Of a stretch of DNA of 64,000 nt, positions 1 to 64,000 are shown in pieces (the first letter of the stretch is position 1; each line of letters begins with the position of its first letter). Source of the DNA: an uncultured delta proteobacterium (GTDB lineage Bacteria > Desulfobacterota > Binatia > UBA9968). The notes beneath the pieces were generated by a model. The model saw only the letters and a program-made list of their open reading frames with translations. It searched no databases and was not told where the DNA came from. The translations under genes and the position numbers were made by a program. The stretch covers positions 1-64,000 of the forward strand of contig CAVSHR010000003.1 of NCBI GenBank assembly GCA_963727625.1. Reading direction: 5' to 3'.

Positions 1-350
1 AACCCTGCCGTTCGATGAGGTGGCATCGACTACGCCGTCATGCTCGCAACAGCGAACGTGTAGGCCAGCAGGTCGCCCATTGCCAATCCCGACGACAACG
101 CCCACATGGAACCGTTCTTCACGGCCCTAAAATACAGCCCACCTGGCAAACTACGAGACGGTCAAGGATGTCGCCCCGGGCATTGCCCATTTCATCGATG
201 TGCGCGAGAAGAGAAAATTGTATTCGGCCCTGGGCCTGAGGTAGTTACCCCCCAAGGAATACGAGATGACAATTCATTCAACCAAAACCCCAGATCGCGG
301 CCCGCCTCAACCCTCGGTGAAAACTCTCCGGCCGGAAGGGCGCAGTCCCT
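1..350 (+). pseudogene. Degenerate IS3-family transposase 3' remnant
   Basis: Frameshifted pieces read 'NPDDNAHMEPFFTALKY' then 'HLANYETVKDVAPGIAHFIDVREKRKLYSALG', matching the IS3 integrase-core C-terminus (DNA..E.FF..LK / R.HSALG). Confidence 0.6.
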
Positions 351-379
351 ATCCCGGCGAACTTCGGCGCCTAACGAGC

Positions 380-2470
380 TTACAAAAATGGCGGCAAGAT
401 CCCGCCTCCAACAAAATTATGTAATATCTCAGGTACCGCCCCTTTCCACAGAGAAAGACCCAGCAGTACATCACAACCGTACCATTCGACCAGAAAAAGA
501 ACCGCTGTGTACACCAACACCTGCCACCATGGATAGCGTGCAAAGACAACCAGAAAACATGGAACAAATAGAAGGGTCGCCGCCAAGAAGCCCAAGAATA
601 GAATAAGAACAAATAGAAAACAGAACCAGGCCCCACCAATGAGAAAGCATCGAAACGCTGGAAGCTCTGGGCCTTCAAAAGAATAAACCGTAGCTTCTCG
701 TCTGTCGCGACTCACGGTGTCGGACGATACAGTGCTTCCAGGCCAAAAGCGCCGAAGAAATGTTGGCCTGAGTTCAGCCAGGAGACTGAGAACGAGCAGT
801 AGAGCCGTTGGTGACGCAATCAGCAAGGGAAGCTGCCTCGCCCTATAGGGCAGCGTGAGAGAGGCCCAAATCATTCCTAGAATAACCGCTAATAGAAATG
901 CGTAAAATAAAAGACGGCCAAACTTGCCCCCGCCTGCGGATTCCGCTTCTTCCGGTTCATCTGTTACGTAACTATCTCCAGACGCCGGTCTAGAGGCTTT
1001 GCGCAGACTTGAAACCAGCACGGTGACCACCAGCAGTAGGAAAAGCGAGAGGGCAATTGGGCGGTTAAAAAAGATTGCATAACTGCCGTAATCAATCATA
1101 AGGGACTGGTGAAAAGCACGTTCAAGGATCTCTGCTAGGACAAATCCAATTCCGAAACTCGCAAGAGGGAAGCCATACCTGCGAAGCCCCCAGGCAAATA
1201 CACCTGCCAGCAGCATGATCATGATGTCCCAAACATTGCCTCGTATGGCAAATGATCCCAATCCGGTTAGCACAGCAAGCGCCGGTCCTACATAGGGCAC
1301 GGGAACAACCGTGATCTTGCCTAACCAACGCGCGCTCACGAATATCATCGCGGTTGAAAGCACTTGGGAAAGTGCCAAACCCAAAATTAACGCCCAGACA
1401 ATCTCTGGTTGCTTGGTGAGAAGGAGCGGGCCAGGCTCTAGGCCATGCAGTATCAAGGCGCCGAGTAACACAGCCATTTGGACGCTGCCGGGCACGCCAA
1501 ATGCTATGGTCGGAAGCAGGTCTCCAACGACATCTGCATGAATCGTGGCATCACTGGCGATCAGACCTGCCGGCTCACCTTTACCGAATCTGCTCGGATC
1601 TTTCGAGGCTCGGACTTCCGCCATGTAGGCGGCAAAAGCTGCGGTGACACCGCCTACCCCCGGAATAATGCCGACGATCATGCCGATTGTTGAGCTCCGA
1701 ATTACGGTTTTTAGGTGCAGTGCGACATCTTTCGCGCCCTGCACCATTTGGTCCCACCCTCCCAGGAAGATTTTTTCCCCTCCTTTAGCGATCGTATCCC
1801 GCCGCGACATGTACTCGAACACTTGAGGAACTGCGAAGACACCAAGAAAGAACGGGACCAGAGGAAATCCGTCCCAAAGATATTCAACGCCCATGGTGAA
1901 GCGGGGAACGTCGAAGAGATCCGAGTACCCAACAAACGCCAACATAAAAGCGATTCCGGCAGCAGCAAATCCCTTGAGAACATTGTCCCGACTCGCGAGC
2001 GCAAGGCAAAAGAGACCAAACATGACGGTCCAGAATACTTCCGGGGGGCCGAAGGCGAGCACGATAGCACGAACCAAGGGAAGCAATAGGATAAGAATGA
2101 CCAACCCAAAGCATACGCCAACAATGCCTGCAATCGTTGACATGCTTATTGCACGTACCGCCTCACCTCGCAGGCTCATCGGGTAGCCGTCAAGGGTCGC
2201 AGTAACATTGGGAGCCGTGCCGGGTGTATTGATGAGAATTGCCGTGACAGCCCCCGCTCCGCCAACTGAGCCCATGATCCCGGCATAAAGATACATAGCG
2301 TGGATAGGGGGCAGCGTAAACGTGAACGGGAGGACAACAGTTAAACCTTGGACCCCGCCGAGGCCGGGAATAATCCCGAAAACAACTCCAATAATATTTC
2401 CCACGAGCATGTAACCGATAACATCGATTTTTGTTAGCGGTTCAACACCCGCAACAAGCCCTTCAAACAT
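380..2470 (-). CDS. tctA: Tripartite tricarboxylate transporter permease TctA with C-terminal TctB-like extension
   Basis: G-IPG-G, 'AILINTPGT...ATLDGYPM', 'FGPPE', 'GLEPGPLL' motifs; ~190 extra residues with about 4-5 TM helices after the TctA core. Confidence 0.88.
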   Translation of the reverse strand: MFEGLVAGVEPLTKIDVIGYMLVGNIIGVVFGIIPGLGGVQGLTVVLPFTFTLPPIHAMYLYAGIMGSVGGAGAVTAILINTPGTAPNVTATLDGYPMSLRGEAVRAISMSTIAGIVGVCFGLVILILLLPLVRAIVLAFGPPEVFWTVMFGLFCLALASRDNVLKGFAAAGIAFMLAFVGYSDLFDVPRFTMGVEYLWDGFPLVPFFLGVFAVPQVFEYMSRRDTIAKGGEKIFLGGWDQMVQGAKDVALHLKTVIRSSTIGMIVGIIPGVGGVTAAFAAYMAEVRASKDPSRFGKGEPAGLIASDATIHADVVGDLLPTIAFGVPGSVQMAVLLGALILHGLEPGPLLLTKQPEIVWALILGLALSQVLSTAMIFVSARWLGKITVVPVPYVGPALAVLTGLGSFAIRGNVWDIMIMLLAGVFAWGLRRYGFPLASFGIGFVLAEILERAFHQSLMIDYGSYAIFFNRPIALSLFLLLVVTVLVSSLRKASRPASGDSYVTDEPEEAESAGGGKFGRLLFYAFLLAVILGMIWASLTLPYRARQLPLLIASPTALLLVLSLLAELRPTFLRRFWPGSTVSSDTVSRDRREATVYSFEGPELPAFRCFLIGGAWFCFLFVLILFLGFLAATLLFVPCFLVVFARYPWWQVLVYTAVLFLVEWYGCDVLLGLSLWKGAVPEILHNFVGGGILPPFL

Positions 2471-2682
2471 TATGGCAGACCTCCAAAATTTGGACCATTA
2501 AGACAAAACCTTGTCACAGCAGAATGCCGTCAACGATGAATAACGCAACTCTGTTCAGCGATCAATCAACGGATGCAGCTGGCAATTGCGTTTGACGAAT
2601 TTGATCCGACAGTGATAGTTTTAGAAAATTAGGTCAGGACGGGTTAAGACTGTACATCGATTATCAGGGAAGGAAAATTACT

Positions 2683-3684
2683 ATGAAAACGCACGGACTC
2701 GCACGATCTATTCTTGTGTTTAGTTCTACGATATTGGTTCTGTCACTCGTTCTAACGGTCGGGTCACCGGCATTGTCCCAGGATAAATATCCGACCGGGC
2801 CGGTCGAACTCATCGTAACTTTTGCCGCGGGTGGTGCAGCGGATTCTGCCGGTAGATCTTTAGCACCTTATCTCTCCAAATATTTAGGCGTTCCCGTGGT
2901 TGTCAAAAATGTGCCGCCGCCACGGACCGGCGAAGATATTTTCAGCCGTAGTAAGCCGGATGGTTACACAATCGGGGTTCTCGCGGGGGTTGCCGCCGCC
3001 AGTGATGAAACGTTTTTTAAAGTCCGCTTCCATGGAAGGGAGTTTTCCTGGATCGCTACAAACGCCGCAAGCCCTGGTTTGATCTTTTCAAATGCAAAAG
3101 GGCCGATTCAACGATTTGATGACCTAAAAAAGGTTGGCGCGAAGCGCCCGATAAAGATCGGGGCGTTCAGCAAATACTCATCGACGACAATCGCTACAAT
3201 GATTGCCCTAAACGAAAAGAAGATCCCGTACACGTTTGTGACCGGATTCAAAGGGGCTGCGCCCGCGCTCACCTCGATGATCCGAGGCGAGGTCGATATC
3301 ATGGGTACGACTTTGACTTCGGGGTCGGCTTTCTACAAGAGCGGTGATGCCAAGCCCCTTTTAATTTTCCAATCCGAGCCCGACCCGAAGGTACCTGATG
3401 CTCCCACCTTAGGAAAGCTGGGGTTATCACCCTCCTCAGGCTATCTCGGATCGGTTGTCTTTGCTCTCGCGGCACCACCCGGCACAAGTAAAGAAATTCG
3501 CGACGTACTCGCTTCGGCTCATAAGAAAGCCATTGATGATCCCATGTACCGCGCTCAGCTCAAGAAAGTTGGCTTCTCGCTTTCCTATGTTCCACCGGAA
3601 AAAGCGCAGCAGTGGATCGATAACATATATCATACGTATGCAGAGATAAAGCCAATGGTCCAATCAGACGCTAAAGGAAAATAG
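2683..3684 (+). CDS. tctC: Tripartite tricarboxylate transporter substrate-binding protein (TctC/Bug)
   Basis: Signal peptide; 'YPTGPVELIVTFAAGGAAD', 'KPDGYT', 'GFKGAAPA...RGEVD'. Confidence 0.88.
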   Translation: MKTHGLARSILVFSSTILVLSLVLTVGSPALSQDKYPTGPVELIVTFAAGGAADSAGRSLAPYLSKYLGVPVVVKNVPPPRTGEDIFSRSKPDGYTIGVLAGVAAASDETFFKVRFHGREFSWIATNAASPGLIFSNAKGPIQRFDDLKKVGAKRPIKIGAFSKYSSTTIATMIALNEKKIPYTFVTGFKGAAPALTSMIRGEVDIMGTTLTSGSAFYKSGDAKPLLIFQSEPDPKVPDAPTLGKLGLSPSSGYLGSVVFALAAPPGTSKEIRDVLASAHKKAIDDPMYRAQLKKVGFSLSYVPPEKAQQWIDNIYHTYAEIKPMVQSDAKGK

Positions 3685-4293
3685 CTTGGGGTCCCATCGT
3701 GTGAATAAGGGGTCGCCCTGGTAGAGGGGTTGGAGAACGCTCCAGCGGGTGTGTGGCCTAAAAACAAGGATCAAAGTGGAACTTTGCGGTAATCGCTGCG
3801 ACTGATTTTGGACCGTGGCCATGGCCACGAAATGACGTCAATGTTCTTCAAGGAGGTCATGTCGGGCTTCGATTAAAAAGCGTGCCAGTTTGCCAGTCTT
3901 CCACTCTGTTTTTGTTAAGTCCAATAAGCAAGCGCCGGTGAATGACCTTTATCAACTTAAACCCGTAACAGGACAATTGCGCTTCAGATTATCGCCCGTC
4001 GCTAAACTCCAGTACGAATAACCCATCTGCATTCTTCGTGCGGAAAATAGAGCCGACTTGGAGCTTCTGTCCACCGGCGTTATTAGAGAATTACCGCAAA
4101 CAACGTTATAGCCGAATCGGCAGACGGAAGTCATTCGGAAGCGCGACAAATTACCGCTATGCACGTTGGCGGTTCCAAGTCGCAAAGACTGGCGCGCGCC
4201 GGCCAATCGTTTAAGAATCGTAGCAATGAACCGCGCAGAGACTCACCGAATCATATGGATCGTCGTAGTTCTCAGGGATAGGAATTCGCCAAT

Positions 4294-6702
4294 ATGGAAA
4301 CGGTTTCAACATTCCCTGTCACTTTACTAGAAGGCTACACCGCGGTCGATCTCAGTGACCTTAAAGGTCAGCTCTGCGGTCGATTACTCGCTGACCTTGG
4401 CATGGAGATGATTAAGATTGAACCTCCCGAGGGAGACCCTGTGAGGCGCCTCAAACCCCTATGGAAAGACCGCGAGAATAAGGAGCTGAGCTTGCTCTTC
4501 GCTCACCTGAACGCCGGCAAGAAGAGTGTCGTGCTTGACTACCATAGAAAAGAAAATCGCCATCGCCTCGTTCCTCTCATCGAGCGCGCCGATGTTCTAA
4601 TTGAAAGTTTTGTGCCGGGATTTCTGGATTCCCTCAATTTAGGATACCGGGAACTCTCTAAGATTAATCCCGCCTTGGTGATGGTTTCCATCACAGGTTT
4701 TGGCCAGACCGGACCAAGGAGCCGTTTTGCATGTGCGGACATCGTAGCCTACGCGATGAGCGGACTTATGAGTATCGCAGGATCTCCCGCTTTACCACCC
4801 TGCAAGCCTCCTGAGACGCAGGCCTACTACTTTGGAAGCCTTATGGCTGCTCTTGGAGTCGTCGCGGCGCTTCACAAGCGCGAAAGGACACGGCAAGGAG
4901 ACTGGGTCGATATTTCCATACAGGAGTCCCTCGCAACTCAAGAACACCTTATTCGCCTCTGCGCCAATGAAGGTAACGTTATTAAGCGACAAGGCAGCCA
5001 GCATGCCCAAATAGCACCGGCAAAAATATTCCCTTGCCTGGATGGCTATGTATATCTCTATGTCAGCCGGCGGCACTGGAAAAAACTGCTCGAGGTTTGG
5101 CCGGATCACCCTAAAGAGCTGGACGAACCCTCGCTTGTCGCCGATCCCGTTCGCTGTGCCAAAGCAAGTTTCGTCAACGAGCAAGTTGAACGCTTCACTC
5201 GGTGTTATGGCAAGGAGGAACTTACCGCATTCCTCCAGTCCCACGGTATTCCGTGTGTGCCCGTGAACAAACCGAAGGAATTTTTATTGGACGAACATGT
5301 ACAAAGTCGAAGTCTATTAAGCTCGGTTGCTCACCCGGATTTCGGCGAGGTCCCGGTGCTAGGTCCGCCTTTTTTGCTAAACGGTATAAGGCCCTATACC
5401 TCACCTCCCCCGGCCTTGGGCCAACACCAAGAAGAACTCGATATAGCCGTTGGAATCAGGCGGACGAATTCGCCCCAACTGACTCCGATCGAACGTGGCG
5501 CTCCGCTGAGTGGTCTTCGAATCCTAAGCTTTGATCAGGTTCTCGCTGGCCCCTACGGAATGACGCTACTTGCCGAGATGGGCGCCGAGGTTATTAAAGT
5601 CGAATCCCGCCGCGGCGGACTCGATCTATTTCGTTTCTTCGGAACAAGTCAGGATCCAGACCTCTCGCCGCGCTTCTTCGAATTTAATCGAAACAAACAG
5701 TCGGTGACATTGAACCTGAAAAGTACGGAAGGTCCTGATATCATCAAGAGTTTGGCGCGACATTGTGACGCTGTCATGGACAATTTTAGTGTCCGGGTAA
5801 TGCCATCATTAGGACTGGATCACACGAGCCTCGCTCGCGTGAAGCCGGAGATCGTTACTTTGCGCATGCCAGGTCTTGGTTGCACGGGTCCGAAAAGTTC
5901 ATACGTCACCTTGGGCACGAACATCTCCGCGCTGACGGGTCTTACCTACCTATGGAACTATCCAAACGTTGTTGATCCACCGGTGGGTTCCCAAACCGTG
6001 TGGCCGGACTATGTTTCAGGCGTGTTTGCTGCAGTTCTTGTCGTCGCAGCTACGCTTTATCAAAAGCGAAGCGCTAAAGGGACATTTGTCGATCTTTCAC
6101 AAGCGGAAGCGGCCGCATATATGATCGGTGCGAGTTTGTTACAGTCACACCTTTCAGACGAGGAACTTCGTCCGATGGGAAACGGTTCTTTCAACGCGGC
6201 ACCCCAGGGTTGCTATCCCTGTCGAGGAGAGGACCGCTGGTGCGTTATCTCGATCGAGAACGACTTACAATGGCCGATCCTCATCACCATCATCGGACGA
6301 GAAGATCTTTGTCATGATGAACGCTTCACAACCCTGCGGAGGCGGCTGGAGCATCAAAGCGAGATCGATGACTTAGTCGCGGCCTGGACCCGAGAGCGGG
6401 ACTGCTACGAGATAATGACCTTGTTGCAGCAAAGCGGTATTCCTTGCGGTGTCGTTCAGAATGGAGCCGATTTGCTTCGGGACGAGCATCTTCGAGCGAG
6501 AAGCTTCATTATTGATCGAGTGAGTCCCAATCTGGGGAATATAACCCTTCCGCGCTTTCCCATCCGTTTTACCAATTCCAGTGTCGAACCAAACTGGAAG
6601 TTTCCCGCTCTTGGCCGAGACAACGCGGCGGTCTTCGGAAACATTGTAGGCATGACCGCCAATCAAATCGACGAGCTAGAGGATAAGGACATACTAAAGT
6701 AA
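4294..6702 (+). CDS. Family III (CaiB/BaiF) CoA-transferase, two fused domains
   Basis: Two repeats of 'LA(D/E)(L/M)G.E.IK(I/V)E', 'N..K.SV.L', 'G.G.TGP'. Confidence 0.9.
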   Translation: METVSTFPVTLLEGYTAVDLSDLKGQLCGRLLADLGMEMIKIEPPEGDPVRRLKPLWKDRENKELSLLFAHLNAGKKSVVLDYHRKENRHRLVPLIERADVLIESFVPGFLDSLNLGYRELSKINPALVMVSITGFGQTGPRSRFACADIVAYAMSGLMSIAGSPALPPCKPPETQAYYFGSLMAALGVVAALHKRERTRQGDWVDISIQESLATQEHLIRLCANEGNVIKRQGSQHAQIAPAKIFPCLDGYVYLYVSRRHWKKLLEVWPDHPKELDEPSLVADPVRCAKASFVNEQVERFTRCYGKEELTAFLQSHGIPCVPVNKPKEFLLDEHVQSRSLLSSVAHPDFGEVPVLGPPFLLNGIRPYTSPPPALGQHQEELDIAVGIRRTNSPQLTPIERGAPLSGLRILSFDQVLAGPYGMTLLAEMGAEVIKVESRRGGLDLFRFFGTSQDPDLSPRFFEFNRNKQSVTLNLKSTEGPDIIKSLARHCDAVMDNFSVRVMPSLGLDHTSLARVKPEIVTLRMPGLGCTGPKSSYVTLGTNISALTGLTYLWNYPNVVDPPVGSQTVWPDYVSGVFAAVLVVAATLYQKRSAKGTFVDLSQAEAAAYMIGASLLQSHLSDEELRPMGNGSFNAAPQGCYPCRGEDRWCVISIENDLQWPILITIIGREDLCHDERFTTLRRRLEHQSEIDDLVAAWTRERDCYEIMTLLQQSGIPCGVVQNGADLLRDEHLRARSFIIDRVSPNLGNITLPRFPIRFTNSSVEPNWKFPALGRDNAAVFGNIVGMTANQIDELEDKDILK

Positions 6703-6706
6703 CGCC

Positions 6707-7522
6707 CTACACATCGGGCCGCCGATACCCTCCCTGGGTTCCCCCTTTCTGTGATTCGAGGTAATCTTCCACGTGAGCGAGTGGGTCCACCATGAGCTGT
6801 TGCCAAGCGCCCACAAGTTGATCCATCTTCATGGCTTCCGGAAGACCAAGGTCCCTTCCCATTTGAACCGCAATTTTAGCGGAGGCAAGCGCCGCTGGGT
6901 GACGCATGGCAATTTCCTCTGCGAGATTGAACGTAACCTCATCGAGCCGGGATTCTTCAACCGCAGTTGACACCAGCCCCAGGCGATCGGCTTCTGCGCC
7001 AGAGATATTTCTCCCGGTTAGCTGGATCAAGGCTGCTTTCTTCGTCGAAATCCCTGTGTGATACAAGGTACTGGTAGCCATTTGGCCAAAGCTTCCCCGA
7101 AGTATCTCTGGCATTCCAATTTGAGAGCTTATCGCTGCGATCACGAGATCATGGGAATTCATTAGGGCTAACCCACCCCCCAAGCAGTAACCATGCACCT
7201 GGGCGATGGTAACTCGAGGAAAGTTTCTGATCGCATCGAAAAGCGTCCTCGGTGGACTGGAGCGATCCCAATCAGCAGGTGGCTGCTGATGGAGACCGCG
7301 CAGATAATGGAGATCCAAACCGGAACAGAACGAAGGTCCGTTACCTTTGATAATGACAACACGGGTCTCCTGGTCTTTTCGGATTTCCTCAAGAGCAGCC
7401 ATAATGTCATCGATAATCTGTTGGTTGATCGCGTTGCGCTTCTCCGGCCGGTTCAAGTTGATTCTGGATATTTTCTTTTCACTGAATGTTTCCAGAATTA
7501 CCGTCGCAAAATCTCTGCTCAT
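6707..7522 (-). CDS. Enoyl-CoA hydratase/crotonase family, hydroxycinnamoyl-CoA hydratase-lyase-like
   Basis: 'LNRPEKRNA', 'FCSGLDL', 'VHGYCLGGG', 'IGMPEI'. Confidence 0.85.
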   Translation of the reverse strand: MSRDFATVILETFSEKKISRINLNRPEKRNAINQQIIDDIMAALEEIRKDQETRVVIIKGNGPSFCSGLDLHYLRGLHQQPPADWDRSSPPRTLFDAIRNFPRVTIAQVHGYCLGGGLALMNSHDLVIAAISSQIGMPEILRGSFGQMATSTLYHTGISTKKAALIQLTGRNISGAEADRLGLVSTAVEESRLDEVTFNLAEEIAMRHPAALASAKIAVQMGRDLGLPEAMKMDQLVGAWQQLMVDPLAHVEDYLESQKGGTQGGYRRPDV

Positions 7523-7797
7523 TGCATATCCTCCTTGGTTTTGGAACCTTTTCAGTCAAACATGGTCTTTTACTAAGCATTTATAATAAAACCATTTGCA
7601 ATTGTCACCATCGCTTCAATCGACCGTACGCCCGCACTGAACGTTTTTGTCTTCGGAGTCAGCATGCGCTCTCCCCTCCAGGAAGCCCCACAGTCAAGAA
7701 AGCTTAATCGCCAGGCTTTCCAAAAAGGCGTACAGGCCGATAAAGAGCTGCTCACAACCATGTCGATATCACCGATCTCTAAAGATCAAATCAAACT

Positions 7798-8050
7798 CAG
7801 TAGCGTCCCAACGTTAGATGAATAAATTCAATTGGTTTCGGGAATCGATCGTGTCGGTAAGGGTTTGCCATCGGTAAGCAGTTGAATCAATGAAATGTTT
7901 TCAAACAAGGTGAGGCTTAGAATCTGTGGGAGTTCGTAGAAAGTCGCCGATAAGTTGAGTCGTTTTTTGACGATGGCCACAAGCACGTAGGCGGCTATGG
8001 CGATCCAAATTTGAGATTTGACGGCATTTTCGCTGGCACCGAAAAATGCG
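7798..8050 (-). pseudogene. IS4-family (DUF4372-type) transposase C-terminal remnant with right end
   Basis: Minus strand reads 'AFFGASENAVKSQIWIAIAAYVLVAIVKKRLNL...QILSLTLFE...NQLNLFI*' followed by IR-like 'TTGGGACGCTACTG'. Confidence 0.8.
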
Positions 8051-8344
8051 TCACTGACACTCAGCTGCCACGGTGCGAAGAGTTCGGTGTGGATAACTGT
8101 CGAGGGCTTCTCTTTAATTACCGCCCCGCGATTAAGGACGGCTGTTTGGTCCGAGAGTCGGAATCGATTCTCTTGGCTTGAATGTTGACTCGATGTTCAC
8201 TTCGCTTGACGGGCCCGGCAGAGCTGATTTATCTTTTGTTTTTGGTCCGCAGCGGGTCGCATCGATCGGATTCCCTAATAAATTGACTTGGCTGGTTTGT
8301 CGAACGACCCTATAATCACCGACGAGACAAGCACGGAGTGACCC

Positions 8345-9135
8345 ATCGCCAAGCGCGACGAGAATCTATTGGACCTGTTGAGCCAATGCCCCTGGTGGGT
8401 CAGCGTGCTCGTTTCTGGCTTCGTGTATGCAGCGCTTCGAATCATCCTTCCAGCCGTCCAATTTGACAATTGGCTACTCCGAGGCTTTGCCCAAGCGGGG
8501 CCGACGATCGCCCTTCCCTTGAGCGTCGTCTTGCACTTTCCGGCTGGGATTTCTTTTTTTGATTCTGCCCGTAAACGGAAACTGTTGAACAAACAGACCG
8601 ATCTGGATTCCATCAGGTCATTATCCTGGAAGGAATTTGAAGAGCTGGTCGGCGAGGCTTACCGCTGTAAAGGCTATTCAGTGGTTGAAAATCACGGGGT
8701 GGTGCCGACGGCGGCATCGACCTGAGGCTGAGTAAAGCCGGCAATCTATTTTTGGTCCAGTGCAAACATTGGAAAACCCAAAAAGTGGATGTCCGCGTGG
8801 TCCGGGAGATGTACGGGGTGATGACCGCGGAGCGAGCGTCCGGGGCGATCATCATCACGTCGGGACTATTCACTCAGGACGCGAGAATTTTTGCCCAAGA
8901 TAAGCCGATCGACTTGGTCGAAGGGTATCAACTCGCCGAACTGATCAGGAGCGCGCAGACACCGTCTCCTCCCGCGCAAAACTTTGCAGAGTCCAAGCCC
9001 TCGAAAATGACTTGTCAGAAATGCGGCTCACACCTCGTGGTCCGCATCGCGCGGAGGGGAAAAACGCCAGGCAGGAAATTTTGGGGCTGCTCCAACTTTC
9101 CCAAATGCACGTTCACTCAAGAATACGCCGCGTGA
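8345..9135 (+). pseudogene. Membrane-anchored Mrr-type restriction endonuclease with topoisomerase Zn-ribbon, frameshifted
   Basis: 'LSWKEFEELVGEAY' in frame 1; 'GADGGIDL...LVQCKHW...G.IITSG.FT.DA' and 'CQKCG..L..R....G..FWGCSNFPKC' in frame 2; shift at G4 8696-8699; ATC sits at the expected start. Confidence 0.8.
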
Positions 9136-9191
9136 CACTTCGTTTCGCTATGGCCGGGCATGCCGACAACTTGGAACAGCAAGATGAAAGG

Positions 9192-9545
9192 TTACGGAAA
9201 GACTTCTATTTTATCGAGCGTAATTGAGATCAATCTCGCTCCGGATACAAGAGCTCGCTCGATGTCATCCCATTCATAAGCCAGTACCTCGAAGAGCTGA
9301 GTATTACTACAGTTGCCAACGGCAACGTGAACGACTTGTGGTGGAGCGCCAAAGAGCAGCGCGCGATCGTAGAAATCAACGTCTTTACTGAAGATGACGA
9401 GATTTTCTGAGTTGCCGCGTTGCCAAACCTGCGTATCAGTCGCCGTTAACAGGTCGCAGTCAAAAAGGTGTTCGGCTTCGTGACGATGCGATCTCAACCA
9501 AACACACAGGCTAGGCGGAAGATTCGCGTCGACAAGAAACTTCAC
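9192..9545 (-). CDS. DUF5615 family PIN-like toxin (VapC45-type)
   Basis: 'MKFLVDANLP', 'D..VW', 'IFSKDVDF', 'GN'; overlaps the upstream DUF433 gene. Confidence 0.85.
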   Translation of the reverse strand: MKFLVDANLPPSLCVWLRSHRHEAEHLFDCDLLTATDTQVWQRGNSENLVIFSKDVDFYDRALLFGAPPQVVHVAVGNCSNTQLFEVLAYEWDDIERALVSGARLISITLDKIEVFP

Positions 9546-9766
9546 TTGCTCAGCAGGATCTCGCGATGGGCTACGTGACGGGCCGCATACTCAAGGGATG
9601 CGTCGATGTCGGCCTTTTCAAGGTAGGGGAAATCTTGCAGGACTTGTTCTGCCGTCATGCCGCCGGCAAGCATTTCAAGCACATGGCTCACCGTAATTCG
9701 CATGCCGCGAATCGTCGGTTCACCGCCGCAAACGTCCGCTTTGATCGTGATCCGATCGATATGCAT
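9542..9766 (-). CDS. DUF433 antitoxin
   Basis: 'RITI...VCGGEPTIRGMRITV..VLEMLAGG....VLQDFPYLE..DI'. Confidence 0.9.
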   Translation of the reverse strand: MHIDRITIKADVCGGEPTIRGMRITVSHVLEMLAGGMTAEQVLQDFPYLEKADIDASLEYAARHVAHREILLSK

Positions 9767-10180
9767 GTACCTATTGTATAAAACCCTCAGAAGAACGCAA
9801 TCTGATTTCTCAGCCAGGCATGGACGTCGCTATGTAGTCGAGCACCCATAGACCGAAGCGTTTCGTCGCCTCGAAAACTCAATGCAATTAGCGGCGCCAA
9901 TCGCGCATTCCGCGGAAGGTCCCGTCTCTTGAATTTGCCGACGACGGGAGCGACTTGAACTGAGCGCAGCGGTTGCACAATTTGACCGGTTGAGTTCTTG
10001 ATTTCGGACTGTTGCCTGTTGCCTAATGCCCGTTGCCTACTTCGGTTGGTGCTCGGCATCGTCGCTTCTTAGAGGTGGCCTTTCGACATCAAAAAGCCGC
10101 CTCTAAGCCTTTAAAAGATGCCTTGTATGCTACCTTCCGTTGGGAAATCAACCATTTCTCTTGGTCCGATTGCCGTACTA

Positions 10181-10223
10181 AACTAAAAAGGGCGGCCGTG
10201 ATGAGCGGCCGCCCTTTTTAGTT
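10181..10223. terminator. Intrinsic terminator (bidirectional hairpin)
   Basis: AACTAAAAAGGGCGGCCG-tgatgag-CGGCCGCCCTTTTTAGTT downstream of the surface-protein gene. Confidence 0.85.
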
Positions 10224-10259
10224 GTTTTCGGCAGCGAGGCTTTTAATAAGACACAGTCT

Positions 10260-12179
10260 TTACCACTTGCCGGCCACGGGAAGATCACCTGGCTGCCCAA
10301 AGCCTGTGATGTATTTATCAACATCGGCGCCATCCCATTGGCCGTTGCCGTTGAAGTCCAAGAACCATTCTCCGGTGGCAGCTCTTAGCACGCCGATCTT
10401 CGCCGTGCCGTTGCCGTTCCAGTCCCCCACGATCGGCAGATCACCGGGTGAGCCGAACGGACCATAGCACCGGTCGATCGTACAACTATCGGCCTTTCCG
10501 TTGCCGTTGGCGTCCAGCATCCACATACCGGTCTGCGGGGTGAATACACCGATCTGCGCAATCCCCGCGCCATTCCAGTCGCCCACAACGGGAACATCGC
10601 CCGCTTGGCCAAAGGGGCCCAAACAACGATCCCGGTGGCAACCATCCCATTTGTCGTTACCATTACGATCGAAGTACCAGTAACCCGCTGTTGTCGTGGT
10701 GGTCGTCCTATTTTTTCTCTTCCCCTTGGTCTTGGTGGAGGCGACCAGTGTGTAAACCCCGGGAGAAGTTTTCGGCGCGCCGTCCCAACTGCCGACTAAC
10801 GGGGTTTCACGGTTACTCATGTTGTTATTCAAAGCAAAGTTAAAGCAAGTCTCTTGCGAGCATCCTTGCCCAGTCAAATCTCCGTTGGTGTCGAGCTCCC
10901 AACTCTTCTGCGTCGTGTCATAGAGGCCGGGGCTGAGTTGACCCGTACCATTCCAATCCCCAACGAGGGGCAGGTCAGTGTCGGCGCCGAATGGTCCGCC
11001 GCAAACATCGGTTGTGCACCCCTGCCACAGACCGGTGGGGTTCGTGATCAGATACCAAGCTCCCGTAGCCGGGCGATAGATGCCAACGTTGGCGACGAGT
11101 TTTTTGGTGAAACTCGCCGAGCACGACTTGTTGCCGTTAAGCGTCACCGAACCGTCGAGACAATCCGCATCGCCGCTCCAACCCGAAAAATCGGTATCAG
11201 TGGCGGGTGTTGCTGTAAGAGCGACGACCGTTCCTTCGGTGAACTCGGCCACGCACTTCGTACCGCAATCGATTCCTGAAGCATGGCTTGTGATCTGGCC
11301 GGTGCCGGTTCCCGTGCGCACGACAGTCAAAGAATAAGTGATTAGTTTGAATGACGCCGTGCAGGTTTTATTGGCACTCATCGTCACCGACCCATCCACG
11401 CAATCGCTATCCCCAGACCAGCCGACGAAGGTGGATCCGGAAGCCGGTGTCGCCTGCAGAGTAACCGCAACTCCGGTCTGAAATGTCACCGAGCACGCGC
11501 TACCACAGTCGATCCCCGCTGGCGAGCTGACGATTTTACCGTTGCCGCTGCCGGCGCTGGTGACGACGCTCACTGAATTTGTCGTTAACAAGTAGCCGGT
11601 AGAATTGGCAGTGAAAGTTGCGGCGCACGACTTGTTGGCGTTCATCGTGAGCGAACCGTCCAGGCAGTCGCTGTCACCGCTCCAGCCCGCAAATGAATAA
11701 TCCCTTGCCGGCACCGCCTGTAAGCTGACCGTCGTGCCGCTCGAGAAATTCGCCACGCATTCCGTGCCGCAACTTATTCCCGACGGGCTGCTGCTCACCG
11801 TGCCGCCGACCTGCGATACGAGAGTCACGCTGTAGGTCGTCACCGGAGGCGGCGGAGTGGTGGCGCAGACCTCGGAGGTGTAAGCCGAGGTACCGGTGTC
11901 GTTAAAGGCATCTACGCGATAGCAATACGTGGTGCTATCGGCAAGGCCGGCGTCACTGTACGAGATCGAATTAACCGGGGCACTGGCAATCGCGATAAAA
12001 GCCCCGTTGACACCGATCTTACGCTCAATGTTGAATCCGGTTTCGTCATTTGAATTATCCGCCCACGATAATTGCGTCACAGCGGCATTTGCTTGGTCCT
12101 CGGGAATCGCCAGCGCGACCAGCGATGACAGCATGATGAGCGAAAAAACGAGAAGAGCTTTAGAAAAATTGTAACGCAC
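10260..12179 (-). CDS. Secreted/surface protein: FN3 domain, three Cys-containing divergent InlB-B-type repeats, C-terminal FG-GAP/VCBS-like 'GDWNG' repeats
   Basis: Signal peptide; 'LSWADNSNDETGF.IER...Y.YRV.AFN'; 3x 'GI.CG..C...F..G..V.L.A.P....F.GWSGD.DC'; repeated 'GD.P..GDWNG'. Start placed at GTG 12179 after GGAGG. Confidence 0.8.
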   Translation of the reverse strand: MRYNFSKALLVFSLIMLSSLVALAIPEDQANAAVTQLSWADNSNDETGFNIERKIGVNGAFIAIASAPVNSISYSDAGLADSTTYCYRVDAFNDTGTSAYTSEVCATTPPPPVTTYSVTLVSQVGGTVSSSPSGISCGTECVANFSSGTTVSLQAVPARDYSFAGWSGDSDCLDGSLTMNANKSCAATFTANSTGYLLTTNSVSVVTSAGSGNGKIVSSPAGIDCGSACSVTFQTGVAVTLQATPASGSTFVGWSGDSDCVDGSVTMSANKTCTASFKLITYSLTVVRTGTGTGQITSHASGIDCGTKCVAEFTEGTVVALTATPATDTDFSGWSGDADCLDGSVTLNGNKSCSASFTKKLVANVGIYRPATGAWYLITNPTGLWQGCTTDVCGGPFGADTDLPLVGDWNGTGQLSPGLYDTTQKSWELDTNGDLTGQGCSQETCFNFALNNNMSNRETPLVGSWDGAPKTSPGVYTLVASTKTKGKRKNRTTTTTTAGYWYFDRNGNDKWDGCHRDRCLGPFGQAGDVPVVGDWNGAGIAQIGVFTPQTGMWMLDANGNGKADSCTIDRCYGPFGSPGDLPIVGDWNGNGTAKIGVLRAATGEWFLDFNGNGQWDGADVDKYITGFGQPGDLPVAGKW

Positions 12180-12242
12180 GGTGTCCTCCCAGCTGGGTCT
12201 GCGCAATCCGAAATTGCACGAGCTGAGTGGAGCACTGTGCGT

Positions 12243-12344
12243 CCTTTCGGCGGCTCTGCTACCATGTCCTGTCCTTGGGCGACAGGAGTTAGGTCAGAAG
12301 CTTTGCGTCCCAACCTTTCGGTTGGTTTGCCTTTATCGTAGACC
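12243..12344 (-). ncRNA. c-di-GMP-I (GEMM-I) riboswitch
   Basis: Minus strand GATAAAGGCAAACCAACC-GAAA-GGTTGGGACGCAAAGCTTCTGACCTAA...ATGGTAGCAGAGCCGCCG has the GCAAA, GNRA loop, GGGACGCAAAGC, CCTAA receptor and 3' CCG signature. Confidence 0.9.
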
Positions 12345-12393
12345 TATTAAAAAACCTTTTATAAACTCATAAACTTACCTAAGTATTATTAAC

Positions 12394-12408
12394 GCAGGAT
12401 GCGTGCCA
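12394..12408 (-). promoter_or_regulatory. sigma54 -24/-12 promoter upstream of the riboswitch
   Basis: TGGCACGCATCCTGC (GG-N10-GC); IHF-like AATCAGTCGCTTA at 12466-12478. Confidence 0.7.
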
Positions 12409-12619
12409 CGCGATTGAGCAGAAGAATCATCAATAGATTCACGTCAAAAGCCCATTTTCCAAGATTAAGCGACTGATTTGCCTAGGCTCGATTACACTCA
12501 ATGCGCACCGACCCATTATATCCGCCGCTGCAAAAGGAGTTTTGCCGCGACCGGTACGCGGTTTTACTGGGTTCCATTCCCTCGAATATCATCGCGGTGG
12601 GTGTTCGGCTGACAATCGG

Positions 12620-12804
12620 AAGGCTAAAATCTTCATTTTCTCTCCCCTTTTGCTGCTGCATCATCTTCACGACCTCGCGCATGCCTTTCAGACCAACCCG
12701 CGGGGGGAATGAAAAATTTTTATGATTGGTATTGTAAATCGCCTCGGCTTCATGAGGATTCGCACGGGTCTCCTTAGCAAAGCGCGTGACAATGCTCTCT
12801 TCTG
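12620..12804 (-). pseudogene. 3' fragment of NitT/TauT-type ABC substrate-binding protein gene split by ISL3
   Basis: 'EESIVTRFAKETRANPHEAEAIYN...FSFPPRVGLKGMREVV' continues the fragment at 16203-16660; left boundary approximate. Confidence 0.7.
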
Positions 12805-13892
12805 GGCTCATCGCGTAATCGAGTGGGTGAATATTGATAGAAAATAGATTTCACAGCCGCGTTGGAATTCAGCGTGAAGGCTTTGCCAGGAGCATGAAAA
12901 ACGGCATGGTAGCTTCATGGCAAGTTCAAACAAGCGGGCTCGACGGTTATCGGATACGTACGGATTTACTGGGTTTCGACCGACGCCCACGGTGCGAGGA
13001 GTTTTCGGTGATCCCAAGGCACGTATCGTCAGCCTTGTACGGCGCTCAAAAAAACTACCTGCGGCAGTTGCGGCAAAGTGCAGCAGGGCTGGTACGATCG
13101 CAGGACTCGGCAGGTTCGCGACCTGTCGTGCGGCGATACCCGGGTGTACCTGGAGTTCGAGGTGCGCCGGGTCTTTTGCCAGAGCTGTGGCAAAGTGAAG
13201 CGCGAGCGCGTGGAGTTTTTGGCGGACAATCCGTTTTACACCAAGCGCTTTGCCTACTATGTGGGCCGGCGCTGTCGTACGGCGACCATCAAAGATGTGG
13301 CCAAGGAACTCAATCTGGACTGGCACTCGGTCAAAGAACTCGACAAGCAGTACATGAAGGCGCAGCTTGCCAAGACGGGAAAACCAAGACCGAAGGTTAT
13401 TGGCATCGACGAGATATCGATTCGCAAGGGGCACACCTATCGGATTGTGGTGAGCGACTTGGAGAAGAGCCGGCCGATCTGGTTTGGTGGTCAGGACCGC
13501 TCGGAGACAAGCTTGAAGCAGTTCTTCGATGAATTGGGAAAAACCAAGTGTGGACGGATTCGCTTGGCAGTGATGGACATGTGGAAACCGTTTCGAAACG
13601 CCACCCAAGCAGGTGCCCCGCACGCGGCGATTCTCTACGACAAGTTTCATGTGATGCGCCACTTGGGCGAGGCGTTGGATCAAGTGAGAAAAAGCGAGTA
13701 CGGGCGGCTGGCGATTCGAGACCGCCGCTTCATCAAGGGGCAGAAGTACACGTTGTTGTCGCGCCGGGAGAACTTGACTCTTAAAGGCCGCCAAGCCTTG
13801 AAGGCTTTGTTCCGGGCCAACAAGCGACTGAACAGTGCGTATCTGCTCAAGGAGTCTTTCGGTCAGCTGTGGAGCTACGAGCGCGAAGGTTG

Positions 13893-15908
13893 GTAGAGTA
13901 GAGAACAGGCGCGACCTTCGGTAGGCGGATCCTTGGCTGTAGCCGTCGTTTCCAACTTCGTGCCCGTTTAGGATCGTCCCTGGAACGCAGTCCTGTTCCC
14001 CCTCATCAAACCGTACTTGCAGGTCTTCCGCATACGGCTTTCCGATCATCTTCATCTCAAGGCATACGAACTCGCCGATAACGAGCATAGCCTGGTATGG
14101 CACATAGTCCCAACTCCTTATAGAGCCGGGATGCCGGCCATTGCATCATGCCATTGCCCTTACGCTGCCGCCGCGTTTGCAGGTACTTGCGCATACGCTG
14201 CTCTAGGAAGAACCGCTGGCGGGCAAACACTCGCGTGCTGTTGTGCAGGTGAAAGTAATTTACCCATCCCTGCACATACCGATTCACCCTCTCGACCACC
14301 TGCTGCTGGGGTAAACAGTGGGTCCATCGTGCTGTTAAGCTGCGCACTTCATCGCGAAAGCGTTGTTCGCTTTTCCGCGAGGGCTCAACCACAACGATCA
14401 TCTTGCCGCTCTTTGAACTTCTCGGGCGCCCAAAACTAAACCCGAGAAATTCAAAGCTCTGCTGGCGCGCATCCAAGACTTGCGTCTTGTCTTCGTTTAA
14501 CTTGAGCGCCAGTTCCTCCAACATCTGCTTGACCTTTTCCCCGGTCCGCTCCACTCTGCCACGCATCAAGATGACAAAATCATCGGCATAGCGGACAAGT
14601 TCGGCCGCCAAGCCCGTGGACTGACAGTATGAACGGAACATCCGGTCAAATAAGTTCAGATAGACATTGGCCAGCAACGGTGAGATCACTCCGCCCTGCG
14701 GGGTTCCCCGCTTAGGCTTGCGAGTCTGCCGCTTGCCTTCCTGGTCTTCTTCCACCACCGCCGCACTCAACCACTGCTTGATCCAGTTTAAGATGTGCCG
14801 GTCGCTGATCCGTTCGGCTATCATCTTAATCAGCTTATCGTGTGCAATGGTGTCAAAATACTGCTGAAGGTCGGCGTCGAGCACGTAGGGGTGCGCGTTG
14901 TAGAGCGCTTGTCGTACGGCTCCGACTGCTTGGTGGGCATCTTTCTTGGGCCGAAACCCATAGCTACAATCCTCGAAGTCCGCTTCAAAGATCGGCTCGA
15001 TGACCAGCTTTACCGCCATTTGCGCTACTCGATCCCGGATCGTCGGTATCCCTAACGCCCTTTTCTTTCCATCGGCCTTGGGAATATAAACCCGCCGCAC
15101 CGGTTGCGCTCGGTAGCTCTTCTCCCTGAGTTCCTGCTTCAGCTTTGCCAAAAACTTCGCTTCGCCTTCTCCAGTCTCAATAGACTGGAATGTCTCCCCG
15201 TCGATGCCGGGGGCTCCCCCGTTGGCTCGCACTAACCGATAGGCGTGTTGGAGAATGTCCTCGCGCCAGACCTTGTCCGCCAACAGATAAAAGCGAAACT
15301 TCGGCTCTGTCTTGGCCTTGAGATACAGTTTGCGCTGGAGGTCTCGAATCTTATCCGGTGTTCCTAGCCTCACGGCAATCACCTCCTCCTTCCCTCGTTA
15401 ACAAACTCGATGAAAGCAGGGCGCCTTCCCTCCACCGGCGTTACCCGGTCTCTTAGGTACTATTCGCCCCTCCGACTTCTCGTCTGCCGGGCTCGGACTT
15501 CGTTTCCTTATACCGAGCCCTTTGCGGCCATCACCCGCGACATACGAGTTCTCCCGCGTTTCCCAGTAAAACTTCCCTCACATCCCGTCCCGACGACCCC
15601 GGAAAGCTCATCTGCGTCCTTTTTCGGCTAGTCCCACACATAACGGCGGCCTTCCCCATCTGACCACAGGGTCGGCGCTTTCACTTTCAAGTAACGAGGC
15701 TCTATGGGTTCCTGGTTAGTACGGCCTGTGAGTTTGCGATTCTCCGTACACTCTTTTCCTTCCTCCTCCTTTCTCTTCGATTCGGAGTTTTCTCGATCCG
15801 CTCAGTCTTGAGAGTCGCCTCGCAAAACCGGATCTTCGCTAGCGGGGTGTGCCGATAATTCCCCGCACCGGACTTTAACCGGTTAGCTTCACTGCTTCCG
15901 CGGCGCAC
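13893..15908 (-). mobile_element. Group II intron (probably bacterial class E), antisense to the ISL3 transposase
   Basis: 5' GTGCG at 15908; 3' ...CTACTCTAC at 13893; domain V GAAAGCCGTATGCGGAAGACCTGCAAGTACGGTTTG (~14007-14042); excision restores the host frame. Confidence 0.93.
14057..15382 (-). CDS. ltrA: Group II intron reverse transcriptase/maturase (no endonuclease domain)
   Basis: 'GAPGIDG', 'LGIPTIRDR', 'SYGFRP', 'GTPQGGVISPLLAN', 'RYADD', 'FLGF'; X domain 'GWVNYF'. Confidence 0.95.
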   Translation of the reverse strand: MIAVRLGTPDKIRDLQRKLYLKAKTEPKFRFYLLADKVWREDILQHAYRLVRANGGAPGIDGETFQSIETGEGEAKFLAKLKQELREKSYRAQPVRRVYIPKADGKKRALGIPTIRDRVAQMAVKLVIEPIFEADFEDCSYGFRPKKDAHQAVGAVRQALYNAHPYVLDADLQQYFDTIAHDKLIKMIAERISDRHILNWIKQWLSAAVVEEDQEGKRQTRKPKRGTPQGGVISPLLANVYLNLFDRMFRSYCQSTGLAAELVRYADDFVILMRGRVERTGEKVKQMLEELALKLNEDKTQVLDARQQSFEFLGFSFGRPRSSKSGKMIVVVEPSRKSEQRFRDEVRSLTARWTHCLPQQQVVERVNRYVQGWVNYFHLHNSTRVFARQRFFLEQRMRKYLQTRRQRKGNGMMQWPASRLYKELGLCAIPGYARYRRVRMP

Positions 15909-16202
15909 GGCCAGGCGTTTCTTTGAGAACTGGAAGGCGGCGCTCAAATGGCAGCGGCTTAGACCCTACGAGAAGTTTGCTGAGATGATCGAGCGTCATT
16001 GGGATGGCGTTGCGGCTTACAGCAGGCCGCAGAACAAAGTGTCGTTGGGATTTGTCGAGGGACTCAACAACAAAATTCGCGTTATCCAAAGACGCGCATA
16101 TGGACTTCGGGACCAAGAATATCTGCGACTTAAAATCCTTACTTCGATGTTGCCGGAGCTGTGAAATCATCAAAATCTACCCACTCGAGTTCACGAAGAC
16201 CC

Positions 16203-16660
16203 TGTTTGAATCCCCTTTTGAAGAACAAAAATCGCTTCGCTCAGCGCTTGCATAAACTGCTTCACTTTATCGCGTTCCTGGTCTAGAAAAGAACGCTGCA
16301 CGATGATCATTTTGTCGGGGAATTCTTTGACAATGTCAGCCAAGTCGGCTACGACGTGGAGTCCCTTATCCACGGCGATTCTAGCGCTATCGTACGGAAG
16401 AACCGTCGCATCCGTGCCGCCAGCGAGTACAGAGGCTATTCGGGATGAGCCGCGGCCGGTGGCGAGCATTTTTACCGAAGTCTCTGGGATTTTCCATTCT
16501 TTCAATGCCATACTAACGACAAATTCGTTAGCCCCTCCTAAAGCGGTAATCCCGATCCTCTTTTTTTCGAGATCCGCAGGTTTTTGCAACTCGTCCTTTG
16601 CGGCCACGATCTTATAAAGGCTTTTATTGAGCACTCCCCCGACAAGAACAGGATTTTCTC
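16203..16660 (-). pseudogene. Middle fragment of NitT/TauT-type ABC substrate-binding protein (5' end lost)
   Basis: 'DLEKKRIGITALGG', 'RIASVLAGGTDATVL', 'GLHVVADL', 'FMQALSEAI'; frameshift near 16637 and no signal peptide. Confidence 0.75.
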
Positions 16661-16868
16661 TATTGATTGACGACTTGCCGGTTAGGGGCTATAGCTCCCG
16701 TCAGAAAAAAGGGGGTAAGTTTCTTTTCACATTCAGCATAGATAAGGGAATCAATGCTAAGCATCTAGTAATTCAAGGTACTATGATACTGCGGTTATAA
16801 AGCTTAGCTCGATAAAATCAACTATAAGAATTATTGCTGTCAATGACAGGCTGATAGATGATGGTCTA

Positions 16869-19301
16869 ATGCGAAACGATCGCCTCAGTGAGGGCGCGCT
16901 CGAAGCACTGCGCAAGAAGTGTCGCGAATTGGAAGTAGAGAATGACCGCCTCCGAAACCTCCTTGCGGAATACGGCGTGGCGCCCGTCTCCTGGTGCGCG
17001 ACATCGTCGGTCGAACCGACAGCGATTAAGTCGTCGCTAAGCACTCCGGAAAAGATCGCCTTATTCCGATCTCTGTTCCGCGGCCGCGATGACGTCTACG
17101 CTCAACGCTGGGAGAGCCCGGACGGGCGCACTGGCTACTCGCCGCGGACGGACCGCGACTGGCAGGCATACCACGCTGCCAAGCCAGCGGACAGAAAACG
17201 TGTTGACAAGGAAACCCGGAAAAACATTCCGCTAACCGACGAAGCCATTCATGCTCACCTCGTTGGGAAGCAAACGCTTGGAGTGTATCCATTGCTTTTG
17301 GATGAGACCTGTTGGTTCTTGGCCGTCGACTTCGACAAGAAGACTTGGAAGGATGATGCCGCTGCGTTCCGGGCCACTTGCCGAGAATTGAATGTGCCTG
17401 CAGCGTTGGAGCGGTCCCGCTCGGGAAATGGTGCGCACATCTGGATATTTTTCGAACGCCCGATACCGGCGGGCCTTGCACGAAGGCTGGGTTCATTGAT
17501 CCTGACGCGCACGATGGAACGGCGCCACCAATTGGGGCTTGACTCCTACGATCGATTCTTCCCCAATCAAGACACGATGCCCAAGGGCGGCTTCGGCAAC
17601 CTGATCGCTTTACCGCTCCAGAAAGGCCCGCGTGATTCTGGGTTCACAGAATTCCTGGATGACGAGTTACGGCCGTATGCCGATCAGTGGGCTTTTCTCT
17701 CGTCGATTCGTCGAGTATCACAATCCCTGGTAGAAAGGCTGATCTCAGAAGCACTTCAGCACGGCGATCTGATTGGCGTTAGGATCGCGACTGTCGATGA
17801 CGAGGATGAGTCTGATCCTTGGACTTTGCCGCCGTCACGCAAGCGGCCCGAAATGCCGATCAAAGGGCCGCTGCCCACGTCCTGCGAAATCGTCCTGGCT
17901 AATTTGGTCTTCATTAACAAGAAGGCGTTGCCGCCGCAGATACTGAATCGCCTTCTTCGAATAGCCGCATTCCAGAATCCGGAATTCTACAAGGCGCAGG
18001 CTATGCGTTTTTCCACTTATGACAAGCCGCGTGTCATCGCCTGTGGCGAGGATTTGGCGAAGCATTTGGCGTTGCCTCGCGGTTGTCTGTCCGATGTGCT
18101 CTCGTTTTTCGAAGGCCATGGAATTAAGCCGATACTTCGCGACAAGCGGCTGGTGGGCAAGCCAATTCAAGTCGAGTTTCACGGCACCTTGCGTCCGGCC
18201 CAAGAGGAAGCCGTCTCCAAAGTTGTACGGCATAACGAGGGACTCATCTGCGCCCCCACTGCATTTGGCAAGACTGCGGTCGCGGCTTGGCTGATCGCGA
18301 AGCGCAAAGTGAATACGCTAATCATGGTTCACCGGCAACAATTGCTTGATCAATGGCGAGAACGGCTGGCAATGTTCTTTGACATTCCGATCGACGAGAT
18401 CGGCCAGATTGGCGGCGGCAAGACTAAACGAAGCGGAAACACTGACGTCGCTGCAATTCAGAGTTTGCATCGCGATCAAGAGGTCAAGGATTTCGTAGCC
18501 GACTACGGTCATGTGATCGTCGATGAATGCCACCACCTAGCGGCGTTCACGTTCGAACGGGTGATGCGTCAAGTGAAAGCCAAGTATGTCGTGGGCCTGA
18601 CCGCGACTCCGACCCGCAAAGATGGCCACCACCCAATCATTTACATGCAATGTGGACCGGCGCGTTACAGTCTTGGTGCTCGCGCGATAACGGATTCGAC
18701 GCCATTCGACCATGTGGTGATTCCGCGGCCCACAGATTTCCGAGTGCCCGAGGAAATGGGCGACGCCACGATCCAAGACATCTACGCTGCGCTCGTGACC
18801 GACGAAGCCCGCAATCACAAAATCGTGTCGGACGTGATCCATGCCGTCGAAGCCGGACGGTCACCACTCCTACTGACAGGGAGAACAGATCACATCAGCC
18901 GTTTGGAAGGAGCCCTGGCTGGCAAGATCAGGAACGTTATTGTCCTCAAGGGAGGGATGGGGCGAAAACAGCGCCGTTCCGTGAACGAGGCTCTCGGCGC
19001 CACACCAGAAGGCGAACAGCGTTTGATCCTCGCAACTGGCAGTTACATCGGCGAGGGTTTCGATGACGCACGCCTGGATACCTTGTTCCTGGCGATGCCG
19101 ATTTCCTGGAAGGGTACGCTCCAACAATACGTCGGGCGCTTGCACCGGCTGTACGACAACAAGCATGTCGTTGAAGTCTACGACTACGTCGACGCTAACG
19201 TTCGCATGTTGGCCCGGATGTATGATCGACGGCTGAAGGGTTATCGCGATATGGGCTACAAAGTTCTCGCCGCCACCGCACAACAGCGCCTTGGCATCTG
19301 A
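16869..19301 (+). CDS. AEP-primase-like domain fused to SF2 DEAD/DEAH helicase (TOTE conflict-system/type III Res-like)
   Basis: 'LFRGRDDVYA', 'FLAVDFD', 'ERSRSGNGAHIWIFF', 'GGFGNLIALPLQ'; helicase 'APTAFGKT', 'DECHH', 'TATP', 'QYVGRLHR'. Confidence 0.88.
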   Translation: MRNDRLSEGALEALRKKCRELEVENDRLRNLLAEYGVAPVSWCATSSVEPTAIKSSLSTPEKIALFRSLFRGRDDVYAQRWESPDGRTGYSPRTDRDWQAYHAAKPADRKRVDKETRKNIPLTDEAIHAHLVGKQTLGVYPLLLDETCWFLAVDFDKKTWKDDAAAFRATCRELNVPAALERSRSGNGAHIWIFFERPIPAGLARRLGSLILTRTMERRHQLGLDSYDRFFPNQDTMPKGGFGNLIALPLQKGPRDSGFTEFLDDELRPYADQWAFLSSIRRVSQSLVERLISEALQHGDLIGVRIATVDDEDESDPWTLPPSRKRPEMPIKGPLPTSCEIVLANLVFINKKALPPQILNRLLRIAAFQNPEFYKAQAMRFSTYDKPRVIACGEDLAKHLALPRGCLSDVLSFFEGHGIKPILRDKRLVGKPIQVEFHGTLRPAQEEAVSKVVRHNEGLICAPTAFGKTAVAAWLIAKRKVNTLIMVHRQQLLDQWRERLAMFFDIPIDEIGQIGGGKTKRSGNTDVAAIQSLHRDQEVKDFVADYGHVIVDECHHLAAFTFERVMRQVKAKYVVGLTATPTRKDGHHPIIYMQCGPARYSLGARAITDSTPFDHVVIPRPTDFRVPEEMGDATIQDIYAALVTDEARNHKIVSDVIHAVEAGRSPLLLTGRTDHISRLEGALAGKIRNVIVLKGGMGRKQRRSVNEALGATPEGEQRLILATGSYIGEGFDDARLDTLFLAMPISWKGTLQQYVGRLHRLYDNKHVVEVYDYVDANVRMLARMYDRRLKGYRDMGYKVLAATAQQRLGI

Positions 19302-20156
19302 TTTCAAGCAAGCCCGCTGCCACAAATTGCACGTATCGATCAGTAATTTCACGCGGCTGGTTCAGCTGGCCAAGGTTCTGCTCGCTCATGCGCGATCAAG
19401 CGGCGCGCGTAAACCAGACAGGCTGCACGTCTTCCATTTCCAGCCACGAGCAAGCGTTTAGTATCTTGTCTACAGAATCCCCTGCAGCTAGTTTCCTTCC
19501 TTTCCGGCGTTGTCTCGTCAGCGCCATTCCATTTGTTTAGAGTTCAGGAGCGAGCGCATTGCGCAGGCCGAATGGTCATCGAGGAACCGAACCCGTGTCC
19601 GAAAACTAAGGATGACACCCCATAAAATGGGTTCGAGACCTCTCAATCAGAGATACGGCACGTCTCGCGTATAATCCTGTTAAACCCGGCTAGCGAGTCG
19701 GCGGTGTTTCCATTTTGTTTCCATAGGAACCGAATTGAGCCAGACAAACTCAATCGTAGCGGCTTTTCGAGCCTCGTTTTTGTTGAATGTTTTCTGATTG
19801 CGTCACGTTGTTTATCGGCTGGTGCTTTTTGACAATCAATCGGACTTATTCCCCGGTTCGTTTTATTCATGGTCAGCGTGGTCGTAGATCATCTGCGACA
19901 CGCTGACCAGTTGGAGTACCTGAGCGGCTTCATTCGACACCGAAGCTGGCTGCCTGGAACAAAGCGCTAAACGAAATACCCGTCACCGGGAGTATCGATT
20001 AAGGCCGCACCTATATTTTGGTCCTGCGACACGCTATCATAGCGTCCATTAGTATCTTCGGTCGAGCTTCGCGTGAACCCCAAGGATTGCGAGCGCCCGT
20101 GACCCTGGAAGAGTCTTCCGAGTTGCCCGCCCAGGATGCTAGGAGGTTAGTCGCAG

Positions 20157-21044
20157 ATGTTTGAAAAACTTCTTGCGTATCGCGGTGTAGGGTCAAATTT
20201 ATTCTGGATAACTGCGGGAATTTCGCTCGTTATTGTTATCGGATCGGTAGATTTGTTGACCGGCTACGAGGCGAGCTTTTCCATTTTTTATATCTTGCCG
20301 ATTGCCACTGTCAGCTGGTTTTCCAATAAGCGCGTCGGGTACTGGTTTTGCGGGCTCTGTGCGATCGTCTGGCTGCTGGCAGATTTGGGTTCGGGGCATG
20401 TGTATTCCAATCCTCTTATACCCTATTGGAACACCAGCGTGAGGTTGGGTTTTTTCCTTATCATTGCGGTAACCTTGTCGGAGCTCAGAGTGCGCATAGA
20501 TCGTGAGGTAGAGCTTGCCAGGCGGGATTTTGTTACGGGTCTAGCGAATCGACGATACTTTCAGGAGCTTGTCGAGCTCGAACTGTCGCAGAACACGAGC
20601 CCGGATAGGCCGCTCACGCTCGTTTATCTACAGTGGGGCGCACTAACAATGGTCAACGAACAGTTGGGATTTACGATAGGCGACCAAACACTGTCCGAGA
20701 TTGGAGAGATCATCAAACAAAAGGCTAGTCGTCACGATTTAGTTGGCCGCATCGGTTCGGCTCAGTTTGCCATGTGCCTTCCCAACACTGCTCTCGAGTC
20801 GGCACGTCCAATCATCACTGAGGTGGTCAAAGATCTACGTCTCTTTGAAAAACAACGTGGTCGGGGGGCAAATTTTTGGGTTGCCGTTCTGACATGTATT
20901 TCTCAGCCGGAGCACGTTGAGGCTCTTTTTGAGGAGGTTGAAAATTTGTTACAAACGGCCAAAAAAAGCGACATGGGTGAGCCAAAGTTTGAACTTGTCA
21001 ACGGCGCCTCTCTGGGTCGGCGCATCACCCGAAGGATTGACTAG
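20157..21044 (+). CDS. Membrane protein with degenerate GGDEF domain
   Basis: About 4 TM N-terminus; 'D..TGLANRR', 'VNEQLGF..GD', 'GRIGSAQF' in place of GGDEF. Confidence 0.75.
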   Translation: MFEKLLAYRGVGSNLFWITAGISLVIVIGSVDLLTGYEASFSIFYILPIATVSWFSNKRVGYWFCGLCAIVWLLADLGSGHVYSNPLIPYWNTSVRLGFFLIIAVTLSELRVRIDREVELARRDFVTGLANRRYFQELVELELSQNTSPDRPLTLVYLQWGALTMVNEQLGFTIGDQTLSEIGEIIKQKASRHDLVGRIGSAQFAMCLPNTALESARPIITEVVKDLRLFEKQRGRGANFWVAVLTCISQPEHVEALFEEVENLLQTAKKSDMGEPKFELVNGASLGRRITRRID

Positions 21045-21577
21045 AGGGGGAGAGGGAGGACAGGTGTTCATATTGACTTGTTGAAGTGGAGTGTCGTAGA
21101 AGGGCTGCGATGGCGCGAAAACCAACCTGTCCGTGTGCATCCGGACCTCCTGCGAGTGAGTTCCCCGCACGGTGGCAGAAGGTTGGTTCTAAATTCAAAT
21201 CGAGACCACGCCAAATCATGAGTTATCTATTTCAAATCAAGCAATTACTGATTTCTGATCGCTCAACGTCCGGACAGTAGTGTAGCCAATTATATGTCTA
21301 TTGAGGGTGCTAAAGTGTTTACCCTCGAACACGCGGCGTTTGCCAATCATTTCCCACGCTGGTTTGCCAACGTCGTTGCGCGGTGCCCCCACATCGATGC
21401 AAGGGCATACATGACTGAAAATATGTACGTGGAAGAAGTCGTCGATCCAACGGTAAAGACCCCTCTTTACGAAAGCCTCGTCTCCGGTAATTGACAACAC
21501 CCTTCGCCGTGATATTTCTGCGTGCAAGGTATCGGAGAAATGAGGTCAAGCAAAACGATAAAAAAGGGTTTCAGCCA

Positions 21578-22660
21578 ATGAACGAAGAGCGATATGTTTA
21601 CTTCATCGACAACACCTTGCAGCACGAGGTGCTCGATGCAAAAGCCTGCATCGAGGCCATCGAGAAGGGGTACCGTGCTTGGGGCAAGCAAGATGCCGCG
21701 ATTAATCCAAAGACAGAGCTGCACGTCTATAGCGATAACGGCTACTATAATTTCGGTCTGATCCACGGTGCGGTTGCCCCCATGGGTATCGCCGCTCTGC
21801 GCATCAAGTCGGACTTCCACACCCAGACTGGGCCCGTTTCCTATGGCGACAAACATGCCGGCATCGAGGGACAGTTCTGCGGCCTGGTGCTGCTGTTCAA
21901 CACCACCAACGGGCTCCCGCTGGCTATCCTCAATGATGGTCACATCCAGCATATGCGGGTCGCCGCGGCGGCAGCGGTGGCGGCGAAGTACCTGGCGCGG
22001 GAGGATTCCGAAAAGCTCTGCATCCTCGGCTCGGGTGGCATGGCGCGGTTTCATGCGAAGGCGCTTTGCGCGGTACGCCCGATCAAGACCATCGACGTGT
22101 ACAGTCCAAATAAAGAGCACCGCGAGAACTTCGCAGAGGAGATCGGTGCTTCCCTGAAGGTCGAGGTCCGAGTCCGGGAGCGTCCGGAGGATGCAGTGAA
22201 CGGCTGCGACATCGTGGCGTGCTGCACTAACGCCAGGCGTCAGGCAGTGTTTTTGGCCGATTGGATTGAACCCGGCATGCACATCACGACGGTGCATGGC
22301 GAGGAACTGGATCCCGCTGCTGCGCAGTTGATTAATCATTCGGTGAAGAACCAGCCGCTGCATGACCCACAAAGCCGTTTCTCGGTGGCGGGCAAACCAC
22401 CGCAAGGAGTTGTGCCAAGGCCCCAGGGCTGGGATCCGCCTGCGGTCACCGATGAGATGCCGCTCTTATCGGACGTGATCCTTGGCAGCGTGCCCGGCCG
22501 CACCGCTCGCGGCCAGGTCACCTACTTCAGCAACAACGAGGGGACAGGCATTCAGTTCGCCTCCGCGGGTGCAGCAATCCTGGAACGCCTTTCGCAACGC
22601 AACTTCATCGGTGTTCCGAAGGTTCCTCTTGCCTGGTTCCTCCAGGACATACGGGACTAG
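21578..22660 (+). CDS. Ornithine cyclodeaminase/mu-crystallin family protein
   Basis: 'G.PLAI.NDG..Q.MRV', 'LGSGGMA', 'YSP', 'GCDIVACCT', 'GTGIQF'. Confidence 0.88.
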   Translation: MNEERYVYFIDNTLQHEVLDAKACIEAIEKGYRAWGKQDAAINPKTELHVYSDNGYYNFGLIHGAVAPMGIAALRIKSDFHTQTGPVSYGDKHAGIEGQFCGLVLLFNTTNGLPLAILNDGHIQHMRVAAAAAVAAKYLAREDSEKLCILGSGGMARFHAKALCAVRPIKTIDVYSPNKEHRENFAEEIGASLKVEVRVRERPEDAVNGCDIVACCTNARRQAVFLADWIEPGMHITTVHGEELDPAAAQLINHSVKNQPLHDPQSRFSVAGKPPQGVVPRPQGWDPPAVTDEMPLLSDVILGSVPGRTARGQVTYFSNNEGTGIQFASAGAAILERLSQRNFIGVPKVPLAWFLQDIRD

Positions 22661-22669
22661 CTACTGCAA

Positions 22670-23025
22670 CTAGTGACCTGTCCCTGAAGTTCGCTGACAA
22701 AATTGTGCGACGCTAGCAAGGATTTCATCAGCGGTTTTAGTCCAGACAAAGGGTTTGGGGTTTTCGTTAGTTAACATGATGTATTGTTTTATGGCCTTCC
22801 CTAAAGCAGGAGTGCTACGGTGAACCCCGCGTTTGATCTGTTGTTCGGTGAGCATAGCAAACCAGCGCTCGACCAGATTGAGCCAGGAGCCGCTAGTGGG
22901 AGTGAAGTGCAGATGAAAACGCGGACGCTTGGCCAGCCAGCGGTGAATCAGCGCCGTTTTGTGAGTTCCATAGTTGTCTAGAATCAGATGGACTTCAAGA
23001 TGAGTAGGGACCTGCGTATCAATGG
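22670..23025 (-). pseudogene. IS630-family transposase C-terminal remnant
   Basis: 'VHLILDNYGTHK...RPRFHLHFTPTSGSWLNLVERWF...PKPFVWTKTADEIL...GH*' ending in CTAG. Confidence 0.9.
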
Positions 23026-23262
23026 CTAGGGTTCAAGTCCATCCGCTCCAACCTGGCCGAATGACCAGTCATTTAACGGGCCCAGCGCCTAGCGCTAGCC
23101 GTTATCCTTCAATTCTTTTGGCACGGGCGAGCCTCAATTGTTTCCAAAATGTTTCCACACCAACTCATTTGAGCCATAAGAACGGATCAGTTCCCCACTC
23201 ATTTCTCTTGTTTTTGCTTCGTTTTTTCTGGTTCAGTGGTGTTCGCAGGCGTACTAGTGTTT

Positions 23263-23307
23263 TTCGTAATCAGTAGGTCGCCGGTTCGACTCCGGCGGGT
23301 GGCTCCA
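23263..23307 (+). other. Displaced 3' half of tRNA-Thr(CGT); probable attR of an integrated element
   Basis: TTCGTAATCAGTAGGTCGCCGGTTCGACTCCGGCGGGTGGCTCCA = anticodon loop, T-arm (GGTTCGACTCC) and acceptor 3' strand with CCA; no D-arm or 5' half upstream. Confidence 0.85.
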
Positions 23308-23477
23308 GTTTTCTAGCTCTTAAGTCGTGGTTAGTTCGATTCGAGACCGATTTGAAATCGTATTTGACAAGCGCTTGCCAGAACTGTTAACAAGGCGGTG
23401 ATTGCAAAATATTGCCGCGCCCGCCCAAGGCGCATCGAAACAAGAACAACTACAAAAATGCAGGGAGGGTTCCGATT

Positions 23478-24440
23478 ATGATAACCGCCAGCGAGCTAAA
23501 AGGAGTCTTGGGAATGATGCCTGCGTTTGCCACACCGGATGCGGTGGACGTTAAGGCGACGCAAACCATCGCCGTCGACAACCTCAAAGAAGGCGTCGAC
23601 AAAATTATCAAAGACGGCATCAATAATATTGCCACCACCGGCACTTACGGCGAATGCTACAATTTGCTTTTCGATGAGTTCAAAACGTTGGCGGTGGCGA
23701 CTGTCGAAACCGTGAAAAAGCGCGTGCCGCTGTTTATCGGCTGCACCAGCCCTAACCCCCGCGAAGTGATCCAGAAAATGAACTTCGTCAAGGACCTCGG
23801 CGCGGACGGAGTGTTGTTGGGCGTGCCCTACTACGAGACCCTTCACGTGCAGGACGCAATCAAATTTTATCACGAGATCGCGGATCTATTTCCAACCTTG
23901 AGCATATTGATTTACCACAATCCCGATAATCACAAGTTCACGATTCCAGTCGCAGCATTTAAAGAACTGGTTAAGAAACCGAACATCGTCGGTATGAAGG
24001 ACAGCCATCGCACGACCCAGGCGTTTATGAATTTGCAAAAAATCGTGCGCAGTAAGATCAGCGTCTTCGTTAACCAGACCCAGCTGTATCCTTACTATGA
24101 GATGGGCGCTGCGGGTTGCTGGTCAACCGAGGTTTGGATGGGACCCTGGCCGATCCTGTACTTGGTCGACCTTATGAAACGCGGCGAGACTCAGAAAGCC
24201 ATCGAAGTGATCGACGACATCATCGGTGACGGCAGCGGCGGCAAACCGGTGCCGGGCGCGGGTAACAAGCGACCGGCCGAATTCGCAGATTATTGCAAGG
24301 TCGGCCCAACCCGGGTTCCGTTCGTCACTTTCCCTGAAGCTGAGCTTGCGAAAGCGAAACGACGCGCCGCCCATTGGATGAAGCTCAATGAAAAGTACCG
24401 GCCCTTGGTAGAGGCGGCACGTTCGCGACCGGCCGCATAG
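23478..24440 (+). CDS. DHDPS/NAL-family aldolase, NahE (hydratase-aldolase)-like
   Basis: 'GTYGEC', 'GADGVLLGVP', 'IYHNP', Schiff-base 'VGMKDS'. Confidence 0.82.
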   Translation: MITASELKGVLGMMPAFATPDAVDVKATQTIAVDNLKEGVDKIIKDGINNIATTGTYGECYNLLFDEFKTLAVATVETVKKRVPLFIGCTSPNPREVIQKMNFVKDLGADGVLLGVPYYETLHVQDAIKFYHEIADLFPTLSILIYHNPDNHKFTIPVAAFKELVKKPNIVGMKDSHRTTQAFMNLQKIVRSKISVFVNQTQLYPYYEMGAAGCWSTEVWMGPWPILYLVDLMKRGETQKAIEVIDDIIGDGSGGKPVPGAGNKRPAEFADYCKVGPTRVPFVTFPEAELAKAKRRAAHWMKLNEKYRPLVEAARSRPAA

Positions 24441-24460
24441 CGCTTGCACAGGTATTGACC

Positions 24461-24507
24461 AAAGGCAAAAAGGCCCCCGGCGAGTGCCGGGAGCCTTTTT
24501 GCCTTTT
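24461..24507 (+). terminator. Intrinsic terminator
   Basis: AAAGGCAAAAAGGC.CCCGGC...GCCGGG.GCCTTTTTGCCTTTT. Confidence 0.85.
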
Positions 24508-24693
24508 AGCCCCGCAGCCTGTTCGAGTCGGACCCGCCGCGCCTCCTATTTAGAGTTTGTCTTTCGCCGTCAAGAAACTTTGCGCTCGTGGCGAATAATT
24601 CCGTTTTTCGATGAAACGAAAACCTTCTTGCCAAAACTCTGCCTTCACCTTATCATATCAGCTGGTTTGAGCTTTTCGGGCCAGGAGGTATGG

Positions 24694-25122
24694 ATGGGTT
24701 TTTACGCGGAACCGTGGTTGCGCGAGGCGCGCGACAGGATCAACTCTCTTCCCAACGAGCCCGGCGGCGAAAACGCCGGTCAGGCAGAGTTTGATAAGTT
24801 AGCGGAGGCGGTTGACAAGGCGATCAAAGCTGCGTTGATCGAAAACCACGGCAGTCTACCCCATCAGCTCGATAATGGACAGCTGGTGGCAATTTGTGAA
24901 GCCACCGGCGTGTGGGACATTCTGCCGCCGGCGCTAAAATGCTTGGTTCAGGAAGTCGAGTCTTATCGATCGAGCAAAACAACCTCCCCCGAACCCGCCT
25001 CCGACAGATCGTCGTCCCAGCAACTGCAAAGATATTTTTTTGTGGCTCGAAGACTGATCGACTATATGGAGTTTCACGTTATCGGCAACGATTCGGTCTT
25101 AAAGCGCCTTAAAGTTGCCTAA
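24694..25122 (+). CDS. Hypothetical protein
   Basis: AGGAGG RBS before ATG 24694; 142 aa, helical-looking, no recognised motif. Confidence 0.6.
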   Translation: MGFYAEPWLREARDRINSLPNEPGGENAGQAEFDKLAEAVDKAIKAALIENHGSLPHQLDNGQLVAICEATGVWDILPPALKCLVQEVESYRSSKTTSPEPASDRSSSQQLQRYFFVARRLIDYMEFHVIGNDSVLKRLKVA

Positions 25123-25334
25123 ACGGCCTTAAATCCACCCCCGGAAGACTTCACATCCGCTCGTGCATGCTGTCAAGATTTAGTCAGACACAGGGTATGT
25201 CAGGTCAATAAAAATCTACGCGAACTGGCTTTAGGCGATCAAAAGCAAAACGACCGTCAACGAAGCTACGCCTACGAGCCGTTTCACCTCACGACCGGCG
25301 ATTGCCACTTGTTCGTCAAACTCCTGGGGGCCGG

Positions 25335-25520
25335 TCAAGCGCCCAAAAATACGAAGAGAACGGCTGCGATAACTATGGACGCGCAGAATACTCCGATGCC
25401 CGCGATCACCAGACCCTGATGGGTGGTCTGTTTCGCCGTAGGTGGAACATCGGGGATAAGAATTTTTCGCGACTTGGTAAACAGCGCCATGGGGGAGTTA
25501 CCGAGCATCTTTGATGCCAA
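25335..25520 (-). CDS. Small single-TM membrane protein
   Basis: 61 aa with C-terminal hydrophobic helix. Confidence 0.4.
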   Translation of the reverse strand: MASKMLGNSPMALFTKSRKILIPDVPPTAKQTTHQGLVIAGIGVFCASIVIAAVLFVFLGA

Positions 25521-25711
25521 GCCAACACCAGTTCAAGGCGCGGAAGCAATTGTCGACTTAAGGAAAATATTGGGCAAATATTGGCTGATAAAAACTAACA
25601 GATAGCGGGGCGTATTAGCCTGCTTCTTTACCCTTAGTATCGGACGTGACAGTATTGCCTGGTGATTACAAACAAGAGGATTTCCCGTCGTCGATGGAAA
25701 TTTTGCGCGCT

Positions 25712-26131
25712 TTACTTTTTTACCTTTTCTTCGCGAACGTCGGCTGACTTGATCCAGCCGATCAGCCCCTTTTGCGTCTTGACCATATACCACTCGCTCC
25801 CACCAGCGGTTTGAACCATTGGGACAAGGCTTTCACCTTGCGGCAATTGTGCGATCTTCTCCGATTCGTCATCCTGCCGCGGAAAAAGAGCGGCGCTCTT
25901 TGCGGCGACCACCAAACGAGTCGGCAAGGCGCGCCCGCCGACATCGCCGACACCGCCGCTACCGACGTTGCCCTGCGTGATCCCGCCGGACGACCGCGAG
26001 CCGGTAATGCCCCGTCCATGCGGAACGCTCCCAACCGCTCTACCGTATTCGCCAAAGGCTTGAGCAAGCGCCGCCGTGGCGGAAAATAAAATCACCAGAG
26101 CGCATAAACCAAAGATCCATTGGACTTTCAT
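25712..26131 (-). CDS. Secreted SH3-like domain protein
   Basis: Signal peptide, Gly-rich linker, 'IAQLPQGE...WYMVKT..G.IGWI'. Confidence 0.7.
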   Translation of the reverse strand: MKVQWIFGLCALVILFSATAALAQAFGEYGRAVGSVPHGRGITGSRSSGGITQGNVGSGGVGDVGGRALPTRLVVAAKSAALFPRQDDESEKIAQLPQGESLVPMVQTAGGSEWYMVKTQKGLIGWIKSADVREEKVKK

Positions 26132-26413
26132 CGATTGGGTCTCCCTCTTGATGAATATTCTAGCCGATCGCCCTATCGCTTCATAGGCCGCCATATTTCG
26201 TGCATCTCGATCCTCGCCGCTTGGTACTTTGTGTCGTTGCATAGGGTTGCTTTGGGAACTTAGCGAGTTTTGCCAAGCTTTTAGCTTCCTGGCAATGTAC
26301 AGCATGCCGCCGATCGACGGTAGGATTAAGCCATAACTTAATCGCGACAAACCGCGATAAGCAAGCGCAACGGATGAGTTAAGAAGCGGGAGTGCGGCAA
26401 TTTGTACACTCGC

Positions 26414-28156
26414 TTAATTACTGTCGTGTTCGTCAACCTTGTATACCCGTATAGAGTGATTGATCACCGCGATTGGGTCGCGATTGCGAAAACGCGCGTA
26501 ACGATCGGGACGATCGAGATAGAGACCCGCCAAAAAAGTCTCGCTGATCGCCACGTACGGAGGAAAATTAGCTACATCTTCGAGATAAGGTTCAGTGTGG
26601 TAGACGCTTCCCGGGAGATATACAGCTTCGATTTTATAATACGCAGGGTCAGCCGTGCCGAAATAGGCGAGCTGGATTTTATCGACTTGGTTCAGGGTCA
26701 TCCATTTTTTCAAGGCCTTCAGGTCCTGGCCCCAGTCAAGACTGGAATCGACTAGATACAAGTGACCTTTCGACGGACCTCCGACAAGTTCATTGAAGTA
26801 AGCAAGATAATTCGGGTAGGCCCAGAGCGTAGATCCGCAGAGCCAAACCCCTAAGAGTAACATAACCGTTCTAGTCGTACGCAGACCCGACCTCCACATT
26901 GCGCTGACTGTGCCGCCGAGCCAAACGAATAGAAACGGGTAGATTGGCATGATATGACGCCAACCCACGTTCAAGCGTGACCACACGGCAAATAGAAAAA
27001 AGAGTAGCGCCGGAGCTAAGAGGAAAAAAGCTTCGCTTCCTTTGGGTCGATGGAAAATTGTGTAGATTACCGCCGCTACGATCAGCAACAAGGTCGGCAC
27101 CGGAGTTTTCACCAGGAAAGCCACCGGGAAATACAGCCAAAAACCGGTCTGGGAGATATCTCCGAGAAGATAGCTGGTTCTTTCCATATTGAGGTAAACA
27201 TCCGCTAAGCCATAGACGAGAGCTTCGGGGAGCAGGTAATAATCCCGGCAGAGTTGAATAAGCCGGCTCAACCAGGAATTGTCAGGACTCAAGTTGGCGA
27301 CAGGGAGCTCGCCTCGTTGATACGGGATCGCGTCAAAACGAAACTGGTACGCGGCCCAAATTGCCAGGTATCCCAGCAAGACCGAGAATAGCAAAATTGT
27401 GCCCACCAGAGCTGCCTTGCGCCAGCGATTGATGATCACTTGGGGCGTGGTGATCGGTGAATGCAACGCTTCCGGATGAAATATTTTAGCCGCTGCCAGA
27501 ACCAGCCAAATTGGAAGAATCGTAACGAAAGAAAACTTGGTCACGGCCGCAACCGCAAACAACAGGGCGGTTGCCATTAAGTTAAACCATGTCAGTTGCT
27601 TCAAACTTCGCCAGAAGAAGAATGTGGCAGCGAAGAAAACCAGCGCAAACGGAACATCGGTTTGAACGATTGATGAATGGGCGATGATGTTGGGATCAAA
27701 GCAAAACAGCAACAAAGAGACCACTGCGGCTTCAGTCCCGTACAGCTCCCAGGTCCAGCGACCGACGCACAGCGCAAGCACTGCCGCCAGTAGCACCATG
27801 ACCAGGCGAGCATAAAAGAATAAAGTTTCGGCATCGTTATCGGCAAAGACAAAACGATGGGCTAGCACCCAGCCGTAATTCTTATCGCGTTGGACGATGT
27901 AGCGCTCCCCGGGTGTTATTCCGGAAGTATTGAGGTCTAACGCCAGCAGGGGTGCCGCCGCAAGCATTTTGACCAGAGGCGGATGCTCAGGATTGACTCT
28001 GTAGTCGCCCCATTTGAGGTAAGAATAGCCGGCGAAAAGGTGGACAGTCTCGTCGTAGGTCGGCGATTTATGCGCCACGCTGCCAAGGCTCAACGCAATA
28101 AAGATCAGCGGTAAGACAAAATAGACAACGTGTTTGGCGCGGCGGGAAATTTCCAT
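26414..28156 (-). CDS. GT-C glycosyltransferase (ArnT/PMT_2, GT39-like)
   Basis: 'SPTYDE..H', 'EHPPL.K', 'HSSIVQTD', 'DSSLDWGQDL'; multi-TM. Confidence 0.85.
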   Translation of the reverse strand: MEISRRAKHVVYFVLPLIFIALSLGSVAHKSPTYDETVHLFAGYSYLKWGDYRVNPEHPPLVKMLAAAPLLALDLNTSGITPGERYIVQRDKNYGWVLAHRFVFADNDAETLFFYARLVMVLLAAVLALCVGRWTWELYGTEAAVVSLLLFCFDPNIIAHSSIVQTDVPFALVFFAATFFFWRSLKQLTWFNLMATALLFAVAAVTKFSFVTILPIWLVLAAAKIFHPEALHSPITTPQVIINRWRKAALVGTILLFSVLLGYLAIWAAYQFRFDAIPYQRGELPVANLSPDNSWLSRLIQLCRDYYLLPEALVYGLADVYLNMERTSYLLGDISQTGFWLYFPVAFLVKTPVPTLLLIVAAVIYTIFHRPKGSEAFFLLAPALLFFLFAVWSRLNVGWRHIMPIYPFLFVWLGGTVSAMWRSGLRTTRTVMLLLGVWLCGSTLWAYPNYLAYFNELVGGPSKGHLYLVDSSLDWGQDLKALKKWMTLNQVDKIQLAYFGTADPAYYKIEAVYLPGSVYHTEPYLEDVANFPPYVAISETFLAGLYLDRPDRYARFRNRDPIAVINHSIRVYKVDEHDSN

Positions 28157-28182
28157 ACGCAGGAGGATCTCTGCCGCCGGAC

Positions 28183-30606
28183 TTATTCTTGCTCAACAGC
28201 CTTCGGCTGATGCGAGAGAATTGCCTGCACATCTTGAGCATGGCGCTGGTGCCGAACATAAACTAGAGCGAGCGATATGGCCGTCAATACGAGTAGCGAG
28301 ACTAGCGAAATAGCCATGCCAATCCTGAACGATAAGGGATCATATCTGAATTCGACCCTATGGGATCCCGGCGCTAGCTGGACGCCGCGAAAAAAGTGAT
28401 TTGCGCGAAGAATTTTGCCTTCTCGCCCATCGATAAAGACTCTCCATCCAGGATAATAGGAGTCGGTGAGCACGAGAATTCCCGAGCCGGCCAGCGTGCT
28501 TTCTATGACGACATCGCTATTTGCATAGTGAACAATTTTCGTTTCGGCGGCAGACGCCTTGTTGGCCTCGATGGTGATCGATTCATCGACCAAGACCGCG
28601 TGGCGCGGATCAAATTTCACGCTGGATAATAATCTCAGCGTCTTGGCGACCTGCGGCTCATATACCGCTTGCGAGACGACGTATACCCGCGGCACCGGAT
28701 TTTCGATCTCATAAAGCCAAGAAAAGTGTTTCGGAAATTGCTTGACTAGCCGCATCCCTGGGAGATCGAGAGGCTGGAAGGCGATCACATAGCGAATGTT
28801 GAGCGCGCGCAAGAAAGGCACGCGTTTTTCAGGCGGCAAAAGATTGGCAAAAGCGAGGAAGTCATTATAGGGCTGACGGGTCAGCGCATCGATCTCCTGA
28901 AAGTATTCAAAACCGTATAAGATGCCGGCGTTAGGGAGTAAATTTTCAAACGACAAGGCGGCAGCTTTTGGATAGGACGGCCAGCCCATAACCGTCAGCG
29001 TGCTCGGATGCAAGTTTTTACCGGCCGGATAGTAAAAGAGGCGGCCGTTTTCTCTCGCGGCATCCGGCAATACCCGGTCGCTCTTGGTCACGATCGCGGG
29101 ATCGAGCAAAAACTGCAGCGGTTTATGCGCCGTACCGAGATCGAAGAGCACGATTAAGATCAGGAAGGCATGTTGAAGGCCTGCTCTCAGAAATGCTTTT
29201 GACGCGCAAAAATAAACCAGCAACAGAGCGACGGTAATACCGATCTGCCGCTCCAAGGTGACAAAGATAGACGCCACGGTTGTCGCGCCGGTGCCGTTTG
29301 CCGCCTGGCCGCTCGACAAGTGAATTAATAAAGCCGACAGCCGCTCGGTATGCAGACGGGAGTCTATATAAACGCCAACCAACCCGATGAGTAGAGAAAG
29401 GAGCATGATAACCGGGAATTTCTGCGATGAATCTCTTGAGTGGTGAAGCGCAATCAAGCCCTGCACAACTACGTAGAAGAGCAAAACGAATGTAATAAAG
29501 AAGAATTTCTCGGGAAATCTTATCGCTCCAAACAGGGGAACTTGCTCGAACAGAAAACCATAGATGGGCGTAAAAGTTCCGAAAGCCACAACTAAGGAAC
29601 CGAACAACAAAGCACCGACCACGGCGCGTTCTTTCCAGGACGAAAAGTATCCCCATGCGCAAATTGCCAACAGTGATAACACACCGAGATAATGGCTAAG
29701 CAGGAACGGAACATCGTGCGCGAAGAAGAGGCGCACTCCGAGTGGCAGCGAGCTATCGGCCTCCTTGTCCGGAGCAATGAGACCGACAAGGCTTGTCGGA
29801 TTTAAAGACCAGTAGGATGCCTCTTGAAAGGGAATTGGCCCGTCCCGTCGGGATTGCTGTAGCAGTTCGGCAGTCGGCAGAAACTGCACCATCCCGAGGG
29901 CAGCAACGACGAGATTCGCGGCTAGCAAAGCCAGCAACAGCCGAGACCAGCGCAAATTGTGATCTTGGATGCTCAGCCGGAATCCATCGATGAGCAGCAG
30001 GCCCATGGAAAAAACATAAATTTCCGGTGATCCCGCCAGCAGCGAACAGAGCAGGACAAAGCTCAAAATCAAGAAAGATTTCCATGATTGCGCTGCAAAA
30101 AAGCGTTCCCCGGCTAGGATTATCCAAGGCAGCCATACGGCACTTTGAAAATGATTGAGCAAATTGGATAGGGAGACCGTAGTGCCGCCAAGTGCAAAAA
30201 CCAGAGCACCGATCAAGGATAGGTGTACGGGGCACCTCCAATGTCGGCAAAGATAATAGGCGCCCGAAGCGGCAATGAAAAAATGTAGAAAGAATGTCCA
30301 ACGAACCGCGTCAAAGAAAGGCAAAAGATAGAACAGCCAGCTCGGTGGGTAAAAAACCGCCGGCTGGAAGGCCGCGAACAGTGGAAAACCAGCCGCCATG
30401 TTGTGGTTCCAAAGTGCTAGTTCTCCTGCTTGAAGGCTTTTAGCTAGGGCGAATTTGATGGGATATGAATAGGTACCGAGATCACGAAAGAACGGTACTT
30501 TCCCCTCGTAGAGCATCCCGTCGCAAAACCAGGCGACCATCCCAGCCAAAATGAACAAGGCTAGGAGGTCGATCCATTGTTCTTTGGCGTTTTCTTTACG
30601 AGACAC
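28183..30606 (-). CDS. YfhO-family GT-C membrane protein
   Basis: 'RD....YP', 'LWN....G.P', 'FYPP', 'RFPEKF', C-terminal 'LTDSYYPGW...IDG...G.HRVEFRY.P'. Confidence 0.85.
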   Translation of the reverse strand: MSRKENAKEQWIDLLALFILAGMVAWFCDGMLYEGKVPFFRDLGTYSYPIKFALAKSLQAGELALWNHNMAAGFPLFAAFQPAVFYPPSWLFYLLPFFDAVRWTFFLHFFIAASGAYYLCRHWRCPVHLSLIGALVFALGGTTVSLSNLLNHFQSAVWLPWIILAGERFFAAQSWKSFLILSFVLLCSLLAGSPEIYVFSMGLLLIDGFRLSIQDHNLRWSRLLLALLAANLVVAALGMVQFLPTAELLQQSRRDGPIPFQEASYWSLNPTSLVGLIAPDKEADSSLPLGVRLFFAHDVPFLLSHYLGVLSLLAICAWGYFSSWKERAVVGALLFGSLVVAFGTFTPIYGFLFEQVPLFGAIRFPEKFFFITFVLLFYVVVQGLIALHHSRDSSQKFPVIMLLSLLIGLVGVYIDSRLHTERLSALLIHLSSGQAANGTGATTVASIFVTLERQIGITVALLLVYFCASKAFLRAGLQHAFLILIVLFDLGTAHKPLQFLLDPAIVTKSDRVLPDAARENGRLFYYPAGKNLHPSTLTVMGWPSYPKAAALSFENLLPNAGILYGFEYFQEIDALTRQPYNDFLAFANLLPPEKRVPFLRALNIRYVIAFQPLDLPGMRLVKQFPKHFSWLYEIENPVPRVYVVSQAVYEPQVAKTLRLLSSVKFDPRHAVLVDESITIEANKASAAETKIVHYANSDVVIESTLAGSGILVLTDSYYPGWRVFIDGREGKILRANHFFRGVQLAPGSHRVEFRYDPLSFRIGMAISLVSLLVLTAISLALVYVRHQRHAQDVQAILSHQPKAVEQE

Positions 30607-30668
30607 GAACGATCAACCCGCGATAAATTCTGATTGAGGAATTAAGAGCGGTTGCGGGGCAAACTAAT

Positions 30669-30701
30669 AAAGGGGTGGTTATAACAACCACCCCTTTTTT
30701 T
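30669..30701. terminator. Terminator after pilA
   Basis: AAAGGGGTGGTT-ataac-AACCACCCCTTT. Confidence 0.8.
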
Positions 30702-30732
30702 AGCCGTGAATCTTAGAGCCTAAAAGAAGCTG

Positions 30733-31116
30733 TTATGGACAAGAAGGACCGGCGATTTGGCCATTGCCGCTACTAAACGTCCACGTTACACTGCTACAGT
30801 TGCTATGACTGGCAGATAACTGAAACGTATTCGTACCGACGGTCGAACCTACAGAAACATTAGTCGTCGCGTTAAATCCTGCCGGGGTACCGGACGTAAG
30901 CGCACCAGATAAGTATGTGGAGTTCTGCGCGAAGTAAGACTCCTCCGCCACCGCTGCGTTTCTCAGGTCGGACTTGACCTGTGCTTCGTAGCCGCGCTTT
31001 CTATAGGCGGCAAACTGCGGAATCGCGATGGCTGCCAAGATACCAATGATGGCTACGACCACCAACAATTCGATCAACGTAAAACCGGACTCACTCTGTA
31101 ATCTCAATCTATTCAT
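30733..31116 (-). CDS. pilA: Type IVa major pilin
   Basis: Leader MNRLRLQSESG|FTLIELLVVVAIIGILAAIAIPQF; C-terminal Cys pair. Confidence 0.93.
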   Translation of the reverse strand: MNRLRLQSESGFTLIELLVVVAIIGILAAIAIPQFAAYRKRGYEAQVKSDLRNAAVAEESYFAQNSTYLSGALTSGTPAGFNATTNVSVGSTVGTNTFQLSASHSNCSSVTWTFSSGNGQIAGPSCP

Positions 31117-31296
31117 GTTTCGATCTCTTCCTTTCCCAGTTTTTGTTCTTTTTCTCGTTCTCGTCCTGATCACTAATCTATGACTTCTGACATTTCCTAA
31201 TCTTAAACTAGCCCATCTCGTCAAATTTGCTCTTTACCCTCACCCCTTTCTTTATAAAATCACACCAGGTTTTTTAAAACGTTGAAACGCCTATTG

Positions 31297-31312
31297 AGCA
31301 AAAGCAGGGCCA
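31297..31312 (-). promoter_or_regulatory. sigma54 promoter of pilA
   Basis: TGGCCCTGCTTTTGCT (GG-N10-GC). Confidence 0.75.
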
Positions 31313-31495
31313 GCAAAGTGTCCCGCTTAGTTGTCACGTTCTGGACTCAATCTAACCAGGAAAAGCGGCGTGAGATAAGCAAAAACTCTCGGTATTTTAA
31401 TAGCTTATAAATCTGATGAGGACGTGACAATCAGATCGCGTCGAAGCACGGGAAAATACTAAAGTACGACGTTTTGTTACTATCGGGCCGCGTAG

Positions 31496-31512
31496 GTGAC
31501 AAACTTTGTCAC
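31496..31512. promoter_or_regulatory. Perfect palindrome, candidate activator (UAS) site for pilA
   Basis: GTGACAAA-C-TTTGTCAC ~185 bp upstream of the -24 element; half-sites also near 31331 and 31424. Confidence 0.55.
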
Positions 31513-33620
31513 TGCGGTTCGTCGGGTTGCTCAGCGATTGAATCAGCTTTTGAACTGATCAAATCATACTTTTCCAGGCGGTGGCGTAGTGATCGGTAGT
31601 TGATGCCGAGAATCTCGGCGGCTCGTTTCTGCACCCCGTTGGCCCGCCTCAGAGCGCTGACCAAGATGCTTTTTTCGTGGGTTTCAAGCTCCGTGTCCAG
31701 CGACACGCCTTTGCTGAAAAAGGTCTCGGCGTGCACTGGCGCCGATGGAGCAACCGCCTCGTCGCCATTTTCCGATGCCTGGGAATTACGCACATGTTGT
31801 GGCAGATCTTCCTCGGTAAGAATATTCGTTGCGGTGACGGCCACCGCATGCTCGATGATGTTTTCCAATTCCCGGACATTTCCCGGATAGGCGTAACTCA
31901 TGAGTTGAATCAACGCAGCGCTGGAAAGTTCCTCGACCTTTTTGTCGTGGGAGTCAGCAAATTTCCGCAAGAAGTAATGCGCGAGCGCAGGTAGATCTTC
32001 TTTTCTATCGCGGAGCGGCGGCATGACCATCTGGACCACGTTCAGCCGATAAAAGAGATCTTCACGAAATCGGCCTTCCTCAAGTTCCTTACGCAAGTCT
32101 TTGTTGGTCGCGGAAATAATCCTTACATCGACTTTAACCGGTTTGCTGCCGCCTACAGGGGTGAAGCTCTTTTCTTGAAGAACTCTGAGGAGCTTCACTT
32201 GAAGGTGCAGCGGCAACTCGGCTACTTCATCCAAAAAAATAGTTCCTTGGTCGGCTTGTTTGAACAGGCCGGTGTGATCGGATACGGCGCCGGTGAAGGC
32301 GCCGCGCGCATGGCCGAAGAGCTCGCTTTCGATCAGGGTTTCCGGAATCGCTCCGCAATTGACGGCGACAAAGGGTTTATTTTCCCTGCGCCCATTGAGA
32401 TGAATGGCGCGGGCCACCAGTTCTTTGCCGGTGCCGCTCTCACCGGTGATGAGCACGTTGGTGCTGGTCGTCGCGACCTTTTGAATCAACTGATAAATTT
32501 TTTCGATTCCGCCGCTTTTCCCGATCACACCCTCGAAATGAAAATCTTCAGGCCCGTTTCCCGCTGCGCTCGGTTTGAACTCAACCTCCCGGCCGCGCCG
32601 CAGTTCTTCTTCGATGCGCACTTTCTCTTCGATTTGCTTTTGCTTGGTGATGTCTTCAAAGATCGAGACAAAACCGATCAATTCCTGATTCGCGTTATTG
32701 AGCGGCGCAACCGTGAGGCGAATTTGTTTGGGGATTCCAGAGGTCGCGCCAAACGAAAGTTCGTCGGTCACCACAACGGCCGCATCACGATGACGCCGGA
32801 AGTCATAGCCGAGTCCGGGAAATATTTGATCCAACCGTTTGCCCTTCACGCTCGCTTCATCGAGTAATGTCAAAGCCTGGGCTTGGCCGTTAAAATAAGT
32901 GATCTGTCCGTTCTGATCGGTGATCGCCACGCCGCTGCCGATCCCTTGGAGGAGCGCGTCTTTGAAAGCGTCCAAATCACGGTAGTCGTCCTGCTTTGCC
33001 CTGAGCATTTTTTCCGTTTCGCTCAGCTTGTTGGTTAGGAAACCGCTCAGCCAGGCAATCACAAAGAAACTGCCGATGCTCTGCACGATTGGGAACAGCG
33101 CTGACCGAGTAAAGACGATGCCATTTCCAGGATTCGCGAATCCCGACCAGATGAGCAACCCGGCGTAGGCCAAACCGGAGCATCCTGCGGCGAAAAACGC
33201 GCCGCGGTAAAAAAGCAAAATCGCCCCGTTCATGACGGCAAGATTGTAAAGAAATGAAAACGGGCTGGCGACATCGCCGGTTATCCAGATAATGCCGGAA
33301 ATTAGAATGACGTCAAAACAGACTTGCGCGTGAGCGAATGGACGAAGATCGGTAACTCGCGGCAAGAGTAGAGCCGAGCCAATGGAAATCGCATAGGCGA
33401 GGATTAGCGGAATAGAGAGATCGAAGAGATACCGCAGATCTCCCTCGGTCTTTAAAAAATGAAATAGTGCGGTTGCGCCCAAGAAAAAGGATACGATGAC
33501 CACGCGCAGAAGCAGTAGCCAGTGAATCTTCTCGGAGAGCTCTTTATTTTCGTCGCTCAAAGTTTCCAGCTTATCGGGGAACCAGTTAGCCGTGACGACA
33601 TTGGCTAGACTTGGAATCAC
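31509..33620 (-). CDS. PilS(TM+PAS)-PilR(AAA+/HTH) fusion; one-component membrane-bound sigma54 activator
   Basis: PilS-like 6-TM N-terminus ('WLLLLRVV', 'ITGDVASPFSFLY'), PAS ('ITDQNGQITYFN...FEDIT'), then 'GESGTGKE', 'ESELFGHARGAFTGA', 'FLDEV', 'FREDLFYRLNV', Fis-type HTH; no H-box, HATPase or REC. Confidence 0.88.
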   Translation of the reverse strand: MIPSLANVVTANWFPDKLETLSDENKELSEKIHWLLLLRVVIVSFFLGATALFHFLKTEGDLRYLFDLSIPLILAYAISIGSALLLPRVTDLRPFAHAQVCFDVILISGIIWITGDVASPFSFLYNLAVMNGAILLFYRGAFFAAGCSGLAYAGLLIWSGFANPGNGIVFTRSALFPIVQSIGSFFVIAWLSGFLTNKLSETEKMLRAKQDDYRDLDAFKDALLQGIGSGVAITDQNGQITYFNGQAQALTLLDEASVKGKRLDQIFPGLGYDFRRHRDAAVVVTDELSFGATSGIPKQIRLTVAPLNNANQELIGFVSIFEDITKQKQIEEKVRIEEELRRGREVEFKPSAAGNGPEDFHFEGVIGKSGGIEKIYQLIQKVATTSTNVLITGESGTGKELVARAIHLNGRRENKPFVAVNCGAIPETLIESELFGHARGAFTGAVSDHTGLFKQADQGTIFLDEVAELPLHLQVKLLRVLQEKSFTPVGGSKPVKVDVRIISATNKDLRKELEEGRFREDLFYRLNVVQMVMPPLRDRKEDLPALAHYFLRKFADSHDKKVEELSSAALIQLMSYAYPGNVRELENIIEHAVAVTATNILTEEDLPQHVRNSQASENGDEAVAPSAPVHAETFFSKGVSLDTELETHEKSILVSALRRANGVQKRAAEILGINYRSLRHRLEKYDLISSKADSIAEQPDEPQ

Positions 33621-34843
33621 CCGCCTACCAAGGACCCCATTTGGAATATCGGCAGATACATGGCGATGACCAAGCCGCCCAAAACCACGCCGAGGACCAC
33701 CATGATCATCGGCTCCATCATCGCGGTGAGATTGTTCACTGCGTCGTCAACCTCTTCTTCGTAGAGCTCCGCCACCTTTTTGAGCATGGTGTCGAGACCG
33801 CCGGTACTTTCCCCCACTGCGACCATTTGACAAACCAATGGCGGAAAAATTTTGCTGTCCCGCAGCGGCTCGGCAACCGTTTTTCCCTGGCTGATGCTGA
33901 CGCGGCTCTCCATGATCGCTTTTTCAACGACTTTATTACCGGCGGTCTTCCCGGTGATCGCCAGGCCGTCCAAAATCGGCACGCCCGAGCTCAGCAGAAG
34001 AGCCATGTTTTGGCAAAATCGCGCAACGGCCACCTTTCTTAACACATCTCCGATGATCGGCATGCGAAGCAGTAGGCGATCGATGTTCATGTGGCCCTGC
34101 GGCGTTTTGTAATAGTAGGAAATCGACATGAATACACCGACGCCGGCAGCGATTAAGACCCACCAGTAGGCGACGAACCAGTTGCTAATATTGATGCAAA
34201 TTTGCGTCGGCAGAGGAAGCGCCTGGCCCATACTGCCATACAGTTCCGCAAACACCGGGATGACGAAGATCATCAAGACCGCGACGACGATCACGGCTAC
34301 GCCGACGATGGCGCAGGGGTAGATCATGGCCCCTTTGACTTTTTTCTTGAGCCGGTTGGCTTTTTCGATGAACAAAGCAATCCGGTTGAGGATCGTATTT
34401 AAAATACCGCCGGCTTCACCGGCTTCGACCATGTTCACATAAAGATCGTCGAAGATCTTCGGATGTTTTCGCAGCGCGTCCGCGAAGGTAGAGCCGCCCT
34501 CGACGTCGGATTTAATCGTGTTAAGTGTTTTGCAAAGAAGCTTACTTTCAGACTGTTGCGCCAAAATATCTAAACACTGCACGATCGGCAGACCGGCATC
34601 GATCATGGTGGCCAACTGACGAGTGGCGAGCGACAAATCTTTCGTCGTGACTTTGTCGCCGAACCCGGGTATCGAGATCTCTCTTTCTAGCCCTTTACCT
34701 TTTTCCCGAACCCGGCTTGGAATCGGGCGAATTCTCTGCTCGCGTAGCCGCGCCAGGGCAGCGTCCAAATTCGGCGCTTCGAGATTATCGCCCTTGACCA
34801 ACCTGCCCTGAGCGGTTCTGCCTTCCCACACAAATGTCGTCAT
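33617..34843 (-). CDS. pilC: Type IV pilus platform protein
   Basis: 'RQLATMIDAGLP', 'AGEAGG.L', 'GAMIYP', 'MEP...MYLPIF'. Confidence 0.95.
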   Translation of the reverse strand: MTTFVWEGRTAQGRLVKGDNLEAPNLDAALARLREQRIRPIPSRVREKGKGLEREISIPGFGDKVTTKDLSLATRQLATMIDAGLPIVQCLDILAQQSESKLLCKTLNTIKSDVEGGSTFADALRKHPKIFDDLYVNMVEAGEAGGILNTILNRIALFIEKANRLKKKVKGAMIYPCAIVGVAVIVVAVLMIFVIPVFAELYGSMGQALPLPTQICINISNWFVAYWWVLIAAGVGVFMSISYYYKTPQGHMNIDRLLLRMPIIGDVLRKVAVARFCQNMALLLSSGVPILDGLAITGKTAGNKVVEKAIMESRVSISQGKTVAEPLRDSKIFPPLVCQMVAVGESTGGLDTMLKKVAELYEEEVDDAVNNLTAMMEPMIMVVLGVVLGGLVIAMYLPIFQMGSLVGG

Positions 34844-34940
34844 AATTTCTTTCGTCCCGATAATTCGCTTGTTCGGCTACCTCATCCCCGACTGCTCCAG
34901 TCAATTTTACCCGTTGACATTGGCGAATCTGCCAACGCGA

Positions 34941-36668
34941 TCAAAATCCCAAAGAAAACACCGAGCCAAAACCCTTGTCGGTATCGGTTACTCGGATAGT
35001 TTCGTCGACGGTCGTTAATCCCTGGCGAACTTTATGTAGCGCGCTCATTCGCAACGTGCTCATGCCAAGCTTGACGGCTTCGCGTTTGAGCTCCATCGCA
35101 GAAGCTCTCTTCAGGATCATCTCGCGGATTGGCTCGTGCATCACCATGACTTCATAGATTGCCAAACGGCCGCGATAGCCGGTGTTGTTGCAATTGTTGC
35201 AACCCCGGCCGTGAAAGGTCGGAAATCCTGAGCTGATTTCCGCGGAATCCACGCCTAGGTTAAGTAAAACCTCGGCCTTGACTTCAATCGGTTCCTTACA
35301 ATGGTCGCAGATTTTGCGCACCAGTCGTTGAGCGAGAATCAAATTGATCGACGAAGTCAATAAAAACGTTTCGACACCCATGTTGAGCAGGCGGTCCACG
35401 GTCGCCGGACAGTCGTTGGTATGGAGGGTGCTGAGAACAAGATGGCCTGTCAAGGCCGCTTTGATGGCAATCTGAGCGGTTTCTAAATCGCGGACCTCGC
35501 CGACCATGATAATATCGGGATCTTGGCGCAGGAACGAGCGCAGACATGCGGCAAAATCGAGACCGATCTGCTCTTTGACTTGGACTTGATTGATGCCGAC
35601 CAAATTATATTCAACAGGATCTTCGGCCGTGGAAATATTCACATCCGGTTTGTTGAGTTCCGAAAGCGCGGAATAAAGCGTGGTCGATTTGCCGCTCCCG
35701 GTCGGACCGGTGATGAGAATCATGCCGTAGGGCTTATGAATGGCTTCTTGAAAGTCTTTCAAGTTTTGCGGATCGAAGCCAAGTTTAGCCATATCCAATT
35801 GTAAATTGGACTTATCGAGCAACCGCATCACGACCTTTTCGCCAAACAGCGTCGGCAATATGGAGACGCGAATATCCAGCTCGCCACCCATGCCCATTTT
35901 AAGCTTGATGCGGCCATCCTGGGTGAGCCGCCGTTCGGCGATGTCCAATCCGGCCATCACTTTGAGCCGGGAGACCAGCGCGTTTTTGAGCCGCAACGGC
36001 GGACTCATGATTTCCTGCAACACCCCGTCGATGCGAAAACGCACTCGAAAGATTTTTTCGTAGGGCTCGATATGAATATCGCTGCAGCCCCGCTTGGCTG
36101 CGTCGGCGAGGATGGCGTTGACCAGCGTCACCACCGGCGCATCCATGGTGGCTTGCTGCAGTTCCTGGAGGTTGACGTCGTCGCTTTCTTGGACGACCTC
36201 CATTTCACCGGCACCGAACTTTTTTAAGACATCGTCGTAGCTAACGCCGCCGAAGCGATGCTCAAGTGTCTTCTTGATGTTCGACGGCGTAGCCAAGACC
36301 ACTCGCACGCCGTAACCGGTAACGAATTTGACTTCGTTGATGGCCACCAGATCCGTCGGGTCGGACATCGCGACTGTTACAGTCGAGCCCGTGAGTTTGT
36401 ACGGTACGAGTTGATGTTTTTGGACGATCTGTGGCGGGACCAGGCTAAAAACGGCGTCTTCAATGTCGCCTGGGACTAGTTCGACTGCTTCGATGCCAAA
36501 TTGGTTACCGAGAAACTGGGTAAGTTTTTCTTCGTTTGTGAAGCCAAGTTTAACGATTTCTTTGGCGACGCTGGAGCCGTTTTCTCGCTCGCATTTTTGC
36601 GCTTCAGCGAGCTGTTCACGCGAAACTAGCCCGCCCTTTACCAAAAGTTCCGCAAAACGTGGTTCCAT
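34941..36668 (-). CDS. pilB: Type IV pilus extension ATPase
   Basis: 'SDIHIEP', 'GPTGSGKSTT', 'EDPVE', 'LRQDPDIIMVGEVRD', two CxxC. Confidence 0.95.
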   Translation of the reverse strand: MEPRFAELLVKGGLVSREQLAEAQKCERENGSSVAKEIVKLGFTNEEKLTQFLGNQFGIEAVELVPGDIEDAVFSLVPPQIVQKHQLVPYKLTGSTVTVAMSDPTDLVAINEVKFVTGYGVRVVLATPSNIKKTLEHRFGGVSYDDVLKKFGAGEMEVVQESDDVNLQELQQATMDAPVVTLVNAILADAAKRGCSDIHIEPYEKIFRVRFRIDGVLQEIMSPPLRLKNALVSRLKVMAGLDIAERRLTQDGRIKLKMGMGGELDIRVSILPTLFGEKVVMRLLDKSNLQLDMAKLGFDPQNLKDFQEAIHKPYGMILITGPTGSGKSTTLYSALSELNKPDVNISTAEDPVEYNLVGINQVQVKEQIGLDFAACLRSFLRQDPDIIMVGEVRDLETAQIAIKAALTGHLVLSTLHTNDCPATVDRLLNMGVETFLLTSSINLILAQRLVRKICDHCKEPIEVKAEVLLNLGVDSAEISSGFPTFHGRGCNNCNNTGYRGRLAIYEVMVMHEPIREMILKRASAMELKREAVKLGMSTLRMSALHKVRQGLTTVDETIRVTDTDKGFGSVFSLGF

Positions 36669-36795
36669 AAACTTCTACGAAGAGAACTAAATTATCGTAG
36701 ATCGCTCTCAGCCTGTCAACAAATTCTACCATGAGTTACCGGCAATGACTCGTGTTTTATTCTTCTACAAAATAAGATATAAATTATTGTAATGA

Positions 36796-39516
36796 TTATC
36801 TTTTTTTACTTAAAGCCGCCCGTGCTGCTGCAAGTTTAGCGATGGCGACACGATAGGGTGAGCAGCTCACGTAAGTCAGCCCAATATCGTGACAAAAGGC
36901 TACTGATTGGGGATCGCCGCCATGCTCGCCGCAGATTCCCATTTCCAAATCTTTACGGGTTTTTCGTCCCTTAGCCACAGCAATTCGCATGAGCTCGCCG
37001 ACGCCGGCTTGATCAATGCTGACAAAAGGGTCTCGGGGCAACAATCCATGGAGCACGTAGATTGGTAAGAATTTCCCCGCGTCGTCCCGCGATAAGCCGA
37101 GACAAGTTTGTGTCAGATCATTTGTGCCGAAAGAGAAAAACTCGGCTTCCTCGGCAATTTCGTCAGCGACCATGCATGCGCGCGGCAGTTCGATCATGGT
37201 GCCAACTAAGTACCGAACCTTAACCCCGTAGGCTTTTTGCGTCTCACGGGCGACGCGCTCGACGATTGTCCTCTGTTCGTGCAACTCCTGGCGCGATCCG
37301 ACCAACGGGATCATGATTTCGGGAAACGGGTTCTTGCCATCGCGGCGCAGTTCGCAAGCGGCCTCGAAAATTGCCTGCGCCTGCATTTCGGTTATTTCCG
37401 GATAGGAGATTCCCAAGCGACAACCTCGATGGCCCAACATTGGGTTGAATTCGTGTAAAACATTCACTTTGTCGCGCAGCACGTCAACCGGCACACCCAT
37501 GACTTGCGCCAGCTCGACGATCTCGTCGTCGTTTTTCGGGAGAAACTCATGGAGCGGGGGATCGAGCGTGCGAATCGTCACGGGCAAACTTCCCATAATC
37601 TCGAGCAGGCCTTTAAAATCTTCTTTCTGCATCGGCAAGAGCTTGGCCAATGCGCGGCGCCGGCCGGCCTCATCATCGGCAAGAATCATCTCGCGCACGG
37701 CCTGGATGCGATCGCCGTGAAAAAACATATGCTCGGTGCGGCACAAACCGATTCCCTCGCTGCCAAAGGCCTTGGCGATGACCGCCTGGTCGGGTTGATC
37801 AGCGTTGGTGCGCACGCCAAGCGTGCGTACCTCATCCGCCCATTTCATCAGTTTGGCGAATTGTTGATAAATGCGCGACTCTTTGGGAGCCAACGAGCGC
37901 GCCAGCAGCACTTGCAGGACTTCAGACGGGAGCGTTTGAATCTCGCCTTGGTAAACCTCTCCCGTACTGCCGTCGATGGAAATCCAATCGCCTTCGTTAA
38001 GCTCGGTTCCATCGACTCTCAATATTCGCCGGATATGATCGATATGCAGCGCTTCACAACCTGCGACACATACTTTTCCCATCTGCCTTGCTACCAGCGC
38101 GGCATGCGAGGTCATGCCGCCTCGCGCTGTCAAAATTCCTTGGGCTGCATCCATGCCGCGGATATCGTCTGGACTGGTTTCAATACGACACAAGACGACC
38201 CGCTCACCGCGTTTTTTCCACTCGACTGCGTCTTCGGCATGAAACACGATACGCCCGGTAGCAGCGCCGGGACCGGCCGGCAACCCCATACCGAGCCGCC
38301 TTCCGGCTTGGAGCGCTTGTTCTTTCCATTTCTGGTCGAAGATCGGCCGCAGTAGCTGGTTTAACTGATCCGGTTCGATGCGCAGCAAAGCTTCTTTCTT
38401 ATCGATGATCCGCTCTTCCACCATGCCGACGGCGATTCGGATAGCGGCGAAGCCGGTACGCTTACCGTTGCGGGTTTGCAGCAACCATAATTTACCGTTC
38501 TCGATGGTGAACTCGACATCCTGCATCTCGCGGAAATGCTTCTCGATGGATTTGCACACACGCTGAAGCTGCTTGGCGGCTTCGGGCATGAACTGGCCGA
38601 GCTCGGCGATTGGCTTTGGGGTGCGAATGCCGGCGACAACGTCCTCCCCCTGAGCGTTGACGAGAAACTCGCCGTAGAGTTGTTTATCGCCGGTCGCGGG
38701 ATTGCGCGTGAAGGCTACCCCGGTGGCACAGTCATCACCCAGATTGCCGAAAACCATGGCCTGCACATTGACGGCGGTGCCCCAAGTATGGGGGATATGG
38801 TAGAGTTCTCGATAGGCGATCGCGCGGTCATTGTTCCAGGAACCGAACACTGCTCCGATTGCTCCCCACAGCTGGTCGCGCGGATCCTCGGGGAATTCGT
38901 TGCTCAAAGTTCTCTTAATCTCGGCTTTGTATTCCGCAACCAGTTCCTGTAAATCCGCAGCTTTGAGCTCCGTGTCGAGGCGGGCACCGCGGGCTTTTTT
39001 CTTGCGCTCGAGAATCGTCTCGAGCGGACCGACGGCGCCTTTCTCTTTCGGCTTAATGCCCATCACCACATCGGCGTACATCTGAATGAATCGGCGGTAA
39101 GAATCATAAACGAATCGGGGATTGCTCCTGCGCCGAATTAAGCTTTCCACGGTCTGATCATTGAGGCCCAGATTCAGTACCGTATCCATCATTCCGGGCA
39201 TGGATTCGCGCGCACCGGAGCGGACGGAAACTAACAGGGTATTTTCCGCATCGCCAAAGCGCCGGCCAAGAATTTTCTCGATGCGCCCCAGCGCTTCGAT
39301 CATTTGACCGGCGAGTTCCTTGGGGTAACGGTGTTCATGACTATCGTAATACTTGCAGACCTCGGTGGTGATCGTGAAACCGGGCGGAACCGGAATTCCG
39401 ATGCGAGTCATTTCATGCAGTCCGGCCCCTTTTCCGCCGAGTAGTTCGCGCATTTTGCCGTGACCATCGGCCTTACCTTTTCCAAAAAAGTAAACGAATT
39501 TTTTCTTCTTCGGCAT
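36796..39516 (-). CDS. ppdK: Pyruvate, phosphate dikinase
   Basis: 'LLGGKGA', 'SMPGMMDT', 'GGMTSHAA', 'GLCRTEHMF', 'SFGTNDLTQ', 'GICGEHGG'. Confidence 0.97.
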
Positions 39517-39590
39517 GTTGCATGCTCCTCGTGGGGATGAGGCACAAATGCTTTGCGCGGCCGCCAAAAATCAAAAAGCCTATACATGAA

Positions 39591-40358
39591 TTATACGGAA
39601 GAGAAATTCTCAAGAAAGGGGGCTGACTTGATTTCTCGATCCATTTGAAACTGGATGAACCGCAACACTACAGAGCGAATTTGCTTCACCACCGACAGCG
39701 GGACCGACAAGCGCGGCGGTAAACCGTCGCCGCCAGACTGCAATGCCATTAAAATCTCGACGGCGGCGCTACTCAGCGGAAGAATCTCCCTGCAAGAACG
39801 CGAACAGGAATCGCACAGGATACCGCCGTCCAACGGACTGAAGTGCCATCGGGATACTGCCGCTTCGACGCGGTCTTTATGGCATTTTTTGCAGGTATCC
39901 AAAATCGGTTGATAACCCGTCAAGCGCAAAAGCTTGAGTTCAAATGAAGTGAGAAAGCGCAAGGAAGTACCGTTCTCCGCCAAATAACCGAGACCGTCTT
40001 TAAGATGGTGAAAAACCTCTGTGTTATCTTCCCGCTCTGCGCACAGTCCGTCGGTGATTTCAACCAAATAGGAGGCGTAGGAAATTCGCTCCAACGTGGT
40101 CGCCAACTGCCTGAAGCCGGAGATGAGATCGGCGCTCAGGATAAAAGCAAGATTACTGTGCGGACGATCTTGAAAGGAGAGATTGACCAAAGCAAAGGGC
40201 TCTAAAGAATTTACGAAGCGCTTGCGCGAGCGCATCGCTCCCTTAGCGATGCCGATAAGCTTCCCATAGTTTTCGGTAAAAAGGGAAACTATCTTGTCTG
40301 ATTCGCCAAACGGCCAAGTGCGTAACACTACCGCCGGAGAATATAGGCTAACACGCAT
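39591..40358 (-). CDS. recO: DNA repair protein RecO
   Basis: 'GESDKIV', 'AKGA.RSRKRF', 'FELKLL', CxxC...CxxC. Confidence 0.93.
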   Translation of the reverse strand: MRVSLYSPAVVLRTWPFGESDKIVSLFTENYGKLIGIAKGAMRSRKRFVNSLEPFALVNLSFQDRPHSNLAFILSADLISGFRQLATTLERISYASYLVEITDGLCAEREDNTEVFHHLKDGLGYLAENGTSLRFLTSFELKLLRLTGYQPILDTCKKCHKDRVEAAVSRWHFSPLDGGILCDSCSRSCREILPLSSAAVEILMALQSGGDGLPPRLSVPLSVVKQIRSVVLRFIQFQMDREIKSAPFLENFSSV

Positions 40359-40463
40359 GTTTATCGTTGCGACCGCCAGCTCTCAAATTGAGTGGGCACC
40401 TTAGCATTTTTTAATATTGCAGGCAACTATTTAAAATCACAAGGAAATCTTTGATACGGCAAC

Positions 40464-40492
40464 TTGACAGCGGAGCTTTTCGTGATTACGTT
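40464..40492 (+). promoter_or_regulatory. Putative promoter of grpE-dnaK-dnaJ
   Basis: TTGACA-N17-TACGTT. Confidence 0.6.
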
Positions 40493-40524
40493 TGCGGCAC
40501 TAAAGTTGGGAGAGATGCTCAGTC

Positions 40525-41121
40525 ATGAGCGAAGAAACGAAAAATAGCGCTGAAGAAGCTGCGTCGGAAGAGAATTCTCGTCTTACGGACTCCGAGGTCG
40601 ATGATCTGCGACAACAGTTGGCGGCAAAAGAGCTGGAAGCGAAAACCAATTACGACCGTTTCGTGCGTCAGGCAGCGGAACTGGATAACTTCAAGAAGCG
40701 CGCGAGCCGCGAGCGCGAAGATGCCATCCGTTACGCCAACGAATCCTTAATTAAGGACCTTTTATCAGTCGTTGACAATCTTGAGCGCGCCGTTGCACAT
40801 GCGTCCGGAGACGGGAACGGTAAACCGATCGTCGAAGGTGTGGAAATGGTGCTGAAAGGCCTTTTGGATGTCCTGGCCAAGTACGGCGTCACGCAAATCT
40901 CCGCCGTCGGCCAGCCATTCGATCCGGCCAAGCACGAGGCGATGGCCCAAGTGGAAAGTCAAACGCACCAACCCAACAGCGTCGTCGATGAGCTTCACAA
41001 AGGCTATGCGCTGCGCGACAGGTTGCTCCGGCCAGCCCTGGTGAGCGTAGCTAAGGCTCCAATAACACAAGAGAAAAAAAACGAGGACAGCAAGGTTGAA
41101 AACGACCCGAGCGATGATTAA
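40525..41121 (+). CDS. grpE: Nucleotide exchange factor GrpE
   Basis: 'AELDNFKKR', 'DNLERA', 'FDPAKHEA', 'KGY...DRLLRPALV'. Confidence 0.96.
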   Translation: MSEETKNSAEEAASEENSRLTDSEVDDLRQQLAAKELEAKTNYDRFVRQAAELDNFKKRASREREDAIRYANESLIKDLLSVVDNLERAVAHASGDGNGKPIVEGVEMVLKGLLDVLAKYGVTQISAVGQPFDPAKHEAMAQVESQTHQPNSVVDELHKGYALRDRLLRPALVSVAKAPITQEKKNEDSKVENDPSDD

Positions 41122-41175
41122 ATAATTTCCGTTATCCTGTAGATACGTTGATAAAAGTATTGAGGAGTCATTGAA

Positions 41176-43101
41176 ATGGCAAAAGTTATTGGAATTGATT
41201 TGGGGACGACCAACTCTTGCGTGGCAATCATGGAGAGCGGAGATCCCGTTGTTCTGGCCAATTCCGAGGGTAGCCGCACCACTCCGTCCGTTGTCGCTTT
41301 TACAGAAAGCGGCGAGCGATTGGCCGGACAAATTGCCCGGCGACAAGCGATTACCAATCCAGAGAATACTATTTCCGCTGTAAAGCGCTTGATCGGCAGA
41401 CGCAGTGACGATGCGATGGTACAGAAGGCTTCCAGCCTTCTCCCTTATAAGATCGTTCGCAACGATAACGGCGATGCCTGGGTGGAAATTCGCGGCAAAC
41501 GTTATAGCCCGGCGGAAATTTCTGCTTTTATTCTGCAAAAAATGAAACAGAGCGCGGAAGACTTTCTGGGCGAGAAGGTCTCCGAAGCGGTGATCACTGT
41601 TCCAGCGTATTTTAATGATAGCCAAAGGCAGGCCACCAAGGACGCTGGACGCATCGCCGGTCTAAACGTTTTGCGCATTATCAACGAACCCACTGCAGCC
41701 GCACTGGCCTACGGGCTGGATAAGAAAAAAGACGAGAAGATCGCGGTTTTTGACCTGGGTGGTGGCACCTTCGATATCTCCATTTTGGAGCTCGGCGACG
41801 GCGTCTTCGAAGTCAAAGCGACCAACGGCGATACTTTCCTCGGCGGTGAAGACTTCGATCAGAGAGTCATCGATTACTTGGCCGATGAGTTCAAAAAGGA
41901 CCAGGGCATCGATTTGCGCAAGGATCGCATGGCGCTGCAGCGTCTTAAAGAAGCGGCTGAAAAAGCCAAATGCGAGCTTTCGTCGTCCATCGAGACCGAT
42001 ATCAATCTGCCCTTCATCACCGCGGACCAACAGGGTCCCAAGCACTTGAACATTAAGTTAACCCGGTCGAAATTGGAAGCGCTTTGCGCAGATTTGATTG
42101 ATCGGACGGAGGGCCCGTGCCGCCAAGCGTTGAAAGATGCCGGGCTGAGCGCCGGCGATATTCACGAAGTGATCCTTGTCGGCGGCATGACCCGCATGCC
42201 GGCGGTTCAAGAGCGGGTAAAGAAAATTTTCGGCAAGGAGCCGCACAAAGGCGTGAACCCGGACGAAGTTGTCGCCATCGGCGCGGCGATCCAAGCAGCT
42301 GTGCTCAAGGGCGAGGTTAAGGACGTCTTGCTTTTAGACGTGACGCCGCTTTCACTCGGCATCGAGACCTTGGGCGGTGTATTTACCAAACTGATCGAGC
42401 GCAACACGACGATCCCGACCAAAAAGAGCCAAGTTTTTTCCACCGCGCAAGACAATCAGTCGGCGGTCTCGATTCGGGTCTTTCAGGGTGAGCGGGAGAT
42501 GGCAGCTGACAATAAGTTGCTCGGACAATTTGATCTCGTCGGCATCCCAATGGCCCCGCGCGGCATGCCCCAGATCGAAGTGACGTTCGACATCGACGCC
42601 AACGGCATCGTTCACGTCGCGGCGAAAGATCTTGGCACCGGCAAGGAACAATCAATCAAGATTACAGCATCGAGCGGTCTCAGCGAAGAAGAGATCAAGA
42701 AGATGGTCGGAGACGCCGAGGCCCATGCTGCTGAGGATAAGAAGCGCAAAGACATCGTCGAAGCGCGCAACCAGCTCGATTCTCTGGTTTACTCGACCGA
42801 GAAATCGCTCAAAGAGTATGGCGACGACCTCGAAGCCGGTGTCAAAGAAAACATCGAAGTCGAACTGAAAAAGGCCAAAGAGGTTTTGGAAGGCCAGGAC
42901 GCCGACGCCATGCGCAAGGCGGTGGAACAATTGAGCCAGGCGTCGCACAAGCTCGCGGAGGCGATGTATGCGAAGGCGTCCCAGCAACAAGCCGCGCAGC
43001 AAAAGGATGCCAATAACGATGGCGAGAAGGAAGCGAGTTCCGAGGGCGACAAGAAAAAGGACGATGTGGTTGACGCCGATTTTACGGAGGTCAAAGAATA
43101 G
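41176..43101 (+). CDS. dnaK: Chaperone DnaK
   Basis: 'GIDLGTTNS', 'TVPAYFND', 'DLGGGTFD'. Confidence 0.99.
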
Positions 43102-43215
43102 CCGCGGGGCGGTATAAAAATTATCCTCATTCAAAGCCCCTACTCCTGGACGTTGAGGAGAGGGGCTTTCTTGCTCATAGATACAAAAAAAAAGCACGGA
43201 AACAGAGGGTCGGGA

Positions 43216-44322
43216 TTGAGCACCAAGAAAGATTACTACGAACTGCTCGGCGTGGGTCGTAGCGCCGGCGATGAAGAAATCAAAAAAGCGTATCGTAAAC
43301 TTGCGCTGCAATATCACCCGGATCGCAATCCGGGGGACAAACACTCCGAAGAAAAATTTAAAGAAGTGTCCGAGGCCTATTCGGTGCTTTCCGACCCGCA
43401 AAAGCGCGCCCAGTACGATCAGTTCGGTCACGCTGCGTTCGGCGACGGCGGACCTTTCGCCGGGGGTTTCGATTTTTCCGGTGGCTTTGAGGATATCTTC
43501 GGCGACATCTTTGGCGAGTTTTTCGGTGGCGGCACGAGCCGGCGGCGTAGCCGGGGCCAAGACTTACGCTACAACCTGACCTTAAAATTCGAAGAAGCCG
43601 TTTCCGGCGTTGAGAAAAAGATCAAAATTCCGCGTCACGGGCCGTGCGAAACTTGCCGCGGCAATGGCGCCAAGCCGGGCACGGTGCCGCAGACATGCCC
43701 GAGCTGTAAGGGCCGCGGCCAGGTGAATTTCCAACAGGGTTTTTTTAGCGTCTCGCGAACCTGCAGCCAGTGCCAGGGACAGGGAACGATCATCAAAGAG
43801 CCCTGCTCAAATTGCGGCGGGGCGGGACGAGTGCGCGGTATGCACACGCTCAGCGTGAAAATTCCCGCGGGCGTCGACAACGGTTCGCGCTTGAAGCTAC
43901 GCGGCGAAGGCGAGACTGCGCCGGCCGGAGGAATTCCCGGTGACCTTTACGTCGTTACTCAAGTCGAGCCCCACCCGATTTTCGTGCGCGACAATCTCGA
44001 TATCATCTGTGACGTGCCGATCAGCTTCGTGCAGGCCGCCTTGGGCGCAGAAATCGACGCGCCGACGTTGGACGGCAAGGTTAAAATGAAAATTCCCGCC
44101 GGCACGCAGTCGGGCAAGGTCTTTCGCATGAGGGGCAAAGGCATAAAAGATGTTCACGGCCTGCAACAGGGAGATCAACATGTCCGCGTCACGGTAGAAA
44201 CTCCGACCCGCCTGACGGCGAAGCAGAAAGAACTCTTGAAAGAGTTTGCCACTGTCGGCGGCGAAGAAGTGAATCCGCTGTCAAAAGGTTTCTTTGACAA
44301 AATGAAAGAACTGTTTGGTTAA
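43216..44322 (+). CDS. dnaJ: Chaperone DnaJ
   Basis: J domain HPD; four CxxCxGxG; start placed at TTG 43216. Confidence 0.97.
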
Positions 44323-44465
44323 GGAACACCGCTGCGAGAAGTCAACACCGCCAACGGCTCGCCCACGTTGTCATTCTTCAATTTTCCTGAAAATCCGATT
44401 TAGGCCAGATTGTTGTTGACCTGGGATACCGCTGTGATTAAGTTGACGGCAGGATTGGAGTCATT

Positions 44466-46964
44466 ATGAGCGAAACCGAATGGAAAGCCGAGAGCCCTGA
44501 GAGCAAAAGTTCTCAAGTGGAAATTCCGGAAGTTCTGCCGCTCCTGCCGATCCGCGACATCGTCATATACCCGTATATGATGCTGCCTCTTTTTGTCGGC
44601 CGCGATGTGTCGATTCGCGCGGTCGAAGAGGCGCTATCGCGCGACCGTTTAATCTTTCTGGTCTCACAAGTAAATTCCGCGGAGGAAAATCCCGCGCCCG
44701 GGGATATTCATCGGGTCGGCACTATCGCTTCGATCATGCGCATGCTGAAGCTGGCCGACGGTCGGGTCAAAATACTCGTCCAAGGTTTATCCAAAGGCGA
44801 AGTCGATACCTACCTGCGCGAGAGGCCCTTCTTCGAAGTGAAGATCCGCAAGGTCATCGAGCCGACGCTAGCGGAGGTGCCCATCGAAGTCGAGGCGCTG
44901 ATGCGCACGGCGAAAGAAAAGATCGAGCAAATTTTAAATCTGAAAAATCTGCCGCCCGAAATCGTCATGGTCACTGACAATATCAGCGACCCCGGTGTTT
45001 TGGCTGATCTAGTCGCCTCTAATCTACGGCTTAAAATCGAAGAGAGCCAGGCGATTCTCGAAGTCTTCGATCCCATCGAGCGTCTGAAGAAAGTCAACGA
45101 ACTGCTCACCCGCGAGCTGGAGTTGTCGGCCATGCAGGCGCGCATCCAGAGTCAGGCCAAGGAGGAAATGAGCAAGACCCAGCGCGATTATTATCTGCGC
45201 GAGCAGTTAAAACAGATTCAGCAAGAGCTGGGCGAAGGTGACGAGCGCGCCGAAGAGATCGGCGAGCTCAAAAAGCAGATTGAAAAGGCCAAGATGCCTC
45301 CAGAAGTGAAGAGCGAAGCCGACAAACAGCTGCGGCGCCTCGAGCAGATGCATCCGGAATCCTCCGAAGCCTCACTGGTGCGCACCTATCTCGACTGGAT
45401 CGTCGACCTGCCTTGGAGCAAACGCACCAAAGACAATTTGAATATTAAAAAGGCCAAACAAGTTCTCGACGAAGATCATTACAATCTGGAGAAAATTAAA
45501 GAGCGGATCCTCGAGTATCTGGCGGTGAACAAATTACGACGCAAGATCAAAGGACCGATTCTCTGTTTTGTCGGCCCGCCGGGCGTCGGCAAAACTTCAC
45601 TGGGGCGATCCATCGCGCGGTCGTTGGGACGAAACTTCATGCGCGTGTCCCTGGGCGGCGTGCGCGACGAGGCGGAGATCCGCGGCCACCGGCGCACCTA
45701 TGTCGGCGCACTGCCGGGGCGGATTATTCAAGGCATCAAGCAAGCCAATTCAAACAATCCGGTTTTCATGCTCGACGAGATCGACAAAGTGGGCGCCGAT
45801 TTTCGCGGCGATCCCTCGGCCGCGCTGCTGGAAGTATTGGATCCGGAGCAGAACCATGCCTTCAGCGATCATTATTTAAATTTGCCTTTCGATCTTTCCA
45901 ACGTGTTGTTCATCTGCACGGCGAATTTACTCGATCCGGTACCGCCCGCCTTGGCCGATCGCATGGAAGTCATTCAACTCTCCGGATACACCAATGAAGA
46001 GAAACTGGCGATCGCTCGGAAATATCTACTGCCGCGGCAGTTGAATGACAACGGCATTTCCACCAAACAGTTGGAGATCTCCGATGACGCGGTACTGCGC
46101 GTGATCGCCGAATACACGAAAGAAGCCGGGCTTAGAAATCTCGAGCGCGAGATTGCTTCGATTTGTCGCAAAGTGGCACGCAAAGTGGCTGAAGGAAAAG
46201 GCGAGCTCACCCGCGTGACCCGGGCCAATGTTCATACCTTTCTCGGCGCGCCGAAGTTTTTGCCGGAAGCCGAACAAGAGGAGCACGAGATCGGCGTGGC
46301 TACCGGTTTGGCGTGGACCAGCGCCGGCGGCGAGATCCTTTACGTTGAAGCCTCGCTGTCGCGCGGGCGCGGCAACCTGACGCTCACCGGCCAACTCGGT
46401 GACGTGATGAAAGAGTCGGCCCAAGCTGCGGTGAGTTACGCGCGGGCGCACGCCAAAACCCTCGGCATCGAAGCGGATTTTTACCAGAAACTCGATATCC
46501 ATATTCACGTTCCCTCCGGCGCGATTCCCAAAGACGGTCCCTCCGCGGGTATCACCATGGCTACTGCGCTGATCTCTGCGCTGACCAAGCGGCCGGTCAG
46601 CCGCGACGTGGCGATGACCGGTGAGATCACGTTGCGCGGTCGAGTGCTGCCTATTGGCGGACTCAAAGAAAAATCTCTCGCGGCCTTTCGCGCTGGAATT
46701 AGAACGATCATTATTCCGGACCGCAACGAAAAGGACCTTGATGAGATTCCCAAACCGTTGCGCCGTAAGCTCAATTGGGTGGTCGCGAAAAATATGTCCG
46801 ACGTGTTGAAGGTCGCACTGATTGAGCGGGGAACAGCGACGAAAACACCGCGCTCCGACCCACGCAGGCGACGGGTTCTCGCTGCGTCGCCTCGGGTCGC
46901 AAGAAAATCTCATCGGCCGCTGCGTAAAAACCATCGGGAACGATCGCTGCCGATTCGCCCTTGA
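44466..46964 (+). CDS. lon: ATP-dependent Lon protease
   Basis: 'GPPGVGKT', 'DEIDK', 'PKDGPSAG', 'GGLKEK'. Confidence 0.98.
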
Positions 46965-47055
46965 ACGAGCCACCGAGCCGGCGCAGCAGCGCTTCGAAGT
47001 GTTTGAACGCCGGCCGCAAACTCGAAGTTCCTCGACGTATTTGTACTCTGACTGG

Positions 47056-48042
47056 ATGAAGCTCAGCCGCCTCGGAGAGTTCGGTTTGATCGAAAGAATT
47101 CGCCGCGCCATGCCCGCGGGTCGCGGGGTGCGCATCGGAATTGGTGATGACGCCGCCTGGGTCGGCCATCCGGCCGGCTCATCGCTTGTCACGGCGGATC
47201 TGCTGGTCGAGAAAGTTCATTTCAATCTCAAATGGATCTCGCTCTACGAGCTCGGCTATAAGTCGCTTGCGGTTAACCTGAGCGACATCGCCGCGATGGG
47301 AGGCGTGCCCGCCTACGCGATCCTGTCCCTCGGCATCCCCGGCAATTTTGACAGCAACCAAATCGATGAGTTTTATCGCGGAGTCAAAGCGCTGGCGCGA
47401 AAAAGTCGAGTCGCTATCGTCGGCGGCGATACCAACATCGCCGACTCGCTGATTGTTTCGGTTTGCGTCATCGGCCATCCGCCGCTCCGGCCGATTCGCC
47501 GCAGCGGCGCCAAGGTCGGCGACGATATTTATGTCACCGGCACGTTGGGCGATTCCGCGCTTGGTTTGAAGTTATTGCGACAGGGAAAAGGGCGGCTCAA
47601 AGGGCAAAATTTTGCCAAACTGATCGCGCGCCATCACCGACCGACGCCCAGGCTTAGCGCCGGATCGCTGCTTGCGAAAGAAGGGCTGGCGACGGCGATG
47701 ATCGACGTGAGCGACGGGCTGCTGCAGGACTTGGGTCATATTTGCCGCGCCAGCGATGTCGGGGCGGTGGTATTCAACAACCAATTGCCCCTGTCGCCCG
47801 CCTATCGCGTGCTCGCCGGTAAGGACAGTACAATCCACGCGCTGAGCGGTGGTGAGGACTACGAGCTGCTGTTTTGCGCTCGGCCGAAAAATCGCGACCG
47901 AGTCGAAAAACTTCCGCGGCGGGCACATCTACGGATCACTAGGATTGGAACCTGTGCTGCAGCCAACCGAGGAATTCATGTCGTCGAAAGATCTGGAAAG
48001 CGCCTTTTTATTCGCGCCACAGGCCATGATCATTTCAGATGA
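47056..48042 (+). CDS. thiL: Thiamine-monophosphate kinase
   Basis: 'GEFGLI', 'GIGDDAA', 'NLSDIAAMG', 'DVSDGL', 'GGEDYEL'. Confidence 0.95.
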   Translation: MKLSRLGEFGLIERIRRAMPAGRGVRIGIGDDAAWVGHPAGSSLVTADLLVEKVHFNLKWISLYELGYKSLAVNLSDIAAMGGVPAYAILSLGIPGNFDSNQIDEFYRGVKALARKSRVAIVGGDTNIADSLIVSVCVIGHPPLRPIRRSGAKVGDDIYVTGTLGDSALGLKLLRQGKGRLKGQNFAKLIARHHRPTPRLSAGSLLAKEGLATAMIDVSDGLLQDLGHICRASDVGAVVFNNQLPLSPAYRVLAGKDSTIHALSGGEDYELLFCARPKNRDRVEKLPRRAHLRITRIGTCAAANRGIHVVERSGKRLFIRATGHDHFR

Positions 48043-48122
48043 AAGTAGCGCAAACCCGCGACAATCGGTATATCTATAATGTTTGGCGCTCCACATGGCG
48101 GCCATAAAAAAACCTTTGAATC

Positions 48123-48872
48123 ATGGACTCCGAGCAGCTAGTCAAATTGCTTAACGGGGTGCGCCGAAACCGGCTGAGCGTCCCTCAAGCGTTGGTCCGG
48201 CTGCGCCATATGCCGTTTGAAGACCTCGGCTTTGCCAAAATCGACCATCATCGGGCGCTGCGCCAGGGTTTTCCTGAAGTGATTATGGGCCAGGGAAAAG
48301 AGGCCAAAGATATCGCAGCGATCGTCCGCGCGATGCGTCGGAGTACGGGGAAAATTTTGGTTACGCGCATCGACGCTGAGAAGATGGCGCGCTTGAAGCA
48401 ACTCCGCACCGGCCTTAAGTTTCATACGGAAGCCCGCGCCGCGACTTGGCTCGGGAAACCGCTCAAGATCACCGGCAAAGGAACCATCTTGGTAGTATGC
48501 GCCGGCACCTCCGATATTCCCGTTGCCGAGGAGGCAGTTCTCACTGCAGCCATTACGGGTAACCAAGTGGAGCGGCTTTACGACGTCGGCGTGGCGGGGA
48601 TTCACCGCGTGCTCGACAACCGGCCGCGGCTCGACGCCGCTGCGGTGCTCATCGTCGTCGCGGGGATGGAAGGGGCGTTGCCCAGCGTCGTCGCGGGATT
48701 GGTCGATAAACCGGTAATCGCCGTGCCGACCAGCGTCGGTTACGGGGCGAGCTTTCACGGCCTGGCCGCACTGTTGGGCATGCTCAATTCTTGCGCCGCC
48801 GGCGTGACGGTGGTGAACATCGACAACGGCTTCGGCGCCGGGTTTGCGGCCAGCCTCATAAACCGGGTATAA
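48123..48872 (+). CDS. larB: Nickel-pincer cofactor biosynthesis protein LarB (AIR-carboxylase family)
   Basis: 'D..RALRQGFPEV', 'AGTSD', 'DVGVAGIHR', 'AGMEGALPS', 'NIDNGFGA'. Confidence 0.92.
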   Translation: MDSEQLVKLLNGVRRNRLSVPQALVRLRHMPFEDLGFAKIDHHRALRQGFPEVIMGQGKEAKDIAAIVRAMRRSTGKILVTRIDAEKMARLKQLRTGLKFHTEARAATWLGKPLKITGKGTILVVCAGTSDIPVAEEAVLTAAITGNQVERLYDVGVAGIHRVLDNRPRLDAAAVLIVVAGMEGALPSVVAGLVDKPVIAVPTSVGYGASFHGLAALLGMLNSCAAGVTVVNIDNGFGAGFAASLINRV

Positions 48873-48879
48873 AAGGGGG

Positions 48880-49173
48880 GTGAGGCAGTGTTATCACTGC
48901 GGTAGAGAGGTTTTCGGAACAATCCATACGCAGAAGAACTATAAAGTCGATTTCTATCTACTCCACACCGGTCATACCGAGTGGGAATTTATTGAAAATC
49001 CAAAGCAAAATGCGCCGTCCTTTCGCTATCGCAAGTTGACCCAACCGATAGATATTTTCACATGTGTCCAGTGTTATGCGCGTCCGGCAATCCGGCAACT
49101 CTTGGATGATGATATTTCTGGCCGCCGCGAGCTCGTTGACATGCAGCCCAGGGCGAGCCACGAACAGATTTAA
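48880..49173 (+). CDS. Small hypothetical protein, putative Zn-binding
   Basis: CYHC...CVQC; fills the operon gap with an RBS. Confidence 0.6.
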   Translation: MRQCYHCGREVFGTIHTQKNYKVDFYLLHTGHTEWEFIENPKQNAPSFRYRKLTQPIDIFTCVQCYARPAIRQLLDDDISGRRELVDMQPRASHEQI

Positions 49174-49193
49174 ACCTCGAAGGTCGACGGAAC

Positions 49194-49622
49194 ATGGAGA
49201 ACCAGAAGAAATACCGACTCACCAGACATCAATCTGAACTCGCCGTAAGGGTGACCGGCGATTCCCAAGCGGATCTATTTGCCAATTCGGCTTGGGCGCT
49301 CTTCGACGTCATCATGGCGGATGTGAACAGGGTCGAGACCAAAGAACGAATTCCCCTGGAGGTCGAAGGAACCGATCGTGACGATTTGATGGTCAACTGG
49401 ATGCGCGAGTTGCTTTATCTCTATCAGGGCAGCGGCTATCTGTTGCGAGAATTTCTCATCCGCGAGGTCAAGGATAACTTTGTCAAGGCAGAGGTTGCCG
49501 GCGAAAAACTCGATCCAGACCGCCACGAAATTAAACAGGAGATCGCCGCTGTGGCGTTTCATAAAAGCCGCATGGAAAAAACCGGTAACCAATGGACGGC
49601 GCACTTAATTTTCGAGGTCTGA
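49194..49622 (+). CDS. Archease-family protein
   Basis: 'H.SE....V.G', 'LF.N...ALF', 'LMVNWMRELLY', 'GE..DP.RH....EI.AV.FH', C-terminal 'FEV'. Confidence 0.85.
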   Translation: MENQKKYRLTRHQSELAVRVTGDSQADLFANSAWALFDVIMADVNRVETKERIPLEVEGTDRDDLMVNWMRELLYLYQGSGYLLREFLIREVKDNFVKAEVAGEKLDPDRHEIKQEIAAVAFHKSRMEKTGNQWTAHLIFEV

Positions 49623-49677
49623 CGCGCGTCGTTGCCCTCGTTAACCTAGTCAACAAGGTTTCGAGCGCAGGGAAGAC

Positions 49678-51081
49678 ATGGCGCATCTGAGCGATAACGA
49701 GTACGAAGGCACGGCGCTGATCGCCGATCCGATCCATCGCTACATCCAGTTCACCGTCCCGAAAGAAAAAGGCGAGGTCACCGAGAAAGCCTTGATCGAT
49801 TCTCCCTGGGTGCAGCGTCTGCGCTATATTTATCAGTTGCAGAGCGCGCGCTGGGTCTACCCCTCAGCAGAGCACAGCCGCTTTCAACACTCGCTCGGCG
49901 CCATGCACTTAGCCGGCGAGTTCGCCAAACATCTTTACCCATCGCTGCGCAAAGTCCTCGGCGACGAGTGCCCGTCGGCCCCGTTCATAGAGGAATACAT
50001 GCGGGTCACCGGGCTGTTGCACGACATCGGCCACGGCCCATTCGGCCATTTTTTCGACGATAATTTTTTAATTAATTACGATCTCACCCACGAGGATCTT
50101 GGCCAGATCATCATCCAGAAACATCTGGGCGATATCATCCGCCAACTGCGGCGCAGCCCCAGCGGTCCCTTTGCGCCCGGCGAAGAGCTAAGGCCTGAAG
50201 ACGTTGCCTTCCCGATTAAAAAGAACGGCAAGGAGGACCATCGCAAGGCCAAGTGGGTGCGTTTTCTGCAACCTTTGACCGGCGGGATTTTTACCTTTGA
50301 TAATCTTGACTACGTGTCGCGCGATTCTTATATGTGCGGCGTCCATCCGGGCCCCATCGACCGTGAGCGGCTGATTCACTACACGTTTTTTACGCCCAAA
50401 GGCCTCACCGTCCATAAGGCAGGCAACGGCGCGCTGACGACTTTTCTAAACGCCCGGCTCTATCTCTACACCAACGTCTACTATCACCGCACCACTCGCG
50501 CCATCGACTTGCATTTAAGAGAAATCTTTCCCGAAACCATGAAGGTTCTATTCCCAGGAAATCCCCTCGATCATATGGAGGATTATCTCTATTTGACCGA
50601 TTGGTCATTGCTTGAGGACGTGTCGCGCTGGCGCCGTCGAAAAGGCGAGCTCGAAGCCCTGGCCAAGGAATGGGAATCCGTGCTGCACCGCGAGGTCAAA
50701 TGGAAGATGGCCTACGACCGCACGCTGTCTCTAAACGAGCTGCGTTACGGTGTGGCGCTGATTCAGGACACCGACTGGGAAAAGCGCATCCGCAATGCAC
50801 TCCCGGCGGCGGCGCGCGATTTGACCTTCCGCGTCGACATGGCCACTCAAGACCCGCGTCCGGAAAACCCGTTTGCCATGGGCAAGAAGCAAATCCACAT
50901 TTACGATCCTTCGACCGGCGAGATCACCAAGGAAACTCTCGCCGAGCTCTTTGAGTTTATTCCATCTAAGGTCGTTCAGTTCCGCGTCTTCGCCCTCGAT
51001 CACGAGCATGATCAGTTGCTCGCCGAAGTCGCCGAAAACGCGTTGAAGGGCCAGTCTCCGGCAGTCAAAACCAGTGTCTAG
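49678..51081 (+). CDS. HD-domain phosphohydrolase (SAMHD1/dNTPase-like)
   Basis: 'DPIH', 'QRLR.I.QL', 'HSRFQHSLG', 'LLHDIGHGPFGH', 'D.LDY..RD'. Confidence 0.9.
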   Translation: MAHLSDNEYEGTALIADPIHRYIQFTVPKEKGEVTEKALIDSPWVQRLRYIYQLQSARWVYPSAEHSRFQHSLGAMHLAGEFAKHLYPSLRKVLGDECPSAPFIEEYMRVTGLLHDIGHGPFGHFFDDNFLINYDLTHEDLGQIIIQKHLGDIIRQLRRSPSGPFAPGEELRPEDVAFPIKKNGKEDHRKAKWVRFLQPLTGGIFTFDNLDYVSRDSYMCGVHPGPIDRERLIHYTFFTPKGLTVHKAGNGALTTFLNARLYLYTNVYYHRTTRAIDLHLREIFPETMKVLFPGNPLDHMEDYLYLTDWSLLEDVSRWRRRKGELEALAKEWESVLHREVKWKMAYDRTLSLNELRYGVALIQDTDWEKRIRNALPAAARDLTFRVDMATQDPRPENPFAMGKKQIHIYDPSTGEITKETLAELFEFIPSKVVQFRVFALDHEHDQLLAEVAENALKGQSPAVKTSV

Positions 51082-52273
51082 TCCCGCCCCTTTTAAAATT
51101 CCGATCGTCGACCTGCGCGCGCAATATGCTGCCATTCGCGAGCAGGTGCGCCAGGCCATCGACCAGGTAAGCGAATCGCAACAATTCATCCTCGGCCCGG
51201 CCGTTAAAGATTTCGAAGACCAAATGGCGGCATATCTTGTGTGCGGATCCGCCGTCGGCGTGGCCTCGGGCAGCGACGCGCTCTTGCTGGCGCTGATGGC
51301 GCTCGGGGTCGGGCCCGGCGACAGCGTGATCACGACGCCGTTTACTTTTTTTTCGACGGTCTCCTCCATTACGAGATTGGGTGCAATACCGTTGTTTGTC
51401 GATATCGACGCCGACAACTATCTCCTGAGCGCAAAAGGCGTCGAAGCATTTCTCGACGAACGCGGACAAAAGCAAAACAGCCGCGTGGTGCATGTCAAAA
51501 CCGGCCGGTGCATTCGTGCGATTCTACCGGTGCACCTCTTTGGCCAGTGCAGCGCGATGAATGAGCTGCTCGGGTTGGCCAAGAGATATCATTTGCATAT
51601 CGTCGAAGATGTCGCCCAGGCTTGCGGCGCGAGGATGGAAGTGGGCGGGGAAAATAAATTTGCCGGTGCCATCGGTGATCTTGGCTGCTTTTCTTTTTTC
51701 CCAAGTAAAAATTTGGGCGGTTTCGGCGACGGCGGCATGGTAACAACGAGCGATCCTGAATTCGCCGACAAGGTGAGAATGCTGCGCATGCATGGCGAGC
51801 GCACCAAGTATCACCATGAGGTCACCGGCATCAATTCCCGTCTCGATTCGCTTCAAGCGGCCGTCTTGGCGGTGAAACAGAAATTCCTTGAGACCTGGTG
51901 CGCCGAGCGCATTCGCCGCGCCCGGCGGTATTACGAATGGTTCAGCCAGAGCGGACTGTTGGGTCATGGTGTGCTGACCATTCCGCCGCACAGCCTCGAC
52001 AAATCTCACGTCTTCAACAATTACGTAGTCCGGGTTGAACGCCGTGACGAGCTAAAGCGATTTCTCGCCGATCAAGGCATTCAAAGCGAGATTTATTACC
52101 CCCTGCCGCTGCACTTGCAGAACTGCTTCGCGGATCTCGGTTACCGGCGGGGCGAGTTTCCTCAAGCTGAGCTTGCGGCAAGCCAGGTTTTGGCCTTACC
52201 GCTCTATCCCGAGCTGGCCCCGGCCCAGCAAGAATTGGTCGTCGAAACGATTCGAGCGTTTTATCGTCGCTAA
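51074..52273 (+). CDS. DegT/DnrJ/EryC1 sugar aminotransferase
   Basis: 'SGSDAL', 'VHLFGQ', 'EDVAQ', 'SFFPSKNLG', 'NSRLD'. Confidence 0.93.
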   Translation: MSSPAPFKIPIVDLRAQYAAIREQVRQAIDQVSESQQFILGPAVKDFEDQMAAYLVCGSAVGVASGSDALLLALMALGVGPGDSVITTPFTFFSTVSSITRLGAIPLFVDIDADNYLLSAKGVEAFLDERGQKQNSRVVHVKTGRCIRAILPVHLFGQCSAMNELLGLAKRYHLHIVEDVAQACGARMEVGGENKFAGAIGDLGCFSFFPSKNLGGFGDGGMVTTSDPEFADKVRMLRMHGERTKYHHEVTGINSRLDSLQAAVLAVKQKFLETWCAERIRRARRYYEWFSQSGLLGHGVLTIPPHSLDKSHVFNNYVVRVERRDELKRFLADQGIQSEIYYPLPLHLQNCFADLGYRRGEFPQAELAASQVLALPLYPELAPAQQELVVETIRAFYRR

Positions 52274-52331
52274 CATCGTCTTCCATCTCTGCGCACCCTG
52301 TGATAAAAATTTTTCCACTTTGAAAGAGACT

Positions 52332-52910
52332 ATGAAAGATTTGATCGCCTTGGCTTTCGACGAAAGCATCCGGGTGAAGCGAGCTTTCTTGCGCGATAAT
52401 CTTGACGACCTCGCTCAGGCGATCGAGACCGTCGTCGCGGCGTTCAAAAGCGGCAATAAATTATTGCTTTTCGGCAACGGCGGCAGCGCCGCCGACGCCC
52501 AGCATATCGCTGCGGAGTTCGTCAATCGCTTCCGCATCGAACGGCCGCCTCTACCGGCAATCGCCTTGACCACCGATTCCTCCGCGCTGACGAGTATCGC
52601 CAACGATTACGATTACTCGGAGGTCTTCGCAAAACAGCTAAGAGCACTGGGTAAGGCAGGGGATGTGGCGCTGGCGATCTCGACCAGCGGCAATGCCGCC
52701 AATGTTGTCAATGCCGTACAAGTTTGCCGGGAGCTTAATATCAAAACGATCGGACTCACGGGCGGCAGCGGTGGCAAACTCGCCGGCAACACCGATCATC
52801 TGCTGCGCGTCGCCGCAACCGCCAATACCGCGCGCATCCAGGAAACTCACATTCTCATCGGCCATGTGATTTGCGAGCTGGTCGACGGGCAACTCTTCCC
52901 GGTAACCTGA
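52332..52910 (+). CDS. gmhA: Phosphoheptose isomerase
   Basis: 'GNGGSAADAQH', 'ANDY', 'STSGN', 'RIQETH'. Confidence 0.95.
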   Translation: MKDLIALAFDESIRVKRAFLRDNLDDLAQAIETVVAAFKSGNKLLLFGNGGSAADAQHIAAEFVNRFRIERPPLPAIALTTDSSALTSIANDYDYSEVFAKQLRALGKAGDVALAISTSGNAANVVNAVQVCRELNIKTIGLTGGSGGKLAGNTDHLLRVAATANTARIQETHILIGHVICELVDGQLFPVT

Positions 52911-52925
52911 CAGAGCCTGCCGCGC

Positions 52926-53873
52926 ATGCCATCGAAAAAGTTCAAGCCGCTCGACTTCACGAAAGTCCGCACCTACCCGGTGACCAAGAGATTCAGCAAA
53001 GTCGAAGCCTCGCTGCTCGGGAAAAAAATCACCAAGGGCGCGACGCTGCGTGCATTCATCCGCGGTCTGCCGGATATTCTCGCGGCCCAGAATCTCAAGG
53101 CGATCGCGCGCAAGCTCGCGGAATGCCACCGCAAGAATCGCACCATCCTGCTCGGTATGGGCGCCCACCCGATCAAAGTCGGGTTGAGTCCGCTGATCAT
53201 CGATTTCATGGAAAGGGGACTGATCCACGCCATCGCGCTCAACGGCGCGGGCGTGATTCACGACTTCGAGCTCGCCTACATGGGCGAGACCTCCGAGGAC
53301 GTGGCAACGACGTTGAAAGACGGCAGCTTCGGCATGGCGGAAGAGACCGGCGCCTTCATCAACCAGGCGATCATCGAGGGCTCGCAAAAAAACTTGGGTG
53401 TGGGTGCCGCAGTGGGCGCGGCGATCGTGAAAAACCATTTGCCGCATCGAAAATTGAGTATTCTCGCCGCTGCCACGCGCCTTGGCATTCCGGTCACTTC
53501 GCATATCGCCATCGGCACGGATATCATCCACATGCACCCAAAAGCCGATGGCCGGGCGCTCGGTGATTGCAGTCTCAGAGACTTTCGCACGTTAACTTCA
53601 GTCGTGGCCACGCTCCGCGGCGGGGTGTATTTGAATTTCGGTTCCGCGGTGGTGTTGCCGGAGGTGTTTCTCAAGGCCGTGAGCCTGGCGCGTAATCTCG
53701 GCAATCCCGTGGACAAACTAACGACGGTGAATCTAGATTTCCTGCAGCACTACCGGCCGCTCACAAACGTGGTCAACCGGCCGACCCTGGGCAGCGGCAA
53801 GGGGTACCACCTCACCGGCCATATGGAAATCATGGTGCCGCTGCTTTTTGCCGCGGTTTTGGAAGAATTATAG
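52926..53873 (+). CDS. Conserved protein, deoxyhypusine-synthase-like fold
   Basis: 'GAHPIKVG', 'NGAG.IHD.E', 'FGMAEET', 'IGTDI.H.HP', 'GSAVVLPEVFLKA'. Confidence 0.7.
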   Translation: MPSKKFKPLDFTKVRTYPVTKRFSKVEASLLGKKITKGATLRAFIRGLPDILAAQNLKAIARKLAECHRKNRTILLGMGAHPIKVGLSPLIIDFMERGLIHAIALNGAGVIHDFELAYMGETSEDVATTLKDGSFGMAEETGAFINQAIIEGSQKNLGVGAAVGAAIVKNHLPHRKLSILAAATRLGIPVTSHIAIGTDIIHMHPKADGRALGDCSLRDFRTLTSVVATLRGGVYLNFGSAVVLPEVFLKAVSLARNLGNPVDKLTTVNLDFLQHYRPLTNVVNRPTLGSGKGYHLTGHMEIMVPLLFAAVLEEL

Positions 53874-53912
53874 CGCAGCTCCGAAAACTGCAAGTCAGAC
53901 GAACCTCTCGCC

Positions 53913-55115
53913 TTAACTCTTCTCTGTTCTTCCCAACAGCCGCCAAAAGGTCAGGACAGTCAAAGTCATCGAAGCCACCGAGGTCAGCGCCAAACCATGG
54001 GCGGCACCGAAGGCCGCTACGCAGGCGCCCATCACCACCGAGCCGAGCGAGCGCATACCTTGGTCCATGAGAAAAATGCTCATCACCCGGCCGAGTAACT
54101 CCCGCGGCGCTTCAATCTGAATAATCAGCCGGCTCACAGTGCGGAAAATAATCTGCATGCCGCCGAAGACACCGAGAACCAAGACCGATAGCCACTGGTG
54201 CCGCGAGAGGCAAAAAAGGATCAGCAGCGAGGGCGTGGCGAGGGCGGAAAACCAAAGCAGAGTTTGTCGGCTCCAGCGTTCTTGGAGCGAGCCCAGCACG
54301 ATGAGTGAGAACACCGCGCCGACCCCCGGTGCAGCCATGAGCAAGCCCATGCCGTCCGGACCAACGGCTAAAATGTCCTTGGCGAATACCGCGAGGAAAC
54401 GCGTATAGGTTCCGACAAAAATGCTGATGCCGTAGGCTGCGATGATGCTGGCTAGAATCACCGGCGCGCCGGCGATATAGTGAACGCCTTCCTTGAATTC
54501 GTTCAAGAGATTCCCTTCGCCGCTCGCCGGGGCGCTTGTCTTTAGACGCACGCCGAGCAACCCAAGAGCTGAGAGCAAAAGAGCTACACCGTAAAATAAC
54601 AGACAGCCGCCGACGCCGATCCAGATAATCAACACCCCGCCGATGGAGGGACCGACGATGCGGGCGAAATTAAAGCCGATGGAGTAGAGCGACACCGCGC
54701 TCATTAACTCCGCTTCGGGTACCAGGTCGCGCAGCATCGATTGTCCGGCGGTCGGATTCATGCTGCGCAGGGTCGACCATAGGGTTTCCAATGCCACCAT
54801 ATGCCAGAATTCCAGCCGGCCGAAAAAATAGAGGACAACGAGGCCAAACACCGGCACACAGCAGAGAAATTGAATTGCCGTGAGCAGGCGCAGCCGGTCA
54901 TAGCGGTCGACGATTACGCCGCCAACGGCGCCGAGCAAAAGGCGCGGCGCCGCCTCGCTGAAGCCGAGCAGGCCCAGCGCCCAAGCCGAACCCGTGATCT
55001 CGTAGGCGAGCCAGTAAAGCGCCACTTCGCGGACGAATTGACCGACCGAGGCGATTAAATCGCTGGACCAGAAGAGTGCGTAGTTCTTGTGCCGCAGCGG
55101 CTGGAAGACGCGAAT
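53913..55115 (-). CDS. MFS transporter (H+ antiporter-3/DUF894-like)
   Basis: About 12 TM; 'LRHKNYALFW', 'GG...DRYDR', 'FNFARIVGP', 'LLGRVMS'; frame stays open upstream of GTG 55025. Confidence 0.85.
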   Translation of the reverse strand: MRVFQPLRHKNYALFWSSDLIASVGQFVREVALYWLAYEITGSAWALGLLGFSEAAPRLLLGAVGGVIVDRYDRLRLLTAIQFLCCVPVFGLVVLYFFGRLEFWHMVALETLWSTLRSMNPTAGQSMLRDLVPEAELMSAVSLYSIGFNFARIVGPSIGGVLIIWIGVGGCLLFYGVALLLSALGLLGVRLKTSAPASGEGNLLNEFKEGVHYIAGAPVILASIIAAYGISIFVGTYTRFLAVFAKDILAVGPDGMGLLMAAPGVGAVFSLIVLGSLQERWSRQTLLWFSALATPSLLILFCLSRHQWLSVLVLGVFGGMQIIFRTVSRLIIQIEAPRELLGRVMSIFLMDQGMRSLGSVVMGACVAAFGAAHGLALTSVASMTLTVLTFWRLLGRTEKS

Positions 55116-55380
55116 GAGAATGCTCCGTAAAAAATTTGGCGGCTTGCCGAAAAAATCGCCCGGTTATCCGCATGTGGACAACAATGAAGCGCGCACGATT
55201 TTCGTTTCCTAGCGCTTGAACCGGCCGCCGAACTTGTTGAGGATTAGGAAAGAGCTCTTTGGACAACCTGTCGGAGTCGTTCCGGCAAACAGCCCGATAT
55301 ATATACCGATCACAGCCGGCTGCCTAGTGCCGGCTTTACGCTTTGCGGCTTTTTTGCTTAGATTGGCATCAATTCGGCCT

Positions 55381-56184
55381 ATGTTGATCACTTTAACCAC
55401 CGACTTCGGCCTTAACGATTCTTTCGTCGGCATAATGAAGGGTGTGATCGCGCGGATTAATCCGCAAGTCCATGTGATCGATTTGACCCATGGCATTCCG
55501 GCTCAGGATATCTTGGCCGGCGCTTTAACCCTGCGCCATTCGATTGCCTATTTTCCGGCCGGGACCATCCATATCGCCGTCATCGATCCTGGCGTCGGCG
55601 GCGCGCGCCGGCCGTTGTTGATCGAATCCAACGGTCTTTACTTCATCGGCCCGGACAACGGCGTATTGAGTTTGGCGGTCGGTAATTCCATTCCCGCCCG
55701 GATCGTGCAACTCTCCAATCCCGCTTACCATCTGCAACCGACCAGTGCGACATTTCACGGGCGGGATATCTTCGCGCCCGCGGCTGCTCATCTATCGCGC
55801 GGCGTACCGCCCGCTGAGTTCGGCGAAACAGTAGCCAGTTTCGTCAAGCTGCCGCTTCCCGGAGTCGTTCGCACGGTAAGCGCGCTGGGCGGCGAAGTAA
55901 TTTACATCGACAAATTCGGCAATCTGTTTACAAATATTGAGGAGCATGATTTGACTGGGTTGGCAAGAGATCATATGGACATCGCCTTGGCGGGTCTACG
56001 TATCCGGGGCGTTGCCGCCAATTATGCCGCCGGTGGTACCGGCGAGTTCGTCGCCGTCCTGAATAGTTGGGGATTTTTAGAAATCGCCGTGGACAAAGGC
56101 AATGCAGCCGAACGCACGGGCGCGAAGGTCGGTGATAAGGTTAAAGTTACTTTTGAAAATGACAGCGCCGGAGGGCAGCCATGA
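55381..56184 (+). CDS. SAM hydrolase/halogenase family (DUF62)
   Basis: 'ITLTTDFG', 'IDPGVG', 'GPDNG', '[10 protein letters not shown]', 'D.FGN'. Confidence 0.93.
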
Positions 56185-56642
56185 GCCAACGCCTAAGCTG
56201 GGATCAATATTTCATGACCATCACACAACAAGTGGCCGAGCGCTCGACTTGCACCCGGGCCAAGGTGGGCGCAGTCATCGTGCGCGATAAGAACATACTC
56301 GCCACCGGTTATAACGGCGCCCCGGCCGGCATGCCCCACTGCACCGACGTCGGCTGCCTGATTTATGAATCCAAAACCCCCAACGGGGACACCGAGCAAA
56401 ACTGCTTCCGCACCATCCACGCGGAGATGAACGCGATTGCCCAGGCGGCCAAAAACGGCGCGAGCATCAAGGACGGCGCGATTTACATCACCCACACTCC
56501 GTGCATCCACTGCCTCAAAGTATTGGTCAACACGGGAATCAAAGAAATTTACTACGAGAAGCCTTACAAGTTGCACACCCTGGACGAGTTGTTGCGCTAC
56601 ACTCAAGTGCATCTGTACAAAGTTGAATTGCCGATAAAATGA
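56181..56642 (+). CDS. dCMP deaminase (ComEB family)
   Basis: 'WDQYFM', 'RSTC', 'TGYNG', 'HAEMNA', 'PCIHC'. Confidence 0.93.
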
Positions 56643-56673
56643 AAGGGCGGGAAGATTTCTCCCCCCGCCCCTT
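56642..56673. terminator. Hairpin terminator between convergent genes
   Basis: AAGGGCGGG...CCCGCCC(C)TT. Confidence 0.6.
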
Positions 56674-56694
56674 GTTAAGATCCTCGGCGAATCG

Positions 56695-57021
56695 CTAAAT
56701 TTTACCTGTTAAGATAATTGCGATAACGAAGCCGTAAAGCGCCAGCGCTTCGAGCAACGCTAAGGTCAGAACCAACGGCAAGAAAAGCTTATCAGCCGCG
56801 TTCGGGTTGCGGCCGATGCTTTCCATCGCCGACGCGCCGACCCGTCCTTGGCCCAACGCGGCGCCAAAGGCGGCAATAGCGACGGCAACGCCGGCGGATA
56901 TAGCGATCGCGACGCTCTTTTGCGAATCGCCTCCGGCGGCAGCACCCTCAGCAGCCATGGCCAAACCTGCGGCCAGCACGCCCGTGAAAAGTGTGCCGAA
57001 AAACACCATCAGTCTTTTCAT
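56695..57021 (-). CDS. atpE: ATP synthase Fo subunit c
   Basis: 'GAALGQG', 'RNP', 'ALLEALALY'. Confidence 0.95.
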   Translation of the reverse strand: MKRLMVFFGTLFTGVLAAGLAMAAEGAAAGGDSQKSVAIAISAGVAVAIAAFGAALGQGRVGASAMESIGRNPNAADKLFLPLVLTLALLEALALYGFVIAIILTGKI

Positions 57022-57092
57022 CTTCCTTCTCCTTTCCAGCGATTGATGCCTGCCGCTCCTCTGTCCTCATCCTCTGCCAATCGGCCCATCGC

Positions 57093-57887
57093 TTAGTGCT
57101 GTGATGGATGTGCGTCCTGACCATGCTCTTCATCGTGACCGTGGCTAATCGCCAGGGCGACGTAGATCATGCTCAATAACATAAATACAAAGGCCTGAAT
57201 GACCGACACCAGCGTCCCCATTATGTAAAAAAACACGGGAACAACAACTTTTGTCAGGCCGATAAATGCGCCGATGACCTCGTGGTCACCCATCATGTTG
57301 CCGAAAAGACGTAAAGAGAGCGAAACCGGCCTAAAACCGTGGGAGAAAGCCTCTAGAACAAAGAAAAACATCATCGAAATTAGCAGTACGGGCAGGAACA
57401 ATGCTTTTGCGATGAAGCTCTGGCCTGGAAGACTGGTCATCGGACCGAGAAAATGCTTCAAGTAACCCGAGCGCTGCTCGCGAACGCCGATAAGGTTGTA
57501 ACCGATGAATGATACGATAGCCAGTCCCAGGGTCGTGTTGAGATTGCTCGTCGGCGCGCTAAAACCCGGAAGCAAGCCACTGAGATTGGCAAACAGGATA
57601 AAAAAGAAAAAGGTCCCGAAGTATGGGACGTACTTGCGCCCTTGCTTGCCGATGATCGCATCACTCTGCCGCACCACCACGAACTCGAGCAAAAGCTCGG
57701 CAATGTTACGGGCGCCCAAACCCTCGGCCGGTACGATTGGGTCGACTGCCTTCAAAAGCGAAGCACGGGCCGCCAAAGCGAACCAGAGCAAGAGCAGCGC
57801 AACCACGACGGCAAAAAATGTGTGATCGCCAACCACGTGCTGGAAACCCTCGGGCAACAAATTATACCAGGTAAATGGATGTTCCAT
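57093..57887 (-). CDS. atpB: ATP synthase Fo subunit a
   Basis: 'RPVSLSLRLFGNM', 'IQAFVFMLLS..Y'. Confidence 0.96.
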   Translation of the reverse strand: MEHPFTWYNLLPEGFQHVVGDHTFFAVVVALLLLWFALAARASLLKAVDPIVPAEGLGARNIAELLLEFVVVRQSDAIIGKQGRKYVPYFGTFFFFILFANLSGLLPGFSAPTSNLNTTLGLAIVSFIGYNLIGVREQRSGYLKHFLGPMTSLPGQSFIAKALFLPVLLISMMFFFVLEAFSHGFRPVSLSLRLFGNMMGDHEVIGAFIGLTKVVVPVFFYIMGTLVSVIQAFVFMLLSMIYVALAISHGHDEEHGQDAHPSQH

Positions 57888-57894
57888 TATTATT

Positions 57895-58272
57895 CTAGGT
57901 CTCCGCTTTAACGGATTTTCGAATCGCTTCGAGAAAGATCGCCACAATCAACGTTGAAAAGCCGATGGAAAATGAGACCGCGTCAAGATCAAAACGATAC
58001 AATAAAGTCGCAAGCAACCCTAAAAAAATTACAATCTTGAGAACCAGTAAGCTTATACCCGCTTTAACCCGGCCCTTTCCCGCGAGCGGAGTCAGCACCC
58101 AAGCGACGCCGAAGCTCAGCAAGAAGAAGTTTACGCCCATGAACAGTCCGCCGACCACAAGCGCGGTCGGATCAACGAGGCGGGTCCGGCCGATCGTCGC
58201 GAGCATGATGAGCAGCAATAGTCCATGCCACAGCTCAACCCGCATTATCATTTTTCTCGCTGCGGTTTCCAC
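57895..58272 (-). CDS. atpI: ATP synthase protein I
   Basis: 4-TM protein with 'GG....NF' immediately upstream of atpB. Confidence 0.7.
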   Translation of the reverse strand: METAARKMIMRVELWHGLLLLIMLATIGRTRLVDPTALVVGGLFMGVNFFLLSFGVAWVLTPLAGKGRVKAGISLLVLKIVIFLGLLATLLYRFDLDAVSFSIGFSTLIVAIFLEAIRKSVKAET

Positions 58273-58522
58273 TACGCTTGTCTGCGAAATATCGCGCCCA
58301 CCGAACCAATCTCACAAACGCCCCGACGAAGGCTAACGCGGTGCACGTGATGAGAAACCAGGGAGAACTGCCGAAGTACAAATCTGCGTAATAACCGACC
58401 ACGAGGCCGCCAAGTATGGTGCCTGGTAACTCGAAAGCTACTCCTACATATAATCCCGCTCGGCGCAGGAAGGGAGTTTGATTCTTTTGCCGGCTATTGG
58501 GGCGGCCCCCAATTTTTCCCAC
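58235..58522 (-). CDS. AtpZ/AtpI-family 2-TM protein
   Basis: 'G...GY..D..FG.SPW'. Confidence 0.8.
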   Translation of the reverse strand: MGKIGGRPNSRQKNQTPFLRRAGLYVGVAFELPGTILGGLVVGYYADLYFGSSPWFLITCTALAFVGAFVRLVRWARYFADKRSGNRSEKNDNAG

Positions 58523-58556
58523 TGGGCTAAGTTTCTAGCATGAAGGTCTGTAGGGG

Positions 58557-59843
58557 TCAATCTTGGGTTGCTGTTCTAGCCCAATCCTCAAAGGCGGATA
58601 TCGTCTTGTCCAGATCCGCGTTTGAGTGAGCTAGAGAGACAAACATGGCTTCGAAGGGCGACGGTGGGAGATAGACCCCACGCTTCAGCATGGCGTGAAA
58701 ATAGCGCGCAAATGTTTTACGATCGCATTGCCGTGCAGCGTCGGGGCTCTCGACCCGCTCGACGCCAAAAAACAATGTCATCATGGAGCCGACACGGTTG
58801 AGCGCCGCCTTGATGGCGTATTTACCAAGGACGGTACGAAAGCCGTTTTCGAGCCGGCGTGCCTTGCTCTCGAGCTTTTGATAGGTTCCGGGTCGGGCCA
58901 ATTGTTCCAGCGTCGCCAAGCCGGCCGCCACGGCGAGCGGGTTGCCGGAAAGTGTTCCGGCTTGGTAGACAGGTCCCGATGGCGCCAGCATGTTCATGAT
59001 TCGGCGTTTTCCGCCAAAAGCGGCCAGAGGTATCCCGCCGCCAAGGATTTTACCCAGACAGGTGAGATCCGGCGAGATGCCAAAAAGATTCTGCGCGCCT
59101 CCGAGCCCAAGACGAAAACCGGTAATGACCTCATCGAAGATCAGCAGCGCGCCGTGCTTTAAAGTGATTTCCCTTAGCGCTTTGAGAAAACCCGGCTTGG
59201 GAGCAATCACCCCCATGTTGCCGCACACCGGTTCGACAATAAGCGCAGCGACATTCTTACCATGTTTAGAAAAAACTTTTTGCAGGGATGTAATGTCGTT
59301 GTAACTAGCTGTCAACGTTTCGCGGGCAAAACCGTCCGGCACGCCTGGACTATCTGGAAGCCCCAGGGTGGCAATGCCGGAACCGGCTTTGACAAGCAAG
59401 CTGTCCGAGTGACCGTGATAGCAACCGTCAAATTTGACGATCTTGGTTCGTCCCGTAAATGCGCGGGCAAGACGGATCGCGCTCATGGTTGCTTCCGTGC
59501 CGGAGCTGACCATGCGCAACATCGTTATCGACGGCATGAGCTGCGTCACTTTTTCCGCTAAGCGCACCTCGCCGGCGGTGGGCGCGCCGAAGGTGAACCC
59601 TCGCGCGGCGCATTGGCGCACCCTTTGGACGATCTTCGGGTGCGCATGGCCGAGGATGAGCGGTCCCCAGGAGCCGACGAAATCGATATAGCGTTTGCCG
59701 TCGGCGTCGAAAATGTAACTTCCCTTTCCACGGTCGATGATCAGAGGGTTGCCGCCGACTGCTTTCCACGCGCGCACCGGACTGTTGACGCCGCCGGAAA
59801 TCTTTCGTTCAGCGCGTCGAAAAATATTTTTTGAGCGGGACAT
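58557..59843 (-). CDS. hemL: Glutamate-1-semialdehyde 2,1-aminomutase
   Basis: 'GGVNSPVRA', 'SSGTEATM', 'FDEVITGFR', 'QAGTLSGNP'. Confidence 0.97.
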   Translation of the reverse strand: MSRSKNIFRRAERKISGGVNSPVRAWKAVGGNPLIIDRGKGSYIFDADGKRYIDFVGSWGPLILGHAHPKIVQRVRQCAARGFTFGAPTAGEVRLAEKVTQLMPSITMLRMVSSGTEATMSAIRLARAFTGRTKIVKFDGCYHGHSDSLLVKAGSGIATLGLPDSPGVPDGFARETLTASYNDITSLQKVFSKHGKNVAALIVEPVCGNMGVIAPKPGFLKALREITLKHGALLIFDEVITGFRLGLGGAQNLFGISPDLTCLGKILGGGIPLAAFGGKRRIMNMLAPSGPVYQAGTLSGNPLAVAAGLATLEQLARPGTYQKLESKARRLENGFRTVLGKYAIKAALNRVGSMMTLFFGVERVESPDAARQCDRKTFARYFHAMLKRGVYLPPSPFEAMFVSLAHSNADLDKTISAFEDWARTATQD

Positions 59844-60402
59844 AGTTTAGGAGATGGTGCTAACATCGAGATTGTGCACTGTCAACATCATCATTAAATC
59901 ACCGATCGTGGCGTTTCATGAACCCTGGGGCGTTTAGCGCCGCGCTAAATTGTTTACAGTACTTGTCTAATATTGAACGGAAATCTGCGCCTAGATTAGA
60001 AAAACTGCCGGAAAGTTGAGGGAAGCATTGGACAGGCACTGTAAGTGACCACGGCGACCGGGGTCGCTACGCTGCGAATGGGAGTTGGCGATCTTGTCTT
60101 TGTCTTTAGGCCGCGCCGAATATTTCGTACGAGAATGAGCCACTACAAATTGACTAGAAAAACATTTCGTGGTGCTTTTTTTCTTGCAATGATTTTCGAA
60201 AAGGACTATTTAAAACTCTTCCGAATTCTTGCGCGCGTAACCTATCATTTTTATCTGACAGGACACGAAAAAGTTGCCACGACATTTCTTGGCGAAAACT
60301 TTTTTCCGCGTGCGGTGCGAAGTCGATAATTTTCACAGCCAGCGATCAAATCAGGCTAGACAAAATTTCAGGCAAAAGTGTTAAACAAAACTGATTTTAA
60401 AG

Positions 60403-60422
60403 TTATCCACAGCTGTGGATAA
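60403..60422. promoter_or_regulatory. Inverted pair of perfect DnaA boxes upstream of dnaA
   Basis: TTATCCACA-GC-TGTGGATAA. Confidence 0.9.
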
Positions 60423-60483
60423 CATTGTTTGTAACTATTGTCCCTTTTTATTCCAATTGTTCGCTAGCTTAGCGGTATCGATC

Positions 60484-61818
60484 ATGAATAACCTGTGGCC
60501 GGAAACTGTATTGGAAATCAAGGAGAAAATCGGCAAGCAAAACTTCGAGACCTGGATTGCACCGATTCGCTTCGTGGCGAAGAACAAAAGCGAGGTACTT
60601 CTCGAAGTGCCGAATAAATTTTTTCGCGACTGGCTTACCGAGCATTACCTCGGCACGCTCGAGCATAGTTTGAGCGCGACGACGAAGCAGGAGATCAAAG
60701 TAGTTTTTCAGGTTAATGAACGAGTGACAAAGCCCCTGAACCTGGAAAAGCAAACCAAAAAAGAAGAAAAAGAACACGAGCGGCCGCAGCGCACCAGCAA
60801 TCTGATCCAAAAATATACCTTTAGTAATTTCGTGATCGGTGCCAGTAATCAATTTGCCCATGCGGCCAGCGTTGCGGTGGCAAACCAGCCTGGCGACAGT
60901 TATAATCCGCTGTTTATTTATGGCGGCGTTGGCTTGGGAAAGACACACCTGGTTAATGCCATCGGCCACCAAGCTACGACACAACGGCCCGGCTTGAAAG
61001 TCGTTTACTTGAGCTCGGAATCATTCATGAACGAATTGATCGCGTCGCTCCGCCGCGACAAGATGGACGAATTCAAGAGAAAATTCCGGAACGTGGATAT
61101 TTTAATTGTCGACGATGTGCAATTTATCGCCGGGAAAGAACGCACCCAGGAAGAATTTTTTCACACCTTTAACTCGCTCTATGAGTCACATAAGCAGATT
61201 GTCATTACCTCGGACAAATTTCCCAAGGAAATCCCCGGTATCGAGGATCGGCTGAGAAACCGCTTCGAGTGGGGCCTAATCGCCGACATTCAGCCGCCCG
61301 ACATGGAAACCCGAGTCGCGATCTTGCAAAAAAAGGCCGAGGATGAAGGTGTCAAGCTACCTCACGACGTCGCGATCTTCCTAGCTTCAAACATCGATTC
61401 CAACGTCCGCGAGTTGGAAGGATCGCTCACTCGTCTCGGCGCCTTCGGCTCGCTGACCAAAGCGACGATCACTATCGACCTGGCAAAAGACGTTCTGCGC
61501 AATACTTTGAACTGGGCAAAGAGAGAAATAACAGTTGAAAATATTCAGAAAATGACCTGCGACTACTTCAATATTAAGCTGGGCGACCTAAAGGCAAAAA
61601 GACGCACGCAAAACATCGCCTTACCGCGCCAAGTCGCCATGTATCTCTGCCGCAAGTACACAGAGACATCCTTTCCCGCGATCGGCGACAAGTTCGGCGG
61701 TCGCGATCATTCGACGGTCATCCACGCGTCGAAAACCATCGAAAGAAAAATTAAAGAAGATCCGCATATGCAGACCACCATCGAAAAACTCGAAAGGAAT
61801 CTAAACATTCGCAAGTAG
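60484..61818 (+). CDS. dnaA: Replication initiator DnaA
   Basis: 'YNPLFIYGGVGLGKTHL', 'DDVQF', 'NVRELEG', 'RDHSTV'; start placed at ATG 60484. Confidence 0.98.
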   Translation: MNNLWPETVLEIKEKIGKQNFETWIAPIRFVAKNKSEVLLEVPNKFFRDWLTEHYLGTLEHSLSATTKQEIKVVFQVNERVTKPLNLEKQTKKEEKEHERPQRTSNLIQKYTFSNFVIGASNQFAHAASVAVANQPGDSYNPLFIYGGVGLGKTHLVNAIGHQATTQRPGLKVVYLSSESFMNELIASLRRDKMDEFKRKFRNVDILIVDDVQFIAGKERTQEEFFHTFNSLYESHKQIVITSDKFPKEIPGIEDRLRNRFEWGLIADIQPPDMETRVAILQKKAEDEGVKLPHDVAIFLASNIDSNVRELEGSLTRLGAFGSLTKATITIDLAKDVLRNTLNWAKREITVENIQKMTCDYFNIKLGDLKAKRRTQNIALPRQVAMYLCRKYTETSFPAIGDKFGGRDHSTVIHASKTIERKIKEDPHMQTTIEKLERNLNIRK

Positions 61819-62052
61819 CTGTGCATAAGTTGTGATTAATAGATCATTCTGGTGTGAATGATTGGGCATTTCTTTCGCGTTGATCTGGTCAAGGTTGAAA
61901 AGAGACCAAAGTCAGTAAAATAAACCACAGACTAGCTACGCGTTTTTTTTCGCAAAACCTGCCTTTTCCGCCTTATTCACACCCTCTACTATTACTCTTG
62001 GAATTTATATATATTCAAAGTGATAATAGCTGTAGAGAGGAAATGAGGAAGT
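61819..62052. other. oriC (dnaA-dnaN intergenic unwinding region)
   Basis: DnaA-box-like TGTGCATAA, TGTGATTAA, TGTGAATGA and TTATTCACA (61973-61981), then CCCT, CTACTATTACT trios and an AT-rich run. Confidence 0.85.
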
Positions 62053-63159
62053 ATGGAAATTAAAGCCAAGCGGGAGGGGCTTCTCGCCACGCTTTATTGG
62101 ACTCAGAGCATCGTCGAACGGCGCAACACCATGCCGATTCTCGCCAACGTCTTGTTCGAGGCCGTCAAAGGATCGATTCGCGTTACCGCTACGGATTTGG
62201 AAGTTGGTGTCAGGGGAGAAATTGACGGCGATGTCGCAAAAGAGGGTACGATAACCGTCAACGCTAAGAAGATCTTCGAAATAATCCGCGAAGTTCCTAA
62301 CGACCAAGTGCAAATAAAACGCTTGGAAAACGACTGGGTAGAAATTCGCAGCGGCAAATCGGTGTTTAAAATCGTCGGCATCGATGCCAAGGAGTTTCCT
62401 CAGTTTCCGAAATTCGATAGCAATGCACTGTCATCTACTCCCGCATCGACGATTCGCGAAATGATCGAGCGCACGCTTTTTTCCGTTTCGACGGATGAAA
62501 CGCGCTACAGTTTGAACGGCGTGCTTGTCGAACAGGGCGACGGCGGCAAGATCAGAATGGTAGCTACTGACGGCCACCGCCTAGCGTTTGAGGAAAGGTC
62601 GGTGGGCTCCTTCGGCTTGACCAAAGGGGTAATCCTGCCGCGTAAGGGATTAGCGGAATTAAAAAAGCTCTTGGAAGACGGCGCCGACGGTGCCGTGTCG
62701 CTTGGTTTCGTGGAAAACATGGGGCTGGTAACTAAGGATAAGATAGAGCTATTTATGCGTCTTATCGACGGCGATTTTCCCGATTACACTAAGGTGATTC
62801 CAAAAGGGAATCCGAGCATCGTCAAACTGGAGCATGACGAGTTGCTCCAGGCTTTGCGTCGCGTGTCTATTTTGTCGAGTGAACGGTATAAGGGCATTCG
62901 CATGGAGTTTAGCGACGGCAAAGTGGCTATCTCTGCGAACAACCCGGACTTAGGCGAGGCGGTAGAGGAAATTGAGGCTGAATATAAAGGTAAGCCGCTG
63001 TCAATCGGCTTTAATGCGCGCTATTTGATCGATGTCTTGGGAGTTTTGGGCGGCGGTGGCGAAATTGATATCGAGCTCAAAGACGAGCTGAGCCCAAGCG
63101 TAATTCGCAAGGCCGGCGTAGACAGCTACCTTTATGTTTTAATGCCAATGAGACTTTAA
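62053..63159 (+). CDS. dnaN: DNA polymerase III beta clamp
   Basis: 'ATDLE', 'ATDGHRL', 'LIDGDFPDY', 'IGFNARY', 'MPMRL'. Confidence 0.98.
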   Translation: MEIKAKREGLLATLYWTQSIVERRNTMPILANVLFEAVKGSIRVTATDLEVGVRGEIDGDVAKEGTITVNAKKIFEIIREVPNDQVQIKRLENDWVEIRSGKSVFKIVGIDAKEFPQFPKFDSNALSSTPASTIREMIERTLFSVSTDETRYSLNGVLVEQGDGGKIRMVATDGHRLAFEERSVGSFGLTKGVILPRKGLAELKKLLEDGADGAVSLGFVENMGLVTKDKIELFMRLIDGDFPDYTKVIPKGNPSIVKLEHDELLQALRRVSILSSERYKGIRMEFSDGKVAISANNPDLGEAVEEIEAEYKGKPLSIGFNARYLIDVLGVLGGGGEIDIELKDELSPSVIRKAGVDSYLYVLMPMRL

Positions 63160-63215
63160 TGTTGAGTATAGCTGGCAAAAAAAAGATTAGTAATCCGCAA
63201 TAAGAATTAGCTTTT

Positions 63216-64000
63216 CTAGCTCCGGTACTTTGCGTCGAGCGCGTACTTTTTATCCAAGCCGACGATTTCGTTGAATTCATTGAACGGCATCAGCCGATCC
63301 AAAATCGCTAGAGTCGATCCATCTTTCCGCAAAGTCGTGTAAACATCGGTTAAAGATTTTGCCACCGAATAGAGCGGCGCCAAAGGCCAGACTACTAATT
63401 CGAAACCTAAATCCCTCAGCTCTTTCGGTCCCATCAGCGGTGTAACTCCGCGCTCCAGCATATTGGCGACCAGCGGCCCCGGCACTTCTCTAGCGATCTC
63501 TTTCATTTCCTCTTTTGATTCAGGTGCTTCAATAAACACTGCATCGGCGCCGGCGGCTTTGAAAGCGAGGCCGCGACGAATCGCCTCGGCAAGCCCTAGA
63601 GCCTGGCGCGAGTCGGTCCGCGCAACGATGAAAAAATCGCTCTTGCCCTTTGCGTCGACCGCTGCCCGCAGTTTCTTAAGTTGCTCATCGAGCGAAATGA
63701 CCTGCTTACCTTGCATATGGCCGCAACGTTTTGGCCAAACTTGATCTTCCAGAAACATCCCCGCCGCGCCGGCGCGGAGCAGTTCCTCAACGGTGCGAAT
63801 CACGTTGATCGAATTACCATAGCCGGTGTCGGCATCGACGATTACGGGCGTATCGACCACGGCGCAAATCCGTCGTGCTGCCGCGACCACTTCGGACTGA
63901 GTCAGCAAACCGAAATCCGGTTCACCGAGAAGCGTTGCCGACAGGCTGTAACCGGTGATGAAAATAACTTCGAAACCGGCGCGGTCGGCAATTTTTGCGC
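63216..64000 (-). CDS. Isocitrate lyase/PEP mutase family (methylisocitrate lyase-like), 5' end beyond window
   Basis: 'DADTGYG', 'LEDQVWPKRCGH', 'ARTD', 'AGADAVFIEAP'. Confidence 0.9.
   Translation of the reverse strand, partial: AKIADRAGFEVIFITGYSLSATLLGEPDFGLLTQSEVVAAARRICAVVDTPVIVDADTGYGNSINVIRTVEELLRAGAAGMFLEDQVWPKRCGHMQGKQVISLDEQLKKLRAAVDAKGKSDFFIVARTDSRQALGLAEAIRRGLAFKAAGADAVFIEAPESKEEMKEIAREVPGPLVANMLERGVTPLMGPKELRDLGFELVVWPLAPLYSVAKSLTDVYTTLRKDGSTLAILDRLMPFNEFNEIVGLDKKYALDAKYRS

Follow-up and report, generated by a model that had tools for sequence, protein, structure and literature searches.

A kinase-less, receiver-less fusion of a PilS-type membrane sensor and a PilR-type sigma-54 activator beside pilA in an uncultured soil bacterium

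PilS–PilR is the textbook case of a structural protein, the pilin, feeding back on its own gene via a kinase. What, then, could regulate a pilin gene where the slot of this two-component pair holds a single gene? The question arises from the window, the whole 64,000-nucleotide stretch of contig CAVSHR010000003.1 analysed here, whose host is an uncultured soil bacterium. From the letters of this DNA, the original prediction held that pilS and pilR had collapsed into a membrane-tethered, one-component sigma-54 activator without a kinase. Our comparisons support this gene as a kinase-less, receiver-less fusion of a PilS-type membrane/PAS sensor with a PilR-type sigma-54 activator, and below we set out its architecture, its relatives, its putative target DNA and the alternative readings.

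Architecture of the fused gene and its junction

The fused gene (31509..33620) is an uninterrupted open reading frame of 703 aa between pilC and pilA, as had been proposed, with the correction that it lies on the minus strand (33620..31509). Its GTG start at 33620 overlaps the stop codon of pilC; since most orthologue alignments begin at residues 14–21, the true start may be up to ~20 codons further downstream. Immediately upstream is pilC (T2SSF platform protein; 33617..34843, minus strand), and pilB (T2SSE extension ATPase; 34941..36668) is on the same strand. The pilA gene (30733..31116, minus strand) encodes a type IVa major pilin (N_methyl) of 127 aa, likely from the ATG at 31116, with the leader MNRLRLQSESG and a mature N-terminus FTLIELL....

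Pfam returns the expected domain layout, all on the minus strand: a 6TM_PilS membrane sensor domain (PF25323; residues 23–204; 33009..33554), a PAS domain (residues 220–328; 32637..32963), a sigma-54 AAA+ domain plus lid (residues 365–618; 31767..32528) and a Fis-type HTH_8 DNA-binding domain (residues 645–685; 31566..31688). The 6TM_PilS match covers model positions 2–187 of 189 (E 1e-16; 61.6 bits against a cut-off of 27), and hydropathy alone picks up four of the six helices of this membrane domain. Within the AAA+ region, Sigma54_activat spans residues 365–531 (E 1.8e-73) and AAA_lid_14 residues 537–618. All of the strings quoted in the original prediction are located in the protein: FEDITKQKQIEEKVRIEEELRR at residues 321–342, FEGVIGKS at 362–369, the Walker A motif GESGTGKE at 393–400, GAFTGA at 440–445 and the Walker B DE at 464–465; arginine motifs are present as well. 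HisKA, HATPase_c and Response_reg give no match in the 703-aa frame at Pfam E-values up to 1, in keeping with the predicted loss of kinase and receiver; in the canonical control P0133, both HisKA and HATPase_c are detected. Pfam and the structure model thus place transmembrane (TM) segments (membrane location being predicted) and a DNA-binding domain in a single polypeptide without phosphorelay domains.

At the junction (32538..32648, minus strand), a PilS-type post-PAS helix, modelled at residues 325–344, runs into a short linker of low confidence that extends to residue 361. The PAS and AAA+ Pfam matches are only 36 residues apart, similarity to PilS stops in the helix just ahead of the H-box, and nothing is left of the DHp/H-box, the kinase ATPase domain or the receiver. 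A linker of ~20 aa had been anticipated before the AAA+ domain; it measures 19 aa (residues 343–361). Among the 36 close members that could be scored, the spacing from PAS end to AAA+ is 43–44 residues, and the central 11–12 linker residues vary freely within the close clade. Segment 345–358 is Pro/Gly/Ala-rich and of low confidence in the structure model, so that the fold gives no clear sign of rigid mechanical coupling.

We also considered a junction at a shared "DITK/YITKPF" motif, that is, a deletion between the "DIT" of the PAS domain and the "ITKPF" of the receiver, which was suggested by a BLAST alignment in which residues 321–361 match the end of the PilR receiver at almost the same spacing. 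This was rejected as the general junction because distant members retain the PilS-type "R.REMEE" helix after DIT and a PilR-type linker occurs only in locus L014. An uncollapsed PilS–PilR hybrid (~1050 aa) was absent among the best 150 of 6911 representatives.

Spread of the fusion and its origin from PilS and PilR

The gene is no lone allele: among 49 loci of species-representative genomes, spanning dozens of species, 46 have the two halves contiguous and in frame between the pilC and pilA slots; of the other three, two are truncated where a contig stops and one is unrelated. The contig profile search behind these counts used an alignment of closer members and covers the window's own clade only. 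All 48 related loci have pilC upstream of the fusion; pilA follows the fusion in 38, and the remaining ten end before pilA would begin. At the protein level, PF25323 and PF00158 occur together in all 120 clusters listed, none of which contains HisKA, HATPase_c or REC, and nine more representatives at 50% identity have an identical layout. The family is so far confined to uncultured soil and sediment bacteria; an ESM Atlas lead points in addition to a candidate cluster from Bdellovibrionota.

The fusion is patchy close to home. Of 24 genus relatives, 11 lack 6TM_PilS and one further has a sub-threshold match only; since several of those without the domain are >90% complete, the fused system is either dispensable or often unassembled. 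A separate PilS domain above the Pfam cut-off was found in none of the 24. No RNA run containing the stretch was listed, and the best DNA run shared 0.21 of the words sampled from the stretch.

Where the fusion is present, its functional residues are conserved. All 55 aligned members (39–92% identity to the window protein) retain the Walker A, GAFTGA, Walker B and arginine motifs, none of which differs by more than one substitution. The membrane domain carries the PilS signature residues R39, Q99, D103, T114, G115 and S119. Among 38 positions conserved in the fusion N halves, 30 are matched by an identical residue in 70% or more of 109 PilS kinases; canonical kinases share R39 (109/109), Q99 (107/109) and D103 (104/109).

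Comparison within the phylum reveals where such a protein comes from. In the canonical loci L022, L024, L025 and L026, pilC–pilS–pilR stands at the matching position (pilA is captured in one), and the fusion does occupy, as claimed, the slot in which other phylum members carry pilC–pilS–pilR–pilA. The C half is 53–56% identical to PilR of these loci and at most 51% identical to the 26 other sigma-54 activators of its own genome. In the C-half tree, the fusions, the PilRs and one soluble paralogue separate from the 26 activators (UFboot 80 / SH-aLRT 100), a split recovered in 83% of bootstrap trees. By phylogenetic comparison, both halves are closest to same-phylum PilS and PilR proteins. The soluble paralogue, a TM-less PAS–AAA+–HTH protein sister to the window's clade, is located away from any pil genes.

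The trees require three changes between fused and separate states, and the fusions form a single group in 0 of 200 bootstrap trees, in the concatenated tree and the C-half tree alike. A single origin is not rejected by the AU test of one fusion group (p 0.056); the trees favour at least two fusion origins.

Regulatory DNA, proposed mechanism and alternatives

A sigma-54 promoter, TGGCCCTGCTTTTGCT (31297..31312, minus strand; -24 GG / -12 GC), lies 196 bp upstream of the pilA ATG. Of 37 loci, 34 contain the pattern TGGC-N7-TTGC, compared with 66 of 7400 shuffles, and rpoN is present in the genome itself. A palindrome, TGACAAAGTTTGTCA (31497..31511, strand not assigned), overlaps the stop codon of the fused regulator and is the likely upstream activator site. 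A strict pattern recovers it from 27 of 37 loci, and the others carry degenerate versions; its distance upstream of the promoter is 165–210 bp. In the canonical locus L025, too, the stop codon of the regulator is followed by a similar palindrome. Across the 6.6-Mb genome, the only exact match to the palindrome is the one at pilA, and one-mismatch sites are no commoner genome-wide (four further) than those of a reversed control (three), which gives no sign of a wider regulon. The pilA leader has no Rfam match at E up to 1.

We therefore favour, at a probability of roughly 70%, a functional and conserved one-component regulator of the pilin gene, derived from pilS–pilR, with pilin in the membrane as its most likely input. 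An ancestral pilS–pilR pair would have lost everything from the post-PAS helix of PilS to the pre-AAA+ linker of PilR, that is, the DHp/H-box, the kinase ATPase domain and the receiver. The six-helix PilS domain is predicted to place the fused protein in the inner membrane; the HTH probably binds the conserved palindrome at the gene's own stop codon, and the AAA+ ring would remodel sigma-54 RNA polymerase at the promoter ~200 bp downstream to drive pilA transcription. The signal would pass by conformation, from the TM domain through PAS and helix to AAA+ assembly, instead of by phosphotransfer. Full length is the putative active form.

The input would most likely be membrane pilin subunits, as is known for PilS. 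In passages of PMC6058289 that cite Kilmury and Burrows 2016, the six PilS TM segments contact PilA directly and deletion of pilA leads to hyperactive PilR. By analogy, the pilin-bound fusion may be held off and pilin depletion may permit its activation. The one observation that points to membrane pilin as the gate is the retention of the PilS membrane signature residues; a complex prediction of the TM domain (residues 1–215) with the N-terminal helix of PilA (residues 12–70) scored 0.00 in both runs, with controls that were not folded, and so carries no weight either way.

One point against the proposed mechanism is its geometry: it is unusual for a hexameric AAA+ ring to carry 36 TM helices and still have to reach DNA. 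The regulator gene, with membrane-protein genes on either side, has its end within its own putative binding site, so the locus could be held at the membrane by co-translational insertion, which would solve the search problem. The strongest form of the proposal, that a polytopic membrane AAA+ activator fires sigma-54 RNA polymerase at the membrane, is switched directly by the pilin pool of its own target without phosphate chemistry, and was invented more than once by deletion of the phosphorelay core from pilS–pilR, is tentative, its odds falling somewhat short of even.

The same functional fused activator could work with the six-helix domain as a mere membrane or polar anchor, the PAS domain sensing a ligand, a redox state or a partner protein. 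One-component PAS–AAA+–HTH activators are common: according to PMC4641369, 15 of 37 enhancer-binding proteins of Desulfovibrio vulgaris are one-component, six of those with PAS. The TM-less paralogue away from pil genes also fits, as does the title of a paper among the references of PMC6058289 (Ethier and Boyd 2000), on the PilS TM domain in polar targeting. Conservation of PAS residues in the fusions (for example, G230, D235, N244 and G316) might seem to add to this, but the same residues are also conserved in pilin-sensing PilS kinases and so do not count in its favour. Moreover, canonical PilS conserves the in-helix polar residues R39, Q99, D103 and S119 no more strictly than the fusions do, which speaks against a simple anchor, since this would not need them. 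We regard an anchoring role as unlikely.

A latent membrane precursor, from which regulated proteolysis of the linker frees a soluble AAA+–HTH or PAS–AAA+–HTH activator for pilA, is harder still to credit. The low-confidence, Pro/Gly/Ala-rich segment 345–358 would suit such cleavage, and the soluble paralogue reveals that a TM-less form of the module exists. Proteolytic control is known for some membrane-bound transcription factors, including cleavage of TcpP by YaeL and regulation of a staphylococcal factor by FtsH (titles among the references of PMC10269533). Nevertheless, the fixed spacing of 43–44 residues with a freely varying centre is more what one expects of a spacer than of a specific cleavage site, and no protease gene is conserved in the locus.

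Decay into a role-less pilS–pilR remnant, as reported for Rsp of Neisseria gonorrhoeae, a fusion of PilS and PilR homologues without apparent effect on pilE transcription (PMC6528607, in a passage citing Carrick 2000), would suit the in-frame TGA of one genus orthologue (G021). It is contradicted by the open frame and intact motifs of all 55 aligned members, by synteny, promoter and palindrome conserved across 46 species-level genomes and by the presence of rpoN, leaving it very improbable. That a misjoin or collapsed deletion made the junction is scarcely credible, even though the genome is a metagenome-type assembly in 15 contigs and is 6.3% contaminated, since the same junction is found in independent assemblies and is bridged by contigs of runs X2 (32425–33003, 15 differences) and X4 (32448–32660, 5 differences) from two other studies, so that the junction assumed in the original prediction is genuine.

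Relation to known regulators and meaning

The favoured reading, a membrane one-component regulator of pilA, is closest to PilS–PilR of Pseudomonas aeruginosa and of the canonical same-phylum loci, with which the fusion shares the six-helix domain and its signature residues, the PAS domain, the post-PAS helix motif, the PilR-type AAA+ plus HTH_8 output, the slot between pilC and pilA and a sigma-54 promoter before pilA. Unlike PilS–PilR, it lacks the DHp/H-box, the kinase ATPase domain and the receiver, and phosphotransfer and phosphatase control are consequently impossible; the activator is covalently tied to the membrane.

The original prediction considered this architecture undescribed for pilus regulation, which holds in part. 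The idea of a PilS/PilR chimera is not new, since Rsp is published as one and, in the parts of PMC6528607 and PMC10269533 that describe it, treated as a remnant in a single species. Its reported role differs between excerpts of the two sources, with none apparent in pilE transcription (PMC6528607) versus a repressor of pilA (PMC10269533). As far as these descriptions go, Rsp sits after parC and not beside the pilin gene, in contrast to the fused family, which is conserved, intact and adjoining a sigma-54 pilA promoter. A conserved, apparently functional fused family does seem undescribed; none was found in the literature searched, which omits most subscription journals. Pathogenic Neisseria are not known to carry a functional rpoN.

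Two further classes bear comparison. With one-component PAS–AAA+–HTH activators (Desulfovibrio vulgaris, in the available part of PMC4641369; PrdR, TyrR and NifA-type NCBIfam models), the fusion shares a sensor joined to a sigma-54 AAA+ domain and HTH, and control free of phosphorylation; those activators are soluble, whereas the fusion has a polytopic membrane domain. PrdR is the best NCBIfam match (residues 215–686), but this identity was rejected at 389 bits, far under the cut-off of 795. ToxR, TcpP and CadC (as covered in part of PMC10269533) likewise combine sensing and DNA binding in one membrane protein, which means that target DNA must be reached from the membrane. These are non-AAA+ proteins, unlike the fusion, whose six predicted TM helices would be coupled to an ATP-driven oligomer needed for sigma-54. 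ToxR, TcpP and CadC act on sigma-70 promoters. About 56% of transmembrane transcription regulators are single-pass according to PMC10269533, the accessible main text of which makes no mention of NtrC-type or sigma-54 members.

The family amounts to a natural experiment in which kinase, phosphatase and receiver are removed and sensor and output are kept and conserved. As it is confined so far to uncultured bacteria, heterologous expression is needed for testing. If the favoured reading is true, the PilS membrane/PAS module can control AAA+ assembly directly, and the fusion would offer a simple system for asking which signal the PilS membrane domain really reads, as well as a clear example of a sigma-54 activator that functions from within the membrane. 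The family may also show a two-component system collapsing repeatedly to a one-component one.

Domain architecture and junction of the fused regulator

The open reading frame predicted at 31509-33620 is real, lies on the minus strand and encodes 703 amino acids, and its GTG start codon overlaps the stop codon of pilC, which lies upstream. Pfam matches run from 6TM_PilS (residues 23-204) through PAS (220-328), Sigma54_activat (365-531) and AAA_lid_14 (537-618) to HTH_8 (645-685). As the original prediction had it, none of HisKA, HATPase_c or Response_reg was returned by a Pfam domain check of the frame (E up to 1), and the gap between the PAS and AAA+ matches, just 36 residues, leaves room for neither a kinase core nor a receiver. 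NCBIfam returned sigma-54 activator matches, all sub-threshold, the top one being PrdR (389 bits; cut-off 795). In the AlphaFold2 model, from an alignment of 55 family members (mean pLDDT 77.7), residues 23-226 are predicted as long helices and 230-323 as a PAS fold. A further helix spans 325-344, confidence is low over 345-358, and beyond lie a predicted AAA+ domain and, at the C-terminus, a helical DNA-binding domain. The count of six membrane helices is taken from the Pfam model and the fold, because hydropathy alone marks four strongly hydrophobic segments.

The PilS-type helix past the PAS “F-x-D-I-T” motif is retained in the fusions (e.g., DVTRVREMEEEL in the distant fused locus L016 versus DITRFKEMEEQM in PilS), and their likeness to PilS ends about 10 residues ahead of the H-box. 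A linker then leads to the AAA+ domain, which starts with “h-h-G-x-S”; in another distant fusion, L014, the PilR-type linker is still visible (KKRYNLENIIGKS versus RERYHFEKIIGQS). Of the 36 scorable close members, 33 have the AAA+ Gly 44 residues from the PAS-end Asp and three have it at 43, with the central 11-12 linker residues varying freely; in deeper lineages the spacing is 16 to 42 residues. Fixed length combined with free sequence suggests that the linker is a spacer under geometric constraint.

Both halves bear signs of function. Among 18 fusions, and leaving out the start-codon column, the N half has 38 positions with at least 80% conservation; at 30 of these 38, 70% or more of 109 canonical PilS kinases (database matches of 520-620 aa with an H-box, from the best 150 of 6911, plus five from the fetched loci) have the identical residue. 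The positions in common include polar ones in the membrane helices, R39 (109/109), Q99 (107/109), D103 (104/109), T114, G115 and S119; PAS residues are likewise common to fusions and kinases. The AAA+ domain is intact, as predicted, with all ATPase motifs kept across the 55 aligned members: Walker A reads GESGTGKE in 54, GAFTGA is exact in 49 with one substitution in the remaining six, and the Walker B DE, “REDLxYRL” and “GN[VI]RELE” motifs are kept in all 55. The genome itself carries rpoN.

The fused gene at the pil locus

In the window, the fusion does lie between pilC and pilA, within a same-strand (minus) order of pyruvate phosphate dikinase, pilB, pilC, fusion, type IVa pilin, YfhO-like protein and PMT_2-like membrane protein. 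The pilB gene is followed directly by pilC (33617-36668), as throughout the window's clade; a pilT-like ATPase gene lies between the two in distant fused (L014-L016) and canonical (L022, L024, L025) loci. The window pilin has the usual conserved N-terminus, including E5 and P22 (mature numbering). Directly 3' of pilA (26414-30606, minus) come two genes, one for an 807-aa YfhO-like membrane protein and one for a 580-aa PMT_2-type (GT-C-like) protein; most related loci have the YfhO-like gene at this same place. Since the C-terminal half of the pilin is Ser/Thr-rich, the two products may be pilin glycosylation enzymes. The pilin adjoining the distant fused regulator of L014 (3517-3753; genome G066) is 78 aa long, essentially the N-terminal helix alone, and resembles short Geobacter-type pilins.

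The same fused layout at the pilC-fusion-pilA locus was found in many species-representative genomes. A word-indexed protein search with fusion residues 1-360 as query found 648 proteins. Each of the 120 listed matches the query at 65-100% identity and has PF25323 together with PF00158 in its precomputed Pfam column, where none of these 120 has a kinase or receiver family. The listed homologues are named “response regulator PilR” by JGI and “sigma-54 interaction domain-containing protein” by NCBI. A scan of species-representative genomes yielded 49 loci, all from metagenome-assembled genomes: 46 with the two halves adjoining in one frame, two truncated at contig ends and one weak match that is unrelated. 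Upstream of the fusion lie pilC (48/48 loci) and pilB (47/48); pilA lies downstream in 38/48, the other 10 stopping short of its expected start. Record titles name Candidatus Binatia (14), Deltaproteobacteria or uncultured delta proteobacterium (22, including the unrelated weak match), Syntrophobacter or Syntrophobacteraceae (5), Thermodesulfobacteriota (1) and, probably through errors of binning, other labels (7). We note that seven loci with 50-93% N-half identity (L032, L034, L060, L064, L072, L075, L076) sit in bins labeled Chloroflexota, Udaeobacter, Eisenbacteria, Planctomycetales, Verrucomicrobiia or Acidiferrales, which probably reflects wrong binning of the contigs and not gene transfer.

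Within the genus, a full-length fusion match is present in 11 of 24 relatives, with one more split across two contig ends. A fused-type match reaching well past the AAA+ part occurs in 3/5 genomes of a second family of the order (one cut at a contig end), and a fused match in none of the 11 genomes of a third. The possibility that relatives all keep separate pilS and pilR does not hold: every 6TM_PilS match over cut-off in the genus is the fused gene, and by this measure a separate PilS was seen in no genus relative. The domain was not found in 11 of the 24 genus genomes (completeness 60-93%), and G007 (98% completeness) has a sub-threshold match only. In G031, a sister-family genome that also has the fused gene, a second 6TM_PilS match (C324:4281-4865) lies in a frame of 565 aa, probably that of a canonical PilS kinase, and the two forms may thus coexist in one genome.

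The junction, where misassembly had been considered, is spanned by contigs from two other studies, one of run X2 covering 32425-33003 with 15 differences and one of run X4 covering 32448-32660 with five. One genus orthologue is supplied by an unpublished genome (G005), on which no claim depends alone; another (L009, G021:C4:39304-41364) has one in-frame TGA, which may be a sequencing error or mark a recently inactivated copy. Two clusters of look-alikes in the ESM Atlas, of ~695 aa (mostly Binatota) and 677 aa (mostly Bdellovibrionota), are a lead that the fused layout may extend further.

Replacement of pilS and pilR and origin of the fusion

Among 401 genomes sampled across the phylum, seven have a full-length fused match, three of them from other classes; as far as the fetched stretches reach, the distant fused loci read pilB-pilT-pilC-fusion-pilA. 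The best non-fused matches are 463-487-aa proteins that lie, in four of five fetched loci, within pilB-pilT-pilC-pilS-pilR arrays (pilA inside the fetched stretch in one), in which PilS has 570-599 aa with an H-box and kinase core. PilR of these arrays is 53-56% identical to the fusion C half; the 26 other sigma-54 activators of the window's own genome reach at most 51%. A careful maximum-likelihood analysis of the AAA+/HTH module (18 fusions, five PilRs, one soluble paralogue and the 26 activators) gave a tree in which a single branch (UFboot 80, SH-aLRT 100; in 83% of 200 bootstrap trees) parts fusions, PilRs and the soluble paralogue from the 26 activators. We find that the fused gene replaces pilS and pilR at the pil locus.

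In a quick N-half tree, one clade (SH-aLRT 95) unites 14 fusions, that of the window among them, and four others (L014, L016, P0152, P0161) fall among PilS kinases. These four group with PilRs in the C-half tree, on which the “fused” label needs three changes, at least two of them forced by well-supported branches. A careful concatenated tree separates the 14 fusions from five canonical pairs plus four fusions (support 100/99), with one canonical pair, L023, on a long branch. All fusions form a single group in 0 of 200 bootstrap trees of the concatenated data, and enforcing that group in an AU test lowers the log-likelihood by 9.15 (p 0.056), not quite rejecting it. Recurrent collapse is therefore favored over a single origin by these trees, short of being established. 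The quick C-half tree places a 509-aa PAS-AAA+-HTH paralogue without a membrane domain (L021:3998-5527; G331, same family) as the sister of the window's clade; this paralogue is surrounded by LexA, Y-family DNA polymerase, spore-photoproduct-lyase-like and haem biosynthesis genes, with pil genes not nearby.

Putative target DNA and a proposed mechanism

Between the fusion and pilA, a TGGC...TTGC element is invariant in 11 aligned genus loci; in the window this sigma-54 promoter element, TGGCCCTGCTTTTGCT, is at 31312..31297 (minus), 196 bp before the pilA ATG. A palindrome, TGACAAAGTTTGTCA (31511..31497), overlaps the regulator stop codon and is common to the genus loci; in its exact form it occurs once in the 6.6-Mb genome. 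Of 37 species loci holding both genes, 34 have the promoter pattern, versus 66 of 7400 shuffles, and 27 the strict palindrome; the other 10 show a degenerate but recognizable version in the corresponding position. The palindrome lies 165-210 bp upstream of the promoter. The same palindrome is present in L014, and a degenerate copy lies 3' of the pilR stop in the canonical locus L025, followed by TGGCACATCGATTGC, so that the DNA target of the fusion seems to be inherited from PilR. The pilA leader (31117-31296, minus; ~180 nt) holds two blocks conserved across genus loci, AACGTTTTAA just downstream of the promoter and AAGGAGGTG 60-110 nt ahead of the real ribosome-binding site; an Rfam search of the leader gave no match (E up to 1).

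According to the introduction of PMC6058289, the six transmembrane segments of PilS permit direct interaction with PilA, and loss of pilA renders PilR hyperactive (citing Kilmury and Burrows 2016). By analogy, the transmembrane domain of the fusion would sense membrane pilin and relay the signal via the PAS domain and helix, either allowing or preventing assembly at the palindrome of an AAA+ ring that would open the pilA sigma-54 promoter. What is observed is the parts list; we infer what the signal is, which sign it has and that the protein acts at the membrane. Since the gene ends within its own putative binding site and has membrane-protein genes on both flanks, one may speculate that co-translational insertion could hold the locus near the membrane. 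Alternatively, the transmembrane domain might merely be an anchor with the signal sensed by PAS, or proteolysis might free a soluble activator. That the fusion is a decaying remnant or an assembly artefact is contradicted by the conservation data.

One-component PAS-AAA+-HTH activators and membrane-bound one-component regulators are described as common (PMC4641369 and PMC10269533, respectively). The suggestion that the architecture was undescribed stands in part: a PilS/PilR chimera, Rsp of Neisseria gonorrhoeae, is already published and is a precedent, but an apparently degenerate one, and the literature searched, including the main text of the survey of membrane-bound regulators (PMC10269533), yielded no account of the conserved environmental family. 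In sum, there is good support for the view that PilS-PilR collapsed into a membrane-bound sigma-54 activator that works without phosphorylation, and gating of this activator by pilin is plausible by analogy.
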